In this document: positions 1-64,000 of the stretch, one piece after another | How positions within the stretch are numbered: position 1 is the first letter of the stretch | Layout of the letters: the number at the start of each line of letters is the position of its first letter | Assembly: GCA_963707915.1 (NCBI GenBank) | Contig: OY970178.1 | Coordinates: 1,088,001 to 1,152,000, forward strand | Direction: 5' to 3' | DNA: 64,000 nt | Source: Candidatus Eiseniibacteriota bacterium | Lineage (GTDB): Bacteria; Eisenbacteria; RBG-16-71-46 | Notes under the pieces: model-generated | What the model was told of the DNA's origin: nothing | What the model saw: the letters and a program-made list of their open reading frames with translations, nothing else | Database searches by the model: none | Made by a program: the position numbers and the translations under genes

Positions 1-1
1 G

Positions 2-736
2 CCGTGGCTGGCGTCCACCGACGAGGGCTGGACCCGCTTCATCCTCGAGACCTACGGCTTCGCGCCGGCCTCGCTCGACAACGCCACCTTGAAGAAGGGC
101 GGCCTGCGCGCGCGCTTCGACGTCATCGTGCTGCCCGACCTCGCCAGGGAGGTCATCGCCACCGGGCGGCCCAAGCGCGACGAGGGCGCGATGACCTACT
201 TCGCGGAGCTGCCGCCCGAGTACCGCGGCGGGCTCGAGGCCGATGGGGCGAAGGCGCTCAAGGAGTTCGTCGAAGCCGGCGGCACGCTGGTGGCGCTCGC
301 CGGCTCGTGCGGCTACGTGACCGAGCAGTTCAACGTCCCCGTGGTCAACACCCTGGCGCGCGCCAGGCCCGACGAATTCGCGTGTCCGGGCTCGCTGCTG
401 CGCGCCCACGTCACCGCCGGGCACCCGGTCACCTGGGGGCTGCCGGACGAGACCGCACTGTTCGTGGACCAACCGATCGCCTTCCAGACCGCGCCGCCGG
501 CGCCCGACGTGAAGCGCTGGGTGCTCGCGAGCTATCCCGACGACCCGCGCGACGTGCTGCTCTCGGGCTGGATCAGCGGCGAGGAGCGCATCGTTCGGCG
601 GGCGGCCGCGGTGGCGATGACCTACGGCCAGGGCCGGCTCGTGCTGCTCGGCTTCCGCGCCCAGAACCGGGCGCAGACCGACGCCACCTTCCCGTTCCTG
701 TTCAACGCGCTCTACTGGTCGGCGATGAAGGAGTAG
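2..736 (+). CDS. C-terminal part of an M14-family zinc carboxypeptidase-like protein with a class I GATase-like domain (5' end outside window)
   Basis: Open frame from base 2 reads PWLASTDEGWTRFILE...FDVIVLPD...GGTLVA...LLSGWISGEE...GRLVLLGFRAQNRAQTDATFPFLFNAL, the typical tail of secreted M14 peptidases. Confidence 0.7.
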   Translation, partial: PWLASTDEGWTRFILETYGFAPASLDNATLKKGGLRARFDVIVLPDLAREVIATGRPKRDEGAMTYFAELPPEYRGGLEADGAKALKEFVEAGGTLVALAGSCGYVTEQFNVPVVNTLARARPDEFACPGSLLRAHVTAGHPVTWGLPDETALFVDQPIAFQTAPPAPDVKRWVLASYPDDPRDVLLSGWISGEERIVRRAAAVAMTYGQGRLVLLGFRAQNRAQTDATFPFLFNALYWSAMKE

Positions 737-1874
737 CGCCTCCGCGGGGGAGATGCCGCCGGGGGCCCGGGAGCGGAACGCTGCGAGACGCTGGAGCCCG
801 GCCTACGTCAGCCCGTAGCGCTTCGCCCGGTTGATGAGCGTCGTGCGCGGCAGGCCGAGGATCCGGGCCGCCTCGGTGCGCGAGCCGCGGGCCTGGGCGA
901 GCGCCTCCCCCATGCGGCGGCGCTCGGCCTGCTCCAGTTCCTCGACCAGCGTCGTCGGGACCTCGGAGTTCTCGAGCTGGAGACTCTCGGGCGTCACCTC
1001 GTGATCTTCCGCACCCAGCAGGACCACGCGCTTGATCACCGAGCGCAACTGGCGGATGTTGCCCGGCCAGGAGTACCCGGCGAGTCGCCGGATCGCGGCG
1101 GGCGACAAGCGCACCTGCCGCTTCGCCGCCGTGCAGGCCTCCTGCAGGAAATGCTCGACCAGCAAGCCGACATCGTCCCCCCGCTGTCGCAGCGGCGGCA
1201 GCACGATCACGGCGTGGGCCAACCGATAGTAGAGGTCGATCCGGAACCCATCGCCCCGCTCGAGCGCGGCGCGCTCGCGATTGGTCGCCGCGATGATCCG
1301 CGTGTCCACGGCGACATTGGAGTTGGAGCCCACGCGCCGGACCTCGCCGGTCTCGAGGAAGCGCAGCAGGCGCGACTGGAGCTCGACCGGCATCTCGGCG
1401 ATCTCGTCGAGGAACGCGGTGCCCTTGTCGCAGACCTCGAACATGCCCGGCTTGTCGCGGCTTGCACCCGTGAACGAGCCCGCCACGTGGCCGAACAGCT
1501 CGCTCTCGATGATCTCCCGCGGCAGCGAACCCGCGTTGATGGCCATGAACGTGCCCTTGCGCAGGGAGAGGGCATGGATGCCCCGCGCGATCAACTCCTT
1601 GCCGGTTCCCGACTCGCCCAGGACCAGCATCGGCGTCTGGCTCGCCGCGAGCTTGGCCACGTCGTCGAGCAGGGCCAGCATGGCCGGGTTGCGCGTGACG
1701 AGCCTGAAGTTCTCGAACGCCCATGCCGCACGGCGGTCGACGTCCGTCGAGCGACGCGGGCGACGCGGCGCGTGCCGCTCGTCGGCCAGGGCCGCGTCGG
1801 CCACCCGCCCGGCGGCTTCGCCGTGCGGCTGCACCTGAACCGCGCCGGGTTCTCCGGAGAGCTCCGGACTTGAG

Positions 1875-3103
<1,229 letters not shown>

Positions 3104-4604
3104 GACTCCATCCTCTCAGGCAATGGAGCCTCCGGGAAACCCGGCGCGGTTCACACCAGCTTCTCGATCCGCGCCTTCGCCTCGGCCAGCTTCGCCTCGG
3201 CGCCCATCCCGTCAAAGTGGTTGCGCGCAGCCTGGTAGGCTTCGAGAGCGCCCTTGCGATCCGCGTAGGCGCCCGAATGCGGCCCCAGCAGCCAGTCCCC
3301 GTAGGCCATCCAGAGCTTGCCCCACTCGTAGGGGGTCGCGATCTCGTCGAAGAAGGCGAAGCCTTCGTCGAACCACTTCCTGGCCTCGTCCGGCCTCCCG
3401 GTGGCACCCGCGCTCAGAGCCATGATTCGATAGGTGGCGGCTTCTTCGTAGCGGTCGCCAACCCTCTGAAAGTGCTCCAGGGCGGACTTAGCTTCGGCGT
3501 AGGCCGCTTCGTGGCGGCCGAGGAGGCAGTAGCACTCCGCTACCCGACGGCGGAGATCAGCAACGACATCGCCCTTCGGGAACACGGCCAGCGCCTTTCG
3601 GTAGACCTCTTCGTACTGAGTCAGTGCCCCGGCCGCATCGCCGTGCTCCAAGGTCACATCACCCAGATACTCGGCGGCGAGGAGTGCCGCTCGCGATTCC
3701 CGGGAAGGCACGTCCCATCCCGGAATCGCTCGACAGAGGTCCGCCGCCAGAGTCCACCTCCCCTGATGCATCAGGGCGGCAGCCTTTATCAGCTTCGCGT
3801 AGGACAGCGCTGATTGGTCCTCCGAATCGCCTCCGCTAGCAATGCACGTGTCAATGATCTGGAGTGCCTTCTCAATACTCCCACGTCTCCAGTGAAGCAT
3901 GGCCACGCCGCGGCGCGCGTGGCTAAGTTGCCTCCGATTGCCAGCTGCTTCGTGAATCTGCAGCGAGGCCTCGCTTGCCTCCATTGCCTCCGCCCATCTG
4001 CAGAACACACGTTCAAGCATGGCGCGGTTTTCGACCGCAATACCCTCACTCGCCTTGTTTCCCGAACGTCGGGCCGACACGAGACCGTCGAGTGCAAGAT
4101 CGCGCGCGGTCTTGAAGTCGCCCAAGATCGTGTGCGCTGCAGAGAGTTGGATTGTGCAATCCGCAAGAAGATGGGAATCCGGTTGCGTGAGCAGGCGCTC
4201 CCTCAACTTGCTCAATCTGCGAATCGCCTCCTCGGGCCGATTAAGTAGCCACAAGCTTGTTCCCTGCAAGAGTCGAACGCGACAGGCAATTTCGGGCAGC
4301 CTCTGTAGGAGTTCAGGGCAACGCGCCTCAGTGGTCTCTGCCAACTCGAGCGCCTCCGCGTAGCGCCCAACGGAATTCAAGACAGCGACCTTTGCTATCT
4401 CCGCTCTCAACACAATCTCTGCAGTCAGGAACTTGCCTAGTGGCTCAAGTGCAGCTAAGAGACTCATAGCTACGCGGGCCTCGCCCGCAGCAATCAAGTC
4501 CTCGCAGAGTCGGATGGCGGATTCAGCCAAGGGCTGCTGCGCCTGCTCCAAAGGCCCTTCCATCAGGAGCTTCATGAGCGAGGCTGCGCGATCAAGCACT
4601 CTGG

Positions 4605-5081
4605 TCATCGCTTCACCCACGGGCGAGGCGCACACGGCGCAACCCACACTCGCGCAGGAAGCAAGGCACTCAGTGCCACAGTGGCCAAGCTGACAGAGAG
4701 ACCGCTGGGGGCAAGAACAGATGGGAACCACACTCGGCGCGGGAGAATGAATCGGGTTGTAGGGGGTACGTCTGGCTCCCCCATCTCCTGCGTCGGCTTC
4801 GGATCTCCTGGCGTGAGCCGCGGCGCGATGATCCTGGCGCCTCCCTCCCGTGGGTCAAAGACCAGCGTCGCGATCAGGAGCAGTGTGGTCACCATCGCCA
4901 CCCCGACACGAGGATGCCCCTTCGCTGGCGCCCTCGGAGCCCTGCCTCCGTGCGAATCCGGCGTCGCTGCCTCCTCCAGATCGGTCCCGAAGAACGCAAA
5001 ACGGCCCTGCGCCGACGGCAAGGGGCCATCAGCGTAGGGCCGGGGGCAAGTCTCGGTTCGGAACGGAGGGGGTGCGGCCAT
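4605..5081 (-). CDS. Small hypothetical exported peptide precursor (start uncertain: ATG 5081, ACG 4964 or an internal GTG/ATG)
   Basis: Basic stretch, hydrophobic VGVAMVTTLLLIATLVF, possible cleavage after EGGA, Pro/acidic core PGDPKPTQEMGEPDVPP, hydrophobic tail. TGA overlaps the ATG of the TPR activator (ATGA, 4605-4608). Confidence 0.55.
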   Translation of the reverse strand: MAAPPPFRTETCPRPYADGPLPSAQGRFAFFGTDLEEAATPDSHGGRAPRAPAKGHPRVGVAMVTTLLLIATLVFDPREGGARIIAPRLTPGDPKPTQEMGEPDVPPTTRFILPRRVWFPSVLAPSGLSVSLATVALSALLPARVWVAPCAPRPWVKR

Positions 5082-5116
5082 GAGAATCCCGATCCAGACT
5101 ACCGGTTCACCTGACG
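4990..5116 (-). ncRNA. Putative structured leader or small RNA (long hairpin followed by intrinsic terminator)
   Basis: Starts about 6 nt after a -10 box. Pairings CGUCAG/CUGAUG, CCGG/CCGG, AGUCU/AGACU and GGAUCGGGAU/GUUCCGAACC close a loop containing CCCCCUCC; then a GC hairpin and GUUUUGCGUUCUU. Confidence 0.55.
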
Positions 5117-5122
5117 CATATG

Positions 5123-5151
5123 AGCCTAGGCTGGCGATGCCGACCGGTCAA
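5123..5151 (-). promoter_or_regulatory. sigma70-type promoter for the leader/peptide/TPR-activator transcript
   Basis: TTGACC-17 nt-TAGGCT on the minus strand. Confidence 0.75.
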
Positions 5152-5190
5152 GCCCCATTTCATCCGCTGCGCACCGCACTCCCATATGCC

Positions 5191-5222
5191 AAAGAGGCCA
5201 GCCCGTGCGGGGCTGGCCTCTT
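5191..5222 (-). terminator. Intrinsic terminator after the M16 peptidase pair
   Basis: Perfect 13 bp stem AAGAGGCCAGCCC/GGGCTGGCCTCTT with 5 nt loop, ending in TTT on the minus strand, 33 nt after the stop. Confidence 0.8.
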
Positions 5223-5255
5223 CGATCCGGGCCTCCCGGGCCCTGCGTCCCTTCC

Positions 5256-7415
5256 CTACTTCGCCGCCGGCTTCTTGAACAGGTCGTCCGCCAGCGTGGG
5301 ATTCAGCGTCACGTTCGTGACCTTGGCATCCATCACCGGCTTGTCGTCCAGGAGCGTCTTCTCGCTGTGCGGGTACTGGATGTTGCCGACCGGCTTCCAG
5401 TCGCCGAAGACCACCGTGGTCTTCGCCGGTCCGCCGCCCATGCCCTCCCCCATGTACTCCATGCGGGCGATCGCGCCGTTGGGGGCGAAGTAGAGCAGCC
5501 AGTCCCGCGTCGTCTCGCTCTTGACCAACGCCACGCTGCAGGTCAGGCCGTCCACCGTCTTCGGCTCGTCCAGCGCCTGCACCTGGTAGGCGGCGGGCTC
5601 GGCGAACAGCCGGAAGAACGAGCGTTCGTACTGCTTCTTCAACTCCTCGCCTGCCTTGGGCTCGTCGCGCAGCTGGCCCATGCCGGCCATCCAGCCGCTG
5701 GTCCCGTCGAAGCCCTGCGAGAACTCGCCCATGGCGAGCTTGCGCGTGGCGAGGACGCGGTCGGGCAGCCGCCACTGCGTCACGCTGGTCATCGCCATGG
5801 ACTGCCCCTGCATCGTGATGACCTCATCCTGGTTGAGGCCGATGCTCTTGACCGCCGCCCAGGCCGCGCTACCGCCCGCCAGGCCGGCGGCCTTGGTGAG
5901 CAGCGACTGGCCCTTCGCCAGCGCCTCCGGACCGGCCTCGCCGACCGGCAGCGCCAGCTTCGAAGCCGGCGGCGGGATGCTGATGTCGGCGCGCTCGACC
6001 GGCAGGCCCATGCTCTCGAGCGGCTTCTCGAACTCCTTCTCCTTCCCCACCACCACGGCCACGAACTCCGCGGGGCGGATCTTGCGCTTCGCCGCCTCGA
6101 GCACGGTGGTCGCGTTCACGTCCTCGAGCGCCTTCTGGTAGCGCTCAAGGAAGTCGAGCGGGTAGCCGGTCATCTCGTAGAACGCCGAGCGGAACAGGAT
6201 CGCCGAGGGCTCGGCGAAGCTGAACACCAGGCTGTTCACCACGGACTCCTTGGCCACCTTGAGCTCGGCGTCGGTGAACGGCTCCTCGGTCACCCGGGTG
6301 GTCTCCTGCCGCAGCAGGTCGAGCGCGGTGAGGGCCGAGTCGGTGCGGGTGAGCGAGTAGGCCAGGAACACGCCGGGCCGCGCGAAATCGGCACCGGCCG
6401 CCGCGCCGGCCGAGTAGGCGAGCCCGCGCTCGGTGCGGATCTTGTTGACCAGCCGCGACTGGAAACCGCCGCCCAGGGCCATCTCGCAGACGGTCATCGA
6501 GGCGTAGTCGCGGTCGTCGGCGCGGAAGCCCAGGTGCGAGATGATGATGCCGGACTGGGTGACGTCCTCCTTCGGCGCGAACACCAGCCGGGCCTTGGCG
6601 ACGCCAGGCAACGGCGCCGGCGGCACCGGCGCGGCATCGCCCTTCTTCCAGTCGCCGAACTTCGCGGCCAGCAACTTCTTCATCTCGGCGGACTTGAAGT
6701 CGCCGTAGACCGCCACCACCATCCGGTTGGGCTGGAAGATGCGCGCGTGGAGCTTCTGGCAGTCCTCGCGCCCGATGGCCTCGACGGTGGCGTACTCCGG
6801 CTTGCGCGCGTAGGGGTTGTCCTTGCCGTAGACCGACTCGGTCGAGACGCGGATCAGGATCGGGATCATCTCGTCGTTGCGGCTGGCGATGCCCTGCCGC
6901 AGGCCGACCTTGGACAGTTCGATCTTGTCCTTGGGGAAGTCGGGCGAGCGCAGCACCTCGGCGAACAGCGAGAGGACCTCGGCGGTGTTGTCGGCCAGGC
7001 AGCGGAAGCTGCCGCTGGCCTGGTCGTTCGACACGCTGGTCGAGATCGAGGCCCCGATGGCCGCCATCCGGTCGTCGAGCCAGTCGCCGCTGTGCGCGGC
7101 GCTGCCGCCGCTGCGGATGACCTCGCCGGCCAGGTCGCCGAGCCCGGCCTTGTCCGCCGGGATCCACAGCGGGCTGGACTTGAACAGCGCCCGCGCCCGC
7201 ACGACCGGCAGGTCGTGGTTCTCGAGCAGGAAGACCACGACGCCGTTGGGCATCAGGTAGCGCTCGGGCTGGGGCGCCTGCACGCGGCGCAGCTTCTCGG
7301 TCTTGAGCTGCTTCGGGTCGAACTTGGCGTCGTCCTGCGCTCGCGCGGGGCTCACCGCGACGAGCGCGAGCAGGCCCAGAAGGGCCACGCGGAACATCGT
7401 GCGTGCGGTCGTCAT
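5256..7415 (-). CDS. Exported M16B (pitrilysin/insulinase) peptidase, non-catalytic subunit, with an extra C-terminal domain
   Basis: Signal peptide; PNGVVVFLLENHDLPVV, LGGGFQSRLVNKIRTERGLAYS; no HXXEH; extra C-terminal region of about 220 aa. Confidence 0.85.
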   Translation of the reverse strand: MTTARTMFRVALLGLLALVAVSPARAQDDAKFDPKQLKTEKLRRVQAPQPERYLMPNGVVVFLLENHDLPVVRARALFKSSPLWIPADKAGLGDLAGEVIRSGGSAAHSGDWLDDRMAAIGASISTSVSNDQASGSFRCLADNTAEVLSLFAEVLRSPDFPKDKIELSKVGLRQGIASRNDEMIPILIRVSTESVYGKDNPYARKPEYATVEAIGREDCQKLHARIFQPNRMVVAVYGDFKSAEMKKLLAAKFGDWKKGDAAPVPPAPLPGVAKARLVFAPKEDVTQSGIIISHLGFRADDRDYASMTVCEMALGGGFQSRLVNKIRTERGLAYSAGAAAGADFARPGVFLAYSLTRTDSALTALDLLRQETTRVTEEPFTDAELKVAKESVVNSLVFSFAEPSAILFRSAFYEMTGYPLDFLERYQKALEDVNATTVLEAAKRKIRPAEFVAVVVGKEKEFEKPLESMGLPVERADISIPPPASKLALPVGEAGPEALAKGQSLLTKAAGLAGGSAAWAAVKSIGLNQDEVITMQGQSMAMTSVTQWRLPDRVLATRKLAMGEFSQGFDGTSGWMAGMGQLRDEPKAGEELKKQYERSFFRLFAEPAAYQVQALDEPKTVDGLTCSVALVKSETTRDWLLYFAPNGAIARMEYMGEGMGGGPAKTTVVFGDWKPVGNIQYPHSEKTLLDDKPVMDAKVTNVTLNPTLADDLFKKPAAK

Positions 7416-7417
7416 GG

Positions 7418-9031
7418 TCAGCGCCCTCCCTCGTTCGAGGCCTGTTGCGGCGGGTTCACGATGAGTCCGACGGTCCGGTTGCCCTTCACCAGCGAGCGCT
7501 TCGCCGCCGCCAGCAGGTCGTCCACCTGGAGCGCCTGCACGCGCTCCTGCTCGCGGAAGAACTCCCGCCAGTCGCCCTGCAGGACCTGCGCGCGCGAGAG
7601 CGCGTCGGTCAGGCTCGAGTTCCCTTCGGCCCGGCCGATGTTCCGCGCCCGCACGCGGACCTTGTAGCCGTCGAGCTCGGCGGCGGTGAACGGGCTCACG
7701 GTCAGCACGCTGTCGATGACGTCGTAGACCGCCTGCTCGACCCGGAGCGGGTCCTGTCCGGTCGCGGGCACCACCAGGATGCCCAGCATGCTCGCGTACT
7801 TGTCGCCGGGAAGGCCGGCGAAGGCCTGCAGTTGCACGGCGACCTTGCGCTCCTTCACCAGCGCCTTGTTGAGCCGCGCCCAGTCACCGCCGCCCAGCAG
7901 GCTGGCGAGCGCCTCGTACGCCGGGTAGCGCGGGTCGTTCCCGGCCGGGATGTGCCAGCCGATCATGATCATGGGCTGCGCCGGGTCCTCGAAGATGACG
8001 CGGCGCTCGGCCTGCTGCTCGGGCTCCTGGGTGACCACCGGCGGCGGTGCCGGGGCGTCGGAGATCCCGCCGAAGTACTTGGCGCCGAGCGCCTGCAACT
8101 CCGGCACGGTGACGTCGCCCACCACCGCGACCGCCATGTTCTTCGCCATGTAGTGGTCGCGGAAGAACGCCTCGGCCTGCGTGCGGCTGAAGCTCTTCAG
8201 GTCCGACGGGAAGCCGATGACGCCGGTCTTGTAGGGATGCGCCACGTACGCGGTGTTGAGGAAGCCCATGAAGAGCCGCCCGATCGGCGAGGACTCCACC
8301 CCCATGCGGCGCTCCTCGTAGATGACGTCGCGCTCCTTGTAGAACTCGCGGAGCACGGGGCGCGACATCCGGCCGCCCTCCATCAGCGCCCACAGCTCGA
8401 CCCGGTTCGAGGGCAGCGAATAGAAGTAGCGCGTGACGTCGTCGCTGGTCTCCGCGTTCATGTCGGGAGCGCCCGCGCCCTCGATGATGCGCGAGAACTC
8501 GTTGGCCTCGACCAGCGCGCGTGCGGCCTCCTGCGCCTCGCCGAACGCCTTTTGCAACGCGGCCAGCCGCGTGGAGTCGGCCTTGAGACCCTTGAGGCGC
8601 TCGCCCAGCAGCGCCCGGTAGGCGGTCTCCTCGGCGTCCAGCAGCGGCTTCTCCTTCGCCCAGTCCTTGGTCCCCACCACCGCGGTGCCCTTGAAGGCCA
8701 TGTGCTCCATCATGTGGGCGATGCCGGTCTGCCCGACCTGCTCGTCCGCGCCGCCGGCGTTCACCACGGTCTGGAACGAGAAGACCGGCGCGTTGTGCCG
8801 CTCGACGACGATGAACTTGAGGCCGTTCGCCAGCGTGAACTCCTTGACCTGCTTCTCGAGGTTCTCGAGGCCGGTCTTCGCCGGGGCCGCAGGCGTCGTG
8901 GCCGGCGACTTGCCGGGCGCGGTCTTCGAGGCGGCGGCCGCGGAGCTGGCGAGCGCGGCGGCGAGCGCGAGCGTGAGCAGCCACGTGAGCGTCCGGCGTG
9001 ACGCGCGGCGCGGCAGGGTCGAGGCGGGCAT
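7418..9031 (-). CDS. Exported M16B zinc peptidase, catalytic subunit
   Basis: Signal peptide from ATG 9031 (GGAGG upstream); LANGLKFIVVE, GIAHMMEHMAFKGT (HXXEH), NAETSDD, EERRM. Confidence 0.9.
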   Translation of the reverse strand: MPASTLPRRASRRTLTWLLTLALAAALASSAAAASKTAPGKSPATTPAAPAKTGLENLEKQVKEFTLANGLKFIVVERHNAPVFSFQTVVNAGGADEQVGQTGIAHMMEHMAFKGTAVVGTKDWAKEKPLLDAEETAYRALLGERLKGLKADSTRLAALQKAFGEAQEAARALVEANEFSRIIEGAGAPDMNAETSDDVTRYFYSLPSNRVELWALMEGGRMSRPVLREFYKERDVIYEERRMGVESSPIGRLFMGFLNTAYVAHPYKTGVIGFPSDLKSFSRTQAEAFFRDHYMAKNMAVAVVGDVTVPELQALGAKYFGGISDAPAPPPVVTQEPEQQAERRVIFEDPAQPMIMIGWHIPAGNDPRYPAYEALASLLGGGDWARLNKALVKERKVAVQLQAFAGLPGDKYASMLGILVVPATGQDPLRVEQAVYDVIDSVLTVSPFTAAELDGYKVRVRARNIGRAEGNSSLTDALSRAQVLQGDWREFFREQERVQALQVDDLLAAAKRSLVKGNRTVGLIVNPPQQASNEGGR

Positions 9032-9291
9032 GGGGTGGGTCCCTCCAGTGGAGATCGTGGAACGGGGGTCCGGGGACTGAAGCCGCCGTACTATCGCACA
9101 GCCGGAGCGGCGGCCAAAGGGCGGCACCGGCGGCTCCCCGCCGCCGTCCGGCACTCCGTCGGCCACGGGTCGCGCGGCTCCCGGCCGCGGCCGGACCGTC
9201 GGCCGCACGGCGGCCCGCCCGGCGCCGGCGGTAGGCGTGCGAAGGGGCCGGCGCAGGATCCCGCGCCGGCCCCGGTGCCGCGACGGCCCGG

Positions 9292-10437
9292 CTACACGCT
9301 GCGCGCCAGCAGCTGCGCCTTGTCCGTCTTCTCCCAGGTGAACGACGGCTCGGAGCGGCCGAAGTGGCCGTAGGCCGCGGTCAGCCGGTAGATCGGCCGG
9401 CGCAGCTTGAGGGTCGTGATGAGGCCCATGGGCGAGAGGTCGAAGTGCTTGCGGACCAGGTCCGTGAAGCGCTTGTCGCTCACCTTCCCCGTGCCCTTGG
9501 TATCCACCATGATGCTCACCGGCTCGGCGATGCCGATGGCGTACGCGATCTGCACCTCGGCGCGGTCGCACAGGCCGCTCGCCACCAGGTTCTTGGCGAC
9601 GTAGCGCGCGCCATAGGCGGCCGAACGGTCCACCTTGCTGGGGTCCTTGCCGGAGAGCGCGCCGCCGCCGTGGCTGCCCACGCCACCGTAGGTGTCCACG
9701 ATGATCTTGCGCCCGGTGAGCCCGGTGTCGGCCATCGGGCCGCCCTTGACGAACGAGCCGGTCGGGTTGATGTAGAACTTGGGCTTGCGATCGCGCTTGA
9801 GGAGCCGCTTGGGCAGCACCGGCGTCACCACCTTCTCGATGATGTCGCGCTCGATCACCGCGTGCTTGATGCCCTCCGCGTGCTGGCTCGAGACCACCAC
9901 GGTGTCCACCCGCAGCGGCTTGCCGTCCTCGTACTCGATCGTGACCTGCGACTTCCCGTCGGGGCGCAGGTAGGGGATGGTGCCGTTGCGGCGCACCTGC
10001 GCGAGCCGCCGGGTGATGGCGTGCGCGAGCATGATGGGCAGGGGCATCAACTGCGGGGTCTCGCGGCAGGCGAAGCCGAACATCAGGCCCTGGTCGCCGG
10101 CCCCGCCCTTGTCCACGCCCATGGCGATGTCGGGCGACTGGTCGTCGATGGCCGTGATCACCGCGCAGGTGTGGCTGTCGAAGCCGAACTCGGCGCTGTC
10201 GTAGCCGATCTCGCCGATCACCCGGCGCACCAGCGAGGGGATCTCGACGTAGCCGCGGCTGGTGATCTCCCCCGCCACGAAGGCGAGCCCGGTGGTGACC
10301 AGGACCTCGCAGGCCACGCGGCTCGTCTTGTCCTGCGCGATCAGCGCGTCCAGCACCGAGTCGGAGATCTGGTCGGCGATCTTGTCGGGGTGGCCTTCGG
10401 TGACGGACTCGGAGGTGAACAGGTGACGAGCGCCCAT
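9292..10437 (-). CDS. metK: S-adenosylmethionine synthetase
   Basis: [52 protein letters not shown]. Confidence 0.98.
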
Positions 10438-10516
10438 GGGAACGTTCTCCAGAAGTGTGGATCGGGTGTGCGTGGATCGCGTGTGCCGGGGCCACCGGGC
10501 GCCCGGGGTGAGGCTG

Positions 10517-11509
10517 CTAGGTGAAGTCCACTTCGCTCGAGTCGCCGACGTTGACGCGGCGGTAGCCGCCGCGGACCACCGCGTTGACGCCTACGACCGA
10601 GCTCTCGAGCATGATGTCCTCGACCGTGGCGTTCTCGTTGATGATGGAATCGCGCACCACCGCGTGCCGCAACTGGGCCCCGGCCGCGACCGAGACATGG
10701 GGCCCGATGATGCAGTTCTCGACGACGGCGTCCTCCGCGATGCAGACCGGCGGGTGCACCAGCGAGCCGGGGATGGTGGTGGCACCGTCGCACTTCCCGA
10801 GCAGCACGCGGTTGGTCTCGAGCAGGGTCTCGGTCTTGCCGCAGTCGTACCAGCCCTCGACCGGGAAGGTGGTGATGACCTCGCCGCGCGAGACCAGCAG
10901 CTGCATGGCGTCGGTGAGCTGGAACTCGCCCTTGGTGCGCATCCCGAGGCGCTGGAGCTCGGCCAGGGCGTCGAACAGTGGCCCGCCGCGGTCGAAGTAG
11001 TAGATGCCGGTGATGGCGAGGTTCGAGGTCGGCTCTTCGGGCTTCTCGACCAGGCGCGTCACCCGGCCGGCGGGGTTGCACTCCACGATGCCGAAGCGGC
11101 GCGGGTCCTGCACCGCCTTCACGCCGATGCTGTTCACCCCGCCGGCCAGCACCGGCCGCAGGTCCACCTCGAAGATGGTGTCCCCGAGGATGATGAGCAC
11201 CCGCCCACCGGCGGCGGAGGGCGCGGCCAGCGAGACGGCGTGGCCCAGCCCCATCGGCTCGGCCTGCTCGACGTAGGTGACCTCGAGGTTCCGGTAGCGG
11301 GCGTCCACGTACTCGCGCACCAGGTCGCCCATGTAGCCGACGATCAGGACGGCGCGCCGGATGCCCAGCCCGGGCAGGTCGTCGAGGATGTGCGCGAGGA
11401 TGGGCTTGCCGGCCACGTGCAGCAGCACCTTGGGCAGCGTGTGCGTGTGCGGCCGCAGGCGCGTGCCCACGCCGGCCACCGGGATGACCGCAACGATGTC
11501 GGACGTCAC
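10517..11509 (-). CDS. Sugar-1-phosphate nucleotidyltransferase (glucose-1-phosphate thymidylyltransferase-like) with left-handed beta-helix tail
   Basis: [40 protein letters not shown] start overlaps upstream stop. Confidence 0.88.
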
Positions 11510-12575
11510 GCTGGAGGGCTCCCGCGGCTCGACAGCCGCCGCTTGAATTCGTCGATGCTGGGGATCGAGGTCGGATCGACCCCGCCCAGCAACGCGAGAT
11601 AGAGACTCAGGTAGTCGCCGAACTGCACCAGCGAGGCGAGCCGTGCCAGCCGTGGACCCGGCGCCGCCTCCCACTCGTGCACCGCCGCACCCTGGCGGCG
11701 CGCGTACTCGGCCGTGAGGGCGAGCCGTGCGCGGATCTCCGGCGCGTCCTCGGGATCGTTCAGCGCGACCACCGCGATACCGCGGTGCAGGGCCCCGGGG
11801 CGCTCCCAACCCACGATCTCGTTGTGGTCGAGCTCCGGCACCACCGCCGAATGGGCGAGTACCTTAGCATTTTCGTGGAGCTGCTGCCGCCAGCGCAGCG
11901 CCACCGCCTCGAGCGGGCCCGCGCCGGCGTAGACGTACACCAGCCGCCCCTCCAGCGCCCGCGCCAGCCGCTTCGCAGGGTTCCCCGCCTCGGGTGCGCC
12001 CGGCCCGAGCTGGCCGTCGCGCTCGCGCAGCGACCGCGCCGCTTCGCGCCAGGCCGGCACCGGGTCGTCGATCCAGCCGAGCGTGCGGAGCAGGCCGGTG
12101 AGCGCGACCCACGAGGCGAAGAGCGCCGCGCGGGGCGGCGAGCCCGGGGGCAGCGGCTGGGCGAACACGCCGTCGCGCGCGCACTCCGCGCCGAGCGTGC
12201 CGCCGGTGGTGAGCGCGAGCCGCGGCACCGCGCGGCGGCCGGCGTCGCGGTAGAGCGCGAGCGTCTCCTCGGTGTCGCCCGAGTACGACGAGAGCAGCGC
12301 CAGGGAGTCGCTCTTCACCCAGCCCGGCCAGCGGTAGTTGCGCACCACCTCGAGCGGGCAGGGCAACCGGTCCTCGTAGAGCCCGCGCGTCAGGTCGGCG
12401 GCGATGGCCGACCCGCCCATCCCGCCCACCGCGAGCCGCGCGGGCGGGCGCGGCGGAGCGGGCCAGGGATGCGCCGCGAGCCGCTCGAGCGCCTGTTCGA
12501 TCTGTCCGGGGATGCCGCCGATCCGCGCGGTCATGTCGCCGCGGTCCCGCTCCCCGTAGGGCGGCTCGAGCACGC

Positions 12576-12579
<4 letters not shown>
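11506..12579 (-). CDS. Bifunctional phosphoglucose/phosphomannose isomerase (SIS domain)
   Basis: GMGGSAI, SSYSGDTEETL, TTGG, QQLHENAK, PELDHNEIVGW, GVDPTSIPSIDEFK. Confidence 0.92.
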
Positions 12580-14329
<1,750 letters not shown>

Positions 14330-14333
<4 letters not shown>

Positions 14334-14599
14334 GGCTCTCCCCCGAACTTGCCGTCCACCAGCTCCCGCAGGGCCGCCACGGTCTCGCGCTCGTCGGGAC
14401 CGTCCGCCCGGACCCGGATGGTACTGCCCTCCTCGGCGGCGAGCATCATGACGCCCATGATGCTCTTGCCGTTCACCTCGAGGTCGTCGCGGCACACGGT
14501 GATCTCCGAGGAGAAGCGGGCCGCGGCCTTCACGAACAGCGCGCAGGCCCGGGCGTGCAGCCCCAGCTGGTTGCGGATCAAGAGTTCGACCTCGGTCAC
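14330..14599 (-). CDS. ptsH: HPr phosphocarrier protein
   Basis: IRNQLGLHARA (His15 equivalent), NGKSIMGVMML (Ser46 equivalent). Confidence 0.95.
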
Positions 14600-14643
14600 G
14601 CTCGGCTCCCCCGGCCAGTCCACCACGTCGCGGTCATCACAGC

Positions 14644-15393
14644 CTACCGGAACCACGTGGCGGCCACACACAGCACGCCCGCGCCCAGCGCCCATTCGGT
14701 CGGTGACGGGCGCGGCCGCGCCGTGGCCACCAGCCCGAGCCCGAGCCCCGCCGCGAACACGACCTGGAACAGCACCGGGCGCGGTTCGCCGCCGGGCACC
14801 AGCAGCCACGCGGTCGTCACCCCGGCGAGCACCGTGCCCAGCAGCGCGAGGCCCCCGGTGAGCCGCTCGAAACGCCGTCGCTGGGCCAGGTCCAGCACCG
14901 CGATCCCGGCCCGGTATCCCCAGCCGACCCCGAGGAAGCGGACCCCGAGGTGGAACAGGTTGTAGCACACCCAGAGCACGACCGCCCCCCGCCACGAGCC
15001 GCCGAGCGCCACCAGCACCCCGAGCAGGGCGGCGAACGGCCGCAGGGTGAACCAGAAGAGCCGGTCGCCGAGCGCGGCGAGCGAGGAGCCGAGCACGCTC
15101 TTGATGCGCGCCACGGCGGCGGCGTCCGGCCCCGTCCCGGCCGCGCGGCTCTCCTCGAGCGCCGCCACGGTGCCGAGCGCGAGCGAGGCGAGCGTGGGCT
15201 GCGTGTTGAAGTAGGCGGTGTGCTCGGCCAGGCGCTCGCGGCACGCGGCCGGGTCGGGGTAGAACCGCTCGAGCGCCGGCTGGAGCGCCCACGCCCAGCC
15301 CAGGCCCTGCTGGCGCTCGTAGTTGAACGTGGCCTGCAGCAGCAGGGTGCGCGCCGCCATGCGCGCCAGGTCCCGGTTCGTCAGTCGGCCCAT
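14644..15393 (-). CDS. PTS mannose/fructose/sorbose family IID component
   Basis: QATFNYERQQGLG, YFNTQP, LAALGDRLFWFTLRP. Confidence 0.92.
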   Translation of the reverse strand: MGRLTNRDLARMAARTLLLQATFNYERQQGLGWAWALQPALERFYPDPAACRERLAEHTAYFNTQPTLASLALGTVAALEESRAAGTGPDAAAVARIKSVLGSSLAALGDRLFWFTLRPFAALLGVLVALGGSWRGAVVLWVCYNLFHLGVRFLGVGWGYRAGIAVLDLAQRRRFERLTGGLALLGTVLAGVTTAWLLVPGGEPRPVLFQVVFAAGLGLGLVATARPRPSPTEWALGAGVLCVAATWFR

Positions 15394-16100
15394 CAGCGCC
15401 CCGTCACCATGAGGAGAAGCCAGGCTCCCAGCATCGCCATCGCGAACAGCGCCACCCGGATGAGCCGCCGCCGCACGAACCCCTGGAGCAGGTACGCGAG
15501 GCCGAGCCCGATCCACAGCGGCTGCGCCAGCATCCACGCGCGGGCGAGCCGCAGCGAATGGTGTTCCGCCAGCGGGCCGAGCAACCCCACCGCGAGCGCC
15601 AGGCACGCGGCGCAGTACCCTACACCGACCGCGAAGGCCAGGGCCACCCCCGCGCGCTGCGCCCCGCCGGTGGCGCCGGCGTTCCCGCGCCGCACCTCGG
15701 CCTCGCACCAGCGGCTCAGGCCCTCGTTGCGCCGCCGCTGCCACTTGATGAGCGGCACGCCGCAGGTCGCGGTGACCAGCCCGGCGAGCACGCCCACCAA
15801 CGCCGCCGCGTCGTCCAGCATGAGGAAGTTCTGCCGCGTGGCGATGGCCAGCGCCACCCCGGCGCCCACCACCCCGCCCGAGGCGTAGTCCTCGGGGGTG
15901 CGCGCGCCGATCGGCGACGTGCTGGCCGCCAGGATCTGCAGCACCACGCCCACCTCGAGCGCCACGTGCCAGTCCCCCCACACCGCGCCCAGCAGCGTCG
16001 CGGTCACCAGCGGCTGCGAGAGCAGGGTCTGGGCGACGGGCGTGGCGTCCAGTACGGCGATGCCCCCCAGCAGCAGGGTGGCCAGGACCTGGAGGTTCAC
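15393..16100 (-). CDS. PTS mannose/fructose/sorbose family IIC component
   Basis: Hydrophobic; LSQPLVTATLLG, PIGARTPED; lies between IIB and IID. Confidence 0.88.
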   Translation of the reverse strand: MNLQVLATLLLGGIAVLDATPVAQTLLSQPLVTATLLGAVWGDWHVALEVGVVLQILAASTSPIGARTPEDYASGGVVGAGVALAIATRQNFLMLDDAAALVGVLAGLVTATCGVPLIKWQRRRNEGLSRWCEAEVRRGNAGATGGAQRAGVALAFAVGVGYCAACLALAVGLLGPLAEHHSLRLARAWMLAQPLWIGLGLAYLLQGFVRRRLIRVALFAMAMLGAWLLLMVTGR

Positions 16101-16582
16101 GGCGCGACGGTCGGGTCCAGGACCGCCAGGCCCTGGGGCCGCGTGGCCGGCACGTCCTGGACGTCGAGCCTCACGCCGCGCCGCAGCAGCGCGCGGGCGT
16201 CGTCGCGGTCGGCCTCGTCCAGGTAGACGTACTCGGCGATCTTGCCCTTGCCCGGGGCGTAGTGGAGCCCCCCCAGCGTGAAGGCGGGCACCGCGGCCCC
16301 GGACTCGACCAGGGCGCGCGCGGTGCGCAGGTCCCGCAGGACCAGCATGGCCCCGCCCGGGGCGTCCCGCTCGGCCGCCCAGGCGGCCACCGCCTCGGCC
16401 ACCGTGAGCACCCGCACCTCGGAGTCGGGCGCGGCCGAGACCAGCAGGTCGCGCTCCCAGGGGCTGGCGGCCACCTGGTCGTCCACCACGTAGAGCCGCG
16501 CGGGACGCAGCGCCGAGCCCCAGGCCACCACCACCTGGCCGTGGATGAGCCGGTCGTCCACCCGCTGGTTCAGCCAGCTCAT
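16097..16582 (-). CDS. PTS mannose family IIB component
   Basis: RVDDRLIHGQVVVAW motif. Confidence 0.93.
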   Translation of the reverse strand: MSWLNQRVDDRLIHGQVVVAWGSALRPARLYVVDDQVAASPWERDLLVSAAPDSEVRVLTVAEAVAAWAAERDAPGGAMLVLRDLRTARALVESGAAVPAFTLGGLHYAPGKGKIAEYVYLDEADRDDARALLRRGVRLDVQDVPATRPQGLAVLDPTVAP

Positions 16583-16974
16583 TCGGGCCGGACGCGCTGG
16601 ATGCGGACGCTGTTCTGCGCCCGGGTCAACAGGCGTTCCGCCAGCTCCGCGACGGGGTACTGCTCGCGGTTGTGCAGGTAGTCCAGCAGCCCCGGCAGGT
16701 TGATCCCGGTGACCACCACCACCTCGGCGTTCTCCCGCGCGGCCAGCATGCCGCATTGCTGGCACGAGCCGCCCGGGAAGTCGGTGAGCACCAGGCCGCC
16801 GTGGGCCCAGCCCGCGACCCGCTCCCGGATGGCGGCCTCGAGGCCGGCCCGGGAGAAGTCGGAGTTCGACAGGAAGTCCACGTCCGTGAACGGCCCGTAG
16901 ACCTGCTGGGCCGCGCGCAGCAGCGCCGCTCCCAGGTCCGCGTGCGTCACGAGCAGCGCCGGGATGCGGGTCAC
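16579..16974 (-). CDS. PTS mannose family IIA component
   Basis: LLVTHADLG, LTDFPGGS, TGINLPGLL. Confidence 0.9.
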   Translation of the reverse strand: MTRIPALLVTHADLGAALLRAAQQVYGPFTDVDFLSNSDFSRAGLEAAIRERVAGWAHGGLVLTDFPGGSCQQCGMLAARENAEVVVVTGINLPGLLDYLHNREQYPVAELAERLLTRAQNSVRIQRVRPE

Positions 16975-17942
16975 TCGGTGTCCTCGCGCACCCAGGCCCG
17001 CGCCGCGCTCTTGCGTTTCATGTGCTCGATCAGGTGCTGGTTGAGCCGGTCGGCCGGGGAGTAGCCGCCGTAGACCTTGACCAGGTAGTTGAGCGCCAGG
17101 GCCTCGGCGATCACCGTGATGTTCTTCCCCGGGACGATCGGGACCACGACGTGCGGGATGGGCACGCCCAGGATCTCGGTCTTGCGCTCGTCGATCCCGA
17201 CGCGCTCGTAGCTCTCCTCGTCCGACCACTGCTTGAGCTGGACCTCGACCTCGACCCGCTTCTGCAGGCGGATCGAGCGGATGCCGAAGATCGACTGCAC
17301 GTCGATGATGCCCAGGCCGCGGATCTCCATGTGGTGCCGCAGCAGCTGGTTCCCGCCGCCGATCAGCACGCCGCCGTGGCGCCGCGTGATGGTCACGATG
17401 TCGTCGGCCACCAGCCGGTGGCCGCGCTCCACCAGGTCGAGGGCGGTCTCCGACTTGCCGATCCCGCTCTGCCCGGTGAAGAGCAGCCCGCAGCCGTACA
17501 CGTCCACGAGCGAGGCGTGCACCGACGTCGTGGGCGCGAACATGTGGTCCAGGTAGAGCGTCAGGCTGTGGATGAACGGCGTCGTGCTCTCGGGGGTGCG
17601 CAGCAGCGGCACCCCGCACTCGTTGGCCCGCTGGATCAGGTAGTCCGGCACGTTGAGCGCCTTGCAGACCACGATCAGCGGGATCGAGAACTGGAACAGC
17701 CGGTCCACCGCTTCCCGCATCTTCGCGTCGGGGAGCGTCGCCAGGTAGGCGAACTCGGTCTGCGCCAGGATCTGGATCCGCTCCGACAGGAAGTTCTCCA
17801 CGAACCCCATGAGCGCCATGCCCGGCCGGTTCGTGTCGCTCACGGTGATCTCGCGGCGCGAGGCCAGCGACTCGGTGAGGAGCTCGAGGTGGAGCTCCTC
17901 CTTCTGGTCCTCGTACAGGCGTGCCGGGCTGATGGTTTCCAC
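16971..17942 (-). CDS. hprK: HPr kinase/phosphorylase
   Basis: NRPGMAL, GQSGIGKSETALDLVERGHRLVADD, MEIRGLGIID. Confidence 0.97.
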   Translation of the reverse strand: METISPARLYEDQKEELHLELLTESLASRREITVSDTNRPGMALMGFVENFLSERIQILAQTEFAYLATLPDAKMREAVDRLFQFSIPLIVVCKALNVPDYLIQRANECGVPLLRTPESTTPFIHSLTLYLDHMFAPTTSVHASLVDVYGCGLLFTGQSGIGKSETALDLVERGHRLVADDIVTITRRHGGVLIGGGNQLLRHHMEIRGLGIIDVQSIFGIRSIRLQKRVEVEVQLKQWSDEESYERVGIDERKTEILGVPIPHVVVPIVPGKNITVIAEALALNYLVKVYGGYSPADRLNQHLIEHMKRKSAARAWVREDTE

Positions 17943-17949
17943 GGCGGAC

Positions 17950-18336
17950 CTAGTCTTCCGTTCCGGACCGGAGGTCCGGCTGCGGTTCGAGGCCGGGTTC
18001 GGCCTCCACGCCGATCGCGTTGGGCTCGGGCAGCTCGCGGACCGGCCCCTTGTGCTCGGTCCGCCGGTCCTTGAGCTTGCGGAGCTGCTGCTCCAGCCGG
18101 TGGGCGGCCTGGTCGATGGCCACCTTGCCGGTGTCCGACTCCTCGCGACTCACCAGCTCGCGGTGCTTGAGCCGCAGGGTGATCTCCGCCGCGAAGCGGA
18201 ACTTCTCGGCGGTGACGACGAGGTGGGCCTCCTGGATGTCACGGGCGAAGCGCTCGAGCTTCGCCAGGCGCACCTGGGCGAAATCACGGACCTGGGCATC
18301 GAGCTCGCAGTGACGGGCGGTCATGCTGATCTGCAT
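17950..18336 (-). CDS. hpf: Ribosome hibernation promoting factor (RaiA/HPF)
   Basis: MQISMTARH...AIDQAAHRLEQQLRKLKDR, directly after rpoN. Confidence 0.92.
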   Translation of the reverse strand: MQISMTARHCELDAQVRDFAQVRLAKLERFARDIQEAHLVVTAEKFRFAAEITLRLKHRELVSREESDTGKVAIDQAAHRLEQQLRKLKDRRTEHKGPVRELPEPNAIGVEAEPGLEPQPDLRSGTED

Positions 18337-18366
18337 CGTGGAGTCCTTTCCCTTCCAGGACGAACG

Positions 18367-19800
18367 TCACACGCGCCGGCGGAAACGCGCCGGCAGGATG
18401 CTGAGCTGCTCCCGGTACTTCGCCACGGTCCGCCGGGCGATCTTGAGCCCCGTCTCGTGCAGGAGCTCGGCGATGCGCTGGTCGGACAACGGCTCGGTCT
18501 TGGCCTCCTCGTCGATCAGGGTCTTGATGGTGTCCCGGGCCGTCCGCGCCGAGACGTCGTCGCCGTCCTCGGTCTCCAGCCCGCTCGAGAAGAAGAACTT
18601 GAGCTCGAACACACCGCGCGGCGTCTGCACGTACTTCGCGCTGCAGACGCGGCTCACCGTGGACTCGTGCATGTCGATCTGCCGGGCGACCTGCTGCAGC
18701 GTGAGGGGCCGCAGGAACGCGATCCCCTTGTCGAAGAAGTCCCGCTGCTCGCGGATGATGCAGTTCATCACCTTGATCATGGTGCGTCGCCGTTGCTCGA
18801 TGGTCTGGATCAGCCAGCGCGCCGAGTTCAGCTTGCCCTGGATGTACTCGCGGGTCTTGACCTCGCCGGCGTTGCAGTCCGCCTTCTTCTTGCCGCGCAT
18901 CACGCCCTCGTAGGCGGCCGAGATGCGCAGCCGGGGCAGGTGGCGGTCGTTCAGCATGACCAGGTACTCGTCGTTCACGCGCTCGACCACCAGGTCGGGC
19001 ACGACGTACTTGGGGTCCTCGCTCGAGACCTGCAGCCCCGGCTTGGGGTTCAGCGTGGCGATCGCGTCGGCCCCCGCCTGGACCTCCTCCGGCGTGACCT
19101 TCAGGATGCGCGCGATCTCCGGGAAGCGCCGGTTCACCAGGTTGTTGAACTGGTCGTGGATGAGCTTCCACGACAGCGTGTCGCGCTCGTTGCGCGCCTC
19201 GAGCTGGATGAGCAGGCACTCCCGCAGGTCCCGTGCCCCGACCCCCACCGGCTCGAGCGCCTGGATGACCTTCAGGATGCGCTCGCAGAGCTCGAGCGGC
19301 TGTCCGGTGGCCTGCGCCACGTCCTCGAGCGGGGTCGCCAGCCAGCCGCGCTCGTCCAGCGAGCCGATCAGGAACTCGGCCAGCAGCAGGTCGCGCGGCG
19401 AGAGCGACAGGAAGTGGAGCTGCTCGAGCAGGCTCTCGGCCAGCGAGGTGCGCGTGACCGGCACCTTCTCGAGGAATTCCGCCGAGGTCTCCTGCTGGGG
19501 GACGTAGACCCGGTCGAGCGCCCCGTCCTGCATGTACTCCGACCAGTCGATGGGATCCTCCTCGGTCGGATCCTCCGCCTCCTCGTTGGCCTTCTCCTCG
19601 GGCGAGTCCTCCTTGGCGAGGTCCTCGTTCTCGGTGACCTCGTCCACCTCCTCCAGCAGGGGGTTCTGGATCATCTCCTGCTTGAGGATCTGCTGGAGCT
19701 CGAGGGTCGGCACCTGCAGCAGCTTGAGCGCCTGCTGCAGCCGCGGGGTCATGATGAGAGCCGGCCGCAGGCTCAGGTTCAGCGAGGGTTTCATTTCCAT
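18367..19800 (-). CDS. rpoN: RNA polymerase sigma-54 factor
   Basis: MTPRLQQALKLLQ, GVGARDLRECL, HESTVSR, RpoN box ARRTVAKYRE. Confidence 0.98.
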   Translation of the reverse strand: MEMKPSLNLSLRPALIMTPRLQQALKLLQVPTLELQQILKQEMIQNPLLEEVDEVTENEDLAKEDSPEEKANEEAEDPTEEDPIDWSEYMQDGALDRVYVPQQETSAEFLEKVPVTRTSLAESLLEQLHFLSLSPRDLLLAEFLIGSLDERGWLATPLEDVAQATGQPLELCERILKVIQALEPVGVGARDLRECLLIQLEARNERDTLSWKLIHDQFNNLVNRRFPEIARILKVTPEEVQAGADAIATLNPKPGLQVSSEDPKYVVPDLVVERVNDEYLVMLNDRHLPRLRISAAYEGVMRGKKKADCNAGEVKTREYIQGKLNSARWLIQTIEQRRRTMIKVMNCIIREQRDFFDKGIAFLRPLTLQQVARQIDMHESTVSRVCSAKYVQTPRGVFELKFFFSSGLETEDGDDVSARTARDTIKTLIDEEAKTEPLSDQRIAELLHETGLKIARRTVAKYREQLSILPARFRRRV

Positions 19801-19829
19801 GATGGGTCGGCTCCGTGCGGCGGCTGGTA

Positions 19830-20639
19830 TCAGAGGCTGAATCGTTCGCCCAGGTAGATCTCGCGCGCCCGCGAATCGTTGGCCAGCTCCTGCGAGGTCC
19901 CCTGCAGGAGGATGCGGCCCTCGTACATGATGTACGCGCGATCGGTGATCCGCAGCGTCTCGCGCACGTTGTGGTCGGTGATGAGCACGCCGAGTCCCCG
20001 CTGGCGCAGGCGGTCCACGATGTCCTGGATCTCCGACACCGCGATCGGATCGATGCCGACGAACGGCTCGTCGAGCAGCATGTAGGACGGCTGCCGCGCC
20101 AGGGCCCGCGTAATCTCGACCCGGCGGCGCTCGCCGCCCGAGAGCTTCGTGGCCATGCGTCCGGCCAGGTGCGTGAGGTTCAACTCCTCCAGCAGCCGCT
20201 TCAGGCGCGCCTCGCGCTCGGCCCGGGTGAGGGGCATCGTCTCCAGCACCGCCATCACGTTGTCGCTGACCGTCAGGCGGCGGAAGATGCTCGATTCCTG
20301 CGCGAGGTAGCCGAGCCCGAGCCGCGCCCTCCGGTAGACGGGCTCGTCGGTGATGTCGCGGCCGTCGAGCAGGATGCGCCCCCGGCTCGGCTGCAGCAAC
20401 CCGACGATCATGTAGAAGGACGTGGTCTTGCCGGCCCCGTTCGGTCCGAGCAGGCCGACGACCTCGCCGCGGCGCACGTGGAAGCTCACGTCGTCCACCA
20501 CGCGCCAGCGCCCGTAGTAGCGCTCGATCCCGCTGGCCACCAGGCCCTCGGCCGGGCCGGGAGACGCCGCGGGGACGTCCGTGGCGCCGTCGCCCGGCAC
20601 CGGCGGGCCCGCTTCCCGCCGGTCGTCGCCGCCGCTCAC
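19830..20639 (-). CDS. lptB: LPS export ABC transporter ATP-binding protein
   Basis: GLLGPNGAGKTTSFYMIVG, LSGGERRRVEI, DEPFVGIDP, ITDHNVRETL. Confidence 0.96.
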   Translation of the reverse strand: MSGGDDRREAGPPVPGDGATDVPAASPGPAEGLVASGIERYYGRWRVVDDVSFHVRRGEVVGLLGPNGAGKTTSFYMIVGLLQPSRGRILLDGRDITDEPVYRRARLGLGYLAQESSIFRRLTVSDNVMAVLETMPLTRAEREARLKRLLEELNLTHLAGRMATKLSGGERRRVEITRALARQPSYMLLDEPFVGIDPIAVSEIQDIVDRLRQRGLGVLITDHNVRETLRITDRAYIMYEGRILLQGTSQELANDSRAREIYLGERFSL

Positions 20640-21277
20640 CGCGCGCCGCCCCTGGGCCCGGTGACCGCTCCGGCCGAGCGCGTCTGCACGGTCGCCTGCA
20701 CCTTGCTCTTGAACTCGAAGCGCTTGAGCCCGGGATCGCTCTCGAAGCCGTAGCCCGAGAGCACGTTGCCCTCGCGCTCCACCCGCACCATCTGCTCGAT
20801 CGGGGAGACGATCGTCTGCGCGCGGTTCAGGAAGCGGATCTCCTGCGTGGACATGCGCGTGCCGTCGCGCGTCTGCAGGACCACGTCGCCCCGCGCGATC
20901 ATGTCGCGGGTCTGCAGCTGGATCTCGCCCCCGCGCGCGGTGAGCTCGGAGGACCGGGCGCCCTGCTCGTCGAAGAAGTCCACGCGGATGGCGCGGGCGA
21001 CGATGACGTTGCGGCCGTAGTAGGTGGCCGCGTAGCGGGCGTACAGCTTCCACTGCGGGGCGCCCTCGTCGGTCTCGGTGAGCACGAACTCGCTCACCTC
21101 CTGGTCCGGCAACTCGCCGACCGCCTGCGAGGGGCTCTTGGCGCGCTCCGCACCGCAGCCCGCGGCGAGCAGCGCGAGCACCAACGCCACGAGGCCCACG
21201 GCCCCCGGAGGGAGGCCGCGGAAGCGGGGGGACCATCGTCCCCAGGGGATCAAGGCTGCCCGGTTCATCAAGTCCAA
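20636..21277 (-). CDS. lptC: LPS export periplasmic protein LptC (start could be ATG 21268)
   Basis: N-terminal hydrophobic/lipobox-like AAGC, beta-jellyroll-like sequence, LSGYGFESD; position between kdsD and lptB. Confidence 0.82.
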   Translation of the reverse strand: MDLMNRAALIPWGRWSPRFRGLPPGAVGLVALVLALLAAGCGAERAKSPSQAVGELPDQEVSEFVLTETDEGAPQWKLYARYAATYYGRNVIVARAIRVDFFDEQGARSSELTARGGEIQLQTRDMIARGDVVLQTRDGTRMSTQEIRFLNRAQTIVSPIEQMVRVEREGNVLSGYGFESDPGLKRFEFKSKVQATVQTRSAGAVTGPRGGAR

Positions 21278-21280
21278 GCC

Positions 21281-21324
21281 ACGCTAACAAAGGGCGGGTC
21301 GGGCCGCAAGCACGATAAGTGCCA
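21281..21324 (-). promoter_or_regulatory. Overlapping sigma70 promoter and sigma54 -24/-12 site upstream of lptC-lptB-rpoN
   Basis: TTGCGG-17 nt-TAGCGT with extended TG (21281-21309); TGGCACTTATCGTGCT (21309-21324, GG-N10-GC). Confidence 0.6.
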
Positions 21325-21481
21325 GCGCGTCTGTTCGCTGCAACGCTGAGGGGTTATCGGTACGGACGGTCCGCGACTTGACGCCCGGCCGACGACGCCG
21401 ACGGCGGCCGGAGGACCGCCGCGACGGTCATCGGGGCGACCCGGGCCGGCGCGGGTCCGGTCCCGACCGCCCCCGGCGCGG

Positions 21482-22456
21482 CTAGCGCCCCGCGCGCAGG
21501 CAGTCATGCAGGTGCAGCACGCCGATCGGCGCTCCCGCCACGTCCACCACCACCAGCGCGGTGATCGGGCCGGCCGCGCGCTCCTCCATCCGGCGCACCG
21601 CGGCCGCCACCAGCGCGTCCCGCGCGATCGTGCTCGGCGTGCGACCCATGACTTCCCGGGCGGTGAGGCCCCAGGGCTCGGGGTGCTTGAGCAGGATGCG
21701 CTTGAAGTCGCCGTCGGTGACTACGCCGGCCAGCCGGCCGGAGCCGTCCACCACGGTGGTGATGCCGAGCCGCTTGTCCATGATCTCGAGCATCACCTCG
21801 CGCAACCGGGCGTCCTCCCCCACCCGCGGCAGCGCGGCGCCCTCGTGCATCAACTCGCCGACCCGGCGCGCCGCGGAGTGGCCGATGACGCCGCCCGGGT
21901 GCAGGAAGCGGAAGTCCTCGGCGGTGAAGCCGCGACGCTCGAGCAGCGCCACCGCGAGGCAGTCCCCCATCACCTGCGCCACCGTGATGCTGGTCGTCGG
22001 CGCGAGGTCCATCGGACACACCTCGCGCACCGGGCCGGTCACCAGGCAGACGGTGCTCTTCCCCCCGAGCACCGAGCGGGGCGTCGCGACGATGCTCACC
22101 AGCGGGATGCCGTGCCGCTCGAGGTAGGGCAGCAGCGCCAGCAGCTCGTCGCTGGCCCCGCTCTTCGAGAGGAACAGCGCGACATCGCCCGCGGCGAACA
22201 GCCCGGCATCGCCGTGCAGGGCGTCGGCCGGGTGCAGGAACACCGCCGGCGTGCCGGTGCTGGTGAGCGTGGCGGCGAGCTTGTGGGCGAGCAGCCCGGA
22301 CTTCCCCACGCCCGAGACCACGACCTTGCCAAGGCAGCCGTGCAGGCACTCCACCGCGGCGAGGAATTCCGGCCCGAGCCGGCCCTCGAGCCCGGCGATC
22401 GCTGCAGCCTCGCCGCGCACCACCTCGCGCGCCAGTTCGAGCAGGTCGCGCGCCAT
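21482..22456 (-). CDS. kdsD: Arabinose-5-phosphate isomerase (KpsF/GutQ, SIS plus CBS)
   Basis: SGVGKSG, LTSTGTPA, ALHGDAG, APTTS, FLHPGG, TDGD, LHLHD. Confidence 0.95.
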   Translation of the reverse strand: MARDLLELAREVVRGEAAAIAGLEGRLGPEFLAAVECLHGCLGKVVVSGVGKSGLLAHKLAATLTSTGTPAVFLHPADALHGDAGLFAAGDVALFLSKSGASDELLALLPYLERHGIPLVSIVATPRSVLGGKSTVCLVTGPVREVCPMDLAPTTSITVAQVMGDCLAVALLERRGFTAEDFRFLHPGGVIGHSAARRVGELMHEGAALPRVGEDARLREVMLEIMDKRLGITTVVDGSGRLAGVVTDGDFKRILLKHPEPWGLTAREVMGRTPSTIARDALVAAAVRRMEERAAGPITALVVVDVAGAPIGVLHLHDCLRAGR

Positions 22457-22989
22457 CACAGCGCCTCGTAGCGGAGCAGCACCTGCTCCCAGGTGCCGTT
22501 GTGCCGCAGCAGCAGCTCCACCGCCTCGCGCGCCGCTCCGCGTCCGCCGCCCCGCTGCGTCACGGTGCGGGCCCGGGCGAGCACCTCGGGCTGGGCGTCG
22601 GCGACCGCGATCGGCCAGCCCACGCGGTTGAGCAGCGGCACGTCCGGCAGATCGTCTCCCAGCATCGCGCATTCCTCCCACCGTGCGCCCTCGCGGGCGA
22701 GCACGCGTTCCGCCACCGCCACCTTGTCCTTGATGTCGAGATGGTACTCGAGCCCGAGGTCCTTCATGCGGCCCTCCACGGCCGGCGACGGGCGGCCCGA
22801 GATCACCACCGGCAGCAGCCCCAGCTCGCGCGCCCAGAGCAGCGCGAGCCCGTCGCGCACCCAGAAGTTGCGCAGGTCCCCGGCCGCGCCCTCGGTGATG
22901 ACCCCGTCGGTGAGCGTGCCGTCCACGTCGAGGAACAGGATGCGCACCGGCCCCGCGGGCCCGCCCGGCGCGCCGTGCGGCGCCGTCAC
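22456..22989 (-). CDS. kdsC: KDO-8-phosphate phosphatase
   Basis: LDVDGTLTDG, ISGR, GDDLPD, GGRGAARE. Confidence 0.93.
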   Translation of the reverse strand: MTAPHGAPGGPAGPVRILFLDVDGTLTDGVITEGAAGDLRNFWVRDGLALLWARELGLLPVVISGRPSPAVEGRMKDLGLEYHLDIKDKVAVAERVLAREGARWEECAMLGDDLPDVPLLNRVGWPIAVADAQPEVLARARTVTQRGGGRGAAREAVELLLRHNGTWEQVLLRYEAL

Positions 22990-23801
22990 AGCCTGCCCGC
23001 CACCGCGGCCCGCACGCTCGCGGCCGCGTCGAGGAACGCCTCGGCCTGGTCGAGCGGCAACTGGGTCGCTGCATCGGAGAGGGCGCGCGCGGGGTCCGGA
23101 TGGCACTCGAAGAAGAGCCCGTCCACGCCGCAGGCCACGGCCGCGCGCATCAGCGGGAAGGCGAAGCGGCGGTCGCCCCCGGTCTCGGCGCCGCCGGGAC
23201 GCTGCAGGCTGTGGGTGGCGTCGTAGACCACCGGCCAGCCCAGTTCGCGCATCACGACCAGGCCGCGCATGTCCACCACCAGGTCCCCGTAGCCGAAGCT
23301 GGTGCCGCGCTCGGTGAGCAGGATGCGAACCCCGCCCGCCAGGCTCAGCTTCTCGACCGCGTGCTGCATGTCCCCGGGCGGCAGGAACTGGCCCTTCTTC
23401 ACGTTGACCGCCCGGCCGGTGCGCGCCGCGGCCTGCAGCAGCGCGGTCTGCCGGCAGAGGAACGCCGGGATCTGCAACACGTCGGCCACCCCGGCCACCG
23501 TCGCCACCTCGGCCACCTCGTGGACGTCGGTGAGCACCGGCACTCCCACGTCGCGCTTCACCTGGTCGAGGATGCCCAGCGCCTCGTCGATGCCCAGCCC
23601 CGCGAAGGAGCGGCCGCTCGAGCGGTTGGCCTTGCGGTAGGACGCCTTGAACACGTAGGGCAGGCCGCGCTCGGCGCACAGGGTCTTGAGCCGGCCGGCC
23701 ACCTCGATGCAGGATCCGAGGTCCTCGACCACGCACGGCCCCGCGATCACCAGCAGCCCCGGACCGCCGGCCTCCGCGGCCCCGATCGAGAAGCGGTTCA
23801 C
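22986..23801 (-). CDS. kdsA: KDO-8-phosphate synthase
   Basis: [45 protein letters not shown]. Confidence 0.96.
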
Positions 23802-25498
23802 GACTCCCTCCCGTGCGGCACCGTCGCGTCCGCCGCGGGTCCCGCGGACGGCCCCGCGCCCGTTGCCCCCTCGCGCGCGACCTCGTCGCTGCCCAGCCGC
23901 GCGCGCCGGCGCTCGAGGGCGGCGCGCACGAAGTCCACGAACAACGGGTGCGGCTCGTGGGGCCGCGACTTGAACTCGGGGTGGAACTGCACCGCCAGGA
24001 ACCACGGGTGGTCGGGCAGCTCGATGATCTCGACCAGGTCGCGCCCCACGCAGCGGCCCGAGAACACCAGCCCGCGCGACTGCAGCTGCGCGGCGTACTT
24101 GTTGTTGAACTCGTAGCGGTGCCGGTGGCGCTCCTCGACCTCGCCCCGGCCGTAGGCGCGCGCGGCCAGGCTGCCCGCCTTCAGCGCGCAGCGATAGGAG
24201 CCGAGCCGCATCGTGCCGCCCTTCTCGTGGATGTCCTGCTGGTCGGCCATCAGGTCGATCACCTTTTGCGCGGCGTGCGGGTCGAACTCGCTGGAGTGGG
24301 CCTCCTGCCAGCCCACCACGTGGCGCGCGAACTCGATGGTCGCCACCTGCAGCCCGAGGCACAGCCCGAAGTACGGGATGCCGCTCTCGCGCGCGTGGCG
24401 CGCCGCCGCGATCTTGCCCTCGATGCCGCGCTCGCCGAAGCCGCCCGGCACCAGCACGCCGTCCACCCCGGCGAGCAGCTCCGCGGCGCCGCGCGCCTCG
24501 ACGTCGCTGGCCTCGATCCAGCGCACCCGGACGCGCGCGCGGTGGGCGGCGCCGGCGTGGACGAAGGCCTCGACGATGCTCTTGTAGGCGTCGCGCACGT
24601 GGGTGTACTTGCCGACCACCGCGATCTCGCACTCCCGCTCGGGCTCGCGCACGCGGGAGACGAAGTCCGCCCAGGCCCGCAGGTCGGGCGCGTCGGTGTC
24701 GAGGCCCAGTCCCTGCACCACCAGCGAGTCGAGCCCGCCCTCGTGGAACATGAGCGGCACCTCGTAGATGGACGGCTTGTCGGTGGCGCCGATGACCGCC
24801 TCGGTCGGGACGTTGCAGAACAGCGCGATCTTCTCGCGCACGTCGCTGTCGAGCGGCACCTCGCTGCGGCACAGCAGGATGTCGGGCTGGATGCCGATCT
24901 CGCGCAGCTCGCGCACCGAGTGCTGCGTCGGCTTGGTCTTGACCTCCCCCGCGACCTTGAGGAAGGGCACCAGGGTGACGTGCACGAACAGCGTGTCGCG
25001 GCGCAGCTCGAGGCGCAGCTGGCGCACCGCCTCGAGGAACGGCAGCGACTCGATGTCGCCCACCGTGCCGCCGATCTCGATGATGGCCACGTCGGCCTGG
25101 GAGGTGAGCGCCAGGCTCGTGATGCGGCGCTTGATCTCGTCGGTGACGTGGGGGATGACCTGCACGGTGCGGCCCAGGTAGTCGCCGCGCCGCTCCTTCG
25201 CGAGGATGGTGTCGTAGACCTGGCCGGCGGTGACGTTGTGACTGCGGGTCACCGAGGTGGCGGTGAAGCGCTCGTAGTGGCCCAGGTCCAGGTCGGTCTC
25301 GGCGCCGTCGTCGGTGACGAAGACCTCGCCGTGCTGGAACGGGCTCATCGTGCCGGGGTCGACGTTGAGGTAGGGGTCGAGCTTCTGCAGCGTGACCCGC
25401 AGGCCGCGCGCCTTGAGCAGCAGCCCGAGCGAGGCCGCGGCGATCCCCTTGCCCAGGGACGACACGACGCCCCCGGTGACCACGACGTACTTCGTCAT
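23798..25498 (-). CDS. pyrG: CTP synthase
   Basis: [44 protein letters not shown]. Confidence 0.98.
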
Positions 25499-25544
25499 CT
25501 CCCTGCCTCCGCTTCCCTGGAAGGACTCCGTTGCGGGGCGCCCG

Positions 25545-26273
25545 TCAGGGGCGCGGCCCGCGTCGTTCCAACGCCTGCAGCTGTTCGGGCGTGTCCACGC
25601 CCGCGAACGGGCGCTCGCCGAGGACGACCTTGATGCGCACGCCGCGCTCGACCGCACGCAGTTGCTCGAGCCGCTCGGCCTGTTCCAGCCGTCCGGGCGG
25701 CCACGACGCGAACTCGAGCAGCAGCTCGCGGCGGAACGCGTAGACGCCCGCGTGGCGCAGCGCGGGGCCGCCCAGCGAGCCGCCCGCGAGGTCGGCGCGG
25801 CTGAAGTAGAGCGCGAAGGCGTCGTCGTCCACCACCACCTTGACCACCTCGGGCCGGGCCAGCAGCGCGGCGTCCGGCTCGTGGTGGGCGATGGTGCCCA
25901 TGCGCAGCGACGCGTCGCCGCGCATCACCTCCACCAGCCGCGAGACCGCCCCGGTCTCGAGCTCGGGCTCGTCGCCCTGCAGGTTGAGCACCAACCCGGC
26001 GCCGGGCCGCCGCCGCGCCACCTCGGCCACGCGGTCGGTGCCGCTCGCGCAGTCCGCGGAGGTCCGCTCGACCGCCGCACCGAAGCCGCGCGCCGCCACC
26101 GCGATGCGCTCGTCGTCGGTGGCGATCAGCAACTCGTCGAGGCCGCGCGCCGCGCGCGCCCGCTCCCAGACGTGCTGGAGCATGGGCTTGCCCCACAGCG
26201 TCGCGAGCGGCTTGCCCGGGAAGCGCGTGGCCGCGAAACGGGCGGGGATGACGGCGAGGACGGCGTCGGTCAC
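25545..26273 (-). CDS. kdsB: CMP-KDO synthetase
   Basis: [41 protein letters not shown]. Confidence 0.96.
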
Positions 26274-26488
26274 GCTCGGGCTCCGGGACAGGCTGGCGGC
26301 GGCGCCCGCCGCGAACGCGACACGCCGTCACCGGGCAGCTTCTCCCCCGGGACGGCGCGGGTGCGGGTCGGGCCATGCTTGCGCACGAAGCGGCAGGCTA
26401 GCACAGGGCCCCGGGTGCCCAAAGCACGAACGCCGCCCGGCCGCGGGTCTCGGACCCGGGGGCCGGGCGGCGTCGGGGGCCGCGAGGG

Positions 26489-26755
26489 CTAGGCGGTCTC
26501 GGCGACCTCGGCGGTGGCCGGCGGCAGCACGTGGACCTTGCGGCGGACGAACTTGACGTGGCCGTCGATCGTGGCGAACAGCGTGTGGTCCTTGCCCATG
26601 CCCACGTTCAGGCCGGGGAAGAACTTGGTGCCGCGCTGCCGCACGATGATGCCTCCGGACCGCACGCGCTCGCCGCCGAAGCGCTTCACACCCAGGCGCT
26701 GGGCGTTCGACTCGCGGTTGTTCCGGGACGAGGACTGGCCTTTCTTGTGTGCCAT
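26489..26755 (-). CDS. rpmA: 50S ribosomal protein L27
   Basis: [25 protein letters not shown]. Confidence 0.98.
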
Positions 26756-26764
26756 GGCGTCTCC

Positions 26765-27076
26765 CTAGCGCTGGATGCCGGTCACGCGCAGGCGCGTGAG
26801 GTCGTCGCGGTAGCCGCGCCGCTTCCGGTAGTCCTGCCGGCGCTTGTACTTGAAGATGTGGATCTTGGGGCCGCGGAAATGCTCGACGACCTCGGCCGTG
26901 AAGCTCGCGCCCTTCACGTAGGGCTGTCCGACCGCGATCGAGTCGCCGTCGGCCACGAGCAGCACCTGGTCGAAGGTGAGCTTGGCGCCCGGCACGCCCG
27001 TGAGACGCGCCACCTGGATCACCGCCTCGGGCTCGACACGGGTCTGGATACCGTTGATGTTCACGATCGCGTACAT
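26765..27076 (-). CDS. rplU: 50S ribosomal protein L21
   Basis: MYAIV...VGQPYV...FKYKRRQDYRKRRGYR; adjacent to rpmA. Confidence 0.96.
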   Translation of the reverse strand: MYAIVNINGIQTRVEPEAVIQVARLTGVPGAKLTFDQVLLVADGDSIAVGQPYVKGASFTAEVVEHFRGPKIHIFKYKRRQDYRKRRGYRDDLTRLRVTGIQR

Positions 27077-27324
27077 CGCTGGACAGTCTCCTGAAGACGC
27101 AGGCGCGCGGACGGCGGGGTCCCGCCATGGGCCCGCGGACACACAAGAAGCGCCCGTAACGGGGCGCGGAGCGATATTTTGTACCATGCGCCCGCCTGCC
27201 GGGTCAAGCGCGGTCCCCCGTCGGCCGGGTCCCGCGGCAAACCGCTCCGGGAGCCTCCCCCGCCCGCGGGGCCCCGGCCCCGGCCGCCCGCGGGCCTCCG
27301 GGCGATCCCGGCCCTGCCCGGGGC

Positions 27325-28878
27325 CTACGTCCCGGGAACGGTGCCGACCACCTGCTTGGTGAGGTCGCGCTTGCCGCCGGCGCCGAAGACCTTCATCTCG
27401 CCGCGCTTCAGCTGCGGGTCGTCCTTCAGGTCGACCTGGAGCTTGAAGCGCTTCTCCATCTCCGCGAAGCGCCGGGCCTCCTGTTCCACGAAGTGCAGCG
27501 CGATCTCGGGCGCCACCTTGACGGTGATGCGCTTCTCGCCGCCCATCGCGGCCACCCGCCGCACGGCGCGCTCGAGCTTGACGAGCATGGTCTCGGGCGA
27601 CGCCACCTTGCCCAGCCCGCCGCAGTGCGGGCAGTCCTCAGTGTAGTAGTGGAGCAGGCTCGAGCGCTCGCGCTGGCGCGTCATCTCGACCAGCCCCAGG
27701 TCCGACACCGCGAACGCCCGGGTGCGGGCGCGGTCCAGCCGCAGCTCGGCGCGCAGCTCGTCCAGCACGGCGCGCTTGTTGGCCTCGATCTCCATGTCGA
27801 TGAAGTCGATCACGATGATGCCGCCGATGTCGCGCAGGCGCAGCTGCCGGGGGATCTCCCGCGCCGCCTCGAGGTTGGTGCGGAAGATGGTCTCTTCCTG
27901 GTTCTTCTTGCCCACGAAACGCCCGGTGTTCACGTCGATGGCGACCAGCGCCTCGGTGTGGTCCACGCAGATGTACCCGCCCTTCTTCAGCCACACCTTG
28001 CGCTCGAAGGTCTTCTCGATCTGCGTCTCGACGCCGTAGTGGTCGAAGATGGGCTCCGAGCCCTTGTAGAGCTTCACGCGCTCGCGCAGCTCGGGCGAGA
28101 CCGCCTTCAGGTAGGCCTGGGTCTCGGCGAAGGACTCCTTGTCGTCGATGACCACCTCGTCCACGTCGTCGGTGAACAGGTCGCGGATGAGCCCCGCCGT
28201 CATCTCCAGCTCCCGGTGGACGAGCGCCGGCGCGCGCGCCGTGGAGGCCTTCTTGTCCACCTTCTGCCAGAGCTTGTGAAGGTGCTTGACGTCGGCGGCG
28301 AAGTCCGGGTCGCCCTTGCCCTCGCCGGCGGTGCGCGCGATCAGGCCGACCCCCGCGGGCTTGAGGTCCGTGATGATGGCCTTGATGCGCTGGCGCTCGG
28401 CGCGGTCCTCGATGCGGCGCGACACGCCGACGTGGTCCACCCCCGGCATGAGCACGCAGAAGCGCCCGGGCAGGCTCACCTGCTGCGTGATCCGCGGGCC
28501 CTTGGTGCCCATCGACTCCTTGGTGATCTGGACCAGCACCTCCTGGCCCTTCTTGAGGTGCTCCTCGATCTTGGGGGCGGCCGCCCGGCGGCGGCGCCCG
28601 CCGCGCTCCCCGCTCTCCTCGACATCGGAGAGGTCCTCGAGCGCGGCGAGGCTCTCGGCCAGGTCCGAGGCGTGGAGGAAGCCGGTCTTGGCGAGCCCCA
28701 GGTCCACGAACGCGGACTGCATGCCCGGCAGCACGGCGTTGACCCGGCCCTTGTAGATGTCCCCCACGCTGCGCCGCTGCTCGGAGCGCTCGACCCTCAG
28801 TTCGACCAGCTCGCCCTCCTCGAGGATGGCGATGCGGGTCTCGCACGAATCGGCATTGATGATGATCTGCTGTTTCAC
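27325..28878 (-). CDS. rng: Rne/Rng family ribonuclease
   Basis: GDIYKGRV, PGMQSAFVD, VQITKE...KGPR, IDVNTG, GGIIVIDFIDM, CPHCGG. Confidence 0.95.
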   Translation of the reverse strand: MKQQIIINADSCETRIAILEEGELVELRVERSEQRRSVGDIYKGRVNAVLPGMQSAFVDLGLAKTGFLHASDLAESLAALEDLSDVEESGERGGRRRRAAAPKIEEHLKKGQEVLVQITKESMGTKGPRITQQVSLPGRFCVLMPGVDHVGVSRRIEDRAERQRIKAIITDLKPAGVGLIARTAGEGKGDPDFAADVKHLHKLWQKVDKKASTARAPALVHRELEMTAGLIRDLFTDDVDEVVIDDKESFAETQAYLKAVSPELRERVKLYKGSEPIFDHYGVETQIEKTFERKVWLKKGGYICVDHTEALVAIDVNTGRFVGKKNQEETIFRTNLEAAREIPRQLRLRDIGGIIVIDFIDMEIEANKRAVLDELRAELRLDRARTRAFAVSDLGLVEMTRQRERSSLLHYYTEDCPHCGGLGKVASPETMLVKLERAVRRVAAMGGEKRITVKVAPEIALHFVEQEARRFAEMEKRFKLQVDLKDDPQLKRGEMKVFGAGGKRDLTKQVVGTVPGT

Positions 28879-28945
28879 GGGATCCTTCGCGAGGCGGACG
28901 GACGGGCCGTCCGACCTCCGTTCTCAGATCCGCGCCCCGCCCGCA

Positions 28946-31645
28946 TCACGTGCGCGCCCCGAGCAGCTCGAGCGCGTCGAGCCGCCGGCCGTTCGCGACC
29001 GCCCACAGGACCGTGCGCTCGACGTCCACGGTGCGGACGTCCGCCCCGGGGAAGAGCCGGGCGACGATGTCGTCGGGGCGGACCTGCCCGCGCGGGATGA
29101 AGAGCGCGTGCACCTCCAGCACCGCCGGCGTCTCGGCGCTGGAGGTCTCGAGGGCGACGAGGGAGGAACGGGCGTCGAATTCGCGGATCTGTCCCTCGCT
29201 CTGCCGGCGCACGATGAGGTGCTCCTGCGCGAGCAGCCCGGCGATGCGCGTCCCGAGCTCGGCGCGGAGCTGCTCCGGCGCGACGCCGGTCTCCGCGAGG
29301 AACCCGCCCGGGAAACGAACCCGGTACGACGCGCCCTCGAGCTGGCTCATGAGCGAAGGCGTCTTGAAGAGGATGGGTCGGAAGGCCAGCACCTGGAGCG
29401 ACCCCGGCAGCACCGCGTTGAGCCTCTCGGCCAGATCCACGGCGGGCGGACGGGCGAACTCCAGGTCGAAGACCTCGGCCCGGGAACGGTACCCCAGGGG
29501 CAGCGGCGGCCCGAACGACATGCGGATGTGCGGGTGATGCCCCTGGCTGAAGGCGAGCGGAAGCCCCGAACGACGCAGGGCCCGCTCCCATGTGCGCATG
29601 AGATCGAGATGCGAGGTGAAGCGCTGCTCGATCCCCTTCTCGAAGAGGATGCGGAACCGGGTGCTCGAGGCGACGCTCGAGACCGGCGGCCCGTTGGTGC
29701 GCGACGCCGGCGCGGCCGCGCCGGCCGGGCGCCGGCGCGCGCTGCGCCCGAAGGCGGGCGGGGCGACCGCGGCCCGCGCCTGCTCCAGGTCGAGCGGCGG
29801 GTGCGGCTGCCGGAACCCGGGACGCTGCTCGCAATCGGTCACGCCGCAGGTGAAACAGCGGTTGTCGAGCCGGCAGTCCTCGGTGACGAGGCCGAGCGCC
29901 GAGCGCTCCCGTTCGCGCATCAGGAAGCGCCGCGTCACCGGCGACTGCACCACGTCCCAGGGCTGGTCGACGTCCGGCGAACGCTCCACCAGGGCGCGCT
30001 CGGGGTCGAGGCCGTGGTCGCGGAAGACCTGCAGCCAGGTGTCGAAACGCAGGTGCTCGCTCCAGGCGTCGAAGCGGCAGCCGCGCCGCCAGGCCTCCTC
30101 CACCATCCCGCCCATGCGGCGGTCGCCGCGGGTGAACACGCCCTCGAGCAGCGAGGTCTCCGCGTCGCGGTACTTGAGCGTGACCGGCGTGCCCCGCGCC
30201 GCGGCGCGCAGCACGCCGAGCCGGCGCGCGAGCTCGGCGGTCGGGAGCTGCCCGGCCCAGGCGAACGGCGTGTGCGGCTTGGGCACGTGCGGCGAGACGC
30301 TGACGTTGACGTGGAAGTTCCGGCGGCCCTCGGCCCGGGCGCGCTGCCACGCCTTGACCGAGAGGTCGATGATCGCGTGCAGGTCCTCGTCGGTCTCGCC
30401 GGGCAGCCCGCACATGAAGTACAGCTTCACGCCGTTGTAGCCCTCGCGCGCCGCCGTGGCGACCGAGGCCAGCAACTCCGCCTCGGTGTGGTTCTTGTTG
30501 ATCGCGTCGCGCAGCCGCTGGCTCCCGGCCTCGGGGGCGAGGGTGAGGGAGCTCTTCTTCTGGCCCGCCAGCCGCCGCGCCAGCTCCGGCGGCAGGTTGT
30601 CGGGCCGGGTCGAGGGCAGCGCGATCTGCACCCGCGCCGGGCAGAGCTCGTCGGCCAGCGCGTTCACCATCCCGGTGATCTGGGTGTGGTCGGTGGAGGA
30701 CAGCGAGACCAGCGAGACCTCCTCGAGCCCGGTCGCCTGCAACCCGCGCAGCACCTCCTCCACGACCTGCTGGACCGGCTTCTCGCGCGCCGGACGGTTG
30801 ATCATGCCGGCCTGGCAGAAGCGGCAACCGCGGGTGCAGCCGCGCATAATCTCGACCGAGAGCCGGTCGTGCGTGATCTCGCCGACCGGCAGCAGGGGCG
30901 CGGCCGGGTACGATTCGCCGCGCAGCCGCGGCGTCCACACCGACTCCACACGCGCCGGGTAGCCGGGACGCGGCCGCGGCACGAGCCAGCCTTCGGGCGT
31001 CACCTCGCCGACGTAGCCGCCGGGCACGTAGACGCCGCGCACGCGGGCGAGCCGTCGCAGCAGGGCCGGACGGCCGGTCCGCTCCCGCTTCGCCTGCTTC
31101 ACCGCGTCCACGACCTCGTGGATGACGTCCTCGCCATCCCCGATGACGAACGCGTCCACGAACACGGCCATCGGCTCGGGGCTGAAGGCCTGCGTCCCCC
31201 CCGCGATGACCAGGGGATGGCGTTCGTCCCGGTCGGCGGAGCGCAGCGGCAGCCCGGCGAGGTCGAGCATCATCAGCACGTTGGTGTACTGCAACTCGTA
31301 CTGGAGGGAGAAGCCGATGACGTCGAACGACCGCGCGGGAGCGTGGGAGTCGAGCGAGAAGAGCGGGATCTCCAGCCGTCGCATCTCGGCCTCGGCATCC
31401 GGCCAGGGGGCGAAGACGAGCTCGGCGGCCGCATCGGGACGCTGGTTCACCACGTGGTGGATGATGCGGATGCCGAGGTTCGACATCCCGATCTCGTACG
31501 CGTCCGGGAACGCGAGCAGCACGCGCACCTCGGCCTGGCCCGGGGGCTTGCGCAAGGCAGGAGGCGAGCTGCCCAAGTACCGGTTGGGTTTCGAGATGCG
31601 CGGCAGCAACTCGTGCTGGATGCGGTCCGCGAGGGGACTCGTCAT
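28946..31645 (-). CDS. B12-binding-type radical SAM protein (TIGR03960-like) fused to a TIGR03936/DUF2344-like domain
   Basis: AFPDAYEIGMSN, RGCTRGCRFCQAG (CxxxCxxC), APEAGSQRLR, PKPHTPF, C-terminal SHLDLMR...SQGHHPH..SFGPPLPLG. Confidence 0.92.
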   Translation of the reverse strand: MTSPLADRIQHELLPRISKPNRYLGSSPPALRKPPGQAEVRVLLAFPDAYEIGMSNLGIRIIHHVVNQRPDAAAELVFAPWPDAEAEMRRLEIPLFSLDSHAPARSFDVIGFSLQYELQYTNVLMMLDLAGLPLRSADRDERHPLVIAGGTQAFSPEPMAVFVDAFVIGDGEDVIHEVVDAVKQAKRERTGRPALLRRLARVRGVYVPGGYVGEVTPEGWLVPRPRPGYPARVESVWTPRLRGESYPAAPLLPVGEITHDRLSVEIMRGCTRGCRFCQAGMINRPAREKPVQQVVEEVLRGLQATGLEEVSLVSLSSTDHTQITGMVNALADELCPARVQIALPSTRPDNLPPELARRLAGQKKSSLTLAPEAGSQRLRDAINKNHTEAELLASVATAAREGYNGVKLYFMCGLPGETDEDLHAIIDLSVKAWQRARAEGRRNFHVNVSVSPHVPKPHTPFAWAGQLPTAELARRLGVLRAAARGTPVTLKYRDAETSLLEGVFTRGDRRMGGMVEEAWRRGCRFDAWSEHLRFDTWLQVFRDHGLDPERALVERSPDVDQPWDVVQSPVTRRFLMRERERSALGLVTEDCRLDNRCFTCGVTDCEQRPGFRQPHPPLDLEQARAAVAPPAFGRSARRRPAGAAAPASRTNGPPVSSVASSTRFRILFEKGIEQRFTSHLDLMRTWERALRRSGLPLAFSQGHHPHIRMSFGPPLPLGYRSRAEVFDLEFARPPAVDLAERLNAVLPGSLQVLAFRPILFKTPSLMSQLEGASYRVRFPGGFLAETGVAPEQLRAELGTRIAGLLAQEHLIVRRQSEGQIREFDARSSLVALETSSAETPAVLEVHALFIPRGQVRPDDIVARLFPGADVRTVDVERTVLWAVANGRRLDALELLGART

Positions 31646-31809
31646 GGGATCTGGGCTTCTCCGAAACGGAAGGCTGTGCCGGCCGCGGGCGGCGCCGCCC
31701 GGAGACCGGCCCCCGGCCTGGCGCGAGCGTGGCGGGGCATCCGCGGAGCGGGCCATCTCATGCGGCCGAGCCCTGCGCAGCGGGGCGCAGGGCTCGGCCC
31801 GGCGACGCC

Positions 31810-31838
31810 AAACTAGCACAGCCCCCCAAGGCTGCCAA
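31810..31838 (-). promoter_or_regulatory. sigma70 promoter for the radical SAM-rng unit
   Basis: TTGGCA-17 nt-TAGTTT with extended TG. Confidence 0.55.
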
Positions 31839-32096
31839 CCGCAATCAGGGCACCCGGTAGCGGCTCGCCCCGGCCGCGGACGCCCCGCCCGCGCGACGGT
31901 CCAGTCCGCTTCGCGAGGCCGGCCGCGGCGCCGAACGTCGGCGGCGCTTTGTTGTTGACTTCGCCCCGTGAGGCGGGAGTAGTTTCGGCCTGCGTGGCAT
32001 GCGGACCGTTGCTCGCCACCACCCCCGAAGCGAGCGGACCCGGTGACGACCGCCACCGGGGCGCGTCTGCGCGGCCACCCATGCGAGGACGCGGTC

Positions 32097-32933
32097 ATGG
32101 CTAGCCTCAAGCCCCTCTGGTTGTCGGTCGGTTCGCTGAGCGAGAATCTGCGCCAGGCCGACTCGTTGCACGTGGGCCTCGACTTCGACGGGACCCTGAC
32201 CCCCATCTCCGCCGCTCCGCGCGCGGCCGCGCTGTCGCCACGCGCCCGCGACGTGATCGAGCGCCTGTCGCGACGCGACCGGGTGCGGCTGGCGTTCCTG
32301 TCGAGCCGCGTCCTCGACGACCTGTGGCGCCGGATCGGCATCGAGAGCGTCTTCTACGCCGGGTCGTCTGGACTCGAGACCCGGGACGAGCGCGGCCGTC
32401 GCGAGACCCACGCCGGCTCCTCGCTCACCTTGCCGCTGGCGTTGCTCCGCGATCTCGAGGGCTGGTGCCGGCGGTTCCCGGGCGCCAACCTCGAGACCCG
32501 GGGCAGTTCCTGCGCGCTGCACTTCGCCGAGGTCGCCCCCAGCCTGCAGCCCGCCTTCGGCGCCGGCGTGCGGCGACGCCTGCGCCCCCACGACCAGCTG
32601 AGCCTGATCCACGGCCGGACCGCGTTCGAGGTGATGCCGGTCGGCGGCTGGGACAAGGGGGCGGCGCTCGAGCACTGGCTGGGATCGGCCGGACCGGGGA
32701 CGATGCTGTTCTACTTCGGCGACGACACGCGCGACGAGCCGGTGCACGCCGTGGTCCGGCGCCACGGCGGCCTCGCCGTGGCGGTGGACCGCATCGTGTC
32801 GCAGGCCGAGTACGCCCTGCCCTCGTTCGGCGACGTGATCTGGTTCCTGGAGTGGCTGGACCGGGAGTGGTCCCTGCGCACGTCGGTCCCGGCCGCCGCC
32901 GGCCAGGGCCGGCTGCAGCCCTCCCCCGCCTGA
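32097..32933 (+). CDS. otsB: Trehalose-6-phosphate phosphatase (HAD)
   Basis: LDFDGTLTPI, YAGSSGLE, ALHF, WDKGAA, YFGDDTRDE; GAGG upstream of ATG 32097. Confidence 0.88.
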   Translation: MASLKPLWLSVGSLSENLRQADSLHVGLDFDGTLTPISAAPRAAALSPRARDVIERLSRRDRVRLAFLSSRVLDDLWRRIGIESVFYAGSSGLETRDERGRRETHAGSSLTLPLALLRDLEGWCRRFPGANLETRGSSCALHFAEVAPSLQPAFGAGVRRRLRPHDQLSLIHGRTAFEVMPVGGWDKGAALEHWLGSAGPGTMLFYFGDDTRDEPVHAVVRRHGGLAVAVDRIVSQAEYALPSFGDVIWFLEWLDREWSLRTSVPAAAGQGRLQPSPA

Positions 32934-33126
32934 ACCGTGCCCGGCGCCCGGGCGCGTGCGGCGCCGCCGCGACGCACGCGCCCGGGCCGGCGCCCCCTCG
33001 GTGGGACACGGCTGCGGACCGTGCTAGTGTCCGCGCGTCCTGGACCCCCGCCCCCGGAGGCACGCGGCACCATGAGGATCACGGCTCGCCCGCTGCAGTC
33101 CCGACCCGGCCACGGAGGACGCCCCG

Positions 33127-34023
33127 GTGCGTGAGCCGGGCGCGAGCGCGGAGGCGCTCGACTTCCTGATCCGCCTCGAGCGCTGGGCGGAAGGCGACCG
33201 GTCCGCGGACGCGGCGGCGCTGCACGCCGCACTGCTCGGCCACCTGCGCGAGGGACAGGCGGCGGCCGCGGCCAACGGGCTGGTCCACCAGCTCGCGGCG
33301 CGCGCGCTCGAGGTGGCCGACGCGGGGCGGCGGCGCGACGAACCCGCCCCCGCGCTCCGCACCGCGCTGGCGCAGTCGTGCGCCGCGGAGCGCGGCGACC
33401 TCGCCGGCGCGCGCGCCGCGGTGGCGCGCACGGCGGCCGAGCTGCTGGCCGAGCGCGGCGCGTGGGTCGCCACGCTCTCGGGCAGCAGCACCGTCGCCGC
33501 AGCGCTGCTCGAGCTCCACGCCCGCGACCGCGTGCCGCGGGCGCTGGTGGCCGAAGGGCGGCCGCTCCTGCACGGCCGCGCGCTCGCGGCCGCGCTGGGA
33601 CCGGCCGGCGTGCCGACCTGGCTGGTGGTGGACGCCGCGCTCCCGATGCTGCTGTCGCAGACCGCGGCGCTCTGGCTCGGGGCCGACGCGGTCACCGACC
33701 GCGGCGCGATCGTCGCGGTCGGCGGCTTCGCCACGGCGCTCGCGGCCCGCGAGCACTCGGTGCCGGTCTACGTGCTCGCGCCGCGCCGCAAGTTCCTGCC
33801 CGGGACGACCGCGGCGCTGCGGATCGACGAGCGGCCGCCCGCGGAAGTGTGGGACACCCCGGCCGGCGGCGTGCGGCCGCGCAACGTGCACGCCGAGATG
33901 CTGCCCCTCGGGCTGTTGCGCGGCGTGGTGGTCGAGGACGGCGTGCTCGGGCCGACCGAGGCGGCCACGGTGGCGCGCGAGCGGCGACTCCCCGGGCCGC
34001 TGGCGGAAGCGCCCGGCCGCTGA
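33127..34023 (+). CDS. eIF-2B alpha/beta/delta-like protein (MtnA/R15P isomerase fold)
   Basis: ATLSGSSTV, VAEGRPLLHG, LVVDAA, LGADAV, VPVYV...KF, EDG. Confidence 0.75.
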   Translation: MREPGASAEALDFLIRLERWAEGDRSADAAALHAALLGHLREGQAAAAANGLVHQLAARALEVADAGRRRDEPAPALRTALAQSCAAERGDLAGARAAVARTAAELLAERGAWVATLSGSSTVAAALLELHARDRVPRALVAEGRPLLHGRALAAALGPAGVPTWLVVDAALPMLLSQTAALWLGADAVTDRGAIVAVGGFATALAAREHSVPVYVLAPRRKFLPGTTAALRIDERPPAEVWDTPAGGVRPRNVHAEMLPLGLLRGVVVEDGVLGPTEAATVARERRLPGPLAEAPGR

Positions 34024-34188
34024 GCGCACCGCGCCCGGGGCGGCCCGGCCGCACGCGCACGCGGAGCCCGTTTCGCCCGACGGGAGTAGGGTGTATGGTG
34101 TGCGGGGGCCTTGTGGCGGAAAGCCCGCACTTTCCGCCGCGCCCACTGGGAATCCTTGACTACCGCGGCCGCGAACGAGGTTCCTTCT

Positions 34189-35904
34189 ATGGATCGTGAA
34201 CTGAAGCACGATGTGGTGATCCTGGGAGCCGGGCTGGCCGGCCTGCGGGCCGCCGTGGAGATCTCACGGCGACTCGGGGGCCAGGTCGACATCGGCATCG
34301 TCTCCAAGGTCCAGCTCATGCGCGCCCACTCGGTCTGCGCCGAGGGCGGCACGGCCTCGGTGCTCCGCACCGACCTGGGCGACTCGGAGGAGCTGCATGC
34401 CTGGGACACGGTGAAGGGCTCCGACTTCCTGGCCGACCAGAACGTGGTGCGGACCTTCGTCGAGACCATCCCGAAGGAGATCCGTCAGCTCGACCACTGG
34501 GGCATCCCCTGGACGCGCGACACCGAGGGCTACATCGCCCAGCGCCCGTTCGGTGGGCACAGCTACCCGCGGGCGACGCTGGCGGCCGACAAGACCGGCT
34601 TCTTCGAGATGCAGACGCTCTACGACCAGCTCCAGCGGTTCCGCAACTTCACGCGCTACGACGAGTTCTTCGTCACCGACATCCTGGTCCACGACGGCCG
34701 CTTCGCGGGCCTGGTCGGCCTGGACACCGGCAGCGGCGAGACCGTGGCGATCCGCGGCAAGGCGCTGCTCGTCGCCTCGGGTGGCGGCGGCTGCCTGTAC
34801 GGCTTCACCACCTACTCGCAGACCGTCACGGGCGACGGCATGGCGATGGCCTACCGGGCCGGCCTGCCCCTCGAGGACATGGAGTTCCTGCAGTTCCACC
34901 CGACCGGCCTGGTGCCCAACGGCATCCTGATGACCGAGGCCTGCCGCGGCGAGGGCGGCTACCTGAAGAACAACAAGGGCGAGCGCTTCATGGCGAGGTA
35001 CGCGCCGAAGCTGATGGAGCTGGCGCCCCGCGACATGGTCTCGCGCGCCGAGACCGAGGAGATCCTCGCCGGGAACGGCTTCCCCGCGTCCGACGGCGGC
35101 CACTACATCGAGCTGGACCTCACGCACCTCGGCGCGGACCGCATCAACACGCGGCTGCCGCTGATCCGCGAGGTGACCATCAAGTTCCTCGGGCTCGACC
35201 CGATCACCAAGCCGATCCCGATCCGCCCGGTGGCCCACTACTCGATGGGCGGCATCGAGACCGACATCAACGGGCTCACGCGCGTCGCCGGCATCTGGGC
35301 GGCGGGCGAGGCGGCCTGCGTGTCGCTGCACGGCGGGAACCGGCTCGGCGCGAACTCGACCGGGGAGTGCCTGGTGTGGGGCGGCATCACCGGCCGCGAG
35401 ATCGCGACGGCGCTGCCCAGGCTGGGCCAAGCGGCGGACCTGCCGGCAGGCAAGGCCCGCGACGCCGAGGACCGCATCCGGCAGGTGCTGGCGCGGCGCG
35501 GCAGCGAGAACATGTACGAGCTGCGCCGCCAGCTGCGCGAGACCATGGACTCCTGCGTCGGCGTGTTCCGCAACGGCGACGACCTGGCGAAGGCGCTGAA
35601 GCGGATCCGGGAGATCCGCGTCCGCGCGCTGCAGGCGCCCGTCGCCGACCAGTCGCGGGTCTACAACTCGAACCTGATCCACGCGCTCGAGCTGGAGAAC
35701 CTCCTGGACCTGGCCGAGGTGACGGTGGCCGGGGCACTGCCGCGGCAGGAATCACGAGGCGCACACGCCCGGCGCGACTTCGCCGTGCGCGACGACGCGA
35801 ACTGGCTCAAGCACACGCTGGCCTTCCACGATGCGGCGGGGCCCCGGCTGGAGTACAAGCCGGTGACCATCGACATGTGGCAGCCGGTCGAGCGCAAGTA
35901 CTAG
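34189..35904 (+). CDS. sdhA: Succinate dehydrogenase/fumarate reductase flavoprotein subunit
   Basis: GAGLAG, MRAHSVCAEGG (covalent-FAD His), QFHPT, EACRGEGG, HYSMGG, HGGNRLG, ESRGAH. Confidence 0.96.
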   Translation: MDRELKHDVVILGAGLAGLRAAVEISRRLGGQVDIGIVSKVQLMRAHSVCAEGGTASVLRTDLGDSEELHAWDTVKGSDFLADQNVVRTFVETIPKEIRQLDHWGIPWTRDTEGYIAQRPFGGHSYPRATLAADKTGFFEMQTLYDQLQRFRNFTRYDEFFVTDILVHDGRFAGLVGLDTGSGETVAIRGKALLVASGGGGCLYGFTTYSQTVTGDGMAMAYRAGLPLEDMEFLQFHPTGLVPNGILMTEACRGEGGYLKNNKGERFMARYAPKLMELAPRDMVSRAETEEILAGNGFPASDGGHYIELDLTHLGADRINTRLPLIREVTIKFLGLDPITKPIPIRPVAHYSMGGIETDINGLTRVAGIWAAGEAACVSLHGGNRLGANSTGECLVWGGITGREIATALPRLGQAADLPAGKARDAEDRIRQVLARRGSENMYELRRQLRETMDSCVGVFRNGDDLAKALKRIREIRVRALQAPVADQSRVYNSNLIHALELENLLDLAEVTVAGALPRQESRGAHARRDFAVRDDANWLKHTLAFHDAAGPRLEYKPVTIDMWQPVERKY

Positions 35905-35919
35905 CCCCCGGAGGAGATC

Positions 35920-36354
35920 ATGGAATCCCACGCACATCCCAATCGGCTGGGCATCCGGGGGTGGGTCGGAGGCGGGCGCTGGGGCTTCGAGCGCGCCCTG
36001 TACACACTCCACCGCATCACCGGGCTCGGACTGCTCACCTACTTCCTGCTCCACATCTTCGTCACCTCGGCCCGGGTCTTCGGCAAGGGCGCCTGGGAGA
36101 CGGCGATGGGCGCCGTCAGCGGGCCGGCCTTTAAGGTCGGCGAGTACCTGGTCTTCGCCGCCTTCGCCTTCCACGCCGTCAACGGCATCCGGCTCGCGAT
36201 GCTCGAGCTCGGCTTCGCCGTCGGCCGGCCGATCGAACCCATCTACCCCTACGCGACCTCGGTCGGCCGGCAGCGGCCGCTCGCGCTCGCGGTGATGCTG
36301 ATCGCGGGCGTGATCGCGGTCTGGGGTGGCTACAACTTCTTCTTCATGGACTAG
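35920..36354 (+). CDS. sdhC: Succinate dehydrogenase cytochrome b subunit
   Basis: LHRITG, FHAVNGIR, three transmembrane segments. Confidence 0.88.
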   Translation: MESHAHPNRLGIRGWVGGGRWGFERALYTLHRITGLGLLTYFLLHIFVTSARVFGKGAWETAMGAVSGPAFKVGEYLVFAAFAFHAVNGIRLAMLELGFAVGRPIEPIYPYATSVGRQRPLALAVMLIAGVIAVWGGYNFFFMD

Positions 36355-36363
36355 GGGGCCACC

Positions 36364-36747
36364 ATGCGAGACCGCACACTCTGGACCTGGCACATCTTCG
36401 CAGGCGCGGTGATCCTGGTCTTCCTCGGCCTGCACATGATCATCATGCACCTCAACGGGACGTTCCCGACCTTCAACAACCCGTTCGGCGGCGAGGCCGA
36501 GTCGTGGCAGAACGTCGCGGCCCGGGCCCGCAGCCTGTTCTTCACCGTGACCTACGTCGTCCTGCTGGGTGCCGCGCTCTACCACGGGCTCTACGGCCTG
36601 CGCAACATCCTGCTCGAGCTGGATCCCGGCGCCGGGCTGCGCCGGGGCATCAACGTCGCGCTCTCGATGCTCGGCCTGGCGTTGTTCGCCTTCGGGGCCT
36701 GGGTCGCCGTCACGGCCCCGGGCGCCATGTCCCGGATGGGAGGCTGA
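36364..36747 (+). CDS. sdhD: Succinate dehydrogenase membrane anchor subunit
   Basis: Three transmembrane segments; LGLHM, YHGLYGLRNI. Confidence 0.82.
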   Translation: MRDRTLWTWHIFAGAVILVFLGLHMIIMHLNGTFPTFNNPFGGEAESWQNVAARARSLFFTVTYVVLLGAALYHGLYGLRNILLELDPGAGLRRGINVALSMLGLALFAFGAWVAVTAPGAMSRMGG

Positions 36748-36748
36748 C

Positions 36749-37588
36749 GTGGCCGACACGACCCTGAAATCCGTGATCTTCCACCTGCGCCGCTTCGAGC
36801 CCGGCAAGGACCGCGAGCCCCACTGGGAGAAGTACCCGATCGACGCGCTGCCGGGGATGACCGTGCTCGACGGCCTGTGGAAGGTGAAGGAGTTGTTCGC
36901 GCCGACCCTGGCGTGGCGGTCTTCGTGCCGCATGGGCATCTGCGGCTCCTGCGGCATGCTCATCAACGGCCGCCCCCGGCTCGCCTGCAACACGCAGATC
37001 TCCGAGCTGAACAGCGACGTCGTGGCGGTCGGGCCGCTGCCCAATTTCGGCATCATCAAGGACCTGGTCCCCGACCTGCACCCGATGTTCGAGGCCCACC
37101 GCGAGCTGATGCCCTTCCTGGTCCGCGAGGACGTCCAGGAGCAGGAGACCCCGACCGGGGAGTACTGGCAGACGCCGCACGAGCTGGAGCGCTACCTGCA
37201 GTTCAGCTACTGCATCAAGTGCGGCTGCTGCATGGCGGCGTGCCCGACGGTGGCCACCGACCCGGAGTACTCCGGACCGATGCCGCTGGGCCAGGCGCAC
37301 CGCTACAACAGCGACACGCGCGACGGCGGGTTCGCGAAGCGCCGCCAGGCGCTCGAGGGTGGCCGCGGGCCGTGGCGCTGCCATTTCGCGGGCGAATGCT
37401 CGCAGGTCTGTCCCAAGGGCGTCGACCCGGCCAAGGCGATCCAGCTGATGAAGCAGGACCTCGTCTTCGACCTGCTGAAGTTGCGCGTGCGCGGGCCGGC
37501 CGCACGGCTGGTGGACAAGCCCTGTGGCAAGCGGCGCGAGGACATCCCGGTGGCGCCGCCGCGGACGGTCAAGGCGCCGACCGGCTGA
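36749..37588 (+). CDS. sdhB: Succinate dehydrogenase iron-sulfur subunit
   Basis: SCRMGICGSC, LACNT, CIKCGCCMAACP, CHFAGECSQVCP. Confidence 0.95.
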   Translation: MADTTLKSVIFHLRRFEPGKDREPHWEKYPIDALPGMTVLDGLWKVKELFAPTLAWRSSCRMGICGSCGMLINGRPRLACNTQISELNSDVVAVGPLPNFGIIKDLVPDLHPMFEAHRELMPFLVREDVQEQETPTGEYWQTPHELERYLQFSYCIKCGCCMAACPTVATDPEYSGPMPLGQAHRYNSDTRDGGFAKRRQALEGGRGPWRCHFAGECSQVCPKGVDPAKAIQLMKQDLVFDLLKLRVRGPAARLVDKPCGKRREDIPVAPPRTVKAPTG

Positions 37589-37642
37589 CCCCGGCGGCGA
37601 ACGGGCGGACGGCAGCCACGGACTCGCCCGTCGACGTGAATC

Positions 37643-37674
37643 GAACGCCCGCACGGGCTCCCGTGCGGGCGTTC
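37643..37674. terminator. Hairpin between convergent sdhB and MCP genes
   Basis: 14 bp stem GAACGCCCGCACGG/CCGTGCGGGCGTTC, 4 nt loop; no clear U tract. Confidence 0.6.
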
Positions 37675-37714
37675 ATGCGGTGGGCGGCCAGGGACGCCGT
37701 GCCCGGGCCTGCCC

Positions 37715-39361
37715 TCAGGCCGCGTCCGCCAGGTCGTCGCCCCCGCCGGCCGCCGCTTCGGAGGAGTCGAGGCGGAACCGAGCCACCAGGCCGCGCAACC
37801 GCTCGCCGCGCTCCGAGAGCGAGCGCGAGGCGCCCTCGAGTTCCTCGGCCTGCGAGGCGTTGGACTCGGTGACCTGGCTGACGTGCTCGATGGCCTGGTG
37901 CAGCCCCTGGATGCTGCTCACGTGCTCGCGGCTCGCCCGGGCGATGGCGTCCACGGTGTCGGTCACGGTCTGCACCGAGCTCACGATCTCCTCGAGCCGC
38001 TGCCCCGAGCGTTCCACCAGGCCGGAGCTCGACTCGATGCGCTGCACCGACTCCTGGATGAGCGTGCGGATCTCGCGCGACGCCGCCGCGCTGCGCTGCG
38101 CCAGCAGGCGCACCTCGCCGGCGACCACCGCGAACCCCCGGCCCTGGTCGCCCGCACGCGCCGCCTCGACCGCGGCGTTGAGCGCGAGCAGGTTGGTCTG
38201 GAACGCCAACTCGTCGATGGTCGCGCTGATGTCCTCGATGCGATTCGACGAGGCGAGCAACTCGCGCATCGAGGCGACGGCCGAGACGACCACCTCGCCG
38301 CCGCGCTGGGCCGAGGCGCGGGCCTCGCCCGCGAGCCGGCAGGTCTCCTCGGCGTGGCGCGCGTTCTCCCGCATCGTCTCCGAGACGACCGTGAGGCTGG
38401 TGACCGTCTGCTCGAGGCTCGATGCCTGGCTCTGGGCCCCGGCGGAGATGAGCCCGGCGCCGTGCATGAACTCGGCCGAAGCCTGCGCGACCTCGTCGGC
38501 GGAGCCCCGGACGTCGGTCAGCGTCTCGCGGATGTCGCGGATGGCCGCCGACAGCACCTCGATCATGCGCCCCGTCTCGTCGCGGCTCTCGGCGACCGGG
38601 TCCTGCGAGAGGTCGCCCCGGCCGAGGGCCTCGAGCACGCGCACGGTGTTCCGCAGGGGCCGGGTGAGGACCATCGCGGAGGCCAGCCCGATCAGGACCA
38701 CTCCGAGCACGCCGGCGATGAGCAGTCCCAGCATGAGCAGCCGGCCGCGCACGTACAGCGCGTCACTCTTCTCCAGCGCCCGCTGGCCCAGCACCTCGCG
38801 CGAGACCGCGACCTCGGTGAGCAGGGCCGCCAGCCCCTGGGACTGGTTGCTCATCTCCTCGACCGCCGCGGCGGCGCCCCGGCGGTCGCCCGACTTCGCC
38901 AGGGCGAACACCTTCCCGCCGGCGGACTCGAAGGCGCCGATCTGGGCCCGGACCTCGTCGATCCTGGCGTGCGAGGCGGAATCCGAAAGCGCGGAGTCCG
39001 CGCGCGCCATCTGTTCGCGCACCACCGGCGCGTAGCAGGCGTAGGCCTGCTCCTGGAACTCCACCATCGCCGGGTCGGACTGCTGGCTCGCGGCCTGCGC
39101 CGCGCCCAGCATGGCGAGCAGGTTGATGTTCGTCTCCTTGACGCAGGAGAGCCCCGTCATGTCCTTCTGGAGGCCCCGCACGGTGAGCCGCAGGCCGTCC
39201 ATGCGCTGCAGGCCGATCCAACCCACGCCAGCCAGCAGCAGGGCGCTGAGGGCCGCGCTGAGGACCATCTTCTGGCGGATGCCGAGGTCCACGTAGGCGC
39301 GCCCCAGCCGACGGCCGATGCGCGCGAGAACGAACGGTCTCCTTGCCTTCGTCATGTCCAT
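37715..39361 (-). CDS. Methyl-accepting chemotaxis protein (two TM, four-helix-bundle-like sensor, HAMP, signalling domain)
   Basis: [47 protein letters not shown]-like RPL...GDLS...DETG. Confidence 0.95.
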
Positions 39362-39587
39362 GGACGACCTCGAGGTGCGCGGTCCGGGAGCCCCGGAGCG
39401 GCTCCGGGGCCTCTGAAGCGATGCAGGGGCACATCTTAGCGTCGGCAGAAGGCGTGGGACCTTGAGGCGCTCCGGCACGTCGGGCCTCAAGTCCCGCGCC
39501 CCTCCACCGACACTCCTCAGGGTCCACTGGCATGGCCTCGCTCCCCTCACGAGGCCAGTCCACCACGGCTCATGGAGGAGGTTGGTC

Positions 39588-40814
39588 ATGCGACGTCTCG
39601 CGTTCGGCCTGATCGCGGCAGTGCTCCTGTCCATCCCCGCGCTCGCGGCGGCACAGCAGCAGTTGAGCGTGTACGGCTACTTCTCGACCCGCGTCGAGAA
39701 GGGCTTCGGGGTGCCGTCCTACGACGGCTCGAAGGTCGTGCAGGAGAACCTCCCGCACGAGTTCAGCTCGCCGTTCTTCAGCTTCATGGCACAGTCCCCC
39801 ATCGGGGACCGCTTCCGGGCCTTCGTGAACTTCAACGGCTCGTCGAGCGGGGCGCTGACCGTCCGCAATTCGTGGGGTGAGTACAACGGCTCGAACGCCT
39901 TCAACTTGCGCGTCGGCCGGATGTACCGCCGCTTCGGGCTCTACAACGAGAACCTCGACGCCACTCCGACCTACTACGGCATCGAGCCGCCGGAGACGTT
40001 CGACACCGACCACCTGATCGTCTCCCGGACCACCCTGGCGATGGTCTACGGGCGCGCCAACGTCGGCACCGGCATCGTCAACTACTCGATCACGACCGAC
40101 AACGGCGAAGGCAAGGACATCTTCAAGAACGCGTATCCCGCGGGGGTCGACCTGAACTGCGTGGTGGCGGGCGGGAAGGCCACGGTCGGCTTCTCGGGCT
40201 ACAGCTCCGGCGGCTGGACGAACTCCGACGTCTCGATCGGCGACGGCTCCCCGAAGAGCGGCGTGCTGCCCTGGATGGATCGCGACCACTTCACCGTCAT
40301 GAATGGCTACGTCGAGGGCAAGATCGACCGCCTGACCCTTCAGTTCGAGGTCGCGGAAGCCAACCACGTCGCCATCCGCAACGCGGACAACGTGCTCACG
40401 CTGCTGGCGGACGCCGGCCTGAACGACGCGCAGCGCGCGCGCTTCATGATCGACCCGGCCGGCGACCCGGCCGACGCGGCGAACGTGAACCTGAACGGCG
40501 ACTACAAGGTCCAGACCTGGTACATGCGGGCCGGCTACTCCATGGAGAGCAAGGTGGGCGAGTTCGGTCCGTACGTGCAGTGGGACTACTACTCGAATCC
40601 CGAGACCATCAACAAGAAGAAGTACGGCGGCGACAACGAGGCGGGTGACGCGGACGACGGCAAGTTCAACAAGTCCACGATCGGCCTGCTCTACCGGCCG
40701 GTCCCCGAGGTCGCCTTCAAGTTCGACGGCAGCCAGCACTACTACAAGTACCATGGCGAGAACGTCAGCTACACCGAGCTGCGCTTCGACGTCTCGTACA
40801 CCTTCGGCCTGTGA
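39588..40814 (+). CDS. Putative outer-membrane beta-barrel (porin-like) protein
   Basis: GGAGGAGG RBS, signal peptide, alternating beta-strand pattern, LRVGR...FGLYNE, C-terminal FDVSYTF. Confidence 0.7.
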
Positions 40815-40870
40815 CATCGCCGGCGCGGCCCCTCGCGGCCGCGCCTCCACCTCGAGAGGAGCAGCGGACA

Positions 40871-41305
40871 ATGAAGAACAACGTGCGGTTCGTGTGGGTC
40901 GCGACGGCCGCGCTGGCGTTCCTCGGGCTCTCCGCCCTGGATGCCACCGCCCAGGTCAGCATCATCGTCTCGGCATCGAGCACTGCGAAGGCGTCTCCCG
41001 CACAGGTCGCGGACATGTTCGCGGGCGTGACGACGACCTGGTCCACCGGCAGCAAGGTCCAGATCGTCGACCAGCCCGACACGCCGGTCGGCAAGACCTT
41101 CTACATGAAGCTCGTGAAGCGCCCGGTCACGATCGTGAGAGCCCAGTGGACGAAGCTCTCGCTGTCGGGCCAGGGGCTCGCGCCGAAGCGCGTGGCGGAC
41201 GACGAAGCCATGAAGGACGCGGTCAAGAAGTCGCCCGGCGCGATCGGGTACATCGCCAGCAGCTCGCTGGACGCGAGCGTCAAGGAACTGGCTCGCGTCG
41301 AGTAG
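40871..41305 (+). CDS. Small single-lobe periplasmic binding protein (PstS/PBP2-like)
   Basis: Signal peptide; IIV...VADMFAG..TW..G...WTKLSLSGQG..PK...VKKSPGAIGYI. Confidence 0.78.
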   Translation: MKNNVRFVWVATAALAFLGLSALDATAQVSIIVSASSTAKASPAQVADMFAGVTTTWSTGSKVQIVDQPDTPVGKTFYMKLVKRPVTIVRAQWTKLSLSGQGLAPKRVADDEAMKDAVKKSPGAIGYIASSSLDASVKELARVE

Positions 41306-41327
41306 GCTCGTTCCCCGGATCCACCCG

Positions 41328-41358
41328 CGGGCTCCCGGCCGTGTCGGCCGGGAGCCCG
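41328..41358. terminator. Hairpin between the PBP gene and convergent rtcB
   Basis: 14 bp stem CGGGCTCCCGGCCG/CGGCCGGGAGCCCG. Confidence 0.55.
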
Positions 41359-41470
41359 TCGCGTCTCCCACGCCGGCGCGCCGTCCGTCCGCCGCGCCGT
41401 TCGCCCTTCGCCGCCACCGGCGCCGCGCCGGCCGGCGCGGCCTGCCCGCCCCGGGAGCGGAACGGGCGGC

Positions 41471-42923
<1,453 letters not shown>

Positions 42924-42957
42924 GACGGCGGGAGTCTGCGCCCGCTGGCGGGCGCGT

Positions 42958-45734
42958 TCAACCGGCCGGCGCGGCCTCCCGCAGGAACCTCCCGGTCCAC
43001 GACGCCTCGCACGCCGCGATCGCCTCCGGCGGGCCCTCGGCGACGAGCCGTCCGCCGGCCTCGCCGCCGCCGGGGCCCAGGTCCACGACCCAGTCGCTGT
43101 TGCGGATGACGTCGAGGTTGTGCTCGACCGCGATCACCGTGTCGCCGCGCGCAGTCAGGTCGTCGAGGACCTCGAGCAGGCGCTGCACGTCCGCGTAGTG
43201 GAGCCCCACGGTCGGCTCGTCCAGCAGGTAGAGGGTCGGCCCCCCGCTGCGCTCCGACAGCTCGCGGGCGATCTTGAGCCGCTGCGCCTCGCCGCCCGGA
43301 GAGCTGGGTCGCCGGCTGCCCGAGCCGGAGGTAGCCGAGCCCCACGCGTCGCAGGATGTGCAGCGCCCGGGTGAAGCGCGGCTCGGCGGCGAAGTGCTCG
43401 AAGGCCTGGTCCACGGTCAGGTCGAGGGCGTCGCGCACGTTCACCCCGCGGTAGCGCACCTCGAGCACCTCGCGGCGGAAGCGGTCCCCGCCGCAGGTGT
43501 CGCAGGGCACCAGCAGGTCGGCGAGGAAGTACATCTCGACCGTGACCCAGCCGGCGCCCTCGCAGGCCTCGCAGCGCCCGCCCGGCCGTGTTGAACGAGA
43601 AGGCGCCGTCCCTGAGCCCGCGGGCGAGCGCCGCGGGCTGGCGGGCGTACACCTCCCGCAGCGCCGCGAAGGCGCCGAGGTAGGTGACCGGGCAGGAACG
43701 CGGCGTTCGCCCGATGGGCGACTGGTCCACGAGCGCGACGCGCTTCAGCCGCTCCAGCCCGGTCACCGCCCGGTGCGTCCCCGGCGGCTCGTCGCCGGCG
43801 CCCTCGAGCGCGAGCCGTGCGGCGCGGTGGAGCACGTCCTCGACCAGGCTGCTCTTGCCCGAGCCCGACACGCCGCTCACGGCCGTGAGCCGGCCGAGCG
43901 GGAAGCGCGCGTCCACGCCCTTCAGGTTGTGGTGCGTGGCGCCCAGCACCGCCACGAAGTCCCGCGGCACGCCCGGGCGGCGCACCCGCTCGACGCGCTT
44001 CTCGCCGCGCAGGTAGCGGGCGGTGTCGGTCGCGACCCCCGCGAGCGCCGCGCCGCCCGGCCCGGCGTAGAGCAGGCACCCGCCGAGTTCGCCGGCCCCG
44101 GGCCCGAGGTCCACGACGTGGTCGGCCGCGCGCATGACCAGCGGCTCGTGCTCGACCACCACCACGGTGTTCCCGCGGTCGGCGAGGTCCCGGAGGATGG
44201 CGACGAGCCGTTCGGTGTCGCGCGGGTGGAGCCCCACCGTGGGCTCGTCCAGCACGTAGAGCGTCTCGGTCAGGTTCGCCCCCAGCGCGTTGGCCAACTC
44301 GATGCGCTGGGCCTCGCCGCCGGACAGCGTGCGGGTCGCCCGGTCGAGGGTCAGGTAGCCGAGGTCCACGCGCTCGAGGAAGCGCAGCCGCGATTCCACC
44401 TCGGCGAGCACCGGCCCGGCGACCCCGCGCTCCGCCGGCGTGAACTCGAGCCCGGCGAGCCACCGGGCGGCCGCCGAGATGGTGAGCGCGCTCACCGCGG
44501 CGATGTCCTGGCCGCCCAGCCGCACCGCGCGCGCCTCGCGCCGCAGTCGCGTCCCACCGCAGTCGGCGCACGGCAGCGCCGTCTGGTAGGCCTTGACGAG
44601 GAAGCGGTTGCCCGCCTTGTAGGACTTCTCCTTGCGGCGCTCGAGGAACGGGATGACCCCGCGGAAGCCCTCGCCGCCCTCGAGCAGGAGCCGCCGGTGC
44701 CCGGGCTCGAGCCGGTCCCACGGCTCGTCGAGGGCGATGCCCCGCTCCCGCGCGAACTTCTCGATGCGCGGCCAGGCGAGCCGACGCCAGGAACCGGCCC
44801 ACGGCTTGAGCGCCCCCTCGCGCAGGCTCTTCGAGGGATCCGGCACGATCCGGTCCACGGTGAAGGTGAGCACGTCGCCGAAGCCCCGGCACGCGGGACA
44901 GACGCCCAGCGGGCTGTTGAAGGAGAACAGGGCCGGCTCGGGGCGCAGCGCGGCGGCCCCGCAGTGGGAACACTCCCAGAGCTCGCTGCGCCGCTCCGGC
45001 GGCCCCTCCCCCCGCCACAGCTCGAGCCGGCCCTCGCCCCGGCGGAAGGCCTGCTCGCACGCTTCCGCGAGACGGGCCTCCTCGCCGCGCCGCCAGGTGA
45101 AGCGGTCCACCACGACCCGCACCTCCGCCGTGCCGCGCTTGAGCTTCGGCAGCGGATCGAGCGGGCGGACCTCGCCCGAGAGCACCACGCGCGTGTAGCC
45201 GGCGGCCAGCAGGTGGCCGGCCTGCTCCTCCCAGCCCAGGCTCTTGGCCAATCGCACGGCGGCGAGCACGAGCAGGGCATCGCCCTCGGGCCAGCCGGCC
45301 GACTCCCGCACGATGCCGGCGGGGCTGTCGGCGCGGACCGGCCGGCCACACTCGAGGCAGCTCACCTGGCCCAGCCGGGAGAAGAGCACGCGCAGGTAGT
45401 CGCTCACCTCGGTGGCCGTTCCGACCGTGGAGCGCCCGCTCCGCGCCGGGGCCGACTGGCGGATGGCGACGGCCGGCATGAGCCCGTGGATGGTGTCCAC
45501 GTCCGGCCGCGGGAGGCGGTCCAGGAATTGCCGGGCATACGTGGAGACCGACTCGACGTAGCGCCTCTGGCCCTCGGCGTAGAGCGTGTCGAAGGCGAGC
45601 GAGGACTTCCCCGAGCCGGAGACCCCGGTGATCACGCTCAGCCGGCCGCGGGGCAGGTCGAGGTCGAGGTTCTTGAGGTTGTGCTGGCGGGCGCCGCGAA
45701 TCTCGATGGCGCTCGCGGGGGCGTTCTCGGGCAA
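42958..45734 (-). CDS. uvrA: Excinuclease ABC subunit A, with one-base frameshifts near 43296 and 43582
   Basis: GARQHNLKN, two [46 protein letters not shown]; spread over three frames. Confidence 0.9.
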
Positions 45735-46052
45735 CGGGGCCTCGGATCGGCGAACGGCACGCGGCGGAGTGCGAGCCGGGTGACTATAGCACCCGCCGAC
45801 GGCGGCCGAGCCGGCCGCGGCGGTCGGGCCGGAAGACGCGAGCGGCCCGCCCATCCATGGGCGAGCCGCCGCAGGTCACTGGAGGAAATCGGCCAGCCCT
45901 AGCGCAGAGCCTCCAGCCCCTGGCCCGAACGGTTCACGACCTCGCGTTCCCGGCGAGCGGTTCGTGGACAGCACGGGCTGCACCTCTAACGATCGGGGAT
46001 TGGCCGGCATCGCCGACCAATCCCCTGAGGACGTGCCAGGTCCTGAAACGAA

Positions 46053-46121
46053 CTACTTCTTCTTCTTGGCGACCTTCTTCTTGGCGACCTTCTTCTTGGC
46101 GACCTTCTTCTTCGCTGCCAT
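46053..46121 (-). CDS. 22 aa lysine-rich micropeptide MAAKKKVAKKKVAKKKVAKKKK (not in the ORF track)
   Basis: AAGGAGGTGATC Shine-Dalgarno just upstream of ATG; TAG stop; 15 bp tandem unit encoding VAKKK. Confidence 0.8.
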   Translation of the reverse strand: MAAKKKVAKKKVAKKKVAKKKK

Positions 46122-46262
46122 TTCTGATCACCTCCTTGGATCTGATCTCGTCGGTGGAGTCCCCAACTTCACGCTGGGACACTGTTGGCCGCCGCCTTGG
46201 GCGCGGCCCTGGCGGCCCGGCGGAGTTCCCGAGAACTCCACTTGGCCTTGCATTTCAATGTA

Positions 46263-46278
46263 AGCACGTTCCATTCCA
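46263..46278 (-). promoter_or_regulatory. Putative sigma54 -24/-12 promoter for the micropeptide
   Basis: TGGAATGGAACGTGCT (GG-N10-GC) in an AT-richer intergenic region downstream of an NtrC-family gene. Confidence 0.5.
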
Positions 46279-46508
46279 CACGGCGATGGAAGTCCGGCAA
46301 ATTGAGTCCAAGTCACTGCAGCACAGCTGAATAAGCGACTCGACGTTGGCCACTCGCAGGTCGGCTCGTCCGCGTATTCGCCCGGTCGAACCGCTCTAAC
46401 CGTCAACTTAATGGCAACTTAGCCGGGACGGAGTTTGTAATCAACTGCAGCACAATAGCTTGCAAGTCGATGTCCACTTCCTTGTGGGTGTCAAGATACT
46501 GGACGATT

Positions 46509-47864
46509 TCAGCTCTCCTCGAGCGTCCGCGAGCGTCGCAGTTTCTCGATGAGACCCTGCCGCGAGATGCCCAGCACGCGCGCGGCGCGGCTCTTGTTCC
46601 CCGCGGTGAGCCGCAACACCTCGGCGATGTGGTCCGCCTCGATCTGCGCCAGGGTGGGAAGCGCGATGGAGTGGTCCGAGGCCAGCCGCCGGCCGGCGAC
46701 CTCCGCCGGGAGGTGATCCACCTCCAGCTGTCGCCCGTCCTCGAGGAGCACGACGCGCTCGATGAGGTTGCGCAGTTCGCGCACGTTGCCGGGCCAGCGG
46801 TAGGACAACAGGAGGCGCGCCGCGTCGGGCGCGATGTCGCGGAAGTCCTTCTGGAACTGGCGGGAGAACTCGCGCATGAAGTGCCGGGCCAGCAGCAGGA
46901 CGTCGTCTCCGCGCTCGCTGAGCGGCGGCAGGTGGATGCTGACGACCTTGAGGCGGAAGTACAGGTCGCTGCGGAAACGCCCGTTCCGGATGTCGCTCTC
47001 GAGGTCCTTGTTCGATGCCGCCACGATGCGGATGTCGACGCTGATGTCCTCGGCGCCGCCGACGCGCTTGAAATTGCGGTAGTCGATGAAGCGGAGGAGC
47101 TTGGCCTGGGTCGGCATCGACATGTCCGCCACCTCGTCCAGGAAGAGCGTGCCGCCATCGCAGAGCTCGACCAGGCCCTTCTTCAGGTCCCCGGCGTCCG
47201 TGAAGGCGCCACGCTCGTGCCCGAACAGCTCGTTCTCGAGCAGGGTCTCCTGGAACGAGGAGCAATTGACCTCCATGAGCGGGGCCTGGGCCCGGTCGCT
47301 GCGGTAATGAATCGCCCGTGCGACCAGTTCCTTGCCGGTCCCGCTCTCCCCGGTGATGAACACCGAGGTCGCCTGGCTGCGCACCACCTTCTCGATGAGG
47401 TCCCGCACCTCCTTCATGGGCCCGGAGGTGCCGATGATCTCCTCCCCGGTGTAGCGGCGCTTCTCCTTGCGGCGGTAGAGGTCGAGCTCGTTGGCCTGGC
47501 GGAAGGTCCGGGCGGCCGCTTCGACCGCCATCTCGATGTCCTCCTTCTCGTAGGGCTTCCGGAGGAAGTCGCAGGCCCCGAGTTTCATGGCCTCGACCGC
47601 CGACTGGACGTCGCCGTAGGCGGTGATGACGATGACCTGGACCAGCGAGTCCATCTGGCGCACGCGCCGCAGCACCGAGAGGCCGTCGGTGTCCGGCAGG
47701 CGCATGTCGAGGATGATGACCTGCGGGCGCACGCTCTCGACCTTGTCGAGGCCCTCCGCCCCGGTGCTCGCGCCCTCCACCAGGTAGCCCTTCTCGCGCA
47801 ACACGCGGGACAACGACTTGCGGATGAGGATCTCGTCGTCCACCACGAGCACGGTGTTCTTCAC
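46509..47864 (-). CDS. NtrC-family sigma54-dependent response regulator
   Basis: VLVVDDE receiver, GESGTGKE, ELFGHERGAFTDA, FLDEV, WPGNVREL, HTH NKSRAARVLGISR. Confidence 0.95.
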   Translation of the reverse strand: MKNTVLVVDDEILIRKSLSRVLREKGYLVEGASTGAEGLDKVESVRPQVIILDMRLPDTDGLSVLRRVRQMDSLVQVIVITAYGDVQSAVEAMKLGACDFLRKPYEKEDIEMAVEAAARTFRQANELDLYRRKEKRRYTGEEIIGTSGPMKEVRDLIEKVVRSQATSVFITGESGTGKELVARAIHYRSDRAQAPLMEVNCSSFQETLLENELFGHERGAFTDAGDLKKGLVELCDGGTLFLDEVADMSMPTQAKLLRFIDYRNFKRVGGAEDISVDIRIVAASNKDLESDIRNGRFRSDLYFRLKVVSIHLPPLSERGDDVLLLARHFMREFSRQFQKDFRDIAPDAARLLLSYRWPGNVRELRNLIERVVLLEDGRQLEVDHLPAEVAGRRLASDHSIALPTLAQIEADHIAEVLRLTAGNKSRAARVLGISRQGLIEKLRRSRTLEES

Positions 47865-47868
47865 GAGC

Positions 47869-48993
47869 CTAGTCCTCCGCCGGCTCGGGAGCGCCCGGCG
47901 GCTCCGCCGGGACCGGGAAGGAGACCCGCAACGTCGCCCCGCCACCCGCGTTGTTCTTGGCGGTGATCACGCCGCCGACCTCGCGCACGATCTGCAGGGA
48001 GATGGGCAGGCCGAGCCCGGTGCCCATGGAGCGCGTCGTGAAGAAGGGGTCGAAGATCTTCTCCATGAGCTCCCGGGGGATGCCCACGCCGGTGTCCCGG
48101 AAGGAGACGTCCACCACCGAGCGCCGGGTGCGGTAGCGCCGCACTCCCAGCATGACGTGCAGCTCGCCCCCCTGGGGCATGGCCTGCACGGCGTTCAGGC
48201 AGAGATTGAGGAAGACCTGCTGGGTGAGGTCCGGGTCCGCGTAGACCAGCGGGACCTCCTCGGCCACCTCGGCGTAGTCCTTGAACAGCGTCACCTGGGC
48301 GTCCCCCAGCTGCAGCTCGAGCAGGTCGAGGGTCTTCTCGAGCACCTGGCGGAGGGAGCACGCCTGGGGGCGGGCGGCGGGCGGGCGGGCGAACATGAGC
48401 AGCCCGGTGATGATCTGCTCGATGCGGTCCAGCTCCTTGATGACGTCCTCGAGGTCCTCGCGCCGGGCGTCGTTGGGCTTGAACTTCGAGCCCACGTACT
48501 GGACCGTGGTGCGGATGCCGGTCAGCGGGTTGCGGATCTCGTGCGCGACGTAGGCCGACAGCTCGCCCAGCGAGACCAGCCGGTCGATGTTCTTCTGGAA
48601 CTCGCCATCCTCGCTCTCGGAGGTGGCCTCCGCCATCACCAGCGAGCCGGTCAGGACGCCGTCCTCGTCGCGCAGCGGCAGCGACTCGGCCTTGAGCGTC
48701 AGCTCGCGGCCTTCCGCCTCGATGCGGAACTCGCGCGGCTCCCGCGAGGCGCCCTTCAACCAGCGCGCGTCGGCCCCGGGGAACAGGCGCCCGGCTGGCA
48801 ACCCCAGCAGTCCGCCCGGCTCGACGGCGAACAACTCCTCGATCCGGCGGTTGTTGTACGTGACGCGACGCTCACGATCGAGCGCCACGACCCCCTGTTC
48901 CAGCGCGTCCAGCACCTGCGAGGGCCACGGGATCGGCCGCGACGCGGGCTCGGACTCCGCCGGGCGTGCGGGAGCTTCGTTACGCGTGCTCAT
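47869..48993 (-). CDS. Cytoplasmic PAS-domain sensor histidine kinase
   Basis: PAS-like N-terminus, AHEIRNPL, NLCLNAVQAM, DTGVGI, FDPFFTT, GTGLGL; no TM segment from ATG 48993. Confidence 0.93.
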   Translation of the reverse strand: MSTRNEAPARPAESEPASRPIPWPSQVLDALEQGVVALDRERRVTYNNRRIEELFAVEPGGLLGLPAGRLFPGADARWLKGASREPREFRIEAEGRELTLKAESLPLRDEDGVLTGSLVMAEATSESEDGEFQKNIDRLVSLGELSAYVAHEIRNPLTGIRTTVQYVGSKFKPNDARREDLEDVIKELDRIEQIITGLLMFARPPAARPQACSLRQVLEKTLDLLELQLGDAQVTLFKDYAEVAEEVPLVYADPDLTQQVFLNLCLNAVQAMPQGGELHVMLGVRRYRTRRSVVDVSFRDTGVGIPRELMEKIFDPFFTTRSMGTGLGLPISLQIVREVGGVITAKNNAGGGATLRVSFPVPAEPPGAPEPAED

Positions 48994-49117
48994 CGGCCCT
49001 CCGCGGGAGAAACCTACGGTGCGAACGGAGAGGTAGCACACGCCGCCCACGCAGGCAACGGAAGAGGCGACGACGAGCACCCGCGCGACCCCGGCCCGCG
49101 CGGGTGGGACCGTCTGG

Positions 49118-49146
49118 TTGAGCGCGCCGGAGGCGGCTGGTAGAAT
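49118..49146 (+). promoter_or_regulatory. sigma70 promoter for the surA/ppiD-like gene
   Basis: TTGAGC-17 nt-TAGAAT. Confidence 0.7.
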
Positions 49147-49196
49147 GGGCGGTCCCTTCTTCCCCACGTCGTTTCGTCCCGTTCCGGGAGCCCTGA

Positions 49197-51020
49197 ATGC
49201 TTCGTCAACTTCGCAGCGGCGGCAAGCACACCAAGGCCATCTGGTGGCTGCTCACGGTCGTCATCGTCGTCACGTTCCTCGGCGGCTTCGTGTTCATCTT
49301 CGGCGCGGGCGTCGACTTCGGCGGCGGGCAGGGCAAGGGGACCGTCGGTTCCGTGGACGGCAGCCCCATCAGCGCCACGGAGTACCAGACCGCGCTCACG
49401 AGCCAGCGCGAGGCGTTCCGCCGCCAGTACGGCTCGGATCCCGCCGACCGCGACGAGAAGAACACCGAGGCGCAGGCGTGGCGGACGATCCTCAGCCAGA
49501 AGCTGATGGGCGCCGAGGCCCGCAAGGCCGGCCTCGTGGCGCACGACCGCGAGGTGGTGCTGGCGCTGCAGACCTCCCCACCGCAGGAGCTGGTCGACCA
49601 GCCCGCGTTCCAGACCGACGGCAAGTTCGACCCGGAGAAGTACCGGGCCGCCCTGCGCGACCCCAACAACACGTTCTGGACGGGCTTCGAGGCGCTCGTG
49701 CGGTCGCAGTTGCCGGTCCGCAAGCTGCAGGAGCGCATGCTCGCCTCGATCAAGCTGAGCGAGCCCGAGCTCCGCGAGGCCTACCACGAGCGCTTCGACC
49801 GCGTGGCGGCCACCGCCCTCGTCGTGCTGCCCGACATGCAGGCCAAGCTGCCTCCGCCGCAGCCCGCCGACCTGCAGAAGGTCTACGAGGAGTACAAGAG
49901 CCGCTTCTACTCCGGCCCGCGGATCGACCTCGAAGTGCTCCAGGTGCCCAAGAAGTACAGCGAGGAGGACATCCGCACGGCCCGCCAGTTCGCCCAGAAC
50001 CTGGTCGATCGCGTGCGCCGGGGCGAGGACTTCGCCCAGCTGGCGAAGGACTACTCCGAGGGCCCCGGGGCGGCCCAGGGCGGCCTCATCAACCGCGTCG
50101 TCCAGGTGCAGGAGCTGGGGCCCGAGATGGGGCCCTACATGAACGACCTGCAGCCTGGGCAGGTGAGCAACCCCTACCAGGCCAATGGGCGCTTCATCAT
50201 CATGAAGCTCGTCGAGCGCGTGCCGCAGCCCGGCCAGCCCGCGCCGGGCATGCGCCTGGCCCAGATCATCGTGCGCGTGCGGCCCAACGACGCGGGCCGG
50301 CAGGAGCAGTACGGCGAGCTGCAGAAGCTGCGGGCGCGCGCCGCGGCCCTGAAGAGCCTGGGGAAGGCGGCGACCGAGAAGGCGCTGCCCACGCTGCGCA
50401 CCGGCTTCTTCGACCCGAACACCCCGCCGGCCCCGATCGCCGAGACGCCGGAAGCGGCCGAGTGGGCCTCCGGTGCCAAGCTGAACGCGGTGAGCCCGGT
50501 CTTCGAGGGCGCGGACGACTACGCCATCGTCCAGGTGGCCCAGCGGCACGACGGCGGCCTGGTGTCGAGCGAGACGTTGAAGGAGACCCTGCGCCAGATC
50601 GCCGAGCTCGAGGCCCGGGTGGACCGGGCGAAGCCGGTGGCCGACCGCATCGCCAAGGCCCTCGCGCAGGGGCGCTCGCTCGAGGCCGCCGCGAAGGAGA
50701 ACGGGCTCACGCCGTTCGCCACCGTGCTGTCGCGGGCCCAGCAGGACCCGCGCCTGGCGGGCGCGGGCGAGACCTTCGGCGCGCTCTTCGGCGCGGCCCC
50801 GGGCAAGGTGGTGGGCCCGCTGCGCGGCCCGGGCGGCTGGCTCTTCGCGCGCGTGGAACAGCGGGTGGCGGCCCCGATGGATTCCACCTACGAGAAGGCG
50901 AAGACCCCGCTCTCCCAGGAGATCCTGAGCACCCGGCAGCAGATGTTCTTCAACGGCTGGGTCGCCGGCCTGCGGGAGAAGGCGAAGGTCCAGGATCTGC
51001 GCTTCACCGGCGCCCGCTAG
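49197..51020 (+). CDS. SurA N-terminal domain/PpiD-like peptidyl-prolyl isomerase
   Basis: N-terminal TM anchor, VGSVDG..I, FQTDGKFD, GEDFAQLAKDYSE, GG parvulin motif, LREKAKV. Confidence 0.88.
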   Translation: MLRQLRSGGKHTKAIWWLLTVVIVVTFLGGFVFIFGAGVDFGGGQGKGTVGSVDGSPISATEYQTALTSQREAFRRQYGSDPADRDEKNTEAQAWRTILSQKLMGAEARKAGLVAHDREVVLALQTSPPQELVDQPAFQTDGKFDPEKYRAALRDPNNTFWTGFEALVRSQLPVRKLQERMLASIKLSEPELREAYHERFDRVAATALVVLPDMQAKLPPPQPADLQKVYEEYKSRFYSGPRIDLEVLQVPKKYSEEDIRTARQFAQNLVDRVRRGEDFAQLAKDYSEGPGAAQGGLINRVVQVQELGPEMGPYMNDLQPGQVSNPYQANGRFIIMKLVERVPQPGQPAPGMRLAQIIVRVRPNDAGRQEQYGELQKLRARAAALKSLGKAATEKALPTLRTGFFDPNTPPAPIAETPEAAEWASGAKLNAVSPVFEGADDYAIVQVAQRHDGGLVSSETLKETLRQIAELEARVDRAKPVADRIAKALAQGRSLEAAAKENGLTPFATVLSRAQQDPRLAGAGETFGALFGAAPGKVVGPLRGPGGWLFARVEQRVAAPMDSTYEKAKTPLSQEILSTRQQMFFNGWVAGLREKAKVQDLRFTGAR

Positions 51021-51060
51021 GCGGGACCGGCACGGCGGGCACCCGTCGGGCCAGGCACAC

Positions 51061-51097
51061 GACGAGGGCGGCGGGAGCGAATCCCGCCGCCCTCGTC
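51061..51097. terminator. Hairpin between convergent ppiD-like and tatA genes
   Basis: 16 bp stem GACGAGGGCGGCGGGA/TCCCGCCGCCCTCGTC. Confidence 0.7.
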
Positions 51098-51113
51098 GCT
51101 TCCCGGCCCGACG

Positions 51114-51347
51114 CTACTGGATCGGCTTGTTCTCGGGCGGTGTGCCGTTCGCCGGCTTGCGCGCGGCGTCGGGCTTGGTCTCCGTCGGCTCCCGGTTCAG
51201 CTCGTCGGAGATCTCGTGCTGCGCCTTGCGGAAATCGCGCATGGCGGTCCCCAGCCCCTTGGCGAGCTTGGGCAGCTGGCTGGGCCCGAAGATGAGGAGC
51301 ACGATGATGAACACGATCATCATCTCGCCGGGACCTAATCCGAACAC
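51114..51347 (-). CDS. tatA: Twin-arginine translocase TatA/E
   Basis: FGLGPGE...LLIFGPSQLPKLAKGLG..MRDF. Confidence 0.95.
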   Translation of the reverse strand: MFGLGPGEMMIVFIIVLLIFGPSQLPKLAKGLGTAMRDFRKAQHEISDELNREPTETKPDAARKPANGTPPENKPIQ

Positions 51348-51371
51348 CTTGACCTCCTTTGTGGAACCTGA

Positions 51372-51797
51372 CTATCGACCGAGATGGAGCCGACTGCGGT
51401 CGCTCCCGAGCACCACCGTGACATCAGCCTGATCGGAACTCCACGCCTGGCGGATCACCGGCGGACCGCCGAGGTAGCGCGCCACGGCCAGCGCGCCGGC
51501 GGGGTCCTCGCGCCGCGCCACCACGAGGGTGGCGAAGTAGTCGTCGCGATCCGCGTTCCGCACCTCCACCACATGGAAACCGCCCTCCCGCAGGGCGGAA
51601 GCCAGCCGCCCCGCCACTCCTCCCTCGCCCGATCCATTCAGCACCTGCACGCGGACCACGAGCGGCGTCCCGTTCGCACGATCCGCCGTGCGGCCCGCCC
51701 CGAAGCGGACCCAGAGCCACGAGAGCAGCAACGCCACGACCACCAGCGCGAGCAGGGCCGTGCCCGCGCGCGCCAGCAGCCTAGGCTTTCGGGCCAC
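51372..51797 (-). CDS. LytR C-terminal domain-containing protein
   Basis: TM segment, VQVLNGSGEGGVA, RNAD, DVTVVLGSD. Confidence 0.85.
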   Translation of the reverse strand: MARKPRLLARAGTALLALVVVALLLSWLWVRFGAGRTADRANGTPLVVRVQVLNGSGEGGVAGRLASALREGGFHVVEVRNADRDDYFATLVVARREDPAGALAVARYLGGPPVIRQAWSSDQADVTVVLGSDRSRLHLGR

Positions 51798-52425
51798 GCC
51801 CCCTCCGCCTTCCGCCCGGCCCCGCCTCGAGCGCCCGGACGGCCCGCCGCAGCCGGGCCCAGGTCCGCGGCAGGGACTCCGGGAGCACGCGCGTCTCGCC
51901 GACCGCGGCCATGAAATTGGTGTCGCCGTCCCAGCGCGGCACCACGTGCATGTGCAGGTGGCCGGGGAACCCGGCTCCGGCGACGCGCCCCGCGTTCACG
52001 CCGAAGTTCATCCCGTGCGGGTGATACTCCGTCTCCAGCGCCCGCTCCGCAAGCCCCACCAGCTCCAACAGGTCCGCGCGCTCCGCCGCCGTGAGCCGGG
52101 CGAAGCGTCCCTGGTGGCCGTTCACCGCCACCATCAGGTGGCCGCCGGTGTAGGGGAAGCGGTTCAGCATCAGGAAGGCGTGCGGCCGGCGCGCCACGAC
52201 CAGGAGCGCCCGGTCGCCGCGCGTGCGGGCCACCCGGCAGAACAGGCACTCGGCCGGCTCGTGGGCCCGGCCGATGTACGCCATCCGCCACGGCGCCCAC
52301 AGCCGCTCGAGCGCGCCCCGTGCCCCGCTCCGCGCGGCCGGCCGGCGACGTGCCGGCGCGCCGCCCGGCGCGGTCGTCGCCCGCGTCCTCCCCGGGCGCA
52401 CCGGGGTCCCCCGCCGCGCGCTCAC
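51781..52425 (-). CDS. HIT family hydrolase (start uncertain)
   Basis: LWAPWRMAYI, CLFC, NRFPYTGGH, HLHMHVVPRW. Confidence 0.92.
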   Translation of the reverse strand: MSARRGTPVRPGRTRATTAPGGAPARRRPAARSGARGALERLWAPWRMAYIGRAHEPAECLFCRVARTRGDRALLVVARRPHAFLMLNRFPYTGGHLMVAVNGHQGRFARLTAAERADLLELVGLAERALETEYHPHGMNFGVNAGRVAGAGFPGHLHMHVVPRWDGDTNFMAAVGETRVLPESLPRTWARLRRAVRALEAGPGGRRRGRGPKA

Positions 52426-53276
52426 CGCGGGCTCCACTCGAAATTGTCGATCAGGCGGGCCGGGCCCACGCGCGCGGCCACCGCGACCAGGAGGCGGCGC
52501 GCGGCGCGCACGTCCTTGACCGGCTCCAGCGAACCGGCGTCCACCACCGCCACGTAGTCCGCGCGCACCAGCGGATGGCGGCGCCACACCGCGCGCACCG
52601 CCCCCGCCACCCGCGCCGCGGAGCGCTCGCCCGCCACCAGCGCGGCGCGCGCCGCGGCCAGGCCGCGCGACAGGGCGACGGCCTGGGCGCGCTCCGCCGG
52701 GTCCAGGTACGCGTTGCGCGAGGACATCGCCAGGCCGTCCGGCTCGCGCACCGTCGGGCCGCGCCGCACCTTCACCGCCAGGCGCAGGTCCCGCGCCATG
52801 CGCTCGACCAGCGCCGCCTGCTGCGCGTCCTTCTGGCCCAGCCAGAGCACGTGCGGCGCCACCGCCTCGAGCAGGATCAGCACGACGGTGGTCACGCCCT
52901 CGAAATGCCCCGGGCGCGAGGCACCCTCGAGCACGTCGCCGAGCCCCGCGACCCTCACGCGCGTGCGGTGGCCGGGCGGGTAGAGGTCGCTCCGGCGCGG
53001 CTCCCAGAGCAGGTCCACGCCGGCCGCCGCCAGCAGCGCGCGGTCCCGGCGCACGGGACGCGGATAGCGGGCGAAGTCCTCTCCCGGCCCGAACTGCAGC
53101 GGGTTGACGAAGATGCTCGCCACCACGCGGTCCGCCGACGCGCGCGCGCGCCGCACCAGGCTCAGGTGCCCCTCGTGGATCGCGCCCATGGTGGGCACGT
53201 ACGCCACGCGCAGGCCGGCGCCCTTCCAGCGCTGGACCAGCGCGTGCACCCGCGCGGGGCTCGCGACCCGTCGCAT
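52422..53276 (-). CDS. panC: Pantoate-beta-alanine ligase
   Basis: VPTMGAIHEGH, FVNPLQF, RPGHF, GQKDAQQ, LAMSSRN, RLIDN. Confidence 0.96.
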   Translation of the reverse strand: MRRVASPARVHALVQRWKGAGLRVAYVPTMGAIHEGHLSLVRRARASADRVVASIFVNPLQFGPGEDFARYPRPVRRDRALLAAAGVDLLWEPRRSDLYPPGHRTRVRVAGLGDVLEGASRPGHFEGVTTVVLILLEAVAPHVLWLGQKDAQQAALVERMARDLRLAVKVRRGPTVREPDGLAMSSRNAYLDPAERAQAVALSRGLAAARAALVAGERSAARVAGAVRAVWRRHPLVRADYVAVVDAGSLEPVKDVRAARRLLVAVAARVGPARLIDNFEWSPR

Positions 53277-53314
53277 CGCGGGCCGGCGGGCGGGCGGGCG
53301 CGGGCGGCGCGCGC

Positions 53315-54154
53315 TCAATACGACTCCTCGTCGGCCGGGAAGCGGCGGGCCTTCACGTCGGCCACGTACCCCGCGAACGCGTCCCGCATGGTCCCGGCCA
53401 GGTCGGCGTAGCGCCGCACGAACCTGGGTACCCGGCCCTGGGTCAGGCCGAGCAGGTCGTGGCTCACCAGCACCTGCCCGTCGCAGGCGGCCCCGGCGCC
53501 GATGCCGATGGTCGGGATGCCGACCGCGCGCGTCACCGCTTCGCCCAGCGCCGCGGGGACGCCCTCGAGCACCATCGAGAAGCAGCCGCACTGCTCCAGC
53601 AGCCGCGCCTCGCCGACCAGGCGCTCGGCCTCGGCCTCGCCCCTCCCCTGTACCTTGTAGCCGCCGAAGGCGAGCAGCGACTGCGGCGTGAGCCCGAGGT
53701 GCCCCATCACCGGGATGCCGATCTCCACGATGCGCCGCACCGCCGGCGCGACCCGTTCGCCGCCCTCCAGCTTGATCGCGTCCGCACCGCCCTCCTGCAC
53801 GAAGCGCCCGGCGTTGCGCACCGCCTCCTCGACGCTGGCCTGGTACGACATGAAGGGCATGTCGGCCACGACCAGCGCGGCCGGGCGGGCGCGCGTGACC
53901 GCCTTCACGTGGTGCAGCATGTCGGCCATGGTGACCGGCAGCGTGCTGTCGTAACCCAGCACCACGGTGCCCAGGCTGTCGCCCACCAGCAGCACCTCGA
54001 CGCCCGCCTCGTCCGCGATCCGCGCGGTCGGGAAGTCGTAGGCGGTCGCCGCGACCACGATCTCCCCGCGGCGCTTCATCCCGGCGATGGCCGGCGCCGT
54101 CCAGCGCCCGTGGGCGGGTCGCGCGCGCACCGGCTCGCCGTGGGGCTCGCTCAT
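53315..54154 (-). CDS. panB: 3-methyl-2-oxobutanoate hydroxymethyltransferase
   Basis: TAYD, LVGDSLG, DMPF, KLEGG, GHLGLTPQ, GIGAG. Confidence 0.97.
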   Translation of the reverse strand: MSEPHGEPVRARPAHGRWTAPAIAGMKRRGEIVVAATAYDFPTARIADEAGVEVLLVGDSLGTVVLGYDSTLPVTMADMLHHVKAVTRARPAALVVADMPFMSYQASVEEAVRNAGRFVQEGGADAIKLEGGERVAPAVRRIVEIGIPVMGHLGLTPQSLLAFGGYKVQGRGEAEAERLVGEARLLEQCGCFSMVLEGVPAALGEAVTRAVGIPTIGIGAGAACDGQVLVSHDLLGLTQGRVPRFVRRYADLAGTMRDAFAGYVADVKARRFPADEESY

Positions 54155-54804
54155 GACCCGGCCGTCCCGCGCTCGAGCGGCGCGTAGTAGACCGTGCCCT
54201 GCCGGTGCGACACGATACGCGGCAGCAGGTCCTCGAAGTCCTCGGGGTTGTTCACGAAGTCGATCCCGTTGGTGTTGACCACCAGCAGTGGCGCGTCCAC
54301 GTAGTGGAAGAAGAAGTGGTTGTAGGCGTCGTTGAGCTGCTTGATGTACTCCCGGTCCATGTCCTTCTCGAACGCGCGGCCGCGCCGGCCGATGCGCTCC
54401 ATGAGGATGTCGGCGCCCGCCTGCAGGTAGACCACCACGTCGGGCTTGACGACGTCCAGCTCGAGCCAGGCCACCAGCCTCTCGTACAGCGCCAGCTCCC
54501 GGTCGGAGAGGTTCAGCCCCGCGAAGATCCGGTCCTTCTGGAACAGGTAGTCGGCGATCAGGCGGTCGTTGAACAGCTCCGTCTGCCGCAGGTTGCGCTG
54601 CTGCTGGTAGCGGCTGAACAGGAAGTGCATCTGGGTCTGGAACGCGAAGCGCGCGCGGTCCTTGTAGAAGTCCTTGAGGAAGGGGTTCTCCTCGACCTCC
54701 TCGAGCACCAGCTGCGCCTTGAGGCGCTCGGTCAGCATCTTCGAGAGACTGGTCTTGCCCACGCCGATCACTCCCTCGATGGCGATGTAGCGGTTCTCGG
54801 TCAT
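54151..54804 (-). CDS. Deoxynucleoside kinase
   Basis: IAIEGVIGVGKT, NPFL, FQTQ, RGRAFE. Confidence 0.93.
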   Translation of the reverse strand: MTENRYIAIEGVIGVGKTSLSKMLTERLKAQLVLEEVEENPFLKDFYKDRARFAFQTQMHFLFSRYQQQRNLRQTELFNDRLIADYLFQKDRIFAGLNLSDRELALYERLVAWLELDVVKPDVVVYLQAGADILMERIGRRGRAFEKDMDREYIKQLNDAYNHFFFHYVDAPLLVVNTNGIDFVNNPEDFEDLLPRIVSHRQGTVYYAPLERGTAGS

Positions 54805-54811
54805 GGGCGGG

Positions 54812-55309
54812 TCAGTTCCACAGCCGGCTCCCCTTCTTCACGGGCGGTCGGTCGTTCTTCAGGCGGGACAGGTGGGCGAGCATGGTCTCGCCGGTGACCG
54901 GGTGGACGAGCAACGGGTCGAGCTCGACCAGGGGCACGAGCACGAACGAGCGGCTCACCAGCTCGGGGTGCGGCACCTTCAGGTCGGGCTGGTCCAGCAC
55001 CTCGTCGCCGTGCAGCAGCAGGTCGAGGTCGATCACCCGCGGGCCCCAGTGCCGGGTGCGCACGCGGCCCAGCCGGCGCTCGATCAGCAGCAGGTTCCAG
55101 AGCAGCTGGCGCGCACCGAGCTCGGTCTCGAGCTCCGCCACGGCGTTCAGGAAGCCGGGCTGGTCGGGGTCCCCCACCGGCTCCGTGTCGTAGAGCGACG
55201 AGGCGCGCACCAGCGTCGTGGACGGCAGGCGCGCCAGGTCGTCCAGGGCGCTCCGGATCATGACCTCGCGCTCGCCGAGGTTGGAGCCCAGCCCGATGAA
55301 GGTCCTCAT
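54812..55309 (-). CDS. folK: 2-amino-4-hydroxy-6-hydroxymethyldihydropteridine diphosphokinase
   Basis: IGLGSNLG, FLNAV, WGPRVIDLDLL, VPHP. Confidence 0.97.
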   Translation of the reverse strand: MRTFIGLGSNLGEREVMIRSALDDLARLPSTTLVRASSLYDTEPVGDPDQPGFLNAVAELETELGARQLLWNLLLIERRLGRVRTRHWGPRVIDLDLLLHGDEVLDQPDLKVPHPELVSRSFVLVPLVELDPLLVHPVTGETMLAHLSRLKNDRPPVKKGSRLWN

Positions 55310-55665
55310 GGGCGCCGTTCCCGGGTCACCTCGACGACGGCCCGCCCGCCCGTGGTCCAGCCCAGGTTCTGCTTGGCGATGCGCACCCGGACGCGGCGCA
55401 TGGTGAAACGCGCCAGCAACTCCTCCGCAGTGGCCGCGGCCAGCGCCTCCAGCAAGTGGAAGCTGCGGCCCTCCACGACCTCGCGCACGGTCGTGTAGAT
55501 GGCGTCGTAGTCCACCGCGTCGGCGAGGCGGTCGGTGTGTTCGGCGGCGTCGTTCACGGGATCGATCTCGAGATCCACCTCGAGCCGCTGGCCGGCCTCC
55601 TTCTCATAGGGGCGGGCTCCGTGGTGACCGAAGACCGAGAGGCCTTCGAGACGGACGACAGCCAA
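55306..55665 (-). CDS. folB: Dihydroneopterin aldolase
   Basis: GHHG..YE...GQ, AVDY, LLEALA; TTG start with GGAGG RBS. Confidence 0.92.
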   Translation of the reverse strand: MAVVRLEGLSVFGHHGARPYEKEAGQRLEVDLEIDPVNDAAEHTDRLADAVDYDAIYTTVREVVEGRSFHLLEALAAATAEELLARFTMRRVRVRIAKQNLGWTTGGRAVVEVTRERRP

Positions 55666-55985
55666 GGACGCCTCCAAGATGAGGGCGGCGAGCCAGGGCA
55701 CGCGGTCGGCCTGCACGGTGCGCAGGCAGACTGGGCCGGGGCCGCCGCCACGGGAATGGTCGGGTGCTCGCGAGGCCGGAGTCTAGGAGCGCCCCCCGGA
55801 GCGGTCAAGCCGGGGACGTCTCCTCCCTTCCGGTCCGTCACCGGGCGGTGCTAGCCTGCCATCGCAGGCGGATGGAGACGCGCTCGGGAGGCGTCGTCAA
55901 GGGTCCCGGACTCATGGGACACCCCGACTCGACACTACGCGACACGGCTCCCCCGCTCCCGGCGCCACGAGTACGAGGGGAACCC

Positions 55986-56207
55986 ATGGCCGAGCTGCTG
56001 GACCGCCTCACGAGAGCGCTGGCCCCGCGCTACCGGATCGAGCGCGAGGCCGGTCACGGCGGCATGGCCGTCGTCTTCCTGGCCCGCGACCTCCGGCACG
56101 ACCGCCCCGTGGCCATCAAGGTCCTGCGTCCCGAACTGGCGGGCGTCTTCTTCAACGCGGCCGAGATCCGCGGGAACCTCTGGAAGGCGAAAGTGGACCC
56201 GAGGTAA
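55986..56207 (+). pseudogene. Remnant of a Ser/Thr protein kinase gene (subdomains I-II only)
   Basis: RYRIEREAGHGGMAVVFLARD...VAIKVL, then an unrelated 20 aa tail and stop; no HRD or DFG. Confidence 0.8.
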
Positions 56208-56273
56208 CGGCCTCGCGCGCGGGGCCGCGGCGGCGCTCGCGGAACGCCCGCCGCGCTTCCTCCCCGACGTCGG

Positions 56274-58708
56274 TCAGGCCGCGACGGCCGGCGTCCCCGC
56301 CCGCTTCCCGCCGCGGGCGAGCGCCACGGCGACGGCCCCGCAGAGCCCGAGCCACACCAGGGACGCGACGCGCGTCACCGGCACTCCCACCGCCCAGCCC
56401 GGGGGCTCGTAGCGCATCACGACGCGGTGGCTGCCCCCCGGCACCGCCACGCCGCGCAGCAGGTGGTCCACGCGGAAGAGCGGCGCGCCCGTCCCGTCCA
56501 CGGTCACGCTCCAGCCCGGCATCCAGGCGTCCGCGACCACGACGAAGGCCATCATCGGCGCCGCGACGTCCAGCTCCAGCCGGTCGGGATCGTCGCGCCG
56601 CCAGCCCAGCGTCGCGCCGGATGACCCCGGGTAGCGGCCCGCCGCGCGCGCCTCGGTCGTGTAGGCGACCCGTTCGGGCGCGAAGCCCGCATCGTAGAGG
56701 CACCTCATCACGTCGAGGTCCTGGCGCAGGGCGATCACCTCGGTCACGGTGTAGGCGCGCGGCAGCGGATGGCGCAACCGGTACACGGTCATGCCGCTCG
56801 GCGCGCGGTCCACCGCTTCGACCCGCGTGCTGTCCTGGGCCTGGAGGTCCTTGCCCTCGAACCAGCGCACCGCGAGCGCGCGCAGCATGCCCTCGCGCGG
56901 GAGCAACCCCTCCCTCCAGACCTCGTCCCACCTCCTGCTCACCGCGCCGTGCAGCCCCCCCAGCGACCGGGCCCGCCAGGCGATCCAGTCGTTCGAGTAG
57001 AAGAGCCCGCGGTCCATCGGGAAGGCCCGGCCCAGCGGATCTGCGGCGGCGAACCGGGCGAGCGGCGGCGGAGAAGGAGCCGCCAGGCTCGCCGGGGAGC
57101 CGGTGGCCTTGCCGAGCAGGGGAAGGTCCACGACCGCCAGGTCGAAGGTCAGCAACACCGCCAGCGCCAGCGGCCGCCAGGGCCTCGCCCGGCCGGGCAG
57201 CCCCAGAGCACCGAGCGCGAGGGCGGCCAGCCCGAGGCGCAACGCCAGGTCCTCGATCCCCGACTGCGCGGCGTTCGCCGCGGTCTCCGCGTCCATCTGA
57301 GGCCGCGCGGCCAGCACCGCGTCGCGCAGCAGGTCCCGCAGCGGGCCGCCGGCGCTGAGCGCGGCCGAGAGCAGCAGGGCGGCCCCCGCCGCGGGGAGGA
57401 CCCAACGCGGCGCCGGCGAGCGCTCCAGCAGCCGTTCGAGCCCGCGGGCCGAGAGCAACGCCGCGGCGAGCTGGGTCACGATCAGGCCGGCGACCACGAC
57501 GCGCAGGCTCGGCAGCAACGGCACGACACGGTAGGCGGCCTCGTAGAGCGGAAGCCGGGTGCCCAGCGCCATCAGCAGTCCGAGCAGTCCCGCACCCCCC
57601 AGCACGGCGGCGGCTCCGCGCCCGCCGTCCCGCCGCGCGGCCCAGGCCGCGGGCAGCGCGAGCAGGGCCACGATCCCGAGGTAGTTGGGGTAGTCCGTGG
57701 CGCGCATGCCGCCCCAGTAGGTGCTCCCGCCGAAGCCTGCCCCCCACGGCCACGCCAGCGTGAGGTAGTCGCGCAGCGCGAAGCTGAAGCTGCGCACCTC
57801 GCCGATCGGGAGCCCCCGCCCACCGCGCACCGAGAGCCCGCCATAGAGCATCGCCGGCCACCACGCCGCGGCCGCCATCGCCGCGCCGAGGCCGATGCCC
57901 GCCCCCGCCAGCGCCAGGCGTTCCGGCCGCGCGAAGCGGCGCGCGCGCTCGATCGCGAAGGCCGCGCCGAGCAGCAGGGTGAACAGCACGAACTGCGGGT
58001 GGCCGGCCGCGGCCGCGAGCGCGAAGGCCAGCGCCAGGCCGAGCGCGGCGGCGCACGCCGCGCGGCCCGACGCCGGGGCCACGACGCCGTGCACCGCGAG
58101 CAGCGTCACCGGCATCAGCGAGGCGGTCACGAACTGGGCGTCGTGGCCGAAGGCGAACGGCACGACCAGGTTCGGGGTCAGCCCCCAGGCCAGCCCCGCC
58201 CACGCCATGCCGGCGGCGCGCGAGCGCCACAGCGCCCGCGCCAGTCCCGCGGCCGCGATCATGCCGGCCAGGTGCGCCAGGAGCGGTCCCCACAGCCGCG
58301 GCACCACCGGTGAGCGCTCCAGCGTCTCCCAGGCGTCGAGCATGCGGTCGGGCAGGTACTGCGGGCGCGGGTCCGCGAGGCTGGCCGCCGCGGGGATGCC
58401 CGCGAACACGTACGGGTTCCAGAACGTGCGCTCGTGGTGCTCGCGCCAGCGCTCGCGGGAGAATTCGGCGTAGGAGCGGTACGCCGTGGCGTCGCCGATC
58501 ACGAACACGCGCCCGGCGAAGAGCTGCGGCCCGAAGAGCAGCATCCAGGCGAGCAGCAGCGCGGCCAGCACCGCGAGGCGTTCCCGCGCCGGCAGCGGCG
58601 CGGCCGGCACCTCCGGGGCGTCCGGACGCGTCCCGGGCCGCGAGGACGACGACCGCGCGGCCCCGGAGGGCGCCTTGCGCGGCCGCCCCGCCGCCGGGCG
58701 CGGCTTCA

Positions 58709-58709
<1 letters not shown>
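56274..58709 (-). CDS. YfhO-family polytopic membrane protein (putative GT-C glycosyltransferase)
   Basis: WNPYVFAGIP, GHPQ, YWG, YLG, C-terminal PGWSVTVDG...LRGVAVPGGSHRVVMRYEP. Confidence 0.85.
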
Positions 58710-59553
<844 letters not shown>

Positions 59554-59557
<4 letters not shown>

Positions 59558-60747
59558 GGCTCCACCCCCGCCCCCGCCGCCTCGAGCCGCGCGATGGCCT
59601 CGTGGCACCCGGCCAGCGTCGGGACCAGCGCGATGCGGACGAACCCCGCTCCCGCCGCGCCCAGGAACGAGCCCGGCAGCGCCACCAGGCCGATGCGCAG
59701 CAGGCGCTCGACGAACGCCACGTCGTCGCCGCCCGGGGCGGCGAGCCACAGGTAGAAGGTGGCCTCGCTGGCCTCGACACGCCAGCCGCGCCGGGCGAAG
59801 TACTCGAGGAAGAGCCCCCGCTTGGCCGCGTACTTCGAGCGCTGGTCGGCGGCGTGGGCGTCGTCGCTCCACGCGGCGATGGCGGCGGCCTGCACGAAGT
59901 CGGGCGTGGCCACTCCCACGTTGGGGCGGAAGCGGCGCAGCGCGGCGATCATGCGCGGATCGCCGGCGATGAAGCCCGAGCGGTAGCCGCTCATCGCGGA
60001 GCGCTTGCTGAGCGTGTGGAGTGCGACGACGTTCTCGAGCCCGCACTCCAGCATCGAGTGCGGGGCCGCACCGAAGAACAGCTCGGTGTAGGCCTCGTCC
60101 GCGACCACCCAGAAGCCGTGGCGGCGCGCCAGCGCCGCGACGCGCTCGAGGGCCGGGCGGTCCAGCATGGAACCGGTCGGGTTGTGCGGCGTGTTGAGCC
60201 ACAGCAGCGCGGTGCGGCGCCAGACCTCGTCGGGCACGCGCTCCGGCGCGAAGCGCCAGCCGTCCTCGCTGCGCAGCGGCGCCAGGTGGACGTCCGCGCC
60301 GGCGAAGCGCGCCGCGGGCTCGTAGACCGGGTAGGCGGGTGAGGGGATGACGACCGTGCGGCGCCCGGGGCCGCCCTGCCCCACCACGGCGAAGGCCATC
60401 AGGAAGACCGCCTCCTTCGTGCCGTTGGCCGGCAGCACCTCGGTCTCGGCATCGAGCGACACGCCGAAGCGGCGTGCGAACCAGCCGGTGAACGCGGTCC
60501 GCAGCGCCGGCTGGCCGGCCATCGCGGGATAGCTCGAGACCACCGGGACCGCGTCCCGCAGCGCCTCGCGGATGAACCCCGGGGTCTCCTCGCGCGGATC
60601 GCCCATGCTGAAATCGATCGGCTGGATCCCCGCCGGGGCGAGCTCCCGACGGCGGCGCTCGAGCGCGACGAACGGGTACTCGGGGCCGCCGGTGAGCAGC
60701 GGGTTCAAGGGCGCCGCCACGGCGGCGCTCCGGTCATCGGGCCTCAT
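59554..60747 (-). CDS. dapC: Succinyldiaminopimelate aminotransferase (PLP class I/II)
   Basis: YPF, GTKEA, YPVY, PHNPTG, DEAY, LSKRSAMSGYRSG; lies between dapE and dapD. Confidence 0.88.
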
Positions 60748-61811
60748 CAGTCCCCCTCCGCGAGGAATCGTGCCAGGCAGTCGTAGGTGCGTGCCAGGTT
60801 CCCGACCGGGCAGTACTCGCCGGCGGTGTGGCTCTGTTCGGGCAGCCCCGGACCGAAGTTCAGCGCCGCCACCCCCAGCGCCGTGAAGCGGGCCACGTCG
60901 GTCCACCCCTGCTTGCCGGTCGCCTCGAGCCCGAAGCGAGTCACGAACTCGCGCACCAGCGGCACGTCCAGGCACACGAGGCCCGGGGGCGACTGGTCGG
61001 TGACGCGGAACTCGAACCCCGCCGGCACCAGCGCGCGCAGCCGCGCCTCGGCCTCGGCCGGCGTGCGGCCCGGCGGGTAGCGGTGGTTGAGGTTGGCCGT
61101 GAGCTGGTCGGGCACCACGTTCTTCGCGCCGCCGGCCTCCAGCCGCGTGACCTGCAGCGTCTCGCGGAACTCGACGCCCTGCACCACGACCGGCGTGACC
61201 GGGAAGCGCACGATCTCGGCGAGCCAGGGCGCGGCGCTCTCGACGGCGTTCACGCCGGTCCAGGGCCGCGCCGCGTGCGCGCTCTTCCCGCGCACGCACA
61301 CCTCCACGTGCATCGAGCCGTTGCAGCCCAGCTCGGCCTGCGCGGCGGTGGGCTCGAGCAGCACCGCGAGGGCCGCCTCGCGCAGCCAGGGCATCTCCGC
61401 CAGGACCCGGCCCAGGCCGTTGGCCTCGTGCGGACCCTCCTCCCCGTCGTAGAACACGGCAGCCAGGTCGAAGCGCAGCCGGTCGGGATCCAGCGAATCG
61501 AGCAGGGCGAGCATCACCGCGTCGCCGCCCTTCATGTCGCTCGCGCCGAGCCCGTAGAGCCGGTCGCCCTCGCGGCGCGCCCGTTCGTTGCCGTTCGGCG
61601 GGACGGTGTCGAGGTGCCCGGCGAGCACGACCAGCGGACGGCCGCGCCGCGGCCCCCGCCAGGCCACCGCGTCCCCCGAGCGCAGGCACTCCCCCGTGGC
61701 CCGACGCCCCAGCCGTCCCGCCACGAACCCGGCGATGGCGGATTCCCGGCCCGTGACGCTGGGGATGTCCACCAGCGCACCCAGCAACTCGGCGATGGCT
61801 TCAGGATCCAT
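60747..61811 (-). CDS. dapE: Succinyl-diaminopimelate desuccinylase (M20)
   Basis: LAGHLDTVP, GASDMKGG, YDGEEG, LEPT, HAARPW, GWTDVARF, FGPG...H. Confidence 0.9.
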   Translation of the reverse strand: MDPEAIAELLGALVDIPSVTGRESAIAGFVAGRLGRRATGECLRSGDAVAWRGPRRGRPLVVLAGHLDTVPPNGNERARREGDRLYGLGASDMKGGDAVMLALLDSLDPDRLRFDLAAVFYDGEEGPHEANGLGRVLAEMPWLREAALAVLLEPTAAQAELGCNGSMHVEVCVRGKSAHAARPWTGVNAVESAAPWLAEIVRFPVTPVVVQGVEFRETLQVTRLEAGGAKNVVPDQLTANLNHRYPPGRTPAEAEARLRALVPAGFEFRVTDQSPPGLVCLDVPLVREFVTRFGLEATGKQGWTDVARFTALGVAALNFGPGLPEQSHTAGEYCPVGNLARTYDCLARFLAEGD

Positions 61812-61872
61812 GGAGGGTCTCGCGTGATGATCGAGGGTGGAGCCGCAATCTAGCACCCGTCGCGCGCTTGCG

Positions 61873-63642
61873 CTACCGGCGCACCGCGCCACGCGCACCG
61901 CGCCGGGGGGCCTCCGGCGCGCCCGCCCCGAGTTCGCGCGCGGCGGCCCGGACCTCTGCGTCGGCCGTGGGCAGGGCGGCGGCACGCGCGAGCCAGTCGC
62001 GCGCCGCGGCCCGGTCGCCGGCCGAGAGCGCACTGAGCCCGGCGTAGTAGAAGTAGTCCACGGAGTCGGGGAACGCGGCGGCGAGCTTCGCGTACTCCGC
62101 GGCCGTCCCCGGCCACTCCCCGCCGCGCGACAGCGCGATCGCGAGCCGCTCGTGGTCCTCGCGCCACAATGGGTCCTCGACGCGCGCCCGCGCGACGTCC
62201 TCGGGGCCGCGGCGGACCTCGATCCACCCGGCCAGGCTGTCGAAGCGGAAGAAGCGGTCGGGGCCCGCGGGCTCGCCCGCCCGGCGCGCGCGGAACTGCG
62301 AGAACAGCGCTCCGCTCACGGTCGGGTCCCGGAACCAGACCCGCAGCGCCGGGCCGTCCCCCTGCAGGAAGCCGACGTTGCTCGGCACGTCCGCGAAGTA
62401 GAACCGGCCGTGAGGCGGCGCCGCGGGGACTTTCGCCAGCAGGTCCCGCCGCATGAAGTCGATGAACTCCGCGGCGCGCCGCTGGTACCATTCGTCGCCC
62501 CAGTCGCGCGAGGCGGTGGCCGCCTGCAGCGGCCGCAGCAGCGCGAGGGCCGCCACCACCGCGAGCGCGAGGGCCGGACGACGCGCGAGCCGGGCCCCCA
62601 GCAGCAGCCAGGCGCCCAGCATGCCGAAGAGCCCGTAGTAGGCGTGCCAGCCCACCGTGGGCGCGAAGAGCGGCACCCAGCCGGCCACCGCCCAGGCGAG
62701 CGCCAGCCACGCGAGGCCGTGCCCGCGATCGCCCGGTCCCCACGTCGGACGGCGCCGCGCCCCGTGGCGGGCCAGCAACGGGAGCGCCGCCATCAGGGCC
62801 AGGCACGCCGCTCCGCCCGCGCCCACCAGCAGCGGACCTCCCCAGCCGTGCTCGGGGACCGGCAGGCGGTGGAGGTTCACGGTGGCGAGCAACGCGCGCA
62901 CCGCCACGCTCGAGGGCCCGTCGGCCACGACCGGCGGGGGCGGCGCCGCGACGACGTGCCAGAACCGCCCGCCGAGCAGCGGATGCACGGCCGCCCACAC
63001 CGCGGCCACCACCAGCAGCGGCGCGGTGCTCCACGCGGCCCGCGCCGCCGGCCGGCCCCGCGCCCGCCAGGCCAGCACGAAGGCCACCGCCGGCAACAGC
63101 GCCGCGGTCTCCTTGCTGAGCAGCGCCAGCAGGAAGAGCACCGCGGCGGCCGCGGTGCGCCCGCGCTCGAAGGCCAGGAGCGCGCCGAGGGCGAAGACCA
63201 TCATCCACAGGTCCTGCACGCCCGCGACCCACACGAGCGGCAACCCCCAGGCGGCCAGCGCGGCCACTCCCGCGGTCGCCACCGCCGCGGCCCGGTCGCC
63301 GGCCAGGCGGCGCGCCAGCGTCCAGTAGAGGCCCATCAGCGTCAGCCACAGCGCGAAGCTCGCCAGGTGATAGGGAGCGACGTCGGTCCCGAAGAGCCCC
63401 TGCAGGGTCCAGTAGTGCAGCTCGCGCGACCACGGCCGGTACCAGAGCCAGACCGCGGGGCGCGGCAGCCACAGCGAGAGGAACGACGCGCCGCGGGTCA
63501 CGTCCAGGAACACGTAGTCGTCGTTGATGAATGGCACGCGCCAGGCGTAGCCGTACTGGGTGGCGAGGAACACCGTCAGCAGGGCCGCCCCGACCGCCAC
63601 TCCGGGGACCGCGTTCCCTGCCGGACGGCCCCCGCGATTCAC
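61873..63642 (-). CDS. Polytopic membrane protein (GT-C/ArnT-like) with C-terminal TPR-like helices
   Basis: FINDDY, WYRP, ALLSKETA, many TM segments, helical repeat tail. Confidence 0.65.
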   Translation of the reverse strand: MNRGGRPAGNAVPGVAVGAALLTVFLATQYGYAWRVPFINDDYVFLDVTRGASFLSLWLPRPAVWLWYRPWSRELHYWTLQGLFGTDVAPYHLASFALWLTLMGLYWTLARRLAGDRAAAVATAGVAALAAWGLPLVWVAGVQDLWMMVFALGALLAFERGRTAAAAVLFLLALLSKETAALLPAVAFVLAWRARGRPAARAAWSTAPLLVVAAVWAAVHPLLGGRFWHVVAAPPPPVVADGPSSVAVRALLATVNLHRLPVPEHGWGGPLLVGAGGAACLALMAALPLLARHGARRRPTWGPGDRGHGLAWLALAWAVAGWVPLFAPTVGWHAYYGLFGMLGAWLLLGARLARRPALALAVVAALALLRPLQAATASRDWGDEWYQRRAAEFIDFMRRDLLAKVPAAPPHGRFYFADVPSNVGFLQGDGPALRVWFRDPTVSGALFSQFRARRAGEPAGPDRFFRFDSLAGWIEVRRGPEDVARARVEDPLWREDHERLAIALSRGGEWPGTAAEYAKLAAAFPDSVDYFYYAGLSALSAGDRAAARDWLARAAALPTADAEVRAAARELGAGAPEAPRRGARGAVRR

Positions 63643-63998
63643 GGCCGCTTTCCGAGGGTCACCGTGACCTCGATCCTGCCCGCCTTGCGCTGGACCGCGA
63701 GCCGCACCGGCTGTCCCGGCTTCCGCGAGCGCAGCGCGTAGGCGTAGTCGTACAGGTTGTCGATGCGCACGTCGTCGAACTTCACGATCACGTCGCCCGG
63801 CTGGAGACCGGCCTGCTCGGCCGGGCTCCCCGCCCGCACCCCCGAGAGCAGCACGCCGCCCTCGGTCTGGGAGAAGTCCGGGATGGTGCCGAGGTAGGCG
63901 CCGTAGCCGCTCCCTCCCCCGATGCGCCCGGGCGTGCTGTCGGCCCGGGCCTTCAGGACGTGCGGGCGCGGGCGCGCGTCCAGCGACTCGACCAGGGC
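63639..63998 (-). CDS. C-terminal PDZ domain, probably of an M28 peptidase (5' end outside window)
   Basis: YLGTIPDF...GVRAGSPAEQAGLQPGDVIV...NLYDY. Confidence 0.75.
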   Translation of the reverse strand, partial: ALVESLDARPRPHVLKARADSTPGRIGGGSGYGAYLGTIPDFSQTEGGVLLSGVRAGSPAEQAGLQPGDVIVKFDDVRIDNLYDYAYALRSRKPGQPVRLAVQRKAGRIEVTVTLGKRP

Positions 63999-64000
63999 GG

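Follow-up and report, generated by a model that had tools for sequence, protein, structure and literature searches.

A conserved control region upstream of a regulator operon in uncultivated soil bacteria

What is the function of the short stretch of DNA that separates an M16 peptidase gene from a sigma-54 activator operon in an uncultivated soil bacterium of the Eisenbacteria? The locus lies in a stretch of 64,000 nucleotides from Candidatus Eiseniibacteriota (contig OY970178.1), which we call the window, and all leader coordinates given below refer to its minus strand. The peptidase gene ends at 5256 and is followed by a terminator-like hairpin of its own at approximately 5222-5190 (minus strand); the neighbours of the leader are M16 peptidase genes and the activator gene. 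An earlier note, made from the letters alone, had proposed that a structured leader RNA, acting as an attenuator or as an antisense switch, gates the expression of a small peptide and the activator, and had recognised in it no signature of SRP, tmRNA or RNase P. A covariance search agrees, as no Rfam family matched the leader: with Rfam 15 at the gathering threshold the sole match in the 64-kb window is ALIL (2709-2825), and the best match overlapping the leader, Scr3202, stays below threshold (23.2 bits vs a threshold of 52, E 0.54). Searches of the window for tRNA and tmRNA found none, and a simple consensus scan of 4500-5500 yielded no call for either a promoter or a terminator.

The region was recovered by blastn in 3/7 genomes of the same genus and in 0/33 others. 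Covariance models (R1 built from 4 sequences, then R2 from 9) were searched over 89 genomes of the family, and R2 matched 27 places in 22 of them. Judged by context, 21 of these places are leaders (20 genomes, 11 genera), 4 are reverse-strand echoes of the hairpin P2 described below, which are left out of the counts where stated, and 2 are false. The R2 search for the leader gave 0/13 in the order's two remaining families and 0/91 among sampled genomes from 16 other families of the phylum; the leader has been seen only in one family of the Eisenbacteria. A scan of metagenomes by alignment to the TPR domain of the downstream protein yielded 37 loci, from which 9 were excluded as the protein match starts inside the protein and there is no upstream DNA. 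The other 28 were given to R2, which placed a leader upstream on the right strand in 18 (3 of these cut at the contig end). In eight of the ten unmatched loci the upstream DNA is shorter than 435 nt and cannot extend as far as the leader, and the remaining two (L072 and L082) carry divergent leaders that were found by eye. The TPR activator family itself is present in 53/89 genomes and 23/28 genera of the family, and among the matches listed a further 11 activator loci with enough upstream DNA are preceded by a promoter and a leader built in the same way. Because R2 misses such divergent leaders, its count is a lower bound. There is one leader per cassette, and the genome with two copies (G019) has one before each of two paralogous cassettes. 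An exact-pattern scan of genome contigs gave 4 loci, of which L006, in an Opitutus MAG, was rejected as a chance match; it lies inside a coding region and has neither terminator nor promoter. Covariance-model matches L014, L017, L019, L021, L022, L026, L035 and L038 were likewise rejected as coding sequence or terminator-only matches. The upstream neighbours vary between genera, and the conserved unit is therefore the promoter, the leader, a small ORF and the activator.

The conserved unit begins with a promoter. In the window a -35 box TTGACC (5146-5151) is separated by a 17-nt spacer from a -10 box TAGGCT (5123-5128), both on the minus strand, and a pattern search for TTGnnn-N16-18-TAnnnT finds the same arrangement at the equivalent place in 35/35 leaders. 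In all 35 the start codon of the upstream open reading frame (uORF) follows the end of the -10 box by 40-56 nt. A predicted sigma-70-type promoter drives the leader and is conserved with it, and the transcript would start near 5116. The usual GG-GC spacing of a sigma-54 promoter is 10 nt; a candidate of that type noticed by eye in the loop of P2, in which GG and GC are only 6 nt apart, was rejected.

According to the earlier note the transcript opens with a 90-nt hairpin (5116-5027), and this survives in its inner part and not at its full length. Folded in isolation, the 90-mer reaches a minimum free energy of -29.5 kcal/mol vs -27.3 +/- 2.9 for its shuffles (z -0.74), and 44/200 shuffles fold as well; the whole 147 nt (4970-5116) does weakly better than shuffles (z -1.91, 8/200 as good). 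Conservation in relatives is limited to 52 nt in the interior of the 90-mer (5049-5100) and to the GC hairpin that follows. We refer to this inner hairpin as P1. Its 5' arm runs from 5100 to 5086, its loop of 21 nt from 5085 to 5065 and its 3' arm from 5064 to 5049. As had been noticed before, the loop contains the AUG at 5081-5079, which opens a frame beginning MAAPPP, and the SD-like GGGA (5090-5087) is part of the stem, within the 5' arm. The loop also contains the C-rich motif, CCCCCUCC in the window (5065-5072), which corresponds to the family consensus UCCCCUC located 7-12 nt past the start codon and derived from an anchored alignment of leaders. Among the unpaired bases only this motif and the start codon are conserved.

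P1 consists of a single stem-loop, the stem of which varies in sequence from genus to genus; a multi-helix fold with an invariant unpaired core, as in the aptamers of known metabolite riboswitches, was not seen. The hairpin is predicted by RNAalifold within the genus of the window, and on the family-wide alignment RNAalifold recovers P2 and does not recover P1. The MAFFT alignment of distant leaders is out of register in P1, and covariance-model alignments were used instead. In these, 86.7% of cells in the inner helix of P1 are paired and 4/7 pairs are changed on both sides, counts which lean towards the model that fitted the alignment; for the whole structure, fitted in the same way, 85% of cells are paired vs 68% in shuffles and 37-45% with slid partners, and 0/500 shuffles reach the observed value. 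Ensembles computed separately for each of 35 leaders give a mean dG of -21.6 kcal/mol for P1, with the SD-like stretch paired in 34/35 and the 3' arm in 31/35, the start codon unpaired in 28/35 and the C-rich motif unpaired in 26/35.

The second hairpin, P2 (5002-5042), is the better defined of the two helices in the family-wide alignment, where RNAalifold finds it unaided with 15 pairs, 12 of them showing compensatory changes. At least two Watson-Crick types occur in 18/18 pairs and 603/674 cells are canonical, and cognate arms pair at -30.1 kcal/mol vs -19.8 for non-cognate arms, a value as low as which no permutation reached. In the window the GC hairpin 5042-5002 is followed by GUUUUGCGUUCUU, and the U-rich tail UUUUGCGUUCUU occupies 4990-5001 directly after P2. 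This GC hairpin and U-rich tract had been pointed out in the earlier note, and they hold up across the family: at least 5 U are found in the 12 nt past P2 in 34/35 leaders, at loci with 18% T overall, and the corresponding 12 nt of the reverse-strand echoes have only 2-3 U. A tail kept on this strand alone, in DNA of 18% T, is hard to explain unless P2 terminates transcription, and P2 is probably an intrinsic terminator. P2 and its tail end approximately 80-100 nt past the uORF start codon. A third hairpin, P3 (4935-4950), of the form CGGAG-loop-CUCCG, stands directly 5' of the ancestral SD of the next gene and shows a compensatory change between relatives (GGGG/CCCC vs GGAG/CUCC). In 20/35 leaders a hairpin loop just 5' of the main SD carries GGA; the P3 loop of the window has none. 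On these comparisons the leader is a real, conserved and previously uncatalogued element.

The frame that starts in the loop of P1 is the most telling feature of the leader. For 35 leaders its start was taken as the closest AUG 5' of the C-rich motif or, in the absence of an AUG, as the closest GUG, which gives AUG in 31/35 and GUG in 4/35, with a G-rich SD-like stretch 7-13 nt 5' of the start. The frame has 42-55 codons and spans P2. In the window it covers 4896-5081 up to the start of the downstream gene, a distance of 186 nt (mod 3 = 0), and continues in frame without a stop, giving 158 codons to the stop at 4605. It is open to 16 nt or less from the main start in 34/35 leaders, vs 14/35 and 18/35 for the other two frames and a mean of 0.41 for shuffles. 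When the leaders are clustered at 70% identity (n=19), frame 0 is open in 18/19 representatives vs 8/19 for each other frame, and the product of the shuffle probabilities over those 18 open representatives is 1e-7. In one leader (G007) a deletion of 30 nt has kept the frame.

The end of the uORF is conserved as well. In 19/35 loci it lies at +1 relative to the main start, so that stop and start overlap as AUGA, and in 2/35 at -2 (UGAUG); in 9/35, the window included, the uORF reads on in frame into the next gene, and four loci end at -16, -4, +5 and +8, one each. Where the small ORF is absent, in G004, the uORF overlaps the activator's own ATG by ATGA instead. Two exceptions to the rule were found. 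One is L057, the 1/35 with an internal stop, which falls in the loop of P2; the other, L082, belongs to a set of 13 further divergent loci whose start codons were picked partly for open frames, a biased set that serves as illustration only, and its uORF stops 55 nt before the main start. The other 12 of that set fit, 8 with the +1 overlap and 4 fused. Over all 48 loci, these 13 included, the uORF runs past P2 in 47 (the exception being L057), the stop-start overlap is AUGA in 27 and UGAUG in 2, and in-frame fusion to the next gene, as in the window, occurs in 13, where it would place an extension before the signal peptide. The earlier note underrated the reading frame of the loop AUG, which is open to the next gene in nearly all relatives.

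The peptide encoded by this frame does not share its conservation. Synonymous to nonsynonymous differences number 46:229 in frame 0 vs 79:196 and 81:220 in the other frames, and differences by codon position are 134/146/112, with no excess at the third position. The uORF peptide is not under selection. Together with the open frame this suggests that the uORF has been kept in at least 14 genera for its translation rather than for its product, the peptide drifting freely. A frame held open through the terminator to the start of the next gene indicates a translated leader and not a purely RNA-based switch, and from the pattern of conservation we infer that the uORF is translated.

The genes downstream begin with a small ORF of 96 codons (4605-4895, minus strand), whose product, which belongs to no Pfam family, carries a signal peptide together with a conserved G[DE]PD.P motif. 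The small ORF is missing in two loci. Its stop overlaps the start of the activator gene as ATGA (4608-4605). The activator is a sigma-54 enhancer-binding protein, with TPR, Sigma54_activat, AAA_lid_14 and HTH_8 domains in the intact copy of G004. The window's copy is interrupted past residue 485 by an IS3 element, whose 24-nt inverted ends lie at 1836-1859 and 3130-3153, so that the N-terminal TPR part (residues 1-485) lies at 3154-4608 and the C-terminal part at 1852-806, both on the minus strand. Furthermore, the ATG that starts the small ORF in relatives is AAG in the window. The split activator, the lost ancestral ATG and the P3 loop without GGA suggest that the window's own copy of the leader and operon may be decaying.

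How could these parts work together? We consider it rather probable, on the comparative evidence, that the leader is a ribosome-gated transcription attenuator of a three-gene relay made up of the uORF, the small secreted protein and the TPR sigma-54 activator. RNA synthesis would start near 5116 from the sigma-70-type promoter, and P1 would fold and pair the SD-like GGGA of the uORF, leaving the start codon and UCCCCUC exposed in its loop. The strong GC hairpin P2 with its U-rich tail, about 40 nt past the start codon, would act as an intrinsic terminator. With no ribosome on the uORF, P2 would form and transcription would end near 4990, releasing an RNA of approximately 125 nt; with a ribosome that starts and follows the polymerase, P2 would be melted and the operon read through. 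In most relatives this ribosome would then stop at the UGA that overlaps the next AUG and be handed over by termination-reinitiation. As the uORF starts in a hairpin, spans the terminator and ends at the start of the next gene, ribosomes probably decide the read-out of the operon, and translation probably suppresses termination at P2. The attenuator half of the earlier proposal is upheld in this form, as a structured leader close to the promoter with an intrinsic-terminator-like hairpin before the peptide and activator genes.

A conserved antiterminator does not appear to be part of the design. Pairing between the 5' leader, where the outer base of the 90-mer competes, and the 5' arm of P2 is better than non-cognate pairing only in the window's own genus (g1), where the ranks are 0/15, 0/15, 0/15, 1/15 and 4/15; the genus-level permutation gives p 0.52. 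We rejected this pairing as a general feature, limited as it is to one genus, and its absence elsewhere fits the ribosome itself as antiterminator. Since P1 hides the SD in a structure of about -21 kcal/mol, it is not evident that ribosomes would initiate efficiently on the uORF. Our guess at the input is that 30S binding competes kinetically with closure of P1, or that some factor attaches to the C-rich loop.

The C-rich motif UCCCCUC is not accounted for by the attenuator, and it figures in the strongest alternative. The distance of the motif from the AUG changes in steps not divisible by three, so that it occurs in two registers relative to the frame, which marks it as a feature of the RNA. 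Its proline codon is CCU or CCC throughout; these codons are rare in high-GC genomes. The alternative is that the leader makes a trans-acting small RNA of approximately 125 nt, ending at P2, whose C-rich loop would seed pairing with the G-rich ribosome-binding sites of other mRNAs, either alone or beside a role in cis, as attenuator-derived small RNAs do. A promoter and a terminator of its own, both conserved, are what such an RNA would have, its seed is conserved and predicted to be unpaired in 26/35 leaders, and the non-triplet spacing and the choice of proline codon suggest constraint at the RNA level. Against this, the element invariably accompanies the same operon, and every inspected enhancer-binding-protein locus with enough upstream DNA carries the leader, with a single leader to each cassette, also in G019 with its two paralogous cassettes. 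The frame, moreover, has been selected to stay open beyond the terminator, which a pure small RNA would not need, and no Hfq gene was found in the genome, which is 94.8% complete. We hold this alternative to be unlikely. As a separate candidate, pairing of the motif with GAGGGG at +75 of the small ORF was considered and is too weak to claim; GAGGGG is present in 14/46 loci, and the duplexes average -13.8 kcal/mol vs -11.7 in control windows.

A bolder combination of both ideas is that the hairpin displays the start codon and, as a dock, the UCCCCUC for a trans-acting factor, RNA or protein, that gates a three-ORF termination-reinitiation relay through an internal terminator, the terminated product of 125 nt serving in addition as a regulatory RNA with a C-rich seed. 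This would be a new class of cis-regulator, and we offer it as a speculation that is probably wrong.

Also unlikely, in our judgement, is a translational operator that works by a protein factor and without attenuation. Here P1, P2 and P3 would be bound by a protein such as CsrA, or would stabilise the RNA, within a long 5' UTR in which the uORF serves to relay ribosomes and nothing more, and no termination takes place at P2. The genome does encode csrA (91 bits), GGA occurs in the SD in 31/35 leaders in addition to the hairpin loop before the main SD noted above in 20/35, and the leaders show a mild enrichment of GGA (176 vs 149 +/- 8.8, z 3.1). The GGA loop is nevertheless missing in 15/35 leaders, the window included, and a non-terminating P2 leaves the U-tail of 34/35 leaders, present on this strand only in DNA of 18% T, to be accounted for.

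A cis antisense switch, in which translation is gated by base pairing of the C-rich loop to the SD downstream or to ACGGAGG, was the central proposal of the earlier note, and we now regard it as highly unlikely. The complementarity is real in the window, where CCCCCUCC (5072-5065) pairs 7/8 with GGAGGAGG (4977-4970) and CCUCCGU (5068-5062) pairs 7/7 with ACGGAGG (4951-4945); the predicted minimum-free-energy fold of the 147-mer includes the former pairing, and strong duplexes between loop and SD are predicted at some loci (-23.6 kcal/mol in G073, -19.1 in G019a and -16.3 in the window). It is not conserved, however. GGAGGAGG is absent from the three closest relatives, ACGGAGG forms an arm of P3, which is conserved independently, and over 21 loci cognate loop-SD pairs average -11.8 kcal/mol vs -11.4 for non-cognate pairs (genus-level permutation p 0.26), with a mean z of about 0 against shuffled loops. 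The last alternative, a functional small protein of approximately 50 residues encoded by the uORF, could claim the conserved open frame and a weak N-terminal pattern M-x-x-[SFIL]-P-x-P, and is very improbable given the lack of synonymous excess and third-position bias, a peptide body that differs entirely between genera, and an N-terminal pattern that the conserved RNA motif explains by its two registers.

The ribosome-gated attenuator, which we prefer, can be compared with several known systems. Among the titles and abstract openings listed for Eisenbacteria none concerns RNA regulation, and among the matches listed in the literature no such leader arrangement is described before a sigma-54 activator. 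One comparison is that with the P4 CI and P1 C4 RNAs of phages, made by the earlier note, which likewise are small structured RNAs from the 5' part of a transcript that could pair downstream. With nothing phage-like around the locus this analogy has no basis, and here the complementarity is not conserved and the region is a predicted translated frame. The leader shares with trpL and hisL a promoter-proximal terminator controlled, as proposed here, by translation of a leader frame. Those leader frames, however, are short and stop before the terminator, and they use runs of regulatory codons and alternative hairpins, none of which are seen here.

Parallels are found in the translated leaders of Mycobacterium tuberculosis. 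Published accounts (bioRxiv 10.1101/2022.06.01.494293; PMC11260477) describe uORFs with NUGA or URRUG overlaps and termination-reinitiation, a dependence of ppe2 on its uORF, control of the uORF by an upstream structured RNA, and a link of premature termination with translated leaders. The ppe2-type leaders resemble the one studied here in the overlap of 4 nt or 1 nt between the uORF and the main start and in the structured RNA upstream. Termination in M. tuberculosis, however, depends mainly on Rho, and in ppe2 the structured element is a B12 riboswitch, whereas the Eisenbacteria leader has a predicted intrinsic terminator inside the uORF, no recognisable aptamer and no match in Rfam.

A further close precedent is the pyrBI operon of Escherichia coli with its leader peptide pyrL. 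It too has a leader frame of about 45-55 codons running through a promoter-proximal intrinsic terminator (termination being a prediction in our case), and a closely following ribosome prevents the terminator from forming (PMC5021804, citing Roland et al. 1988). An alternative antiterminator hairpin is not required. Tight coupling of the ribosome across the pyrL leader is necessary to block terminator formation (PMC5021804), and a terminator placed in the first 100 bp of a coding region can be efficient (PMC4824070). Taken together with the NUGA and URRUG overlaps of M. tuberculosis, these precedents make each step of the attenuator plausible. In contrast to pyrBI, the Eisenbacteria leader has no U-rich pause tract 5' of the terminator, the linker between P1 and P2 being C-rich (ACUUGCCCCC in the window), the SD of its uORF is locked in a hairpin, and the uORF ends in a stop-start overlap; its cargo consists of genes for a small secreted protein and a TPR sigma-54 activator and not of pyrimidine genes, and there is no sequence similarity between the two, which belong to different phyla. 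The covariance model and the 48 example loci describe a family missing from Rfam, and they offer a comparative case of a bacterial uORF apparently selected for being translated, with its frame, its start and its stop-start overlap kept in at least 14 genera. If the intrinsic terminator inside the uORF operates as predicted, it would carry ribosome-dependent attenuation of the kind known from pyrBI into the uncultivated Eisenbacteria and bring a sigma-54 activator under its control.

The TPR sigma-54 activator gene that serves as the leader's cargo is interrupted in the window by an IS3-family element (1836-3153), the break falling exactly between residues 485 and 486, so that the gene is left in two halves on either side of it (3154-4608 and 806-1852). 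The element carries orfA/orfB and 24-nt inverted ends (1836-1859 and 3130-3153), together with an ALIL frameshift pseudoknot at 2709-2825. Because the insertion splits the activator gene, the cargo of the leader is not intact in this genome. On the other side of the leader, a terminator-like hairpin on the minus strand (GAAGAGGCCAGCC...GGCUGGCCUCUUU; 5190-5222) directly follows the M16 peptidase gene and stands between this gene and the leader's promoter.

Ahead of the activator gene lies a small ORF, roughly 100 codons long (window 4605-4895), with equivalents at locus L010 (1701-2012) and other loci. The encoded protein begins with a signal peptide and contains a conserved G[DE]PD.P motif, while its tail varies; the stop codon of the small ORF and the start codon of the activator gene share the overlap ATGA. 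By analogy with RRNPP pairs, the product could be a secreted peptide that is sensed by the TPR domain; two family genomes (G004 and G066), however, lack the small ORF. In relatives the small-ORF ATG is preceded by AAGGAG (L010:1680-1710), whereas the window (4893-4935) has AAG in place of ATG and no SD, and fusion to the uORF is the sole in-frame entry remaining there that gives a charged N-region. The loss of both start codon and SD in the window may be decay that followed the IS insertion. Third-position GC is about 0.64-0.82 in the small ORF and activator gene, and 0.87-0.96 in several neighbour genes (L044-L048).

One family genome, G019, possesses two complete paralogous cassettes, each with leader, small ORF and activator, on contigs 3 (L028) and 6 (L040), and the uORF and its UGAUG stop-start overlap are retained in both. 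A complement of the leader's UCCCCUC also occurs within the small ORF itself: of 46 loci, 14 (L030, L034 and L067 among them) have GAGGGG at about +75, where it codes for E-G after the signal peptide. The resulting duplex gives -13.8 kcal/mol vs. -11.7 kcal/mol in control windows, a small gain.

A csrA gene is present in the genome (L049). The loop of hairpin P3 (window 4935-4950 and its equivalents, e.g., in L016 and L029 directly before the main SD) often exposes A-N-GGA-U, and a second GGA follows about 12 nt beyond the first, within the SD (AAGGAG); such a combination of loop GGA and SD GGA is the classic layout of CsrA/RsmE sites.

Follow-up and report, generated by a model that had tools for sequence, protein, structure and literature searches.

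A conserved cassette of structured leader, small-protein gene and TPR/sigma-54 activator in an uncultivated bacterial phylum, damaged in the genome under study

The 158-aa ORF on the minus strand at 4605..5081, opened in the ORF listing by an ATG at 5081, is a composite of two stacked features that belong to one conserved cassette. Codons 54–158 (4922–4608) are a member of a conserved small-protein family, and codons 1–53 (5081–4923) lie on the conserved structured 5' leader. The cassette occurs in family f1 of an uncultivated phylum, probably Eisenbacteria, and consists of a promoter, a leader of ~195 nt, a gene of ~100 aa and an overlapping gene for an activator of ~828 aa. In the genome under study (G000) it is damaged: the start codon of the small gene is gone, and an insertion separates the sensor of the activator from its AAA+ domain. 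We are very highly confident, jointly, of what the gene is, of the family it belongs to, of its canonical start and of its coupling to the activator, and the stop/start overlap and the G[DE]PD motif are both far beyond chance expectation. For our best explanation of the whole, including a step in which the small protein would act as signal and the activator as its sensor, we estimate a probability of roughly 0.4. The features are listed below, numbered within the window, i.e. the whole 64,000-nt stretch of DNA that was analysed.

803..1835, minus: C-terminal activator half with sigma-54 AAA+ domain, lid and Fis-type HTH (Pfam)
1836–3153, minus: IS3-family insertion sequence (orfA 2783–3103, orfB 1875–2786) that splits the activator
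3154..4608, minus: N-terminal TPR sensor half of the activator, 485 aa (Pfam TPR_12, 2.1e-22)
4605..4608, minus: ATGA, the small-gene stop (TGA 4607–4605) overlapping the activator start (ATG 4608–4606)
4608..4922, minus: body of the gene for the small, putatively exported protein, 105 codons (family alignments, HMM matches)
4763–4608, minus: variable tail
4703–4659, minus: second hydrophobic stretch, residues 127–141
4781–4764, minus: GEPDVP, the invariant core in the family
4811–4800, minus: PGDP
4853–4836, minus: c-region, PREGGA
4895–4857, minus: hydrophobic stretch (h-region), residues 63–75
4920..4922, minus: AAG where the family has its canonical ATG (ungapped alignment with the ATG of relative G005)
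4931..4949, minus: GGAG-N6-CTCC hairpin (4949–4936), then degraded SD GAGGG (4935–4931), from alignments
4962..4977, minus: GGAGGAGG (4977–4970) and ACG (4964–4962), non-conserved as a start site
4923..5116, minus: structured 5' leader of ~195 nt, conserved, with compensatory pairs
4923..5081, minus: probable uORF, 53 codons from the conserved leader AUG, here fused in frame to the small gene
5043–5025 and 5019–5001, minus: arms of leader hairpin P2, followed by a U-rich tract (5001–4990)
~5103–5046, minus: leader element P1, with the AUG (5081–5079) in its loop and a CCCCUC box (5074–5065)
5123..5151, minus: sigma-70-type promoter, with –35 TTGACC (5151–5146), 17-nt spacer and –10 TAGGCT (5128–5123)

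The family consists of proteins of ~100 residues whose signal-peptide-like N-terminus is followed by a G-[DE]-P-D(-x-P) core and then by a variable tail. It numbered 346 representatives at E ≤ 0.001, and its HMM matched in 41 of the 206 genomes of the phylum. Among 151 listed representatives the profile match begins at residue 1 in most, and the median length is 101 aa, compared with 105 codons from the AAG and 158 from the ATG at 5081 in the present frame. The N-terminus reads M-K-x-x-R-R-W, followed by a hydrophobic stretch and P-x-E-G-x-A; the proline-rich part carries the G-[DE]-P-D, usually followed by x-P, and the tail is without conservation. Glycine, proline and aspartate of the motif are invariant in family alignments of 14, 25 and 31 sequences. 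An earlier note on this DNA had suggested, as a point to be checked by alignment of homologues, that G(D/E)PD is the conserved core; the motif was present in 141 of the 151 best representatives, 117 of which also have a proline at +6. The note had also pointed to a twice-used G(D/E)P, and the second, upstream GDP copy does recur in close relatives, while one relative has an additional ORF bearing three motif copies. The hydrophobic stretches, PREGGA, the two GDP/GEP motifs, the SD and the overlap that it described were all located in the sequence, and the family alignments support its pro-peptide-like ORF as a real gene.

A basic n-region, a hydrophobic stretch of 15–18 residues and the small-residue P-x-E-G-x-A site in the family alignments suggest that the small protein is putatively exported by Sec. 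The sole helix predicted by AF2 spans residues 6–22, and the mature part was predicted without secondary structure. Pfam and NCBIfam searches with 14 family members matched nothing meaningful. Literature searches on TPR/sigma-54 activators with signal-peptide proteins and on RRNPP systems outside Firmicutes turned up no such cassette, nor does it figure among the Eisenbacteria titles listed; on these searches the family is undescribed, and it is without a name despite its many representatives. A paralogous pair of small gene and activator is encoded elsewhere in G000.

In all 27 other loci examined, the small gene is opened by an ATG, and the context GGAG-N6-CTCC-GAAGGAG-N6-ATG was found, in full or as a close variant, in nine of 13 relatives. 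G000 has GAGGGCG in the alignment where the relatives have GAAGGAG, and no other of the 28 loci examined shares the lost ATG with a degraded SD. The start was lost by substitution and not through a 12-nt deletion, since the alignment contains no gaps. Of the sequencing runs listed as sharing this DNA, none was of RNA; the only three DNA runs, with small shares (0.05–0.06), yielded four short contigs, which left the ACG site and the leader uncovered. The contig from the soil run (173 nt) was 96% identical to the window, with seven differences over 4781–4945 and none at 4920–4922; it keeps the AAG and the open frame, and its changes comprise four synonymous and three non-synonymous ones.

The earlier note had instead proposed a propeptide of 119 aa starting at the ACG at 4964 behind a strong SD, and we regard this start as very improbable. 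The sequence GGAGGAGG does end 5 nt before the in-frame ACG, codon 40 of the 158-aa frame, and both spacing and SD strength are as it stated. The relatives, however, preserve neither the SD nor a start codon at the site: the position aligned to the ACG is GCG in G005 and gapped CG(-)CGG in G004, an ATG in neither, and G005 has GAGCGAAC where the SD would be. The octamer alone is unremarkable, because its nine occurrences in the window (4.97 expected) were reached in eight of 100 shuffles. Moreover, the site lies within the conserved leader, downstream of the hairpin, and the relatives begin 14 codons later. The note's second idea, a decayed ATG, was right in that an ATG was lost and wrong about the place, which is 4922–4920 and not 4964. 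For annotation, the lesson is that the true start differs from the visually attractive GGAGGAGG/ACG site.

Upstream of the leader, the motif TTGAC-N17-19-TAnnnT was found 197–246 nt before the small-gene start in 17 of 25 group-A loci, and the promoter is conserved in the alignment of G000, G005 and G004. A generic consensus scan did not call the sigma-70-type promoter at 5123..5151. As for a sigma-54 promoter before the small gene, 31 upstream regions gave zero strict matches and only four loose ones at scattered distances, and the candidate TGGCAT...GTGC at ~5201–5186 has the wrong spacing. Compared with G005, the leader had a pS of 0.15 and a pN of 0.19 (omega 1.28), against a pS of 0.67 in the neighbouring TPR gene. 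Compensatory changes were found in 11 of 54 leader pairs in five leaders and in 12 of 15 P2 pairs across 18 leaders. The leader model R1 was found as one copy per genome and in genus g1 only, in five of 89 genomes including G000. The best Rfam match over 4300–5500 was the sub-threshold Scr3202 (E 0.99; 23.2 bits, gathering score 52 bits), and a search for tRNA and tmRNA genes was likewise empty. The tract behind P2 is U-rich yet interrupted, and a generic terminator scan of 4400–5400 called no terminator.

The leader probably carries a uORF, which in G000 would be fused in frame with the small gene by chance. The frame opened by the aligned AUG or GUG remains open to the small-gene start in 15 of 17 leaders, whereas the two alternative frames do so in 14 of 34 cases. 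Among all 28 loci it is open in 21, where shuffles gave an expectation of 11.1, an approximately twofold excess among mutually related loci. In G004, from which the small gene has disappeared, the leader ORF closes in ATGA on the ATG of the activator. The uORF peptide is not conserved, as the omega value of the leader indicates, and no regulatory codon run was identified in it beyond the Pro-rich start (S/P-P-x-P). The earlier note had named stops or frameshifts in homologous loci as evidence against the flagged frame; such breaks apply to its N-terminal third only, where 11 of 17 leaders are in another frame.

Translational coupling of the small gene to the activator, which the earlier note had read from the overlap, is borne out by the relatives: stop and start overlap in 25 of 26 related loci, and the small gene is present before 19 of the 20 group-A activator orthologs that have upstream DNA. 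The intact activators of relatives comprise 822–828 aa, and TPR matches were found in open frames of 776–955 aa. The C-terminal half in the window matched Sigma54_activat (9.4e-57), AAA_lid_14 and HTH_8 and carries GSFTGA at 1480–1463; with an AAA+ domain, a GAFTGA-type loop and an HTH, it has the hallmarks of a bacterial enhancer-binding protein. The AF2 model of the TPR half consisted entirely of helical repeats (pLDDT 91.5). Its profile matched best the peptide-binding TPRs of LGN/Pins (1e-13) and kinesin light chain, with NprR (2.8e-5) and RapJ (8.9e-5) weaker and ranked below LGN/Pins. The top Foldseek matches were LGN–peptide complexes, the matches being generic (LGN, APC5, OGT), and none of those listed was an RRNPP receptor. 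Identity to G005 was 87% in the AAA+ half and 55% in the sensor half, and the small protein diverges faster still (38%). A complex prediction with the TPR half and small-protein residues 25–105, based on alignments, scored 0.00 against a mark of 0.32 in a run without controls and speaks neither for nor against the pairing. Two further candidates were rejected: nine loci showed no operon conserved behind the activator that could be its target, and upstream M16 peptidases were dropped as processing enzymes because their synteny is confined to genus g1.

The insertion sequence encodes HTH_Tnp_1 and rve domains in its two ORFs, ends in 24-nt inverted repeats that are 92% complementary and is flanked on both sides by GGTG, so that two ORFs, inverted repeats and a short target duplication, the characters of the IS3 family, were all found. 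After removal of the element and one GTG, the C-terminal half continues the TPR frame. Three copies of the element occur in the genome and are 100% identical, from which we infer a recent insertion. For annotation, this means that the G000 copy of an unnamed family bears two lesions, the loss of its start codon and the IS in its activator. With AAG in place of ATG and a weakened SD, the small gene can be translated only from the in-frame leader AUG, and the resulting frame is precisely the flagged one of 158 aa.

Whether the small protein would still be made in G000 is a matter of about even odds, and we give the same weight to the reading that its frame is merely decaying, left open after the start loss and untranslated. 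The latter is suggested by the AAG and degraded SD seen in this locus only, by the destruction of the partner activator, by a flat position-specific G+C content (0.69/0.62/0.70) and by an omega of 0.73 against G005 over codons 54–130. On the other side, 105 codons remain open, translation could be driven by the leader AUG, which is in frame, the 96%-identical soil contig retains both the AAG and the open frame, and the IS insertion is recent. The low GC3 is common to intact TPR genes of relatives, whose TPR halves have values of 0.65–0.75 compared with 0.82–0.96 in their AAA+ halves; GC3 was therefore discarded as a coding test, being uninformative here.

For the intact cassettes we propose a relay of three coupled frames starting at the leader AUG, which we consider fairly likely. 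Ribosomes would initiate at the conserved leader AUG (here 5081) and read a uORF of ~52 codons through the leader hairpin, and the stop/start overlap would pass them on, first to the small gene and from there to the activator. Attenuators such as pyrBI, trp and tnaC are based on a leader peptide or on translation coupling. The present leader resembles them in its short ORF, which spans a terminator-like hairpin with a U-rich tract behind it; it differs in its imperfect U tract and in a uORF that extends as far as the next gene or is fused to it.

More tentatively, at somewhat less than even odds, we suggest that the small protein is exported by Sec, cleaved and serves as partner or signal of the TPR sensor. 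Cleavage would occur after the putative P-x-E-G-x-A site, and the unfolded mature part with its G[DE]PD linear motif would be the cognate partner or signal that the sensor reads directly or indirectly, in an RRNPP-like logic whose sigma-54 output would act on unlinked promoters. Against a signal role, G004 retains an intact 828-aa activator and the leader without the small gene; an activator can thus be kept where the small protein is missing. Since the motif is near-invariant across genera and paralogs, it would also fit poorly with a strain-specific pheromone. Cytoplasmic TPR proteins tie the export state of a partner to transcription in type III secretion (IpgC–MxiE, SicA–InvF). Here, similarly, a cytoplasmic TPR domain would connect a secreted partner with transcription, but the TPR forms part of the activator itself, the partner carries a putative Sec-type signal, and a type III system is absent. 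Usual inputs of sigma-54 activators are two-component systems, GAF and PAS domains and partner proteins. If true, our proposal would add a new route by which outside information enters sigma-54 control, from an exported small protein to a TPR sensor; a structured leader and successive overlapping frames are part of this route, a compact, testable four-part module of ~3.3 kb.

The cassette is most readily compared with the RRNPP(A) systems of Bacillota and their phages (Rap–Phr, NprR–NprX, PlcR–PapR, AimR–AimP), in which, as here, a signal-peptide-like small gene lies beside a cytoplasmic TPR regulator on the same strand. Small protein and sensor are likewise fast-evolving beside a conserved output part, and some members of the small-protein family have repeated motif copies, as in the tandemly duplicated pheromone propeptides that PMC11343458 describes. 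The signature given in PMC10075063 comprises a Sec-secreted propeptide of 10–100 aa and a receptor of 250–500 aa with TPRs, encoded by direct neighbours. TPRs in the receptor and direct neighbourhood of the genes (25 of 26 loci) were found, and the family lengths lie at or just above the propeptide limit of that signature (PMC10075063). The receptor is larger, with 822–828 aa in relatives and 485 aa in the TPR part alone, and neither the profile matches nor the Foldseek matches listed gave the TPR half a specific sequence or fold affinity to Rap, NprR, PlcR, PrgX or AimR. Further differences are the sigma-54 AAA+ and Fis HTH output of a receptor of ~828 aa instead of 250–500 aa, the upstream and translationally coupled position of the small gene, its internal and nearly invariant motif, and a host phylum other than Bacillota. 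Cassettes of a peptide and a TPR receptor are, in the account of PMC10075063, known only from Bacillota and their mobile elements.

A further reading, which we regard as quite unlikely, would make the cassette an independently evolved RRNPP-type communication system outside Bacillota, with a relay-translated, Asp-Pro-cut and re-imported peptide. After the signal peptidase cut, a second cut would split the invariant Asp-Pro bond within G-[DE]-P-D, a bond that is acid-labile or autocatalytic at the GDPH sites of eukaryotic proteins. The released proline-rich peptide of ~20 residues would be re-imported and read by the TPR superhelix, which, bound to it, would switch sigma-54 promoters, so that the output machine would be unlike that of RRNPP. 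Opp-type binding proteins are encoded in the genome; the same search also matched in 11 of 14 control genomes.

Of the other roles considered for the small gene, a regulatory ORF acting only in cis survives best, though we still think it unlikely. The nascent chain would sense membrane targeting or secretion, or stall the ribosome, and so set translation of the activator, while the protein itself, once released, would be functionless. In SecM–secA, VemP–secDF2 and MifM–yidC2, an exported or membrane-targeted small protein controls translation of the gene just downstream. The cassette shares with them the gene order and a conservation limited to the signal-like N-terminal part and one short motif containing proline and aspartate, which lies 21–31 residues past the end of the hydrophobic stretch as counted on family sequences. 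Although the tail varies freely in sequence, its reading frame has been retained, as has the stop/start overlap; the chain of coupled frames begins in the leader, and G004 couples the uORF straight to the activator without a small protein. The logic would differ, however, in that the downstream gene encodes a transcription activator and not a translocon part, and in that stop and start overlap instead of an SD being unmasked. Known arrest sites adjoin the element they regulate, whereas the motif lies ~50 codons ahead of the activator start. Group-B paralogs, moreover, keep the protein and motif without the overlap (in G000 the group-B gap to the activator start is ~40 nt), and the ORF with three motif copies in one relative also speaks against a purely cis-acting role.

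Less probable still is an envelope anti-activator, in which the small protein would sit at the inner membrane and sequester the TPR-activator in the manner of anti-sigma or PspA-type partners. It would agree with the tight 1:1 coupling of the genes, the hydrophobic stretches at N-terminus and tail, and the basic C-termini. The stretch in the tail, however, is short, charged in many members and non-conserved; AF2 predicted no second helix, and a cleavable signal peptide would leave almost nothing facing the cytoplasm. The basic end is no better guide: arginine is the last residue in 75 of 141 representatives, a frequency that is accounted for by the ATGA overlap.

A C-terminal anchor of the PEP-CTERM/exosortase type, made of the acidic proline motif, the hydrophobic stretch and the basic end, can practically be set aside: the genome has an exosortase homolog (1.6e-58), and PMC1569441 links PEP-CTERM systems in its account with a sigma-54 regulator and a TPR protein, but PEP-CTERM-type NCBIfam models matched 0 of 14 members at E ≤ 1, 40–60 unconserved residues come after the motif where a helix and Arg cluster should follow directly, and the second helix is absent from the prediction.

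The genomic background of the cassette includes rpoN and 17 strong activator genes.

The ORF at 4605..5081 (minus strand, 158 aa) was found in an ORF listing, and all the features that the earlier note had named in it were located by substring mapping. The SD-like octamer GGAGGAGG lies at 4977-4970 with a 5-nt spacer before the in-frame ACG at 4964-4962 (codon 40); the two hydrophobic stretches comprise residues 63–75 and 127–141; PREGGA, PGDP and GEPDVP (4781-4764) are all present; and the TGA stop (4607-4605) overlaps the ATG of the activator gene (4608-4606). The octamer occurs nine times in the window against 4.97 expected and is not unusual by itself. The proposal that a 119-aa product starts at this ACG was not supported: the related genomes G005 and G004 have GCG and a gapped CG(-)CGG at the aligned position, with no ATG in either, and the octamer is not conserved in the aligned relatives. 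The ORF matched no Pfam family, and its position-specific G + C content was flat (0.69/0.62/0.70), with a GC3 of 0.93–0.98 in housekeeping neighbours.

With the 158-aa ORF as query, a six-frame search gave a single strong relative, located in G005 directly upstream of its TPR-activator gene (2e-33, 50% identity); in G004, residues 1–29 alone matched. Motif scans and ORF extraction recovered a small gene, corresponding to codons 54–158, in 19 of the 20 group-A (overlapping-class) activator orthologs with upstream DNA available, a count that omits orthologs at contig ends; G004 was the sole one lacking it. Alignments indicated that the encoded proteins (86–110 aa) begin with M-K/R-x-x-R-R-W, a hydrophobic stretch and P-x-E-G-x-A, followed by a proline-rich stretch, an invariant G-[DE]-P-D (mostly then x-P) and an unconserved tail. 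The small-gene ATG of the relatives is preceded by a conserved GGAG-N6-CTCC-GAAGGAG-N6 context. The window, in ungapped alignment with G005 and G004, has AAG (4922-4920) where this ATG is expected, GGG at a second ATG position, and GAGGGCG replacing GAAGGAG; the canonical ATG was missing in this genome alone (1/28 loci examined). Over 4781-4945 the window could be compared with one short soil-run contig (96% identity), which showed no difference at 4920-4922 and had four synonymous and three non-synonymous changes within the small-gene frame, weakly suggesting that the AAG is real and the frame persistent.

A 14-member profile of the small protein found matches in 41/206 genomes of the phylum (37/88 in the window's family, three outside it), and a 31-member profile searched against 1.84 billion proteins returned 346 representatives at E ≤ 0.001. 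Among the best 151 of the 346, most alignments begin at profile position 1, and G[DE]PD, which the earlier note had put forward as the conserved core, recurs in 141, with P at +6 in 117 and R as the last residue in 75 of these 141; the frequent terminal R is favoured by the ATGA overlap. A word-indexed protein search returned five proteins only, "hypothetical" or without a name, Pfam and NCBIfam gave no matches for the family, and in a protein atlas a paralog from this genome fell among nameless clusters in which the few proteins with a label come from Candidatus Eiseniibacteriota. Genome G032 has, ahead of its regular pair, one more small ORF (stretch L020, 685-1002), whose product starts with a signal-like segment and contains G[DE]PDxP three times.

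The activator gene downstream of the small gene is split in the window as follows.
3151-4608, minus strand: ORF with the TPR half (3154-4608; TPR_12, 2.1e-22)
1836-3153, minus strand: IS3-family element (HTH_Tnp_1 and rve; 24-nt inverted repeats; GGTG at both flanks)
about 803-1834, minus strand: sigma-54 AAA+/HTH ORF of 343 aa (domain match), beyond the IS3-type pair

The TPR match in relatives lies inside open frames of 776–955 aa, with four intact activator orthologs of 822–828 aa. The insertion point coincides with the junction of TPR sensor and AAA+ domain, and with the element removed in silico the TPR frame continues directly into the AAA+ frame. Three copies, 100% identical, are present in the 3.6-Mb genome (the other two at G000:C1:447075 and 1460333), and the insertion is therefore recent. 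The leftover AAA+/HTH half has no regulatory N-terminus; such truncations of other activators can be constitutively active, provided that they are expressed. Translational coupling, also proposed earlier, gained support: tblastn placed the activator frame at 26 loci, and at 25 of them a start codon of this frame overlaps the small-gene stop, by 4 nt (16 loci), 8 nt (six), or 17–20 nt (three). The exception, in G021 (L029/L043), has an activator with two in-frame stops (one TGA and one TAG) and is possibly another decaying cassette. Within the one activator gene, GC3 was 0.65–0.75 in the TPR half versus 0.82–0.96 in the AAA+ half, in this genome and in relatives (L010, L011, L013, and L014), and was also lowered in the small gene of all four relatives checked; fast or diversifying evolution or sensor-module recombination could account for this.

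A second, paralogous class (group B) comprises longer proteins with an alternating hydrophobic strand and a final F at the C-terminus, and its loci show no overlap. The pair in the window's genome (L061 672-3671; G000:C1 about 1910172-1913170) has about 40 nt between the small gene (L061 3315-3671) and the TPR-activator gene. Its 118-aa product is predicted to be exported, carries GDPDVPMGPGDG, and has a C-terminus resembling an outer-membrane-protein end; its TPR/sigma-54 activator changes frame close to the RERL motif in the AAA+ lid, which reflects either a genuine frameshift or a mistake in the assembly.

Our preferred reading, with a probability of roughly 0.35–0.4, is that the small protein is exported and serves the TPR sensor as its partner or signal. 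The structure model of the TPR half (pLDDT 91.5) most resembled the peptide-wrapping superhelices LGN/Pins, which wrap extended peptides, and also APC5 and OGT. In its own model, the small protein has a signal helix and thereafter a chain devoid of secondary structure, which would fit a linear-motif ligand. Identity to G005 was 55% in the sensor half versus 87% in the output half, the sensor thus diverging faster. Downstream genes differed at all nine loci checked, with none conserved, and the upstream M16 peptidases are syntenic within the genus only; the cassette therefore stands alone, with unlinked targets. The sole Sigma54_DBD match of the genome (rpoN, 5.6e-63) lies within the window at about 18373-18849, and the genome also holds 17 strong activator genes, Opp-type binding proteins, and an exosortase.

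NprR and RapJ were weak sequence-profile matches of the TPR half, and no RRNPP receptor was among the structure-search matches listed for it. RRNPP cassettes are defined by a five-point signature (PMC10075063), with which the present cassette shares the TPR domain and gene adjacency; its propeptide size is borderline and its export predicted, whereas its receptor length, homology, and taxon differ. We therefore describe it as RRNPP-like in working, not as a member. A literature search found no description of such a small-protein/TPR/sigma-54 activator cassette.

The leader was compared among the window's genome, G005, and G004. Their similarity is far higher over 5116-4990 than in the rest of the locus and begins upstream of ATG 5081. 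Against G005, the leader had a pS of 0.15, pN of 0.19, and omega of 1.28, versus a pS of 0.67 and omega of 0.25 in the TPR gene; constraint therefore acts on nucleotides, not on a peptide. The main rival to an exported partner or signal, a purely cis-acting leader that senses secretion or translation, seems unlikely to us. In 17/25 group-A loci the small gene has a promoter 197–246 nt ahead of it, which in the window lies as follows.
5151-5146 (-35) and 5128-5123 (-10), minus strand: promoter of the pattern TTGAC-N17-19-TAnnnT

The leader folds into two hairpins with 11/54 compensatory pairs (five leaders); the second has 12/15 (18 leaders, 11 genera), is preceded by a CCCCUC box and a conserved AUG, and is followed by a U-rich tract. 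A covariance model of both hairpins gave one match per genome, in the window's genus only (5/89 genomes, counting the window's own). Rfam yielded no match to the leader, and generic promoter and terminator scans called nothing at it.

An ORF from the conserved leader AUG/GUG is open for about 50 codons to the small-gene start in 15/17 leaders, compared with 14/34 for the other two frames. It stops on the small-gene start codon (ATGA or TGATG) in 11 of these 15 and is in frame with the small gene in four, this genome and G005 among them. A wider test found 21/28 open loci against 11.1 expected from shuffles, with at least one locus in 12/17 genera, an excess that is no more than suggestive, since the loci share ancestry. 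The TPR ortholog closest to that of the window (65% identity) is in G004, which retains the promoter, leader, and SD hairpin; its small gene is deleted (about 200 nt), and its 82-codon leader ORF ends in ATGA on the activator ATG (L003 1501-1749), which is the strongest single item pointing to a relay of frames. On this evidence ATG 5081 is probably a real start and the 158-aa frame probably a lineage-specific fusion of the uORF and the small gene. Such an in-frame fusion would permit translation despite the lost internal ATG, and cleavage at the P-x-E-G-x-A site, if it occurs, would leave the mature product the same.

The leader ORFs start with a proline-rich run, e.g. M-x-x-S-P-x-P, here M-A-A-P-P-P (window 5065-5081; columns 55–73 of the leader alignment), encoded by the conserved CCCCUC box, which may serve as an RNA box, mimic an anti-SD, or give the peptide a slow-translating start. 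A perfect G + C-rich hairpin with a short T run at 5190-5222, for which the generic scan gave no call, directly follows the M16 peptidase gene (stop 5256); G004 and G005 have kept this hairpin, which is probably the terminator of the M16 peptidase operon.

Follow-up and report, generated by a model that had tools for sequence, protein, structure and literature searches.

A conserved lysine-repeat micro-gene beside a two-component system in Eisenbacteria as a candidate inducible polycation gene

The C-terminal tail of the eukaryotic linker histone H1 is presumed to condense DNA through its charge, and the bacterial H1-like proteins of the AlgP and Burkholderia type are built from repeats of the KPAA type. 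Much smaller are the ribosomal peptides bS22, bL37, Thx and eL41, which have 24–33 residues, are very basic and are often unannotated. Among small transcripts, crcZ lies downstream of cbrB and is tied to CbrB and RpoN. The chlamydial protein Hc2 has been described as a DNA-binding protein whose length (165–237 aa) varies with the number of Lys-rich pentamers (PMC2848022). AlgP of Pseudomonas aeruginosa, a Lys-rich H1-like protein, has been described to space polyphosphate granules (PMC9239181).

The locus analysed here lies in a window of 64,000 nucleotides (the whole stretch of DNA that was analysed) from a member of the phylum Eisenbacteria and resembles each of these systems in part. With Hc2 (HctB; PF07382, NF038052) its gene family shares Lys/Ala-rich pentamer repeats, the absence of a folded domain, a length that varies with repeat number and a putative stage- or signal-dependent expression, and HC2 is the best Pfam match of the long Eisenbacteria forms. 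In contrast to Hc2, the long forms remain below the cut-offs, the 22-residue form of the window has no match and is 7–10 times shorter, and the gene has a predicted sigma-54 two-component control and a conserved 3' hairpin; furthermore, the Eisenbacteria are an unrelated, free-living phylum, and DNA binding by their peptide is putative. AlgP and the Burkholderia-type proteins (NF038053) are likewise bacterial Lys/Ala repeat polycations, and AlgP associates with polyphosphate granules (PMC9239181). The Eisenbacteria repeat, however, is KKKxA, the gene is micro-sized with a putative dedicated regulator, and the best of five long forms scored 30.3 bits against NF038053 (cut-off 80). The likeness to the H1 tail (Lys, Ala and Thr/Ser/Pro composition, intrinsic disorder) is compositional only, and the globular winged-helix domain is absent. 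The tiny ribosomal proteins are similarly small, very basic and often unannotated, but they have a fixed length and specific R/K patterns, whereas the Eisenbacteria family spans 13–227 aa and its micro form is Lys-only and presumably under sigma-54-type regulation. Finally, crcZ/cbrB-type loci also combine a kinase, an NtrC-type activator, a sigma-54 promoter and a short, structured, terminated RNA; in contrast to these, the Eisenbacteria transcript has an ORF under selection with a maximal Shine-Dalgarno sequence (SD) and no A-rich Hfq sponge motifs beyond the Lys codons, and Hfq (PF17209) was not found in the 94.8%-complete genome.

The micro-gene and its relatives in the phylum

The micro-ORF (46053..46121, minus strand) consists of 22 codons encoding MAAKKKVAKKKVAKKKVAKKKK and a TAG stop codon. 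The sequence-only reading had proposed a hidden gene with 13 Lys codons, all AAG, behind a 12-nt complement of the 16S rRNA 3' end and downstream of an NtrC gene, and all of this was found in place: the frame runs from 46121 to 46053, the SD AAGGAGGTGATC occupies 46126..46137 of the same strand, 4 nt ahead of the ATG, and an NtrC-type gene (47945..46509) lies upstream. The SD is a perfect 12-nt complement, because the 16S rRNA of this very genome ends with ...GGATCACCTCCTTTCT. In the genome of 3,623,634 bases the exact 12-mer is present in two copies, namely at the micro-gene and in the rDNA itself. The motif GGAGGTGAT occurs 30 times, and a start codon follows within 10 nt at only about four copies (counted by eye from the flanking sequence).

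The composition of the peptide is remarkable, as Lys makes up 13 of the 22 residues (59%) and Arg none, compared to 1.8% Lys and 10.4% Arg in the codon usage of the genome (651,867 codons). The exclusive use of AAG in a single peptide is unremarkable, because AAG accounts for 97.7% of the Lys codons (11,603 of 11,872; AAA 2.3%) in the genome's long high-GC3 ORFs. ORFs shorter than 90 nt are passed over by gene callers. When the 22-mer was compared with the Pfam and NCBIfam profiles, no family was obtained at E ≤ 1, and the NCBIfam models of tiny basic ribosomal proteins (bS22/bL37/Thx) gave no match.

An order-level survey of 122 partly redundant loci yielded 61 distinct intact ORFs of 17–27 codons from 100 loci. 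These begin with ATG (59) or GTG (2), end with TAA (45) or TAG (16) and differ in length always by whole codons. The pN/pS ratios were 0.39 (n = 22), 0.28 (n = 25) and 0.40 (n = 7), and not one of their 795 Lys codons is AAA, compared to the genome-wide 2.3%. In 99 of the 100 loci, GGAGGTGA or GGGGGTGA is located 5–9 nt ahead of the start codon. Among relatives, 35 of 42 loci carry a K-rich ORF, and three more have a GTG start or run into the end of a contig; the gene is therefore conserved, the lack of which in relatives, together with a lack of ribosome occupancy, had been named as a ground for giving it up. The search that had been proposed, for an SD and a K-rich micro-ORF downstream of orthologous NtrC genes, was successful at 64 of 80 activator-anchored loci. 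The 16 loci without an ORF call comprise 11 that stop less than 360 nt past the activator, two that stop inside the ORF, and one each with a GTG start, a long form and a transposase-like ORF in its place. A comparison of candidates of 22–70 aa with the 40-aa K-rich ORF of the relative G025 gave 0 of 2,923 at E ≤ 0.01, and low complexity makes this search uninformative. With 61 distinct intact ORFs and these pN/pS values, the micro-ORF is a genuine, conserved and unannotated coding gene under purifying selection.

In sampled genomes of 11 other Eisenbacteria families, a Lys/Arg-rich ORF of 13–227 residues follows the activator at 20 of 20 loci and is preceded by a REC-only gene at 18 of these distant loci. 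Forms of 11–16 residues also occur, and families f11 and f12 possess Arg-rich RKKAT/RKKAV repeats. With (V/A)AKKK units and lengths of 17–27 aa in the order and 13–227 aa in the phylum, the family displays variable Lys/Ala pentamer repeats. Long forms (76–227 aa) reached 27.8, 18.2 and 32.7 bits with HC2 (PF07382; cut-off 40) and 16.6 and 14.4 bits with Hc2 (NF038052; cut-off 135). In a protein-cluster comparison, a long form matched unnamed K-rich clusters only, one of them with HC2 on 35% of its members, a low recognition that serves as a lead only. The likeness to the Lys/Ala repeats of DNA-condensing proteins, which the sequence-only reading had pointed out, thus gains from the long forms at the same locus with HC2 as their best Pfam match, whereas every score stays below its cut-off. 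Position and composition support the view that the 22-codon gene is a local, much reduced version of a polycation gene of the histone-H1/Hc2 type.

The predicted transcription unit and its control

Upstream of the micro-gene, two genes of a two-component system were identified with Pfam and NCBIfam on the minus strand. The first encodes a sensor histidine kinase (47869..49167; PAS_4, HisKA and HATPase_c), which precedes the activator in relatives as well and whose true start is probably inside this ORF. The second encodes an NtrC-family sigma-54 activator (46509..47945; REC, Sigma54_activat and HTH_8), which is presumed to be the regulator of the micro-gene. Of 206 genomes from the phylum, 186 contain an orthologue of the activator (E ≤ 1e-120), and the gene order kinase, activator, micro-ORF is constant across the order.

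A sigma-54-type promoter motif, TGGAATGGAACGTGCT (46263..46278, minus strand; GG at 46277-46276, GC at 46265-46264), is located about 157 nt ahead of the ATG, with a predicted +1 near 46252. In the window the agreement with the consensus is limited to 9 of 12 positions (TGGAAT.. for TGGCAC..). A GG-N10-GC motif of the TGGCAC-N5-CTGCT type is found at -124..-165 in 20 of 21 loci of family f1, 9 of 11 loci of f2 and f3 have motifs matching 11 of 12 positions at 40–85 nt ahead of the REC-only gene, and 16 of the 20 distant loci have sigma-54-type motifs at -445..-500. Since rpoN was also found in the genome, the locus combines a -24 GG and -12 GC at fixed spacing, rpoN and a nearby NtrC-family activator, as expected of a sigma-54 transcription unit. 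A consensus scan for a sigma-70-type promoter found none. The genome-wide scan for sigma-54 motifs returned 126 sites with at least 10 of 12 positions, a list which is unusable as a regulon, because the sites are mostly within GC-rich coding DNA.

Further upstream, at a distance of about 120 bp from the promoter, the UAS-like motif TAAG..TTGACGGTTAG (46396..46421, minus strand) forms an imperfect inverted repeat. It occurs once in the genome and is a candidate binding site of the activator; among 75 distinct upstream regions, 62 contain its TTGACA-like core. Judged by motifs and adjacency, the micro-gene would depend on sigma-54 and the activator. The promoter and the dedicated two-component system thus appear to make it an inducible gene and not a constituent of constitutive chromatin, and throughout the Eisenbacteria the polycation gene appears to be turned on by a signalling system of its own.

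The predicted transcript begins with a structured 5' leader of about 130 nt (46122..46251, minus strand), the sequence of which is conserved within the genus only. RNA-library contigs of two studies (X16 and X20; ~94–97% identity) cover 46092-46251 and terminate at 46248-46251, and one continues into CCC and the Illumina adapter. These ends, taken from contigs that give neither strand nor level, hint only weakly at a 5' end 1–4 nt from the predicted +1. A contig of X19 (18 mismatches) extends to 46284, beyond the predicted +1. In X11, X16 and X20 the stretch 46258-46400 is free of contigs, a gap that is not evidence for a transcript boundary, and the word depth of the X16 leader contigs (40–433) is likewise not evidence for an expression level.

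A hairpin, GGACCUGGCACGUCC (46029..46043, minus strand; 15 nt with a 4-bp stem and a 7-nt loop), follows the stop codon at a distance of 6–16 nt among the loci. The adjoining intrinsic-terminator-like element (45995..46025, minus strand) consists of a GC-rich 14-bp stem and a moderately U-rich tail; the consensus scan overlooked it, as the tail contains too few T. Compensatory changes were observed at 6 of 10 predicted pairs of the terminator in a comparison of 27 sequences. While the terminator covaries, the hairpin 15-mer, which has one exact copy in the genome, is invariant in 84 of 88 f1 and 8 of 10 f3 genomes. A related GGAY...CACGUCC hairpin is present at 6 of the 20 distant loci, with loops of 7–33 nt in distant families. 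Folding of the whole RNA gave z = -5.1, and an Rfam scan of 45000-47500 yielded nothing at gathering (best two E = 0.15 and 0.51).

Several candidate roles of the hairpin were rejected or found no support. Pairing of its loop with 16S rRNA would involve only 8 nt (CGUGCCAG, 515 region) and was dismissed, because a 27-nt hairpin probe had five 8-mer matches in all in the 10.5-kb rRNA region, which equals the chance expectation. A mimic of the anti-SD (CACGUCCU versus CACCUCCU) that pairs with the SD of the same transcript is not supported, as the SD variants GGGGGUGA and GGAGGUAA are not accompanied by matching changes in the hairpin. For a sigma-54 -24 box or a DNA operator, the hairpin is without a -12 GC at the needed spacing, has a single genomic copy and varies too widely in its loop. 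In an anticodon-loop mimic the second loop position would be kept, but it is U in f1 and G in f5 and f18.

The downstream neighbour encodes a divergent UvrA paralogue (42608..45854, minus strand), which is split across three frames in the assembly, is distinct from the housekeeping uvrA and probably represents a separate transcription unit. Its orthologue follows the micro-gene throughout the order and at 5 of the 20 distant loci; at the other 15 the downstream gene differs (e.g. an epimerase or an AAA ATPase). This recurrent neighbour links the micro-gene weakly to DNA. The identity of the UvrA paralogue, like the sigma-54 promoter, the two-component system and the 3' hairpin, had not been part of the sequence-only reading.

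Putative function of the product and alternative explanations

The product of the micro-gene may be a polycation that is made upon induction and serves to bind and compact DNA or RNA, or the two together; we assign this reading a probability of about 0.5. The proposal starts from features observed at the locus, i.e. the promoter motif, the terminator structure, the synteny with the two-component system and the positional equivalence with the Hc2-like long forms; binding and compaction of polyanions would follow from composition and analogy. The adjacent PAS histidine kinase and the NtrC-type activator would fire the sigma-54-type promoter through the UAS-like motif, and an RNA of about 255 nt would be formed, comprising the 130-nt leader, the maximal SD, the 22 codons, the hairpin and the terminator. 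Its translation would yield a 22-residue peptide with 13 Lys, a net charge of about +13 and no folded domain. Upon a signal sensed by the kinase, large amounts of this polycation would be made, and high expression of the micro-gene is presumed. The polycation would neutralise and compact polyanions, above all the DNA of the chromosome and probably also RNA, and compaction would shield or silence nucleic acids in stress or dormancy. Such a Lys-rich peptide would escape tryptic proteomics. A peptide, rather than an (AAG)n RNA, is regarded as the product, because f11 and f12 use Arg-rich repeats and Hfq was not found. The forms of 11–16 residues may be too short for DNA condensation, and the micro forms use Lys to the exclusion of Arg, which suggests a more specific property than charge.

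It is rather unlikely that the peptide is made but acts mainly on the ribosome or on RNA, as an inducible translation silencer, a hibernation factor or an RNA chaperone, or that it drains charged tRNA-Lys. RNA is the predominant polyanion of cells, the tiny basic peptides bS22, bL37, Thx and eL41 bind rRNA, and Hc2 reportedly binds RNA and inhibits translation in vitro. In addition, very heavy translation is suggested by the maximal SD and would strongly load tRNA-Lys in a genome with 1.8% Lys. A length span of 13–227 aa and simple repeats are, however, ill-suited to a defined ribosomal site, and the gene that recurs beside the micro-gene encodes a DNA-binding UvrA paralogue. The genome has a bS22-like ORF of its own at another place, and the peptide shows neither the model match nor the fixed length and conserved sequence of a tiny basic ribosomal protein. 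A ribosomal protein is therefore disfavoured, as are a leader peptide and an (AAG)n RNA.

An organisation of polyphosphate granules by the peptide, after the precedent of granule spacing by AlgP (PMC9239181), is unlikely. The formation of polyphosphate is a starvation response and would suit control by an NtrC-type activator, but neither ppk nor other polyphosphate genes were seen beside the locus in the loci read. The scores of the long forms lie below the H1-like cut-offs, and none of the observations distinguishes polyphosphate from nucleic acids.

Similarly unlikely is a transcript that is chiefly a regulatory RNA, in which the hairpin would be a seed or protein site and the peptide secondary, as in dual-function RNAs. 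The invariant hairpin beside a covarying terminator, its relatives at distant loci, the stable fold of the whole RNA and the frozen third positions of the Lys codons would suit such an RNA, and crcZ beside the activator gene cbrB is a precedent for a sigma-54-linked RNA. The invariant hairpin and the lack of AAA in 795 codons point to a constraint at the RNA level, and a simple polycation model would leave both unexplained. Against a mainly regulatory RNA stand the purifying selection on an ORF with a maximal SD and the orthologous ORFs of up to 227 aa with a switch to Arg codons. Moreover, a CrcZ-like sponge would depend on Hfq, which was not found, no Rfam family was obtained at gathering, and no complementary target was found, the 8-nt match to 16S rRNA being at chance level.

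The order of a short ORF rich in a single codon, a hairpin with a terminator and a gene on the same strand also recalls a Lys-codon leader peptide by which transcription of the UvrA-paralogue gene would be attenuated. This is very improbable, as orthologues reach 227 aa, the distance between stop codon and hairpin is variable, most distant loci have another downstream gene, and a UvrA paralogue has nothing to do with lysine supply. A conserved antiterminator pairing is impossible, because both arms of the terminator differ among the loci and the hairpin does not; neither exclusive terminator/antiterminator pairing nor a Lys-related downstream operon was found. That there is no gene at all, i.e. 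a chance ORF or a true gene in the plus-strand ORF of 157 codons (45857..46330), is extremely improbable: long open frames are frequent at 72% GC and antisense stop-to-stop frames of 85–266 codons occur in 75 of 75 distinct loci tested, but beyond the genus the antisense translations resemble each other only in short pieces in differing frames, confined to the micro-ORF and the hairpin, and SD, start, stop, promoter and terminator are all conserved in minus-strand orientation.

For the inducible polycation, a wider picture is possible but doubtful, in which a stress module throughout the Eisenbacteria would consist of the PAS kinase, the NtrC-type activator, the sigma-54 promoter, the REC-only protein in most families, a Lys-repeat 'polyamine' with a length tuned by evolution (227 down to 13) and a dosage-controlling 3'-UTR hairpin, and in which the polycation and the UvrA paralogue would compact and guard DNA in dormancy. 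At the level of titles and abstracts, searches of the literature on Eisenbacteria, on small or lysine-rich proteins and on H1-like proteins, AlgP and Hc2 yielded no description of the micro-gene or the module. If the proposal is true, the bacterial histone-H1-like proteins would be joined by a signal-controlled, inducible micro-form (13–27 residues) in a candidate phylum without a cultured member, and such genes would be systematically overlooked by annotation. The 3' hairpin, which is invariant, may represent a new RNA element, and the module offers a dedicated two-component system with a single, simple and assayable output. The length series from 13 to 227 residues at one locus would represent a natural experiment on the amount of polycation that cells need.

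The micro-gene and its signals

Behind the genes of a PAS histidine kinase (47869..49167, minus strand) and an NtrC-family sigma-54 activator (46509..47945, minus strand), an ORF of 22 codons is located on the minus strand (46121..46053; ATG GCA GCG (AAG)3 GTC GCC ... TAG; product MAAKKKVAKKKVAKKKVAKKKK). The sequence-only reading had claimed such an ORF with 13 Lys codons, all AAG, behind a Shine-Dalgarno (SD) sequence of 12 nt complementary to the 16S rRNA 3' end, and both claims were borne out. The SD sequence AAGGAGGTGATC (46137..46126, minus strand) lies 4 nt 5' of the ATG. The 16S rRNA of this genome terminates in GGATCACCTCCTTTCT, and the exact 12-mer occurs twice in the single-contig genome of 3.62 Mb, at this site and in the rDNA itself. 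The lower length limit of gene callers is about 90 nt. Because Lys accounts for 1.8% and Arg for 10.4% of 651,867 codons in the long high-GC3 ORFs of this genome (G+C 72%), the 22-residue peptide, in which 13 positions are Lys and none is Arg, is a strong compositional outlier. The exclusive use of AAG in this single copy is no outlier; 97.7% of the Lys codons in those ORFs are AAG. None of the Pfam and NCBIfam models matched the 22-aa peptide, and no Rfam family was found at threshold across positions 45000-47500.

A promoter motif of the sigma-54 type, TGGAATGGAACGTGCT (46278..46263, minus strand), is located 157 nt 5' of the ATG, and rpoN itself is encoded within the window (18376..19764, minus strand; 444 bits on TIGR02395). 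In family f1, one of three families (f1, f2, f3) of the same order as the window genome, motifs of the type TGGCAC-N5-CTGCT were present at -124 to -165 in 20 of 21 loci with upstream DNA, the sole exception carrying CGGCAC. About 120 bp further 5' lies a UAS-like element (46421..46396, minus strand), conserved as an imperfect inverted repeat around TTGACA. It occurs once in the genome and is shared by 62 of the 75 distinct upstream regions, and we infer a putative binding site of the activator. The top-scoring sigma-54 motifs of the genome (12 and 11 of 12 positions; C1:508819 and C1:2989596, both plus strand, outside the window) precede type-IV-pilin-like ORFs (N-termini ...GFTLIELMIVV and ...GFSLIELMIVV).

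The evidence for expression is indirect. Contigs of RNA libraries from two studies cover positions 46092-46251; those of library X16 end at 46248/46249 (3-4 mismatches), one going on into CCC and Illumina adapter, and that of X20 ends at 46251. These ends, 1-4 nt away from the +1 predicted near 46252, are a weak hint to the transcript 5' end, from contigs that give neither strand nor level; a more divergent contig (X19) extends to 46284. The predicted transcript, about 260 nt in all, folds with -116 kcal/mol (z = -5.1).

Nine nt past the stop codon starts the hairpin 15-mer GGACCTGGCACGTCC (46043..46029, minus strand), followed by a GC-rich terminator stem-loop with a 14-bp stem (46025..45995, minus strand). 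The terminator stem was present in all 79 distinct 3' regions, as judged by eye, and in an alignment of 27 of these, 6 of 10 terminator pairs showed compensatory changes, whereas 4 of 4 hairpin pairs were invariant. The exact 15-mer occurs once in the window genome, in 84 of 88 f1 and 8 of 10 f3 genomes, in none of 3 f2 genomes, which carry GGGCGCGTCC in its place, and in 3 of 104 genomes of all other families; a reversed control pattern was found in 10 of 206 genomes of the whole phylum. The 3' element is an RNA hairpin older than the order, because in 6 of 20 distant loci (f5, f11, f12, f18, which are among the other Eisenbacteria families) a related GGAY-loop-CACGTCC element with varying loop (7-33 nt) is located 3' of the orthologous ORF. 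Readings of the hairpin as 16S pairing, SD pairing, promoter box, operator or anticodon mimic failed.

Conservation of the reading frame

In a blastn search with 46420..45900, all 40 relatives gave a match at the loose threshold of E<=10; the core common to the strongest matches coincided exactly with SD, ORF and the following 60 nt, reaching up to the promoter within the genus. Of 42 loci, 35 had a K-rich ORF with an SD of the GGAGGTGAT type; the other seven were two with GTG starts, a third with a GTG start whose SD differs slightly, one cut by the contig end, and three that belong to other families or other K-rich genes. The search downstream of orthologous activators that the sequence-only reading had proposed recovered the ORF in 64 of 80 loci in GenBank-derived contigs. 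Among the 16 misses, the contig stops less than 360 nt past the activator in 11 and inside the ORF in 2; the remainder were a GTG start, a long form and a transposase-like ORF (L081:4365-6470) in place of the micro-gene, which we take to be similar to the IS1595 family.

Together, 100 of 122 pooled loci, which are related and partly redundant and include incomplete MAG assemblies, contained ORF and hairpin, yielding 61 distinct ORFs of 17 (1), 19 (1), 21 (22), 22 (25), 23 (2), 26 (3) or 27 (7) codons, with ATG (59) or GTG (2) as start and TAA (45) or TAG (16) as stop. The SD, 5-9 nt 5' of the start, was GGAGGTGA in 88 and GGGGGTGA in 11 of the 100 loci. Every length difference comprised whole codons, none of the distinct sequences had an internal stop, and the third positions of Ala, Thr and Gly codons varied freely. 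Rough pN/pS values, from non-independent pairs of equal length compared without alignment, were 0.39, 0.28 and 0.40 for the 21-, 22- and 27-codon classes. AAA was used for none of 795 Lys codons in the 61 ORFs, versus 2.3% genome-wide in the window genome. The relatedness of the ORFs makes this no clean test, but it still suggests that selection disfavours A-runs, favours speed or acts on the RNA. The plus-strand frame of 157 codons over this stretch is free of stops in many relatives, which such a G+C content would lead one to expect; outside the genus, its similarity is split into pieces in differing frames and confined to micro-ORF and hairpin.

Almost all records with the activator gene are titled Candidatus Eisenbacteria. 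Seven MAG records with an Eisenbacteria-type locus (L049, L053, L057, L083, L089, L110, L113) name Saccharimonadaceae, Udaeobacter, Limnocylindria, Verrucomicrobiia, Methylomirabilota, Gemmatimonadales or Saccharimonadales and are probably mislabelled or chimeric bins.

A phylum-wide module with long forms

Of the 206 genomes of the phylum, 186 have an activator orthologue (E<=1e-120). In 20 genomes of 11 other families, the DNA 3' of this gene always contained an ORF rich in K/R, at a distance of 0.6-0.8 kb (about 2.8 kb in L142) and with an SD of the GGAGG/GGGGG type, preceded in 18 by a gene for a REC-only response regulator and in 16 by a sigma-54-type motif 445-500 nt upstream, ahead of the REC gene. 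In f2 and f3 (L024-L038) this gene is kept in all 11 loci whose upstream DNA is long enough, and in 9 of them the promoter agrees with the consensus at 11 of 12 positions. Family f1 has lost it: the gene is absent between activator and K-rich ORF from 21 of 21 loci (within L001-L023), and the promoter there directly precedes a 130-nt leader. The f2 genome G025, which has the syntenic 21-residue copy, carries elsewhere a second K-rich ORF of 40 residues (MAKKKAAKKKVAKKKVAKKKVAKKAAKKKVAKKKARKAKK; L026:2501-2623, minus strand) with a weaker SD.

With heuristically picked starts, the ORFs encode 13 (f5), 16 (f18), 28-30 (f16), 35-45 (f7), 37 (f17), 76-101 (f9), 96 (f10), 96-108 (f15), 98 (f13), 99-154 (f11), 101 (f6) and 227 aa (f12). 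In f11 and f12 the repeats are Arg-rich (RKKAT/RKKAV), so the conserved entity is evidently a basic protein and no (AAG)n RNA. Many long forms (L128, L129, L130, L131, L132, L133, L039) have a short C-terminal tail that is hydrophobic and contains proline (DLPSIFSM, ELPSIFTM, MAPMEMPKPF (MPKPF), MPALPPL, MEPPITIL), which micro forms do not have and which could be a docking or degradation tag.

In profile searches, the proposed likeness to Lys/Ala-repeat histone-like proteins showed in the long orthologues: three of five long forms matched Pfam HC2 (18-33 bits), but stayed below the cut-off of 40, and four of five matched the H1-like NCBIfam model NF038053 (12.6-30.3 bits; cut-off 80). They resemble these families without belonging to them.

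Function of the basic product

Everything said on the function of the micro-gene is what we infer. The 17-fold length variation, the simple repeats and the lack of a domain argue for a bulk electrostatic role over a specific binding site. A kinase-activator pair of its own, a UAS unique in the genome and a maximal SD point to production that is rapid, massive and signal-dependent. We therefore favour, with a probability of about 0.5, an inducible micro-histone as the product. Oligolysine is able to condense DNA. Hc2 is described as DNA-binding and varying via Lys-rich pentamers (PMC2848022). Among the matches listed for published work on Eisenbacteria and on lysine-rich or polylysine small ORFs, no description of the micro-gene appeared.

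The neighbouring gene (42608..45854, minus strand; 704 + 143 + 122 bits over three frames) points weakly to DNA as the target; it is a UvrA paralogue 44% identical to the canonical copy (C1:658114-660876; 1400.9 bits). Throughout the order, the gene after the K-rich ORF is an orthologue of this paralogue, as it is in 5 of 20 distant loci (f15, f17, f18; 46-52% identity to the paralogue vs 41-44% to canonical UvrA); in other distant loci an epimerase or AAA ATPase gene follows. The UvrA paralogue, in three pieces, and rtcB (41280..42923, minus strand), with RtcB profile positions 1-124 in one ORF and 127-426 in another, are broken across two or three frames. As the copies of relatives are uninterrupted, these splits are assembly indel errors or recent pseudogenes.

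Hc2 also acts on RNA, and tiny ribosomal proteins are a further comparison class; a silencer directed at ribosomes or RNA is the foremost alternative, albeit an unlikely one. A very basic 32-residue ORF outside the window (GMGSGKKRKRKKIATHKRKKRLRKNRHKKRIR; C1:685625, plus strand) presumably resembles the tiny ribosomal protein bS22. Still less probable is an organiser of polyP granules like AlgP, which is reported to space such granules (PMC9239181), and equally doubtful is a function mainly at the RNA level via the conserved hairpin. Published work also deals with CrcZ, CbrB and RpoN. A leader-peptide attenuator is very improbable and a non-gene even more so, because of long orthologues, no alternative pairings, a variable downstream gene and frame-specific conservation.

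As an inducible micro-histone, the polycation would be produced rapidly and massively when the kinase-activator pair responds to its signal, and would neutralise and compact the DNA, probably also the RNA, of the cells.
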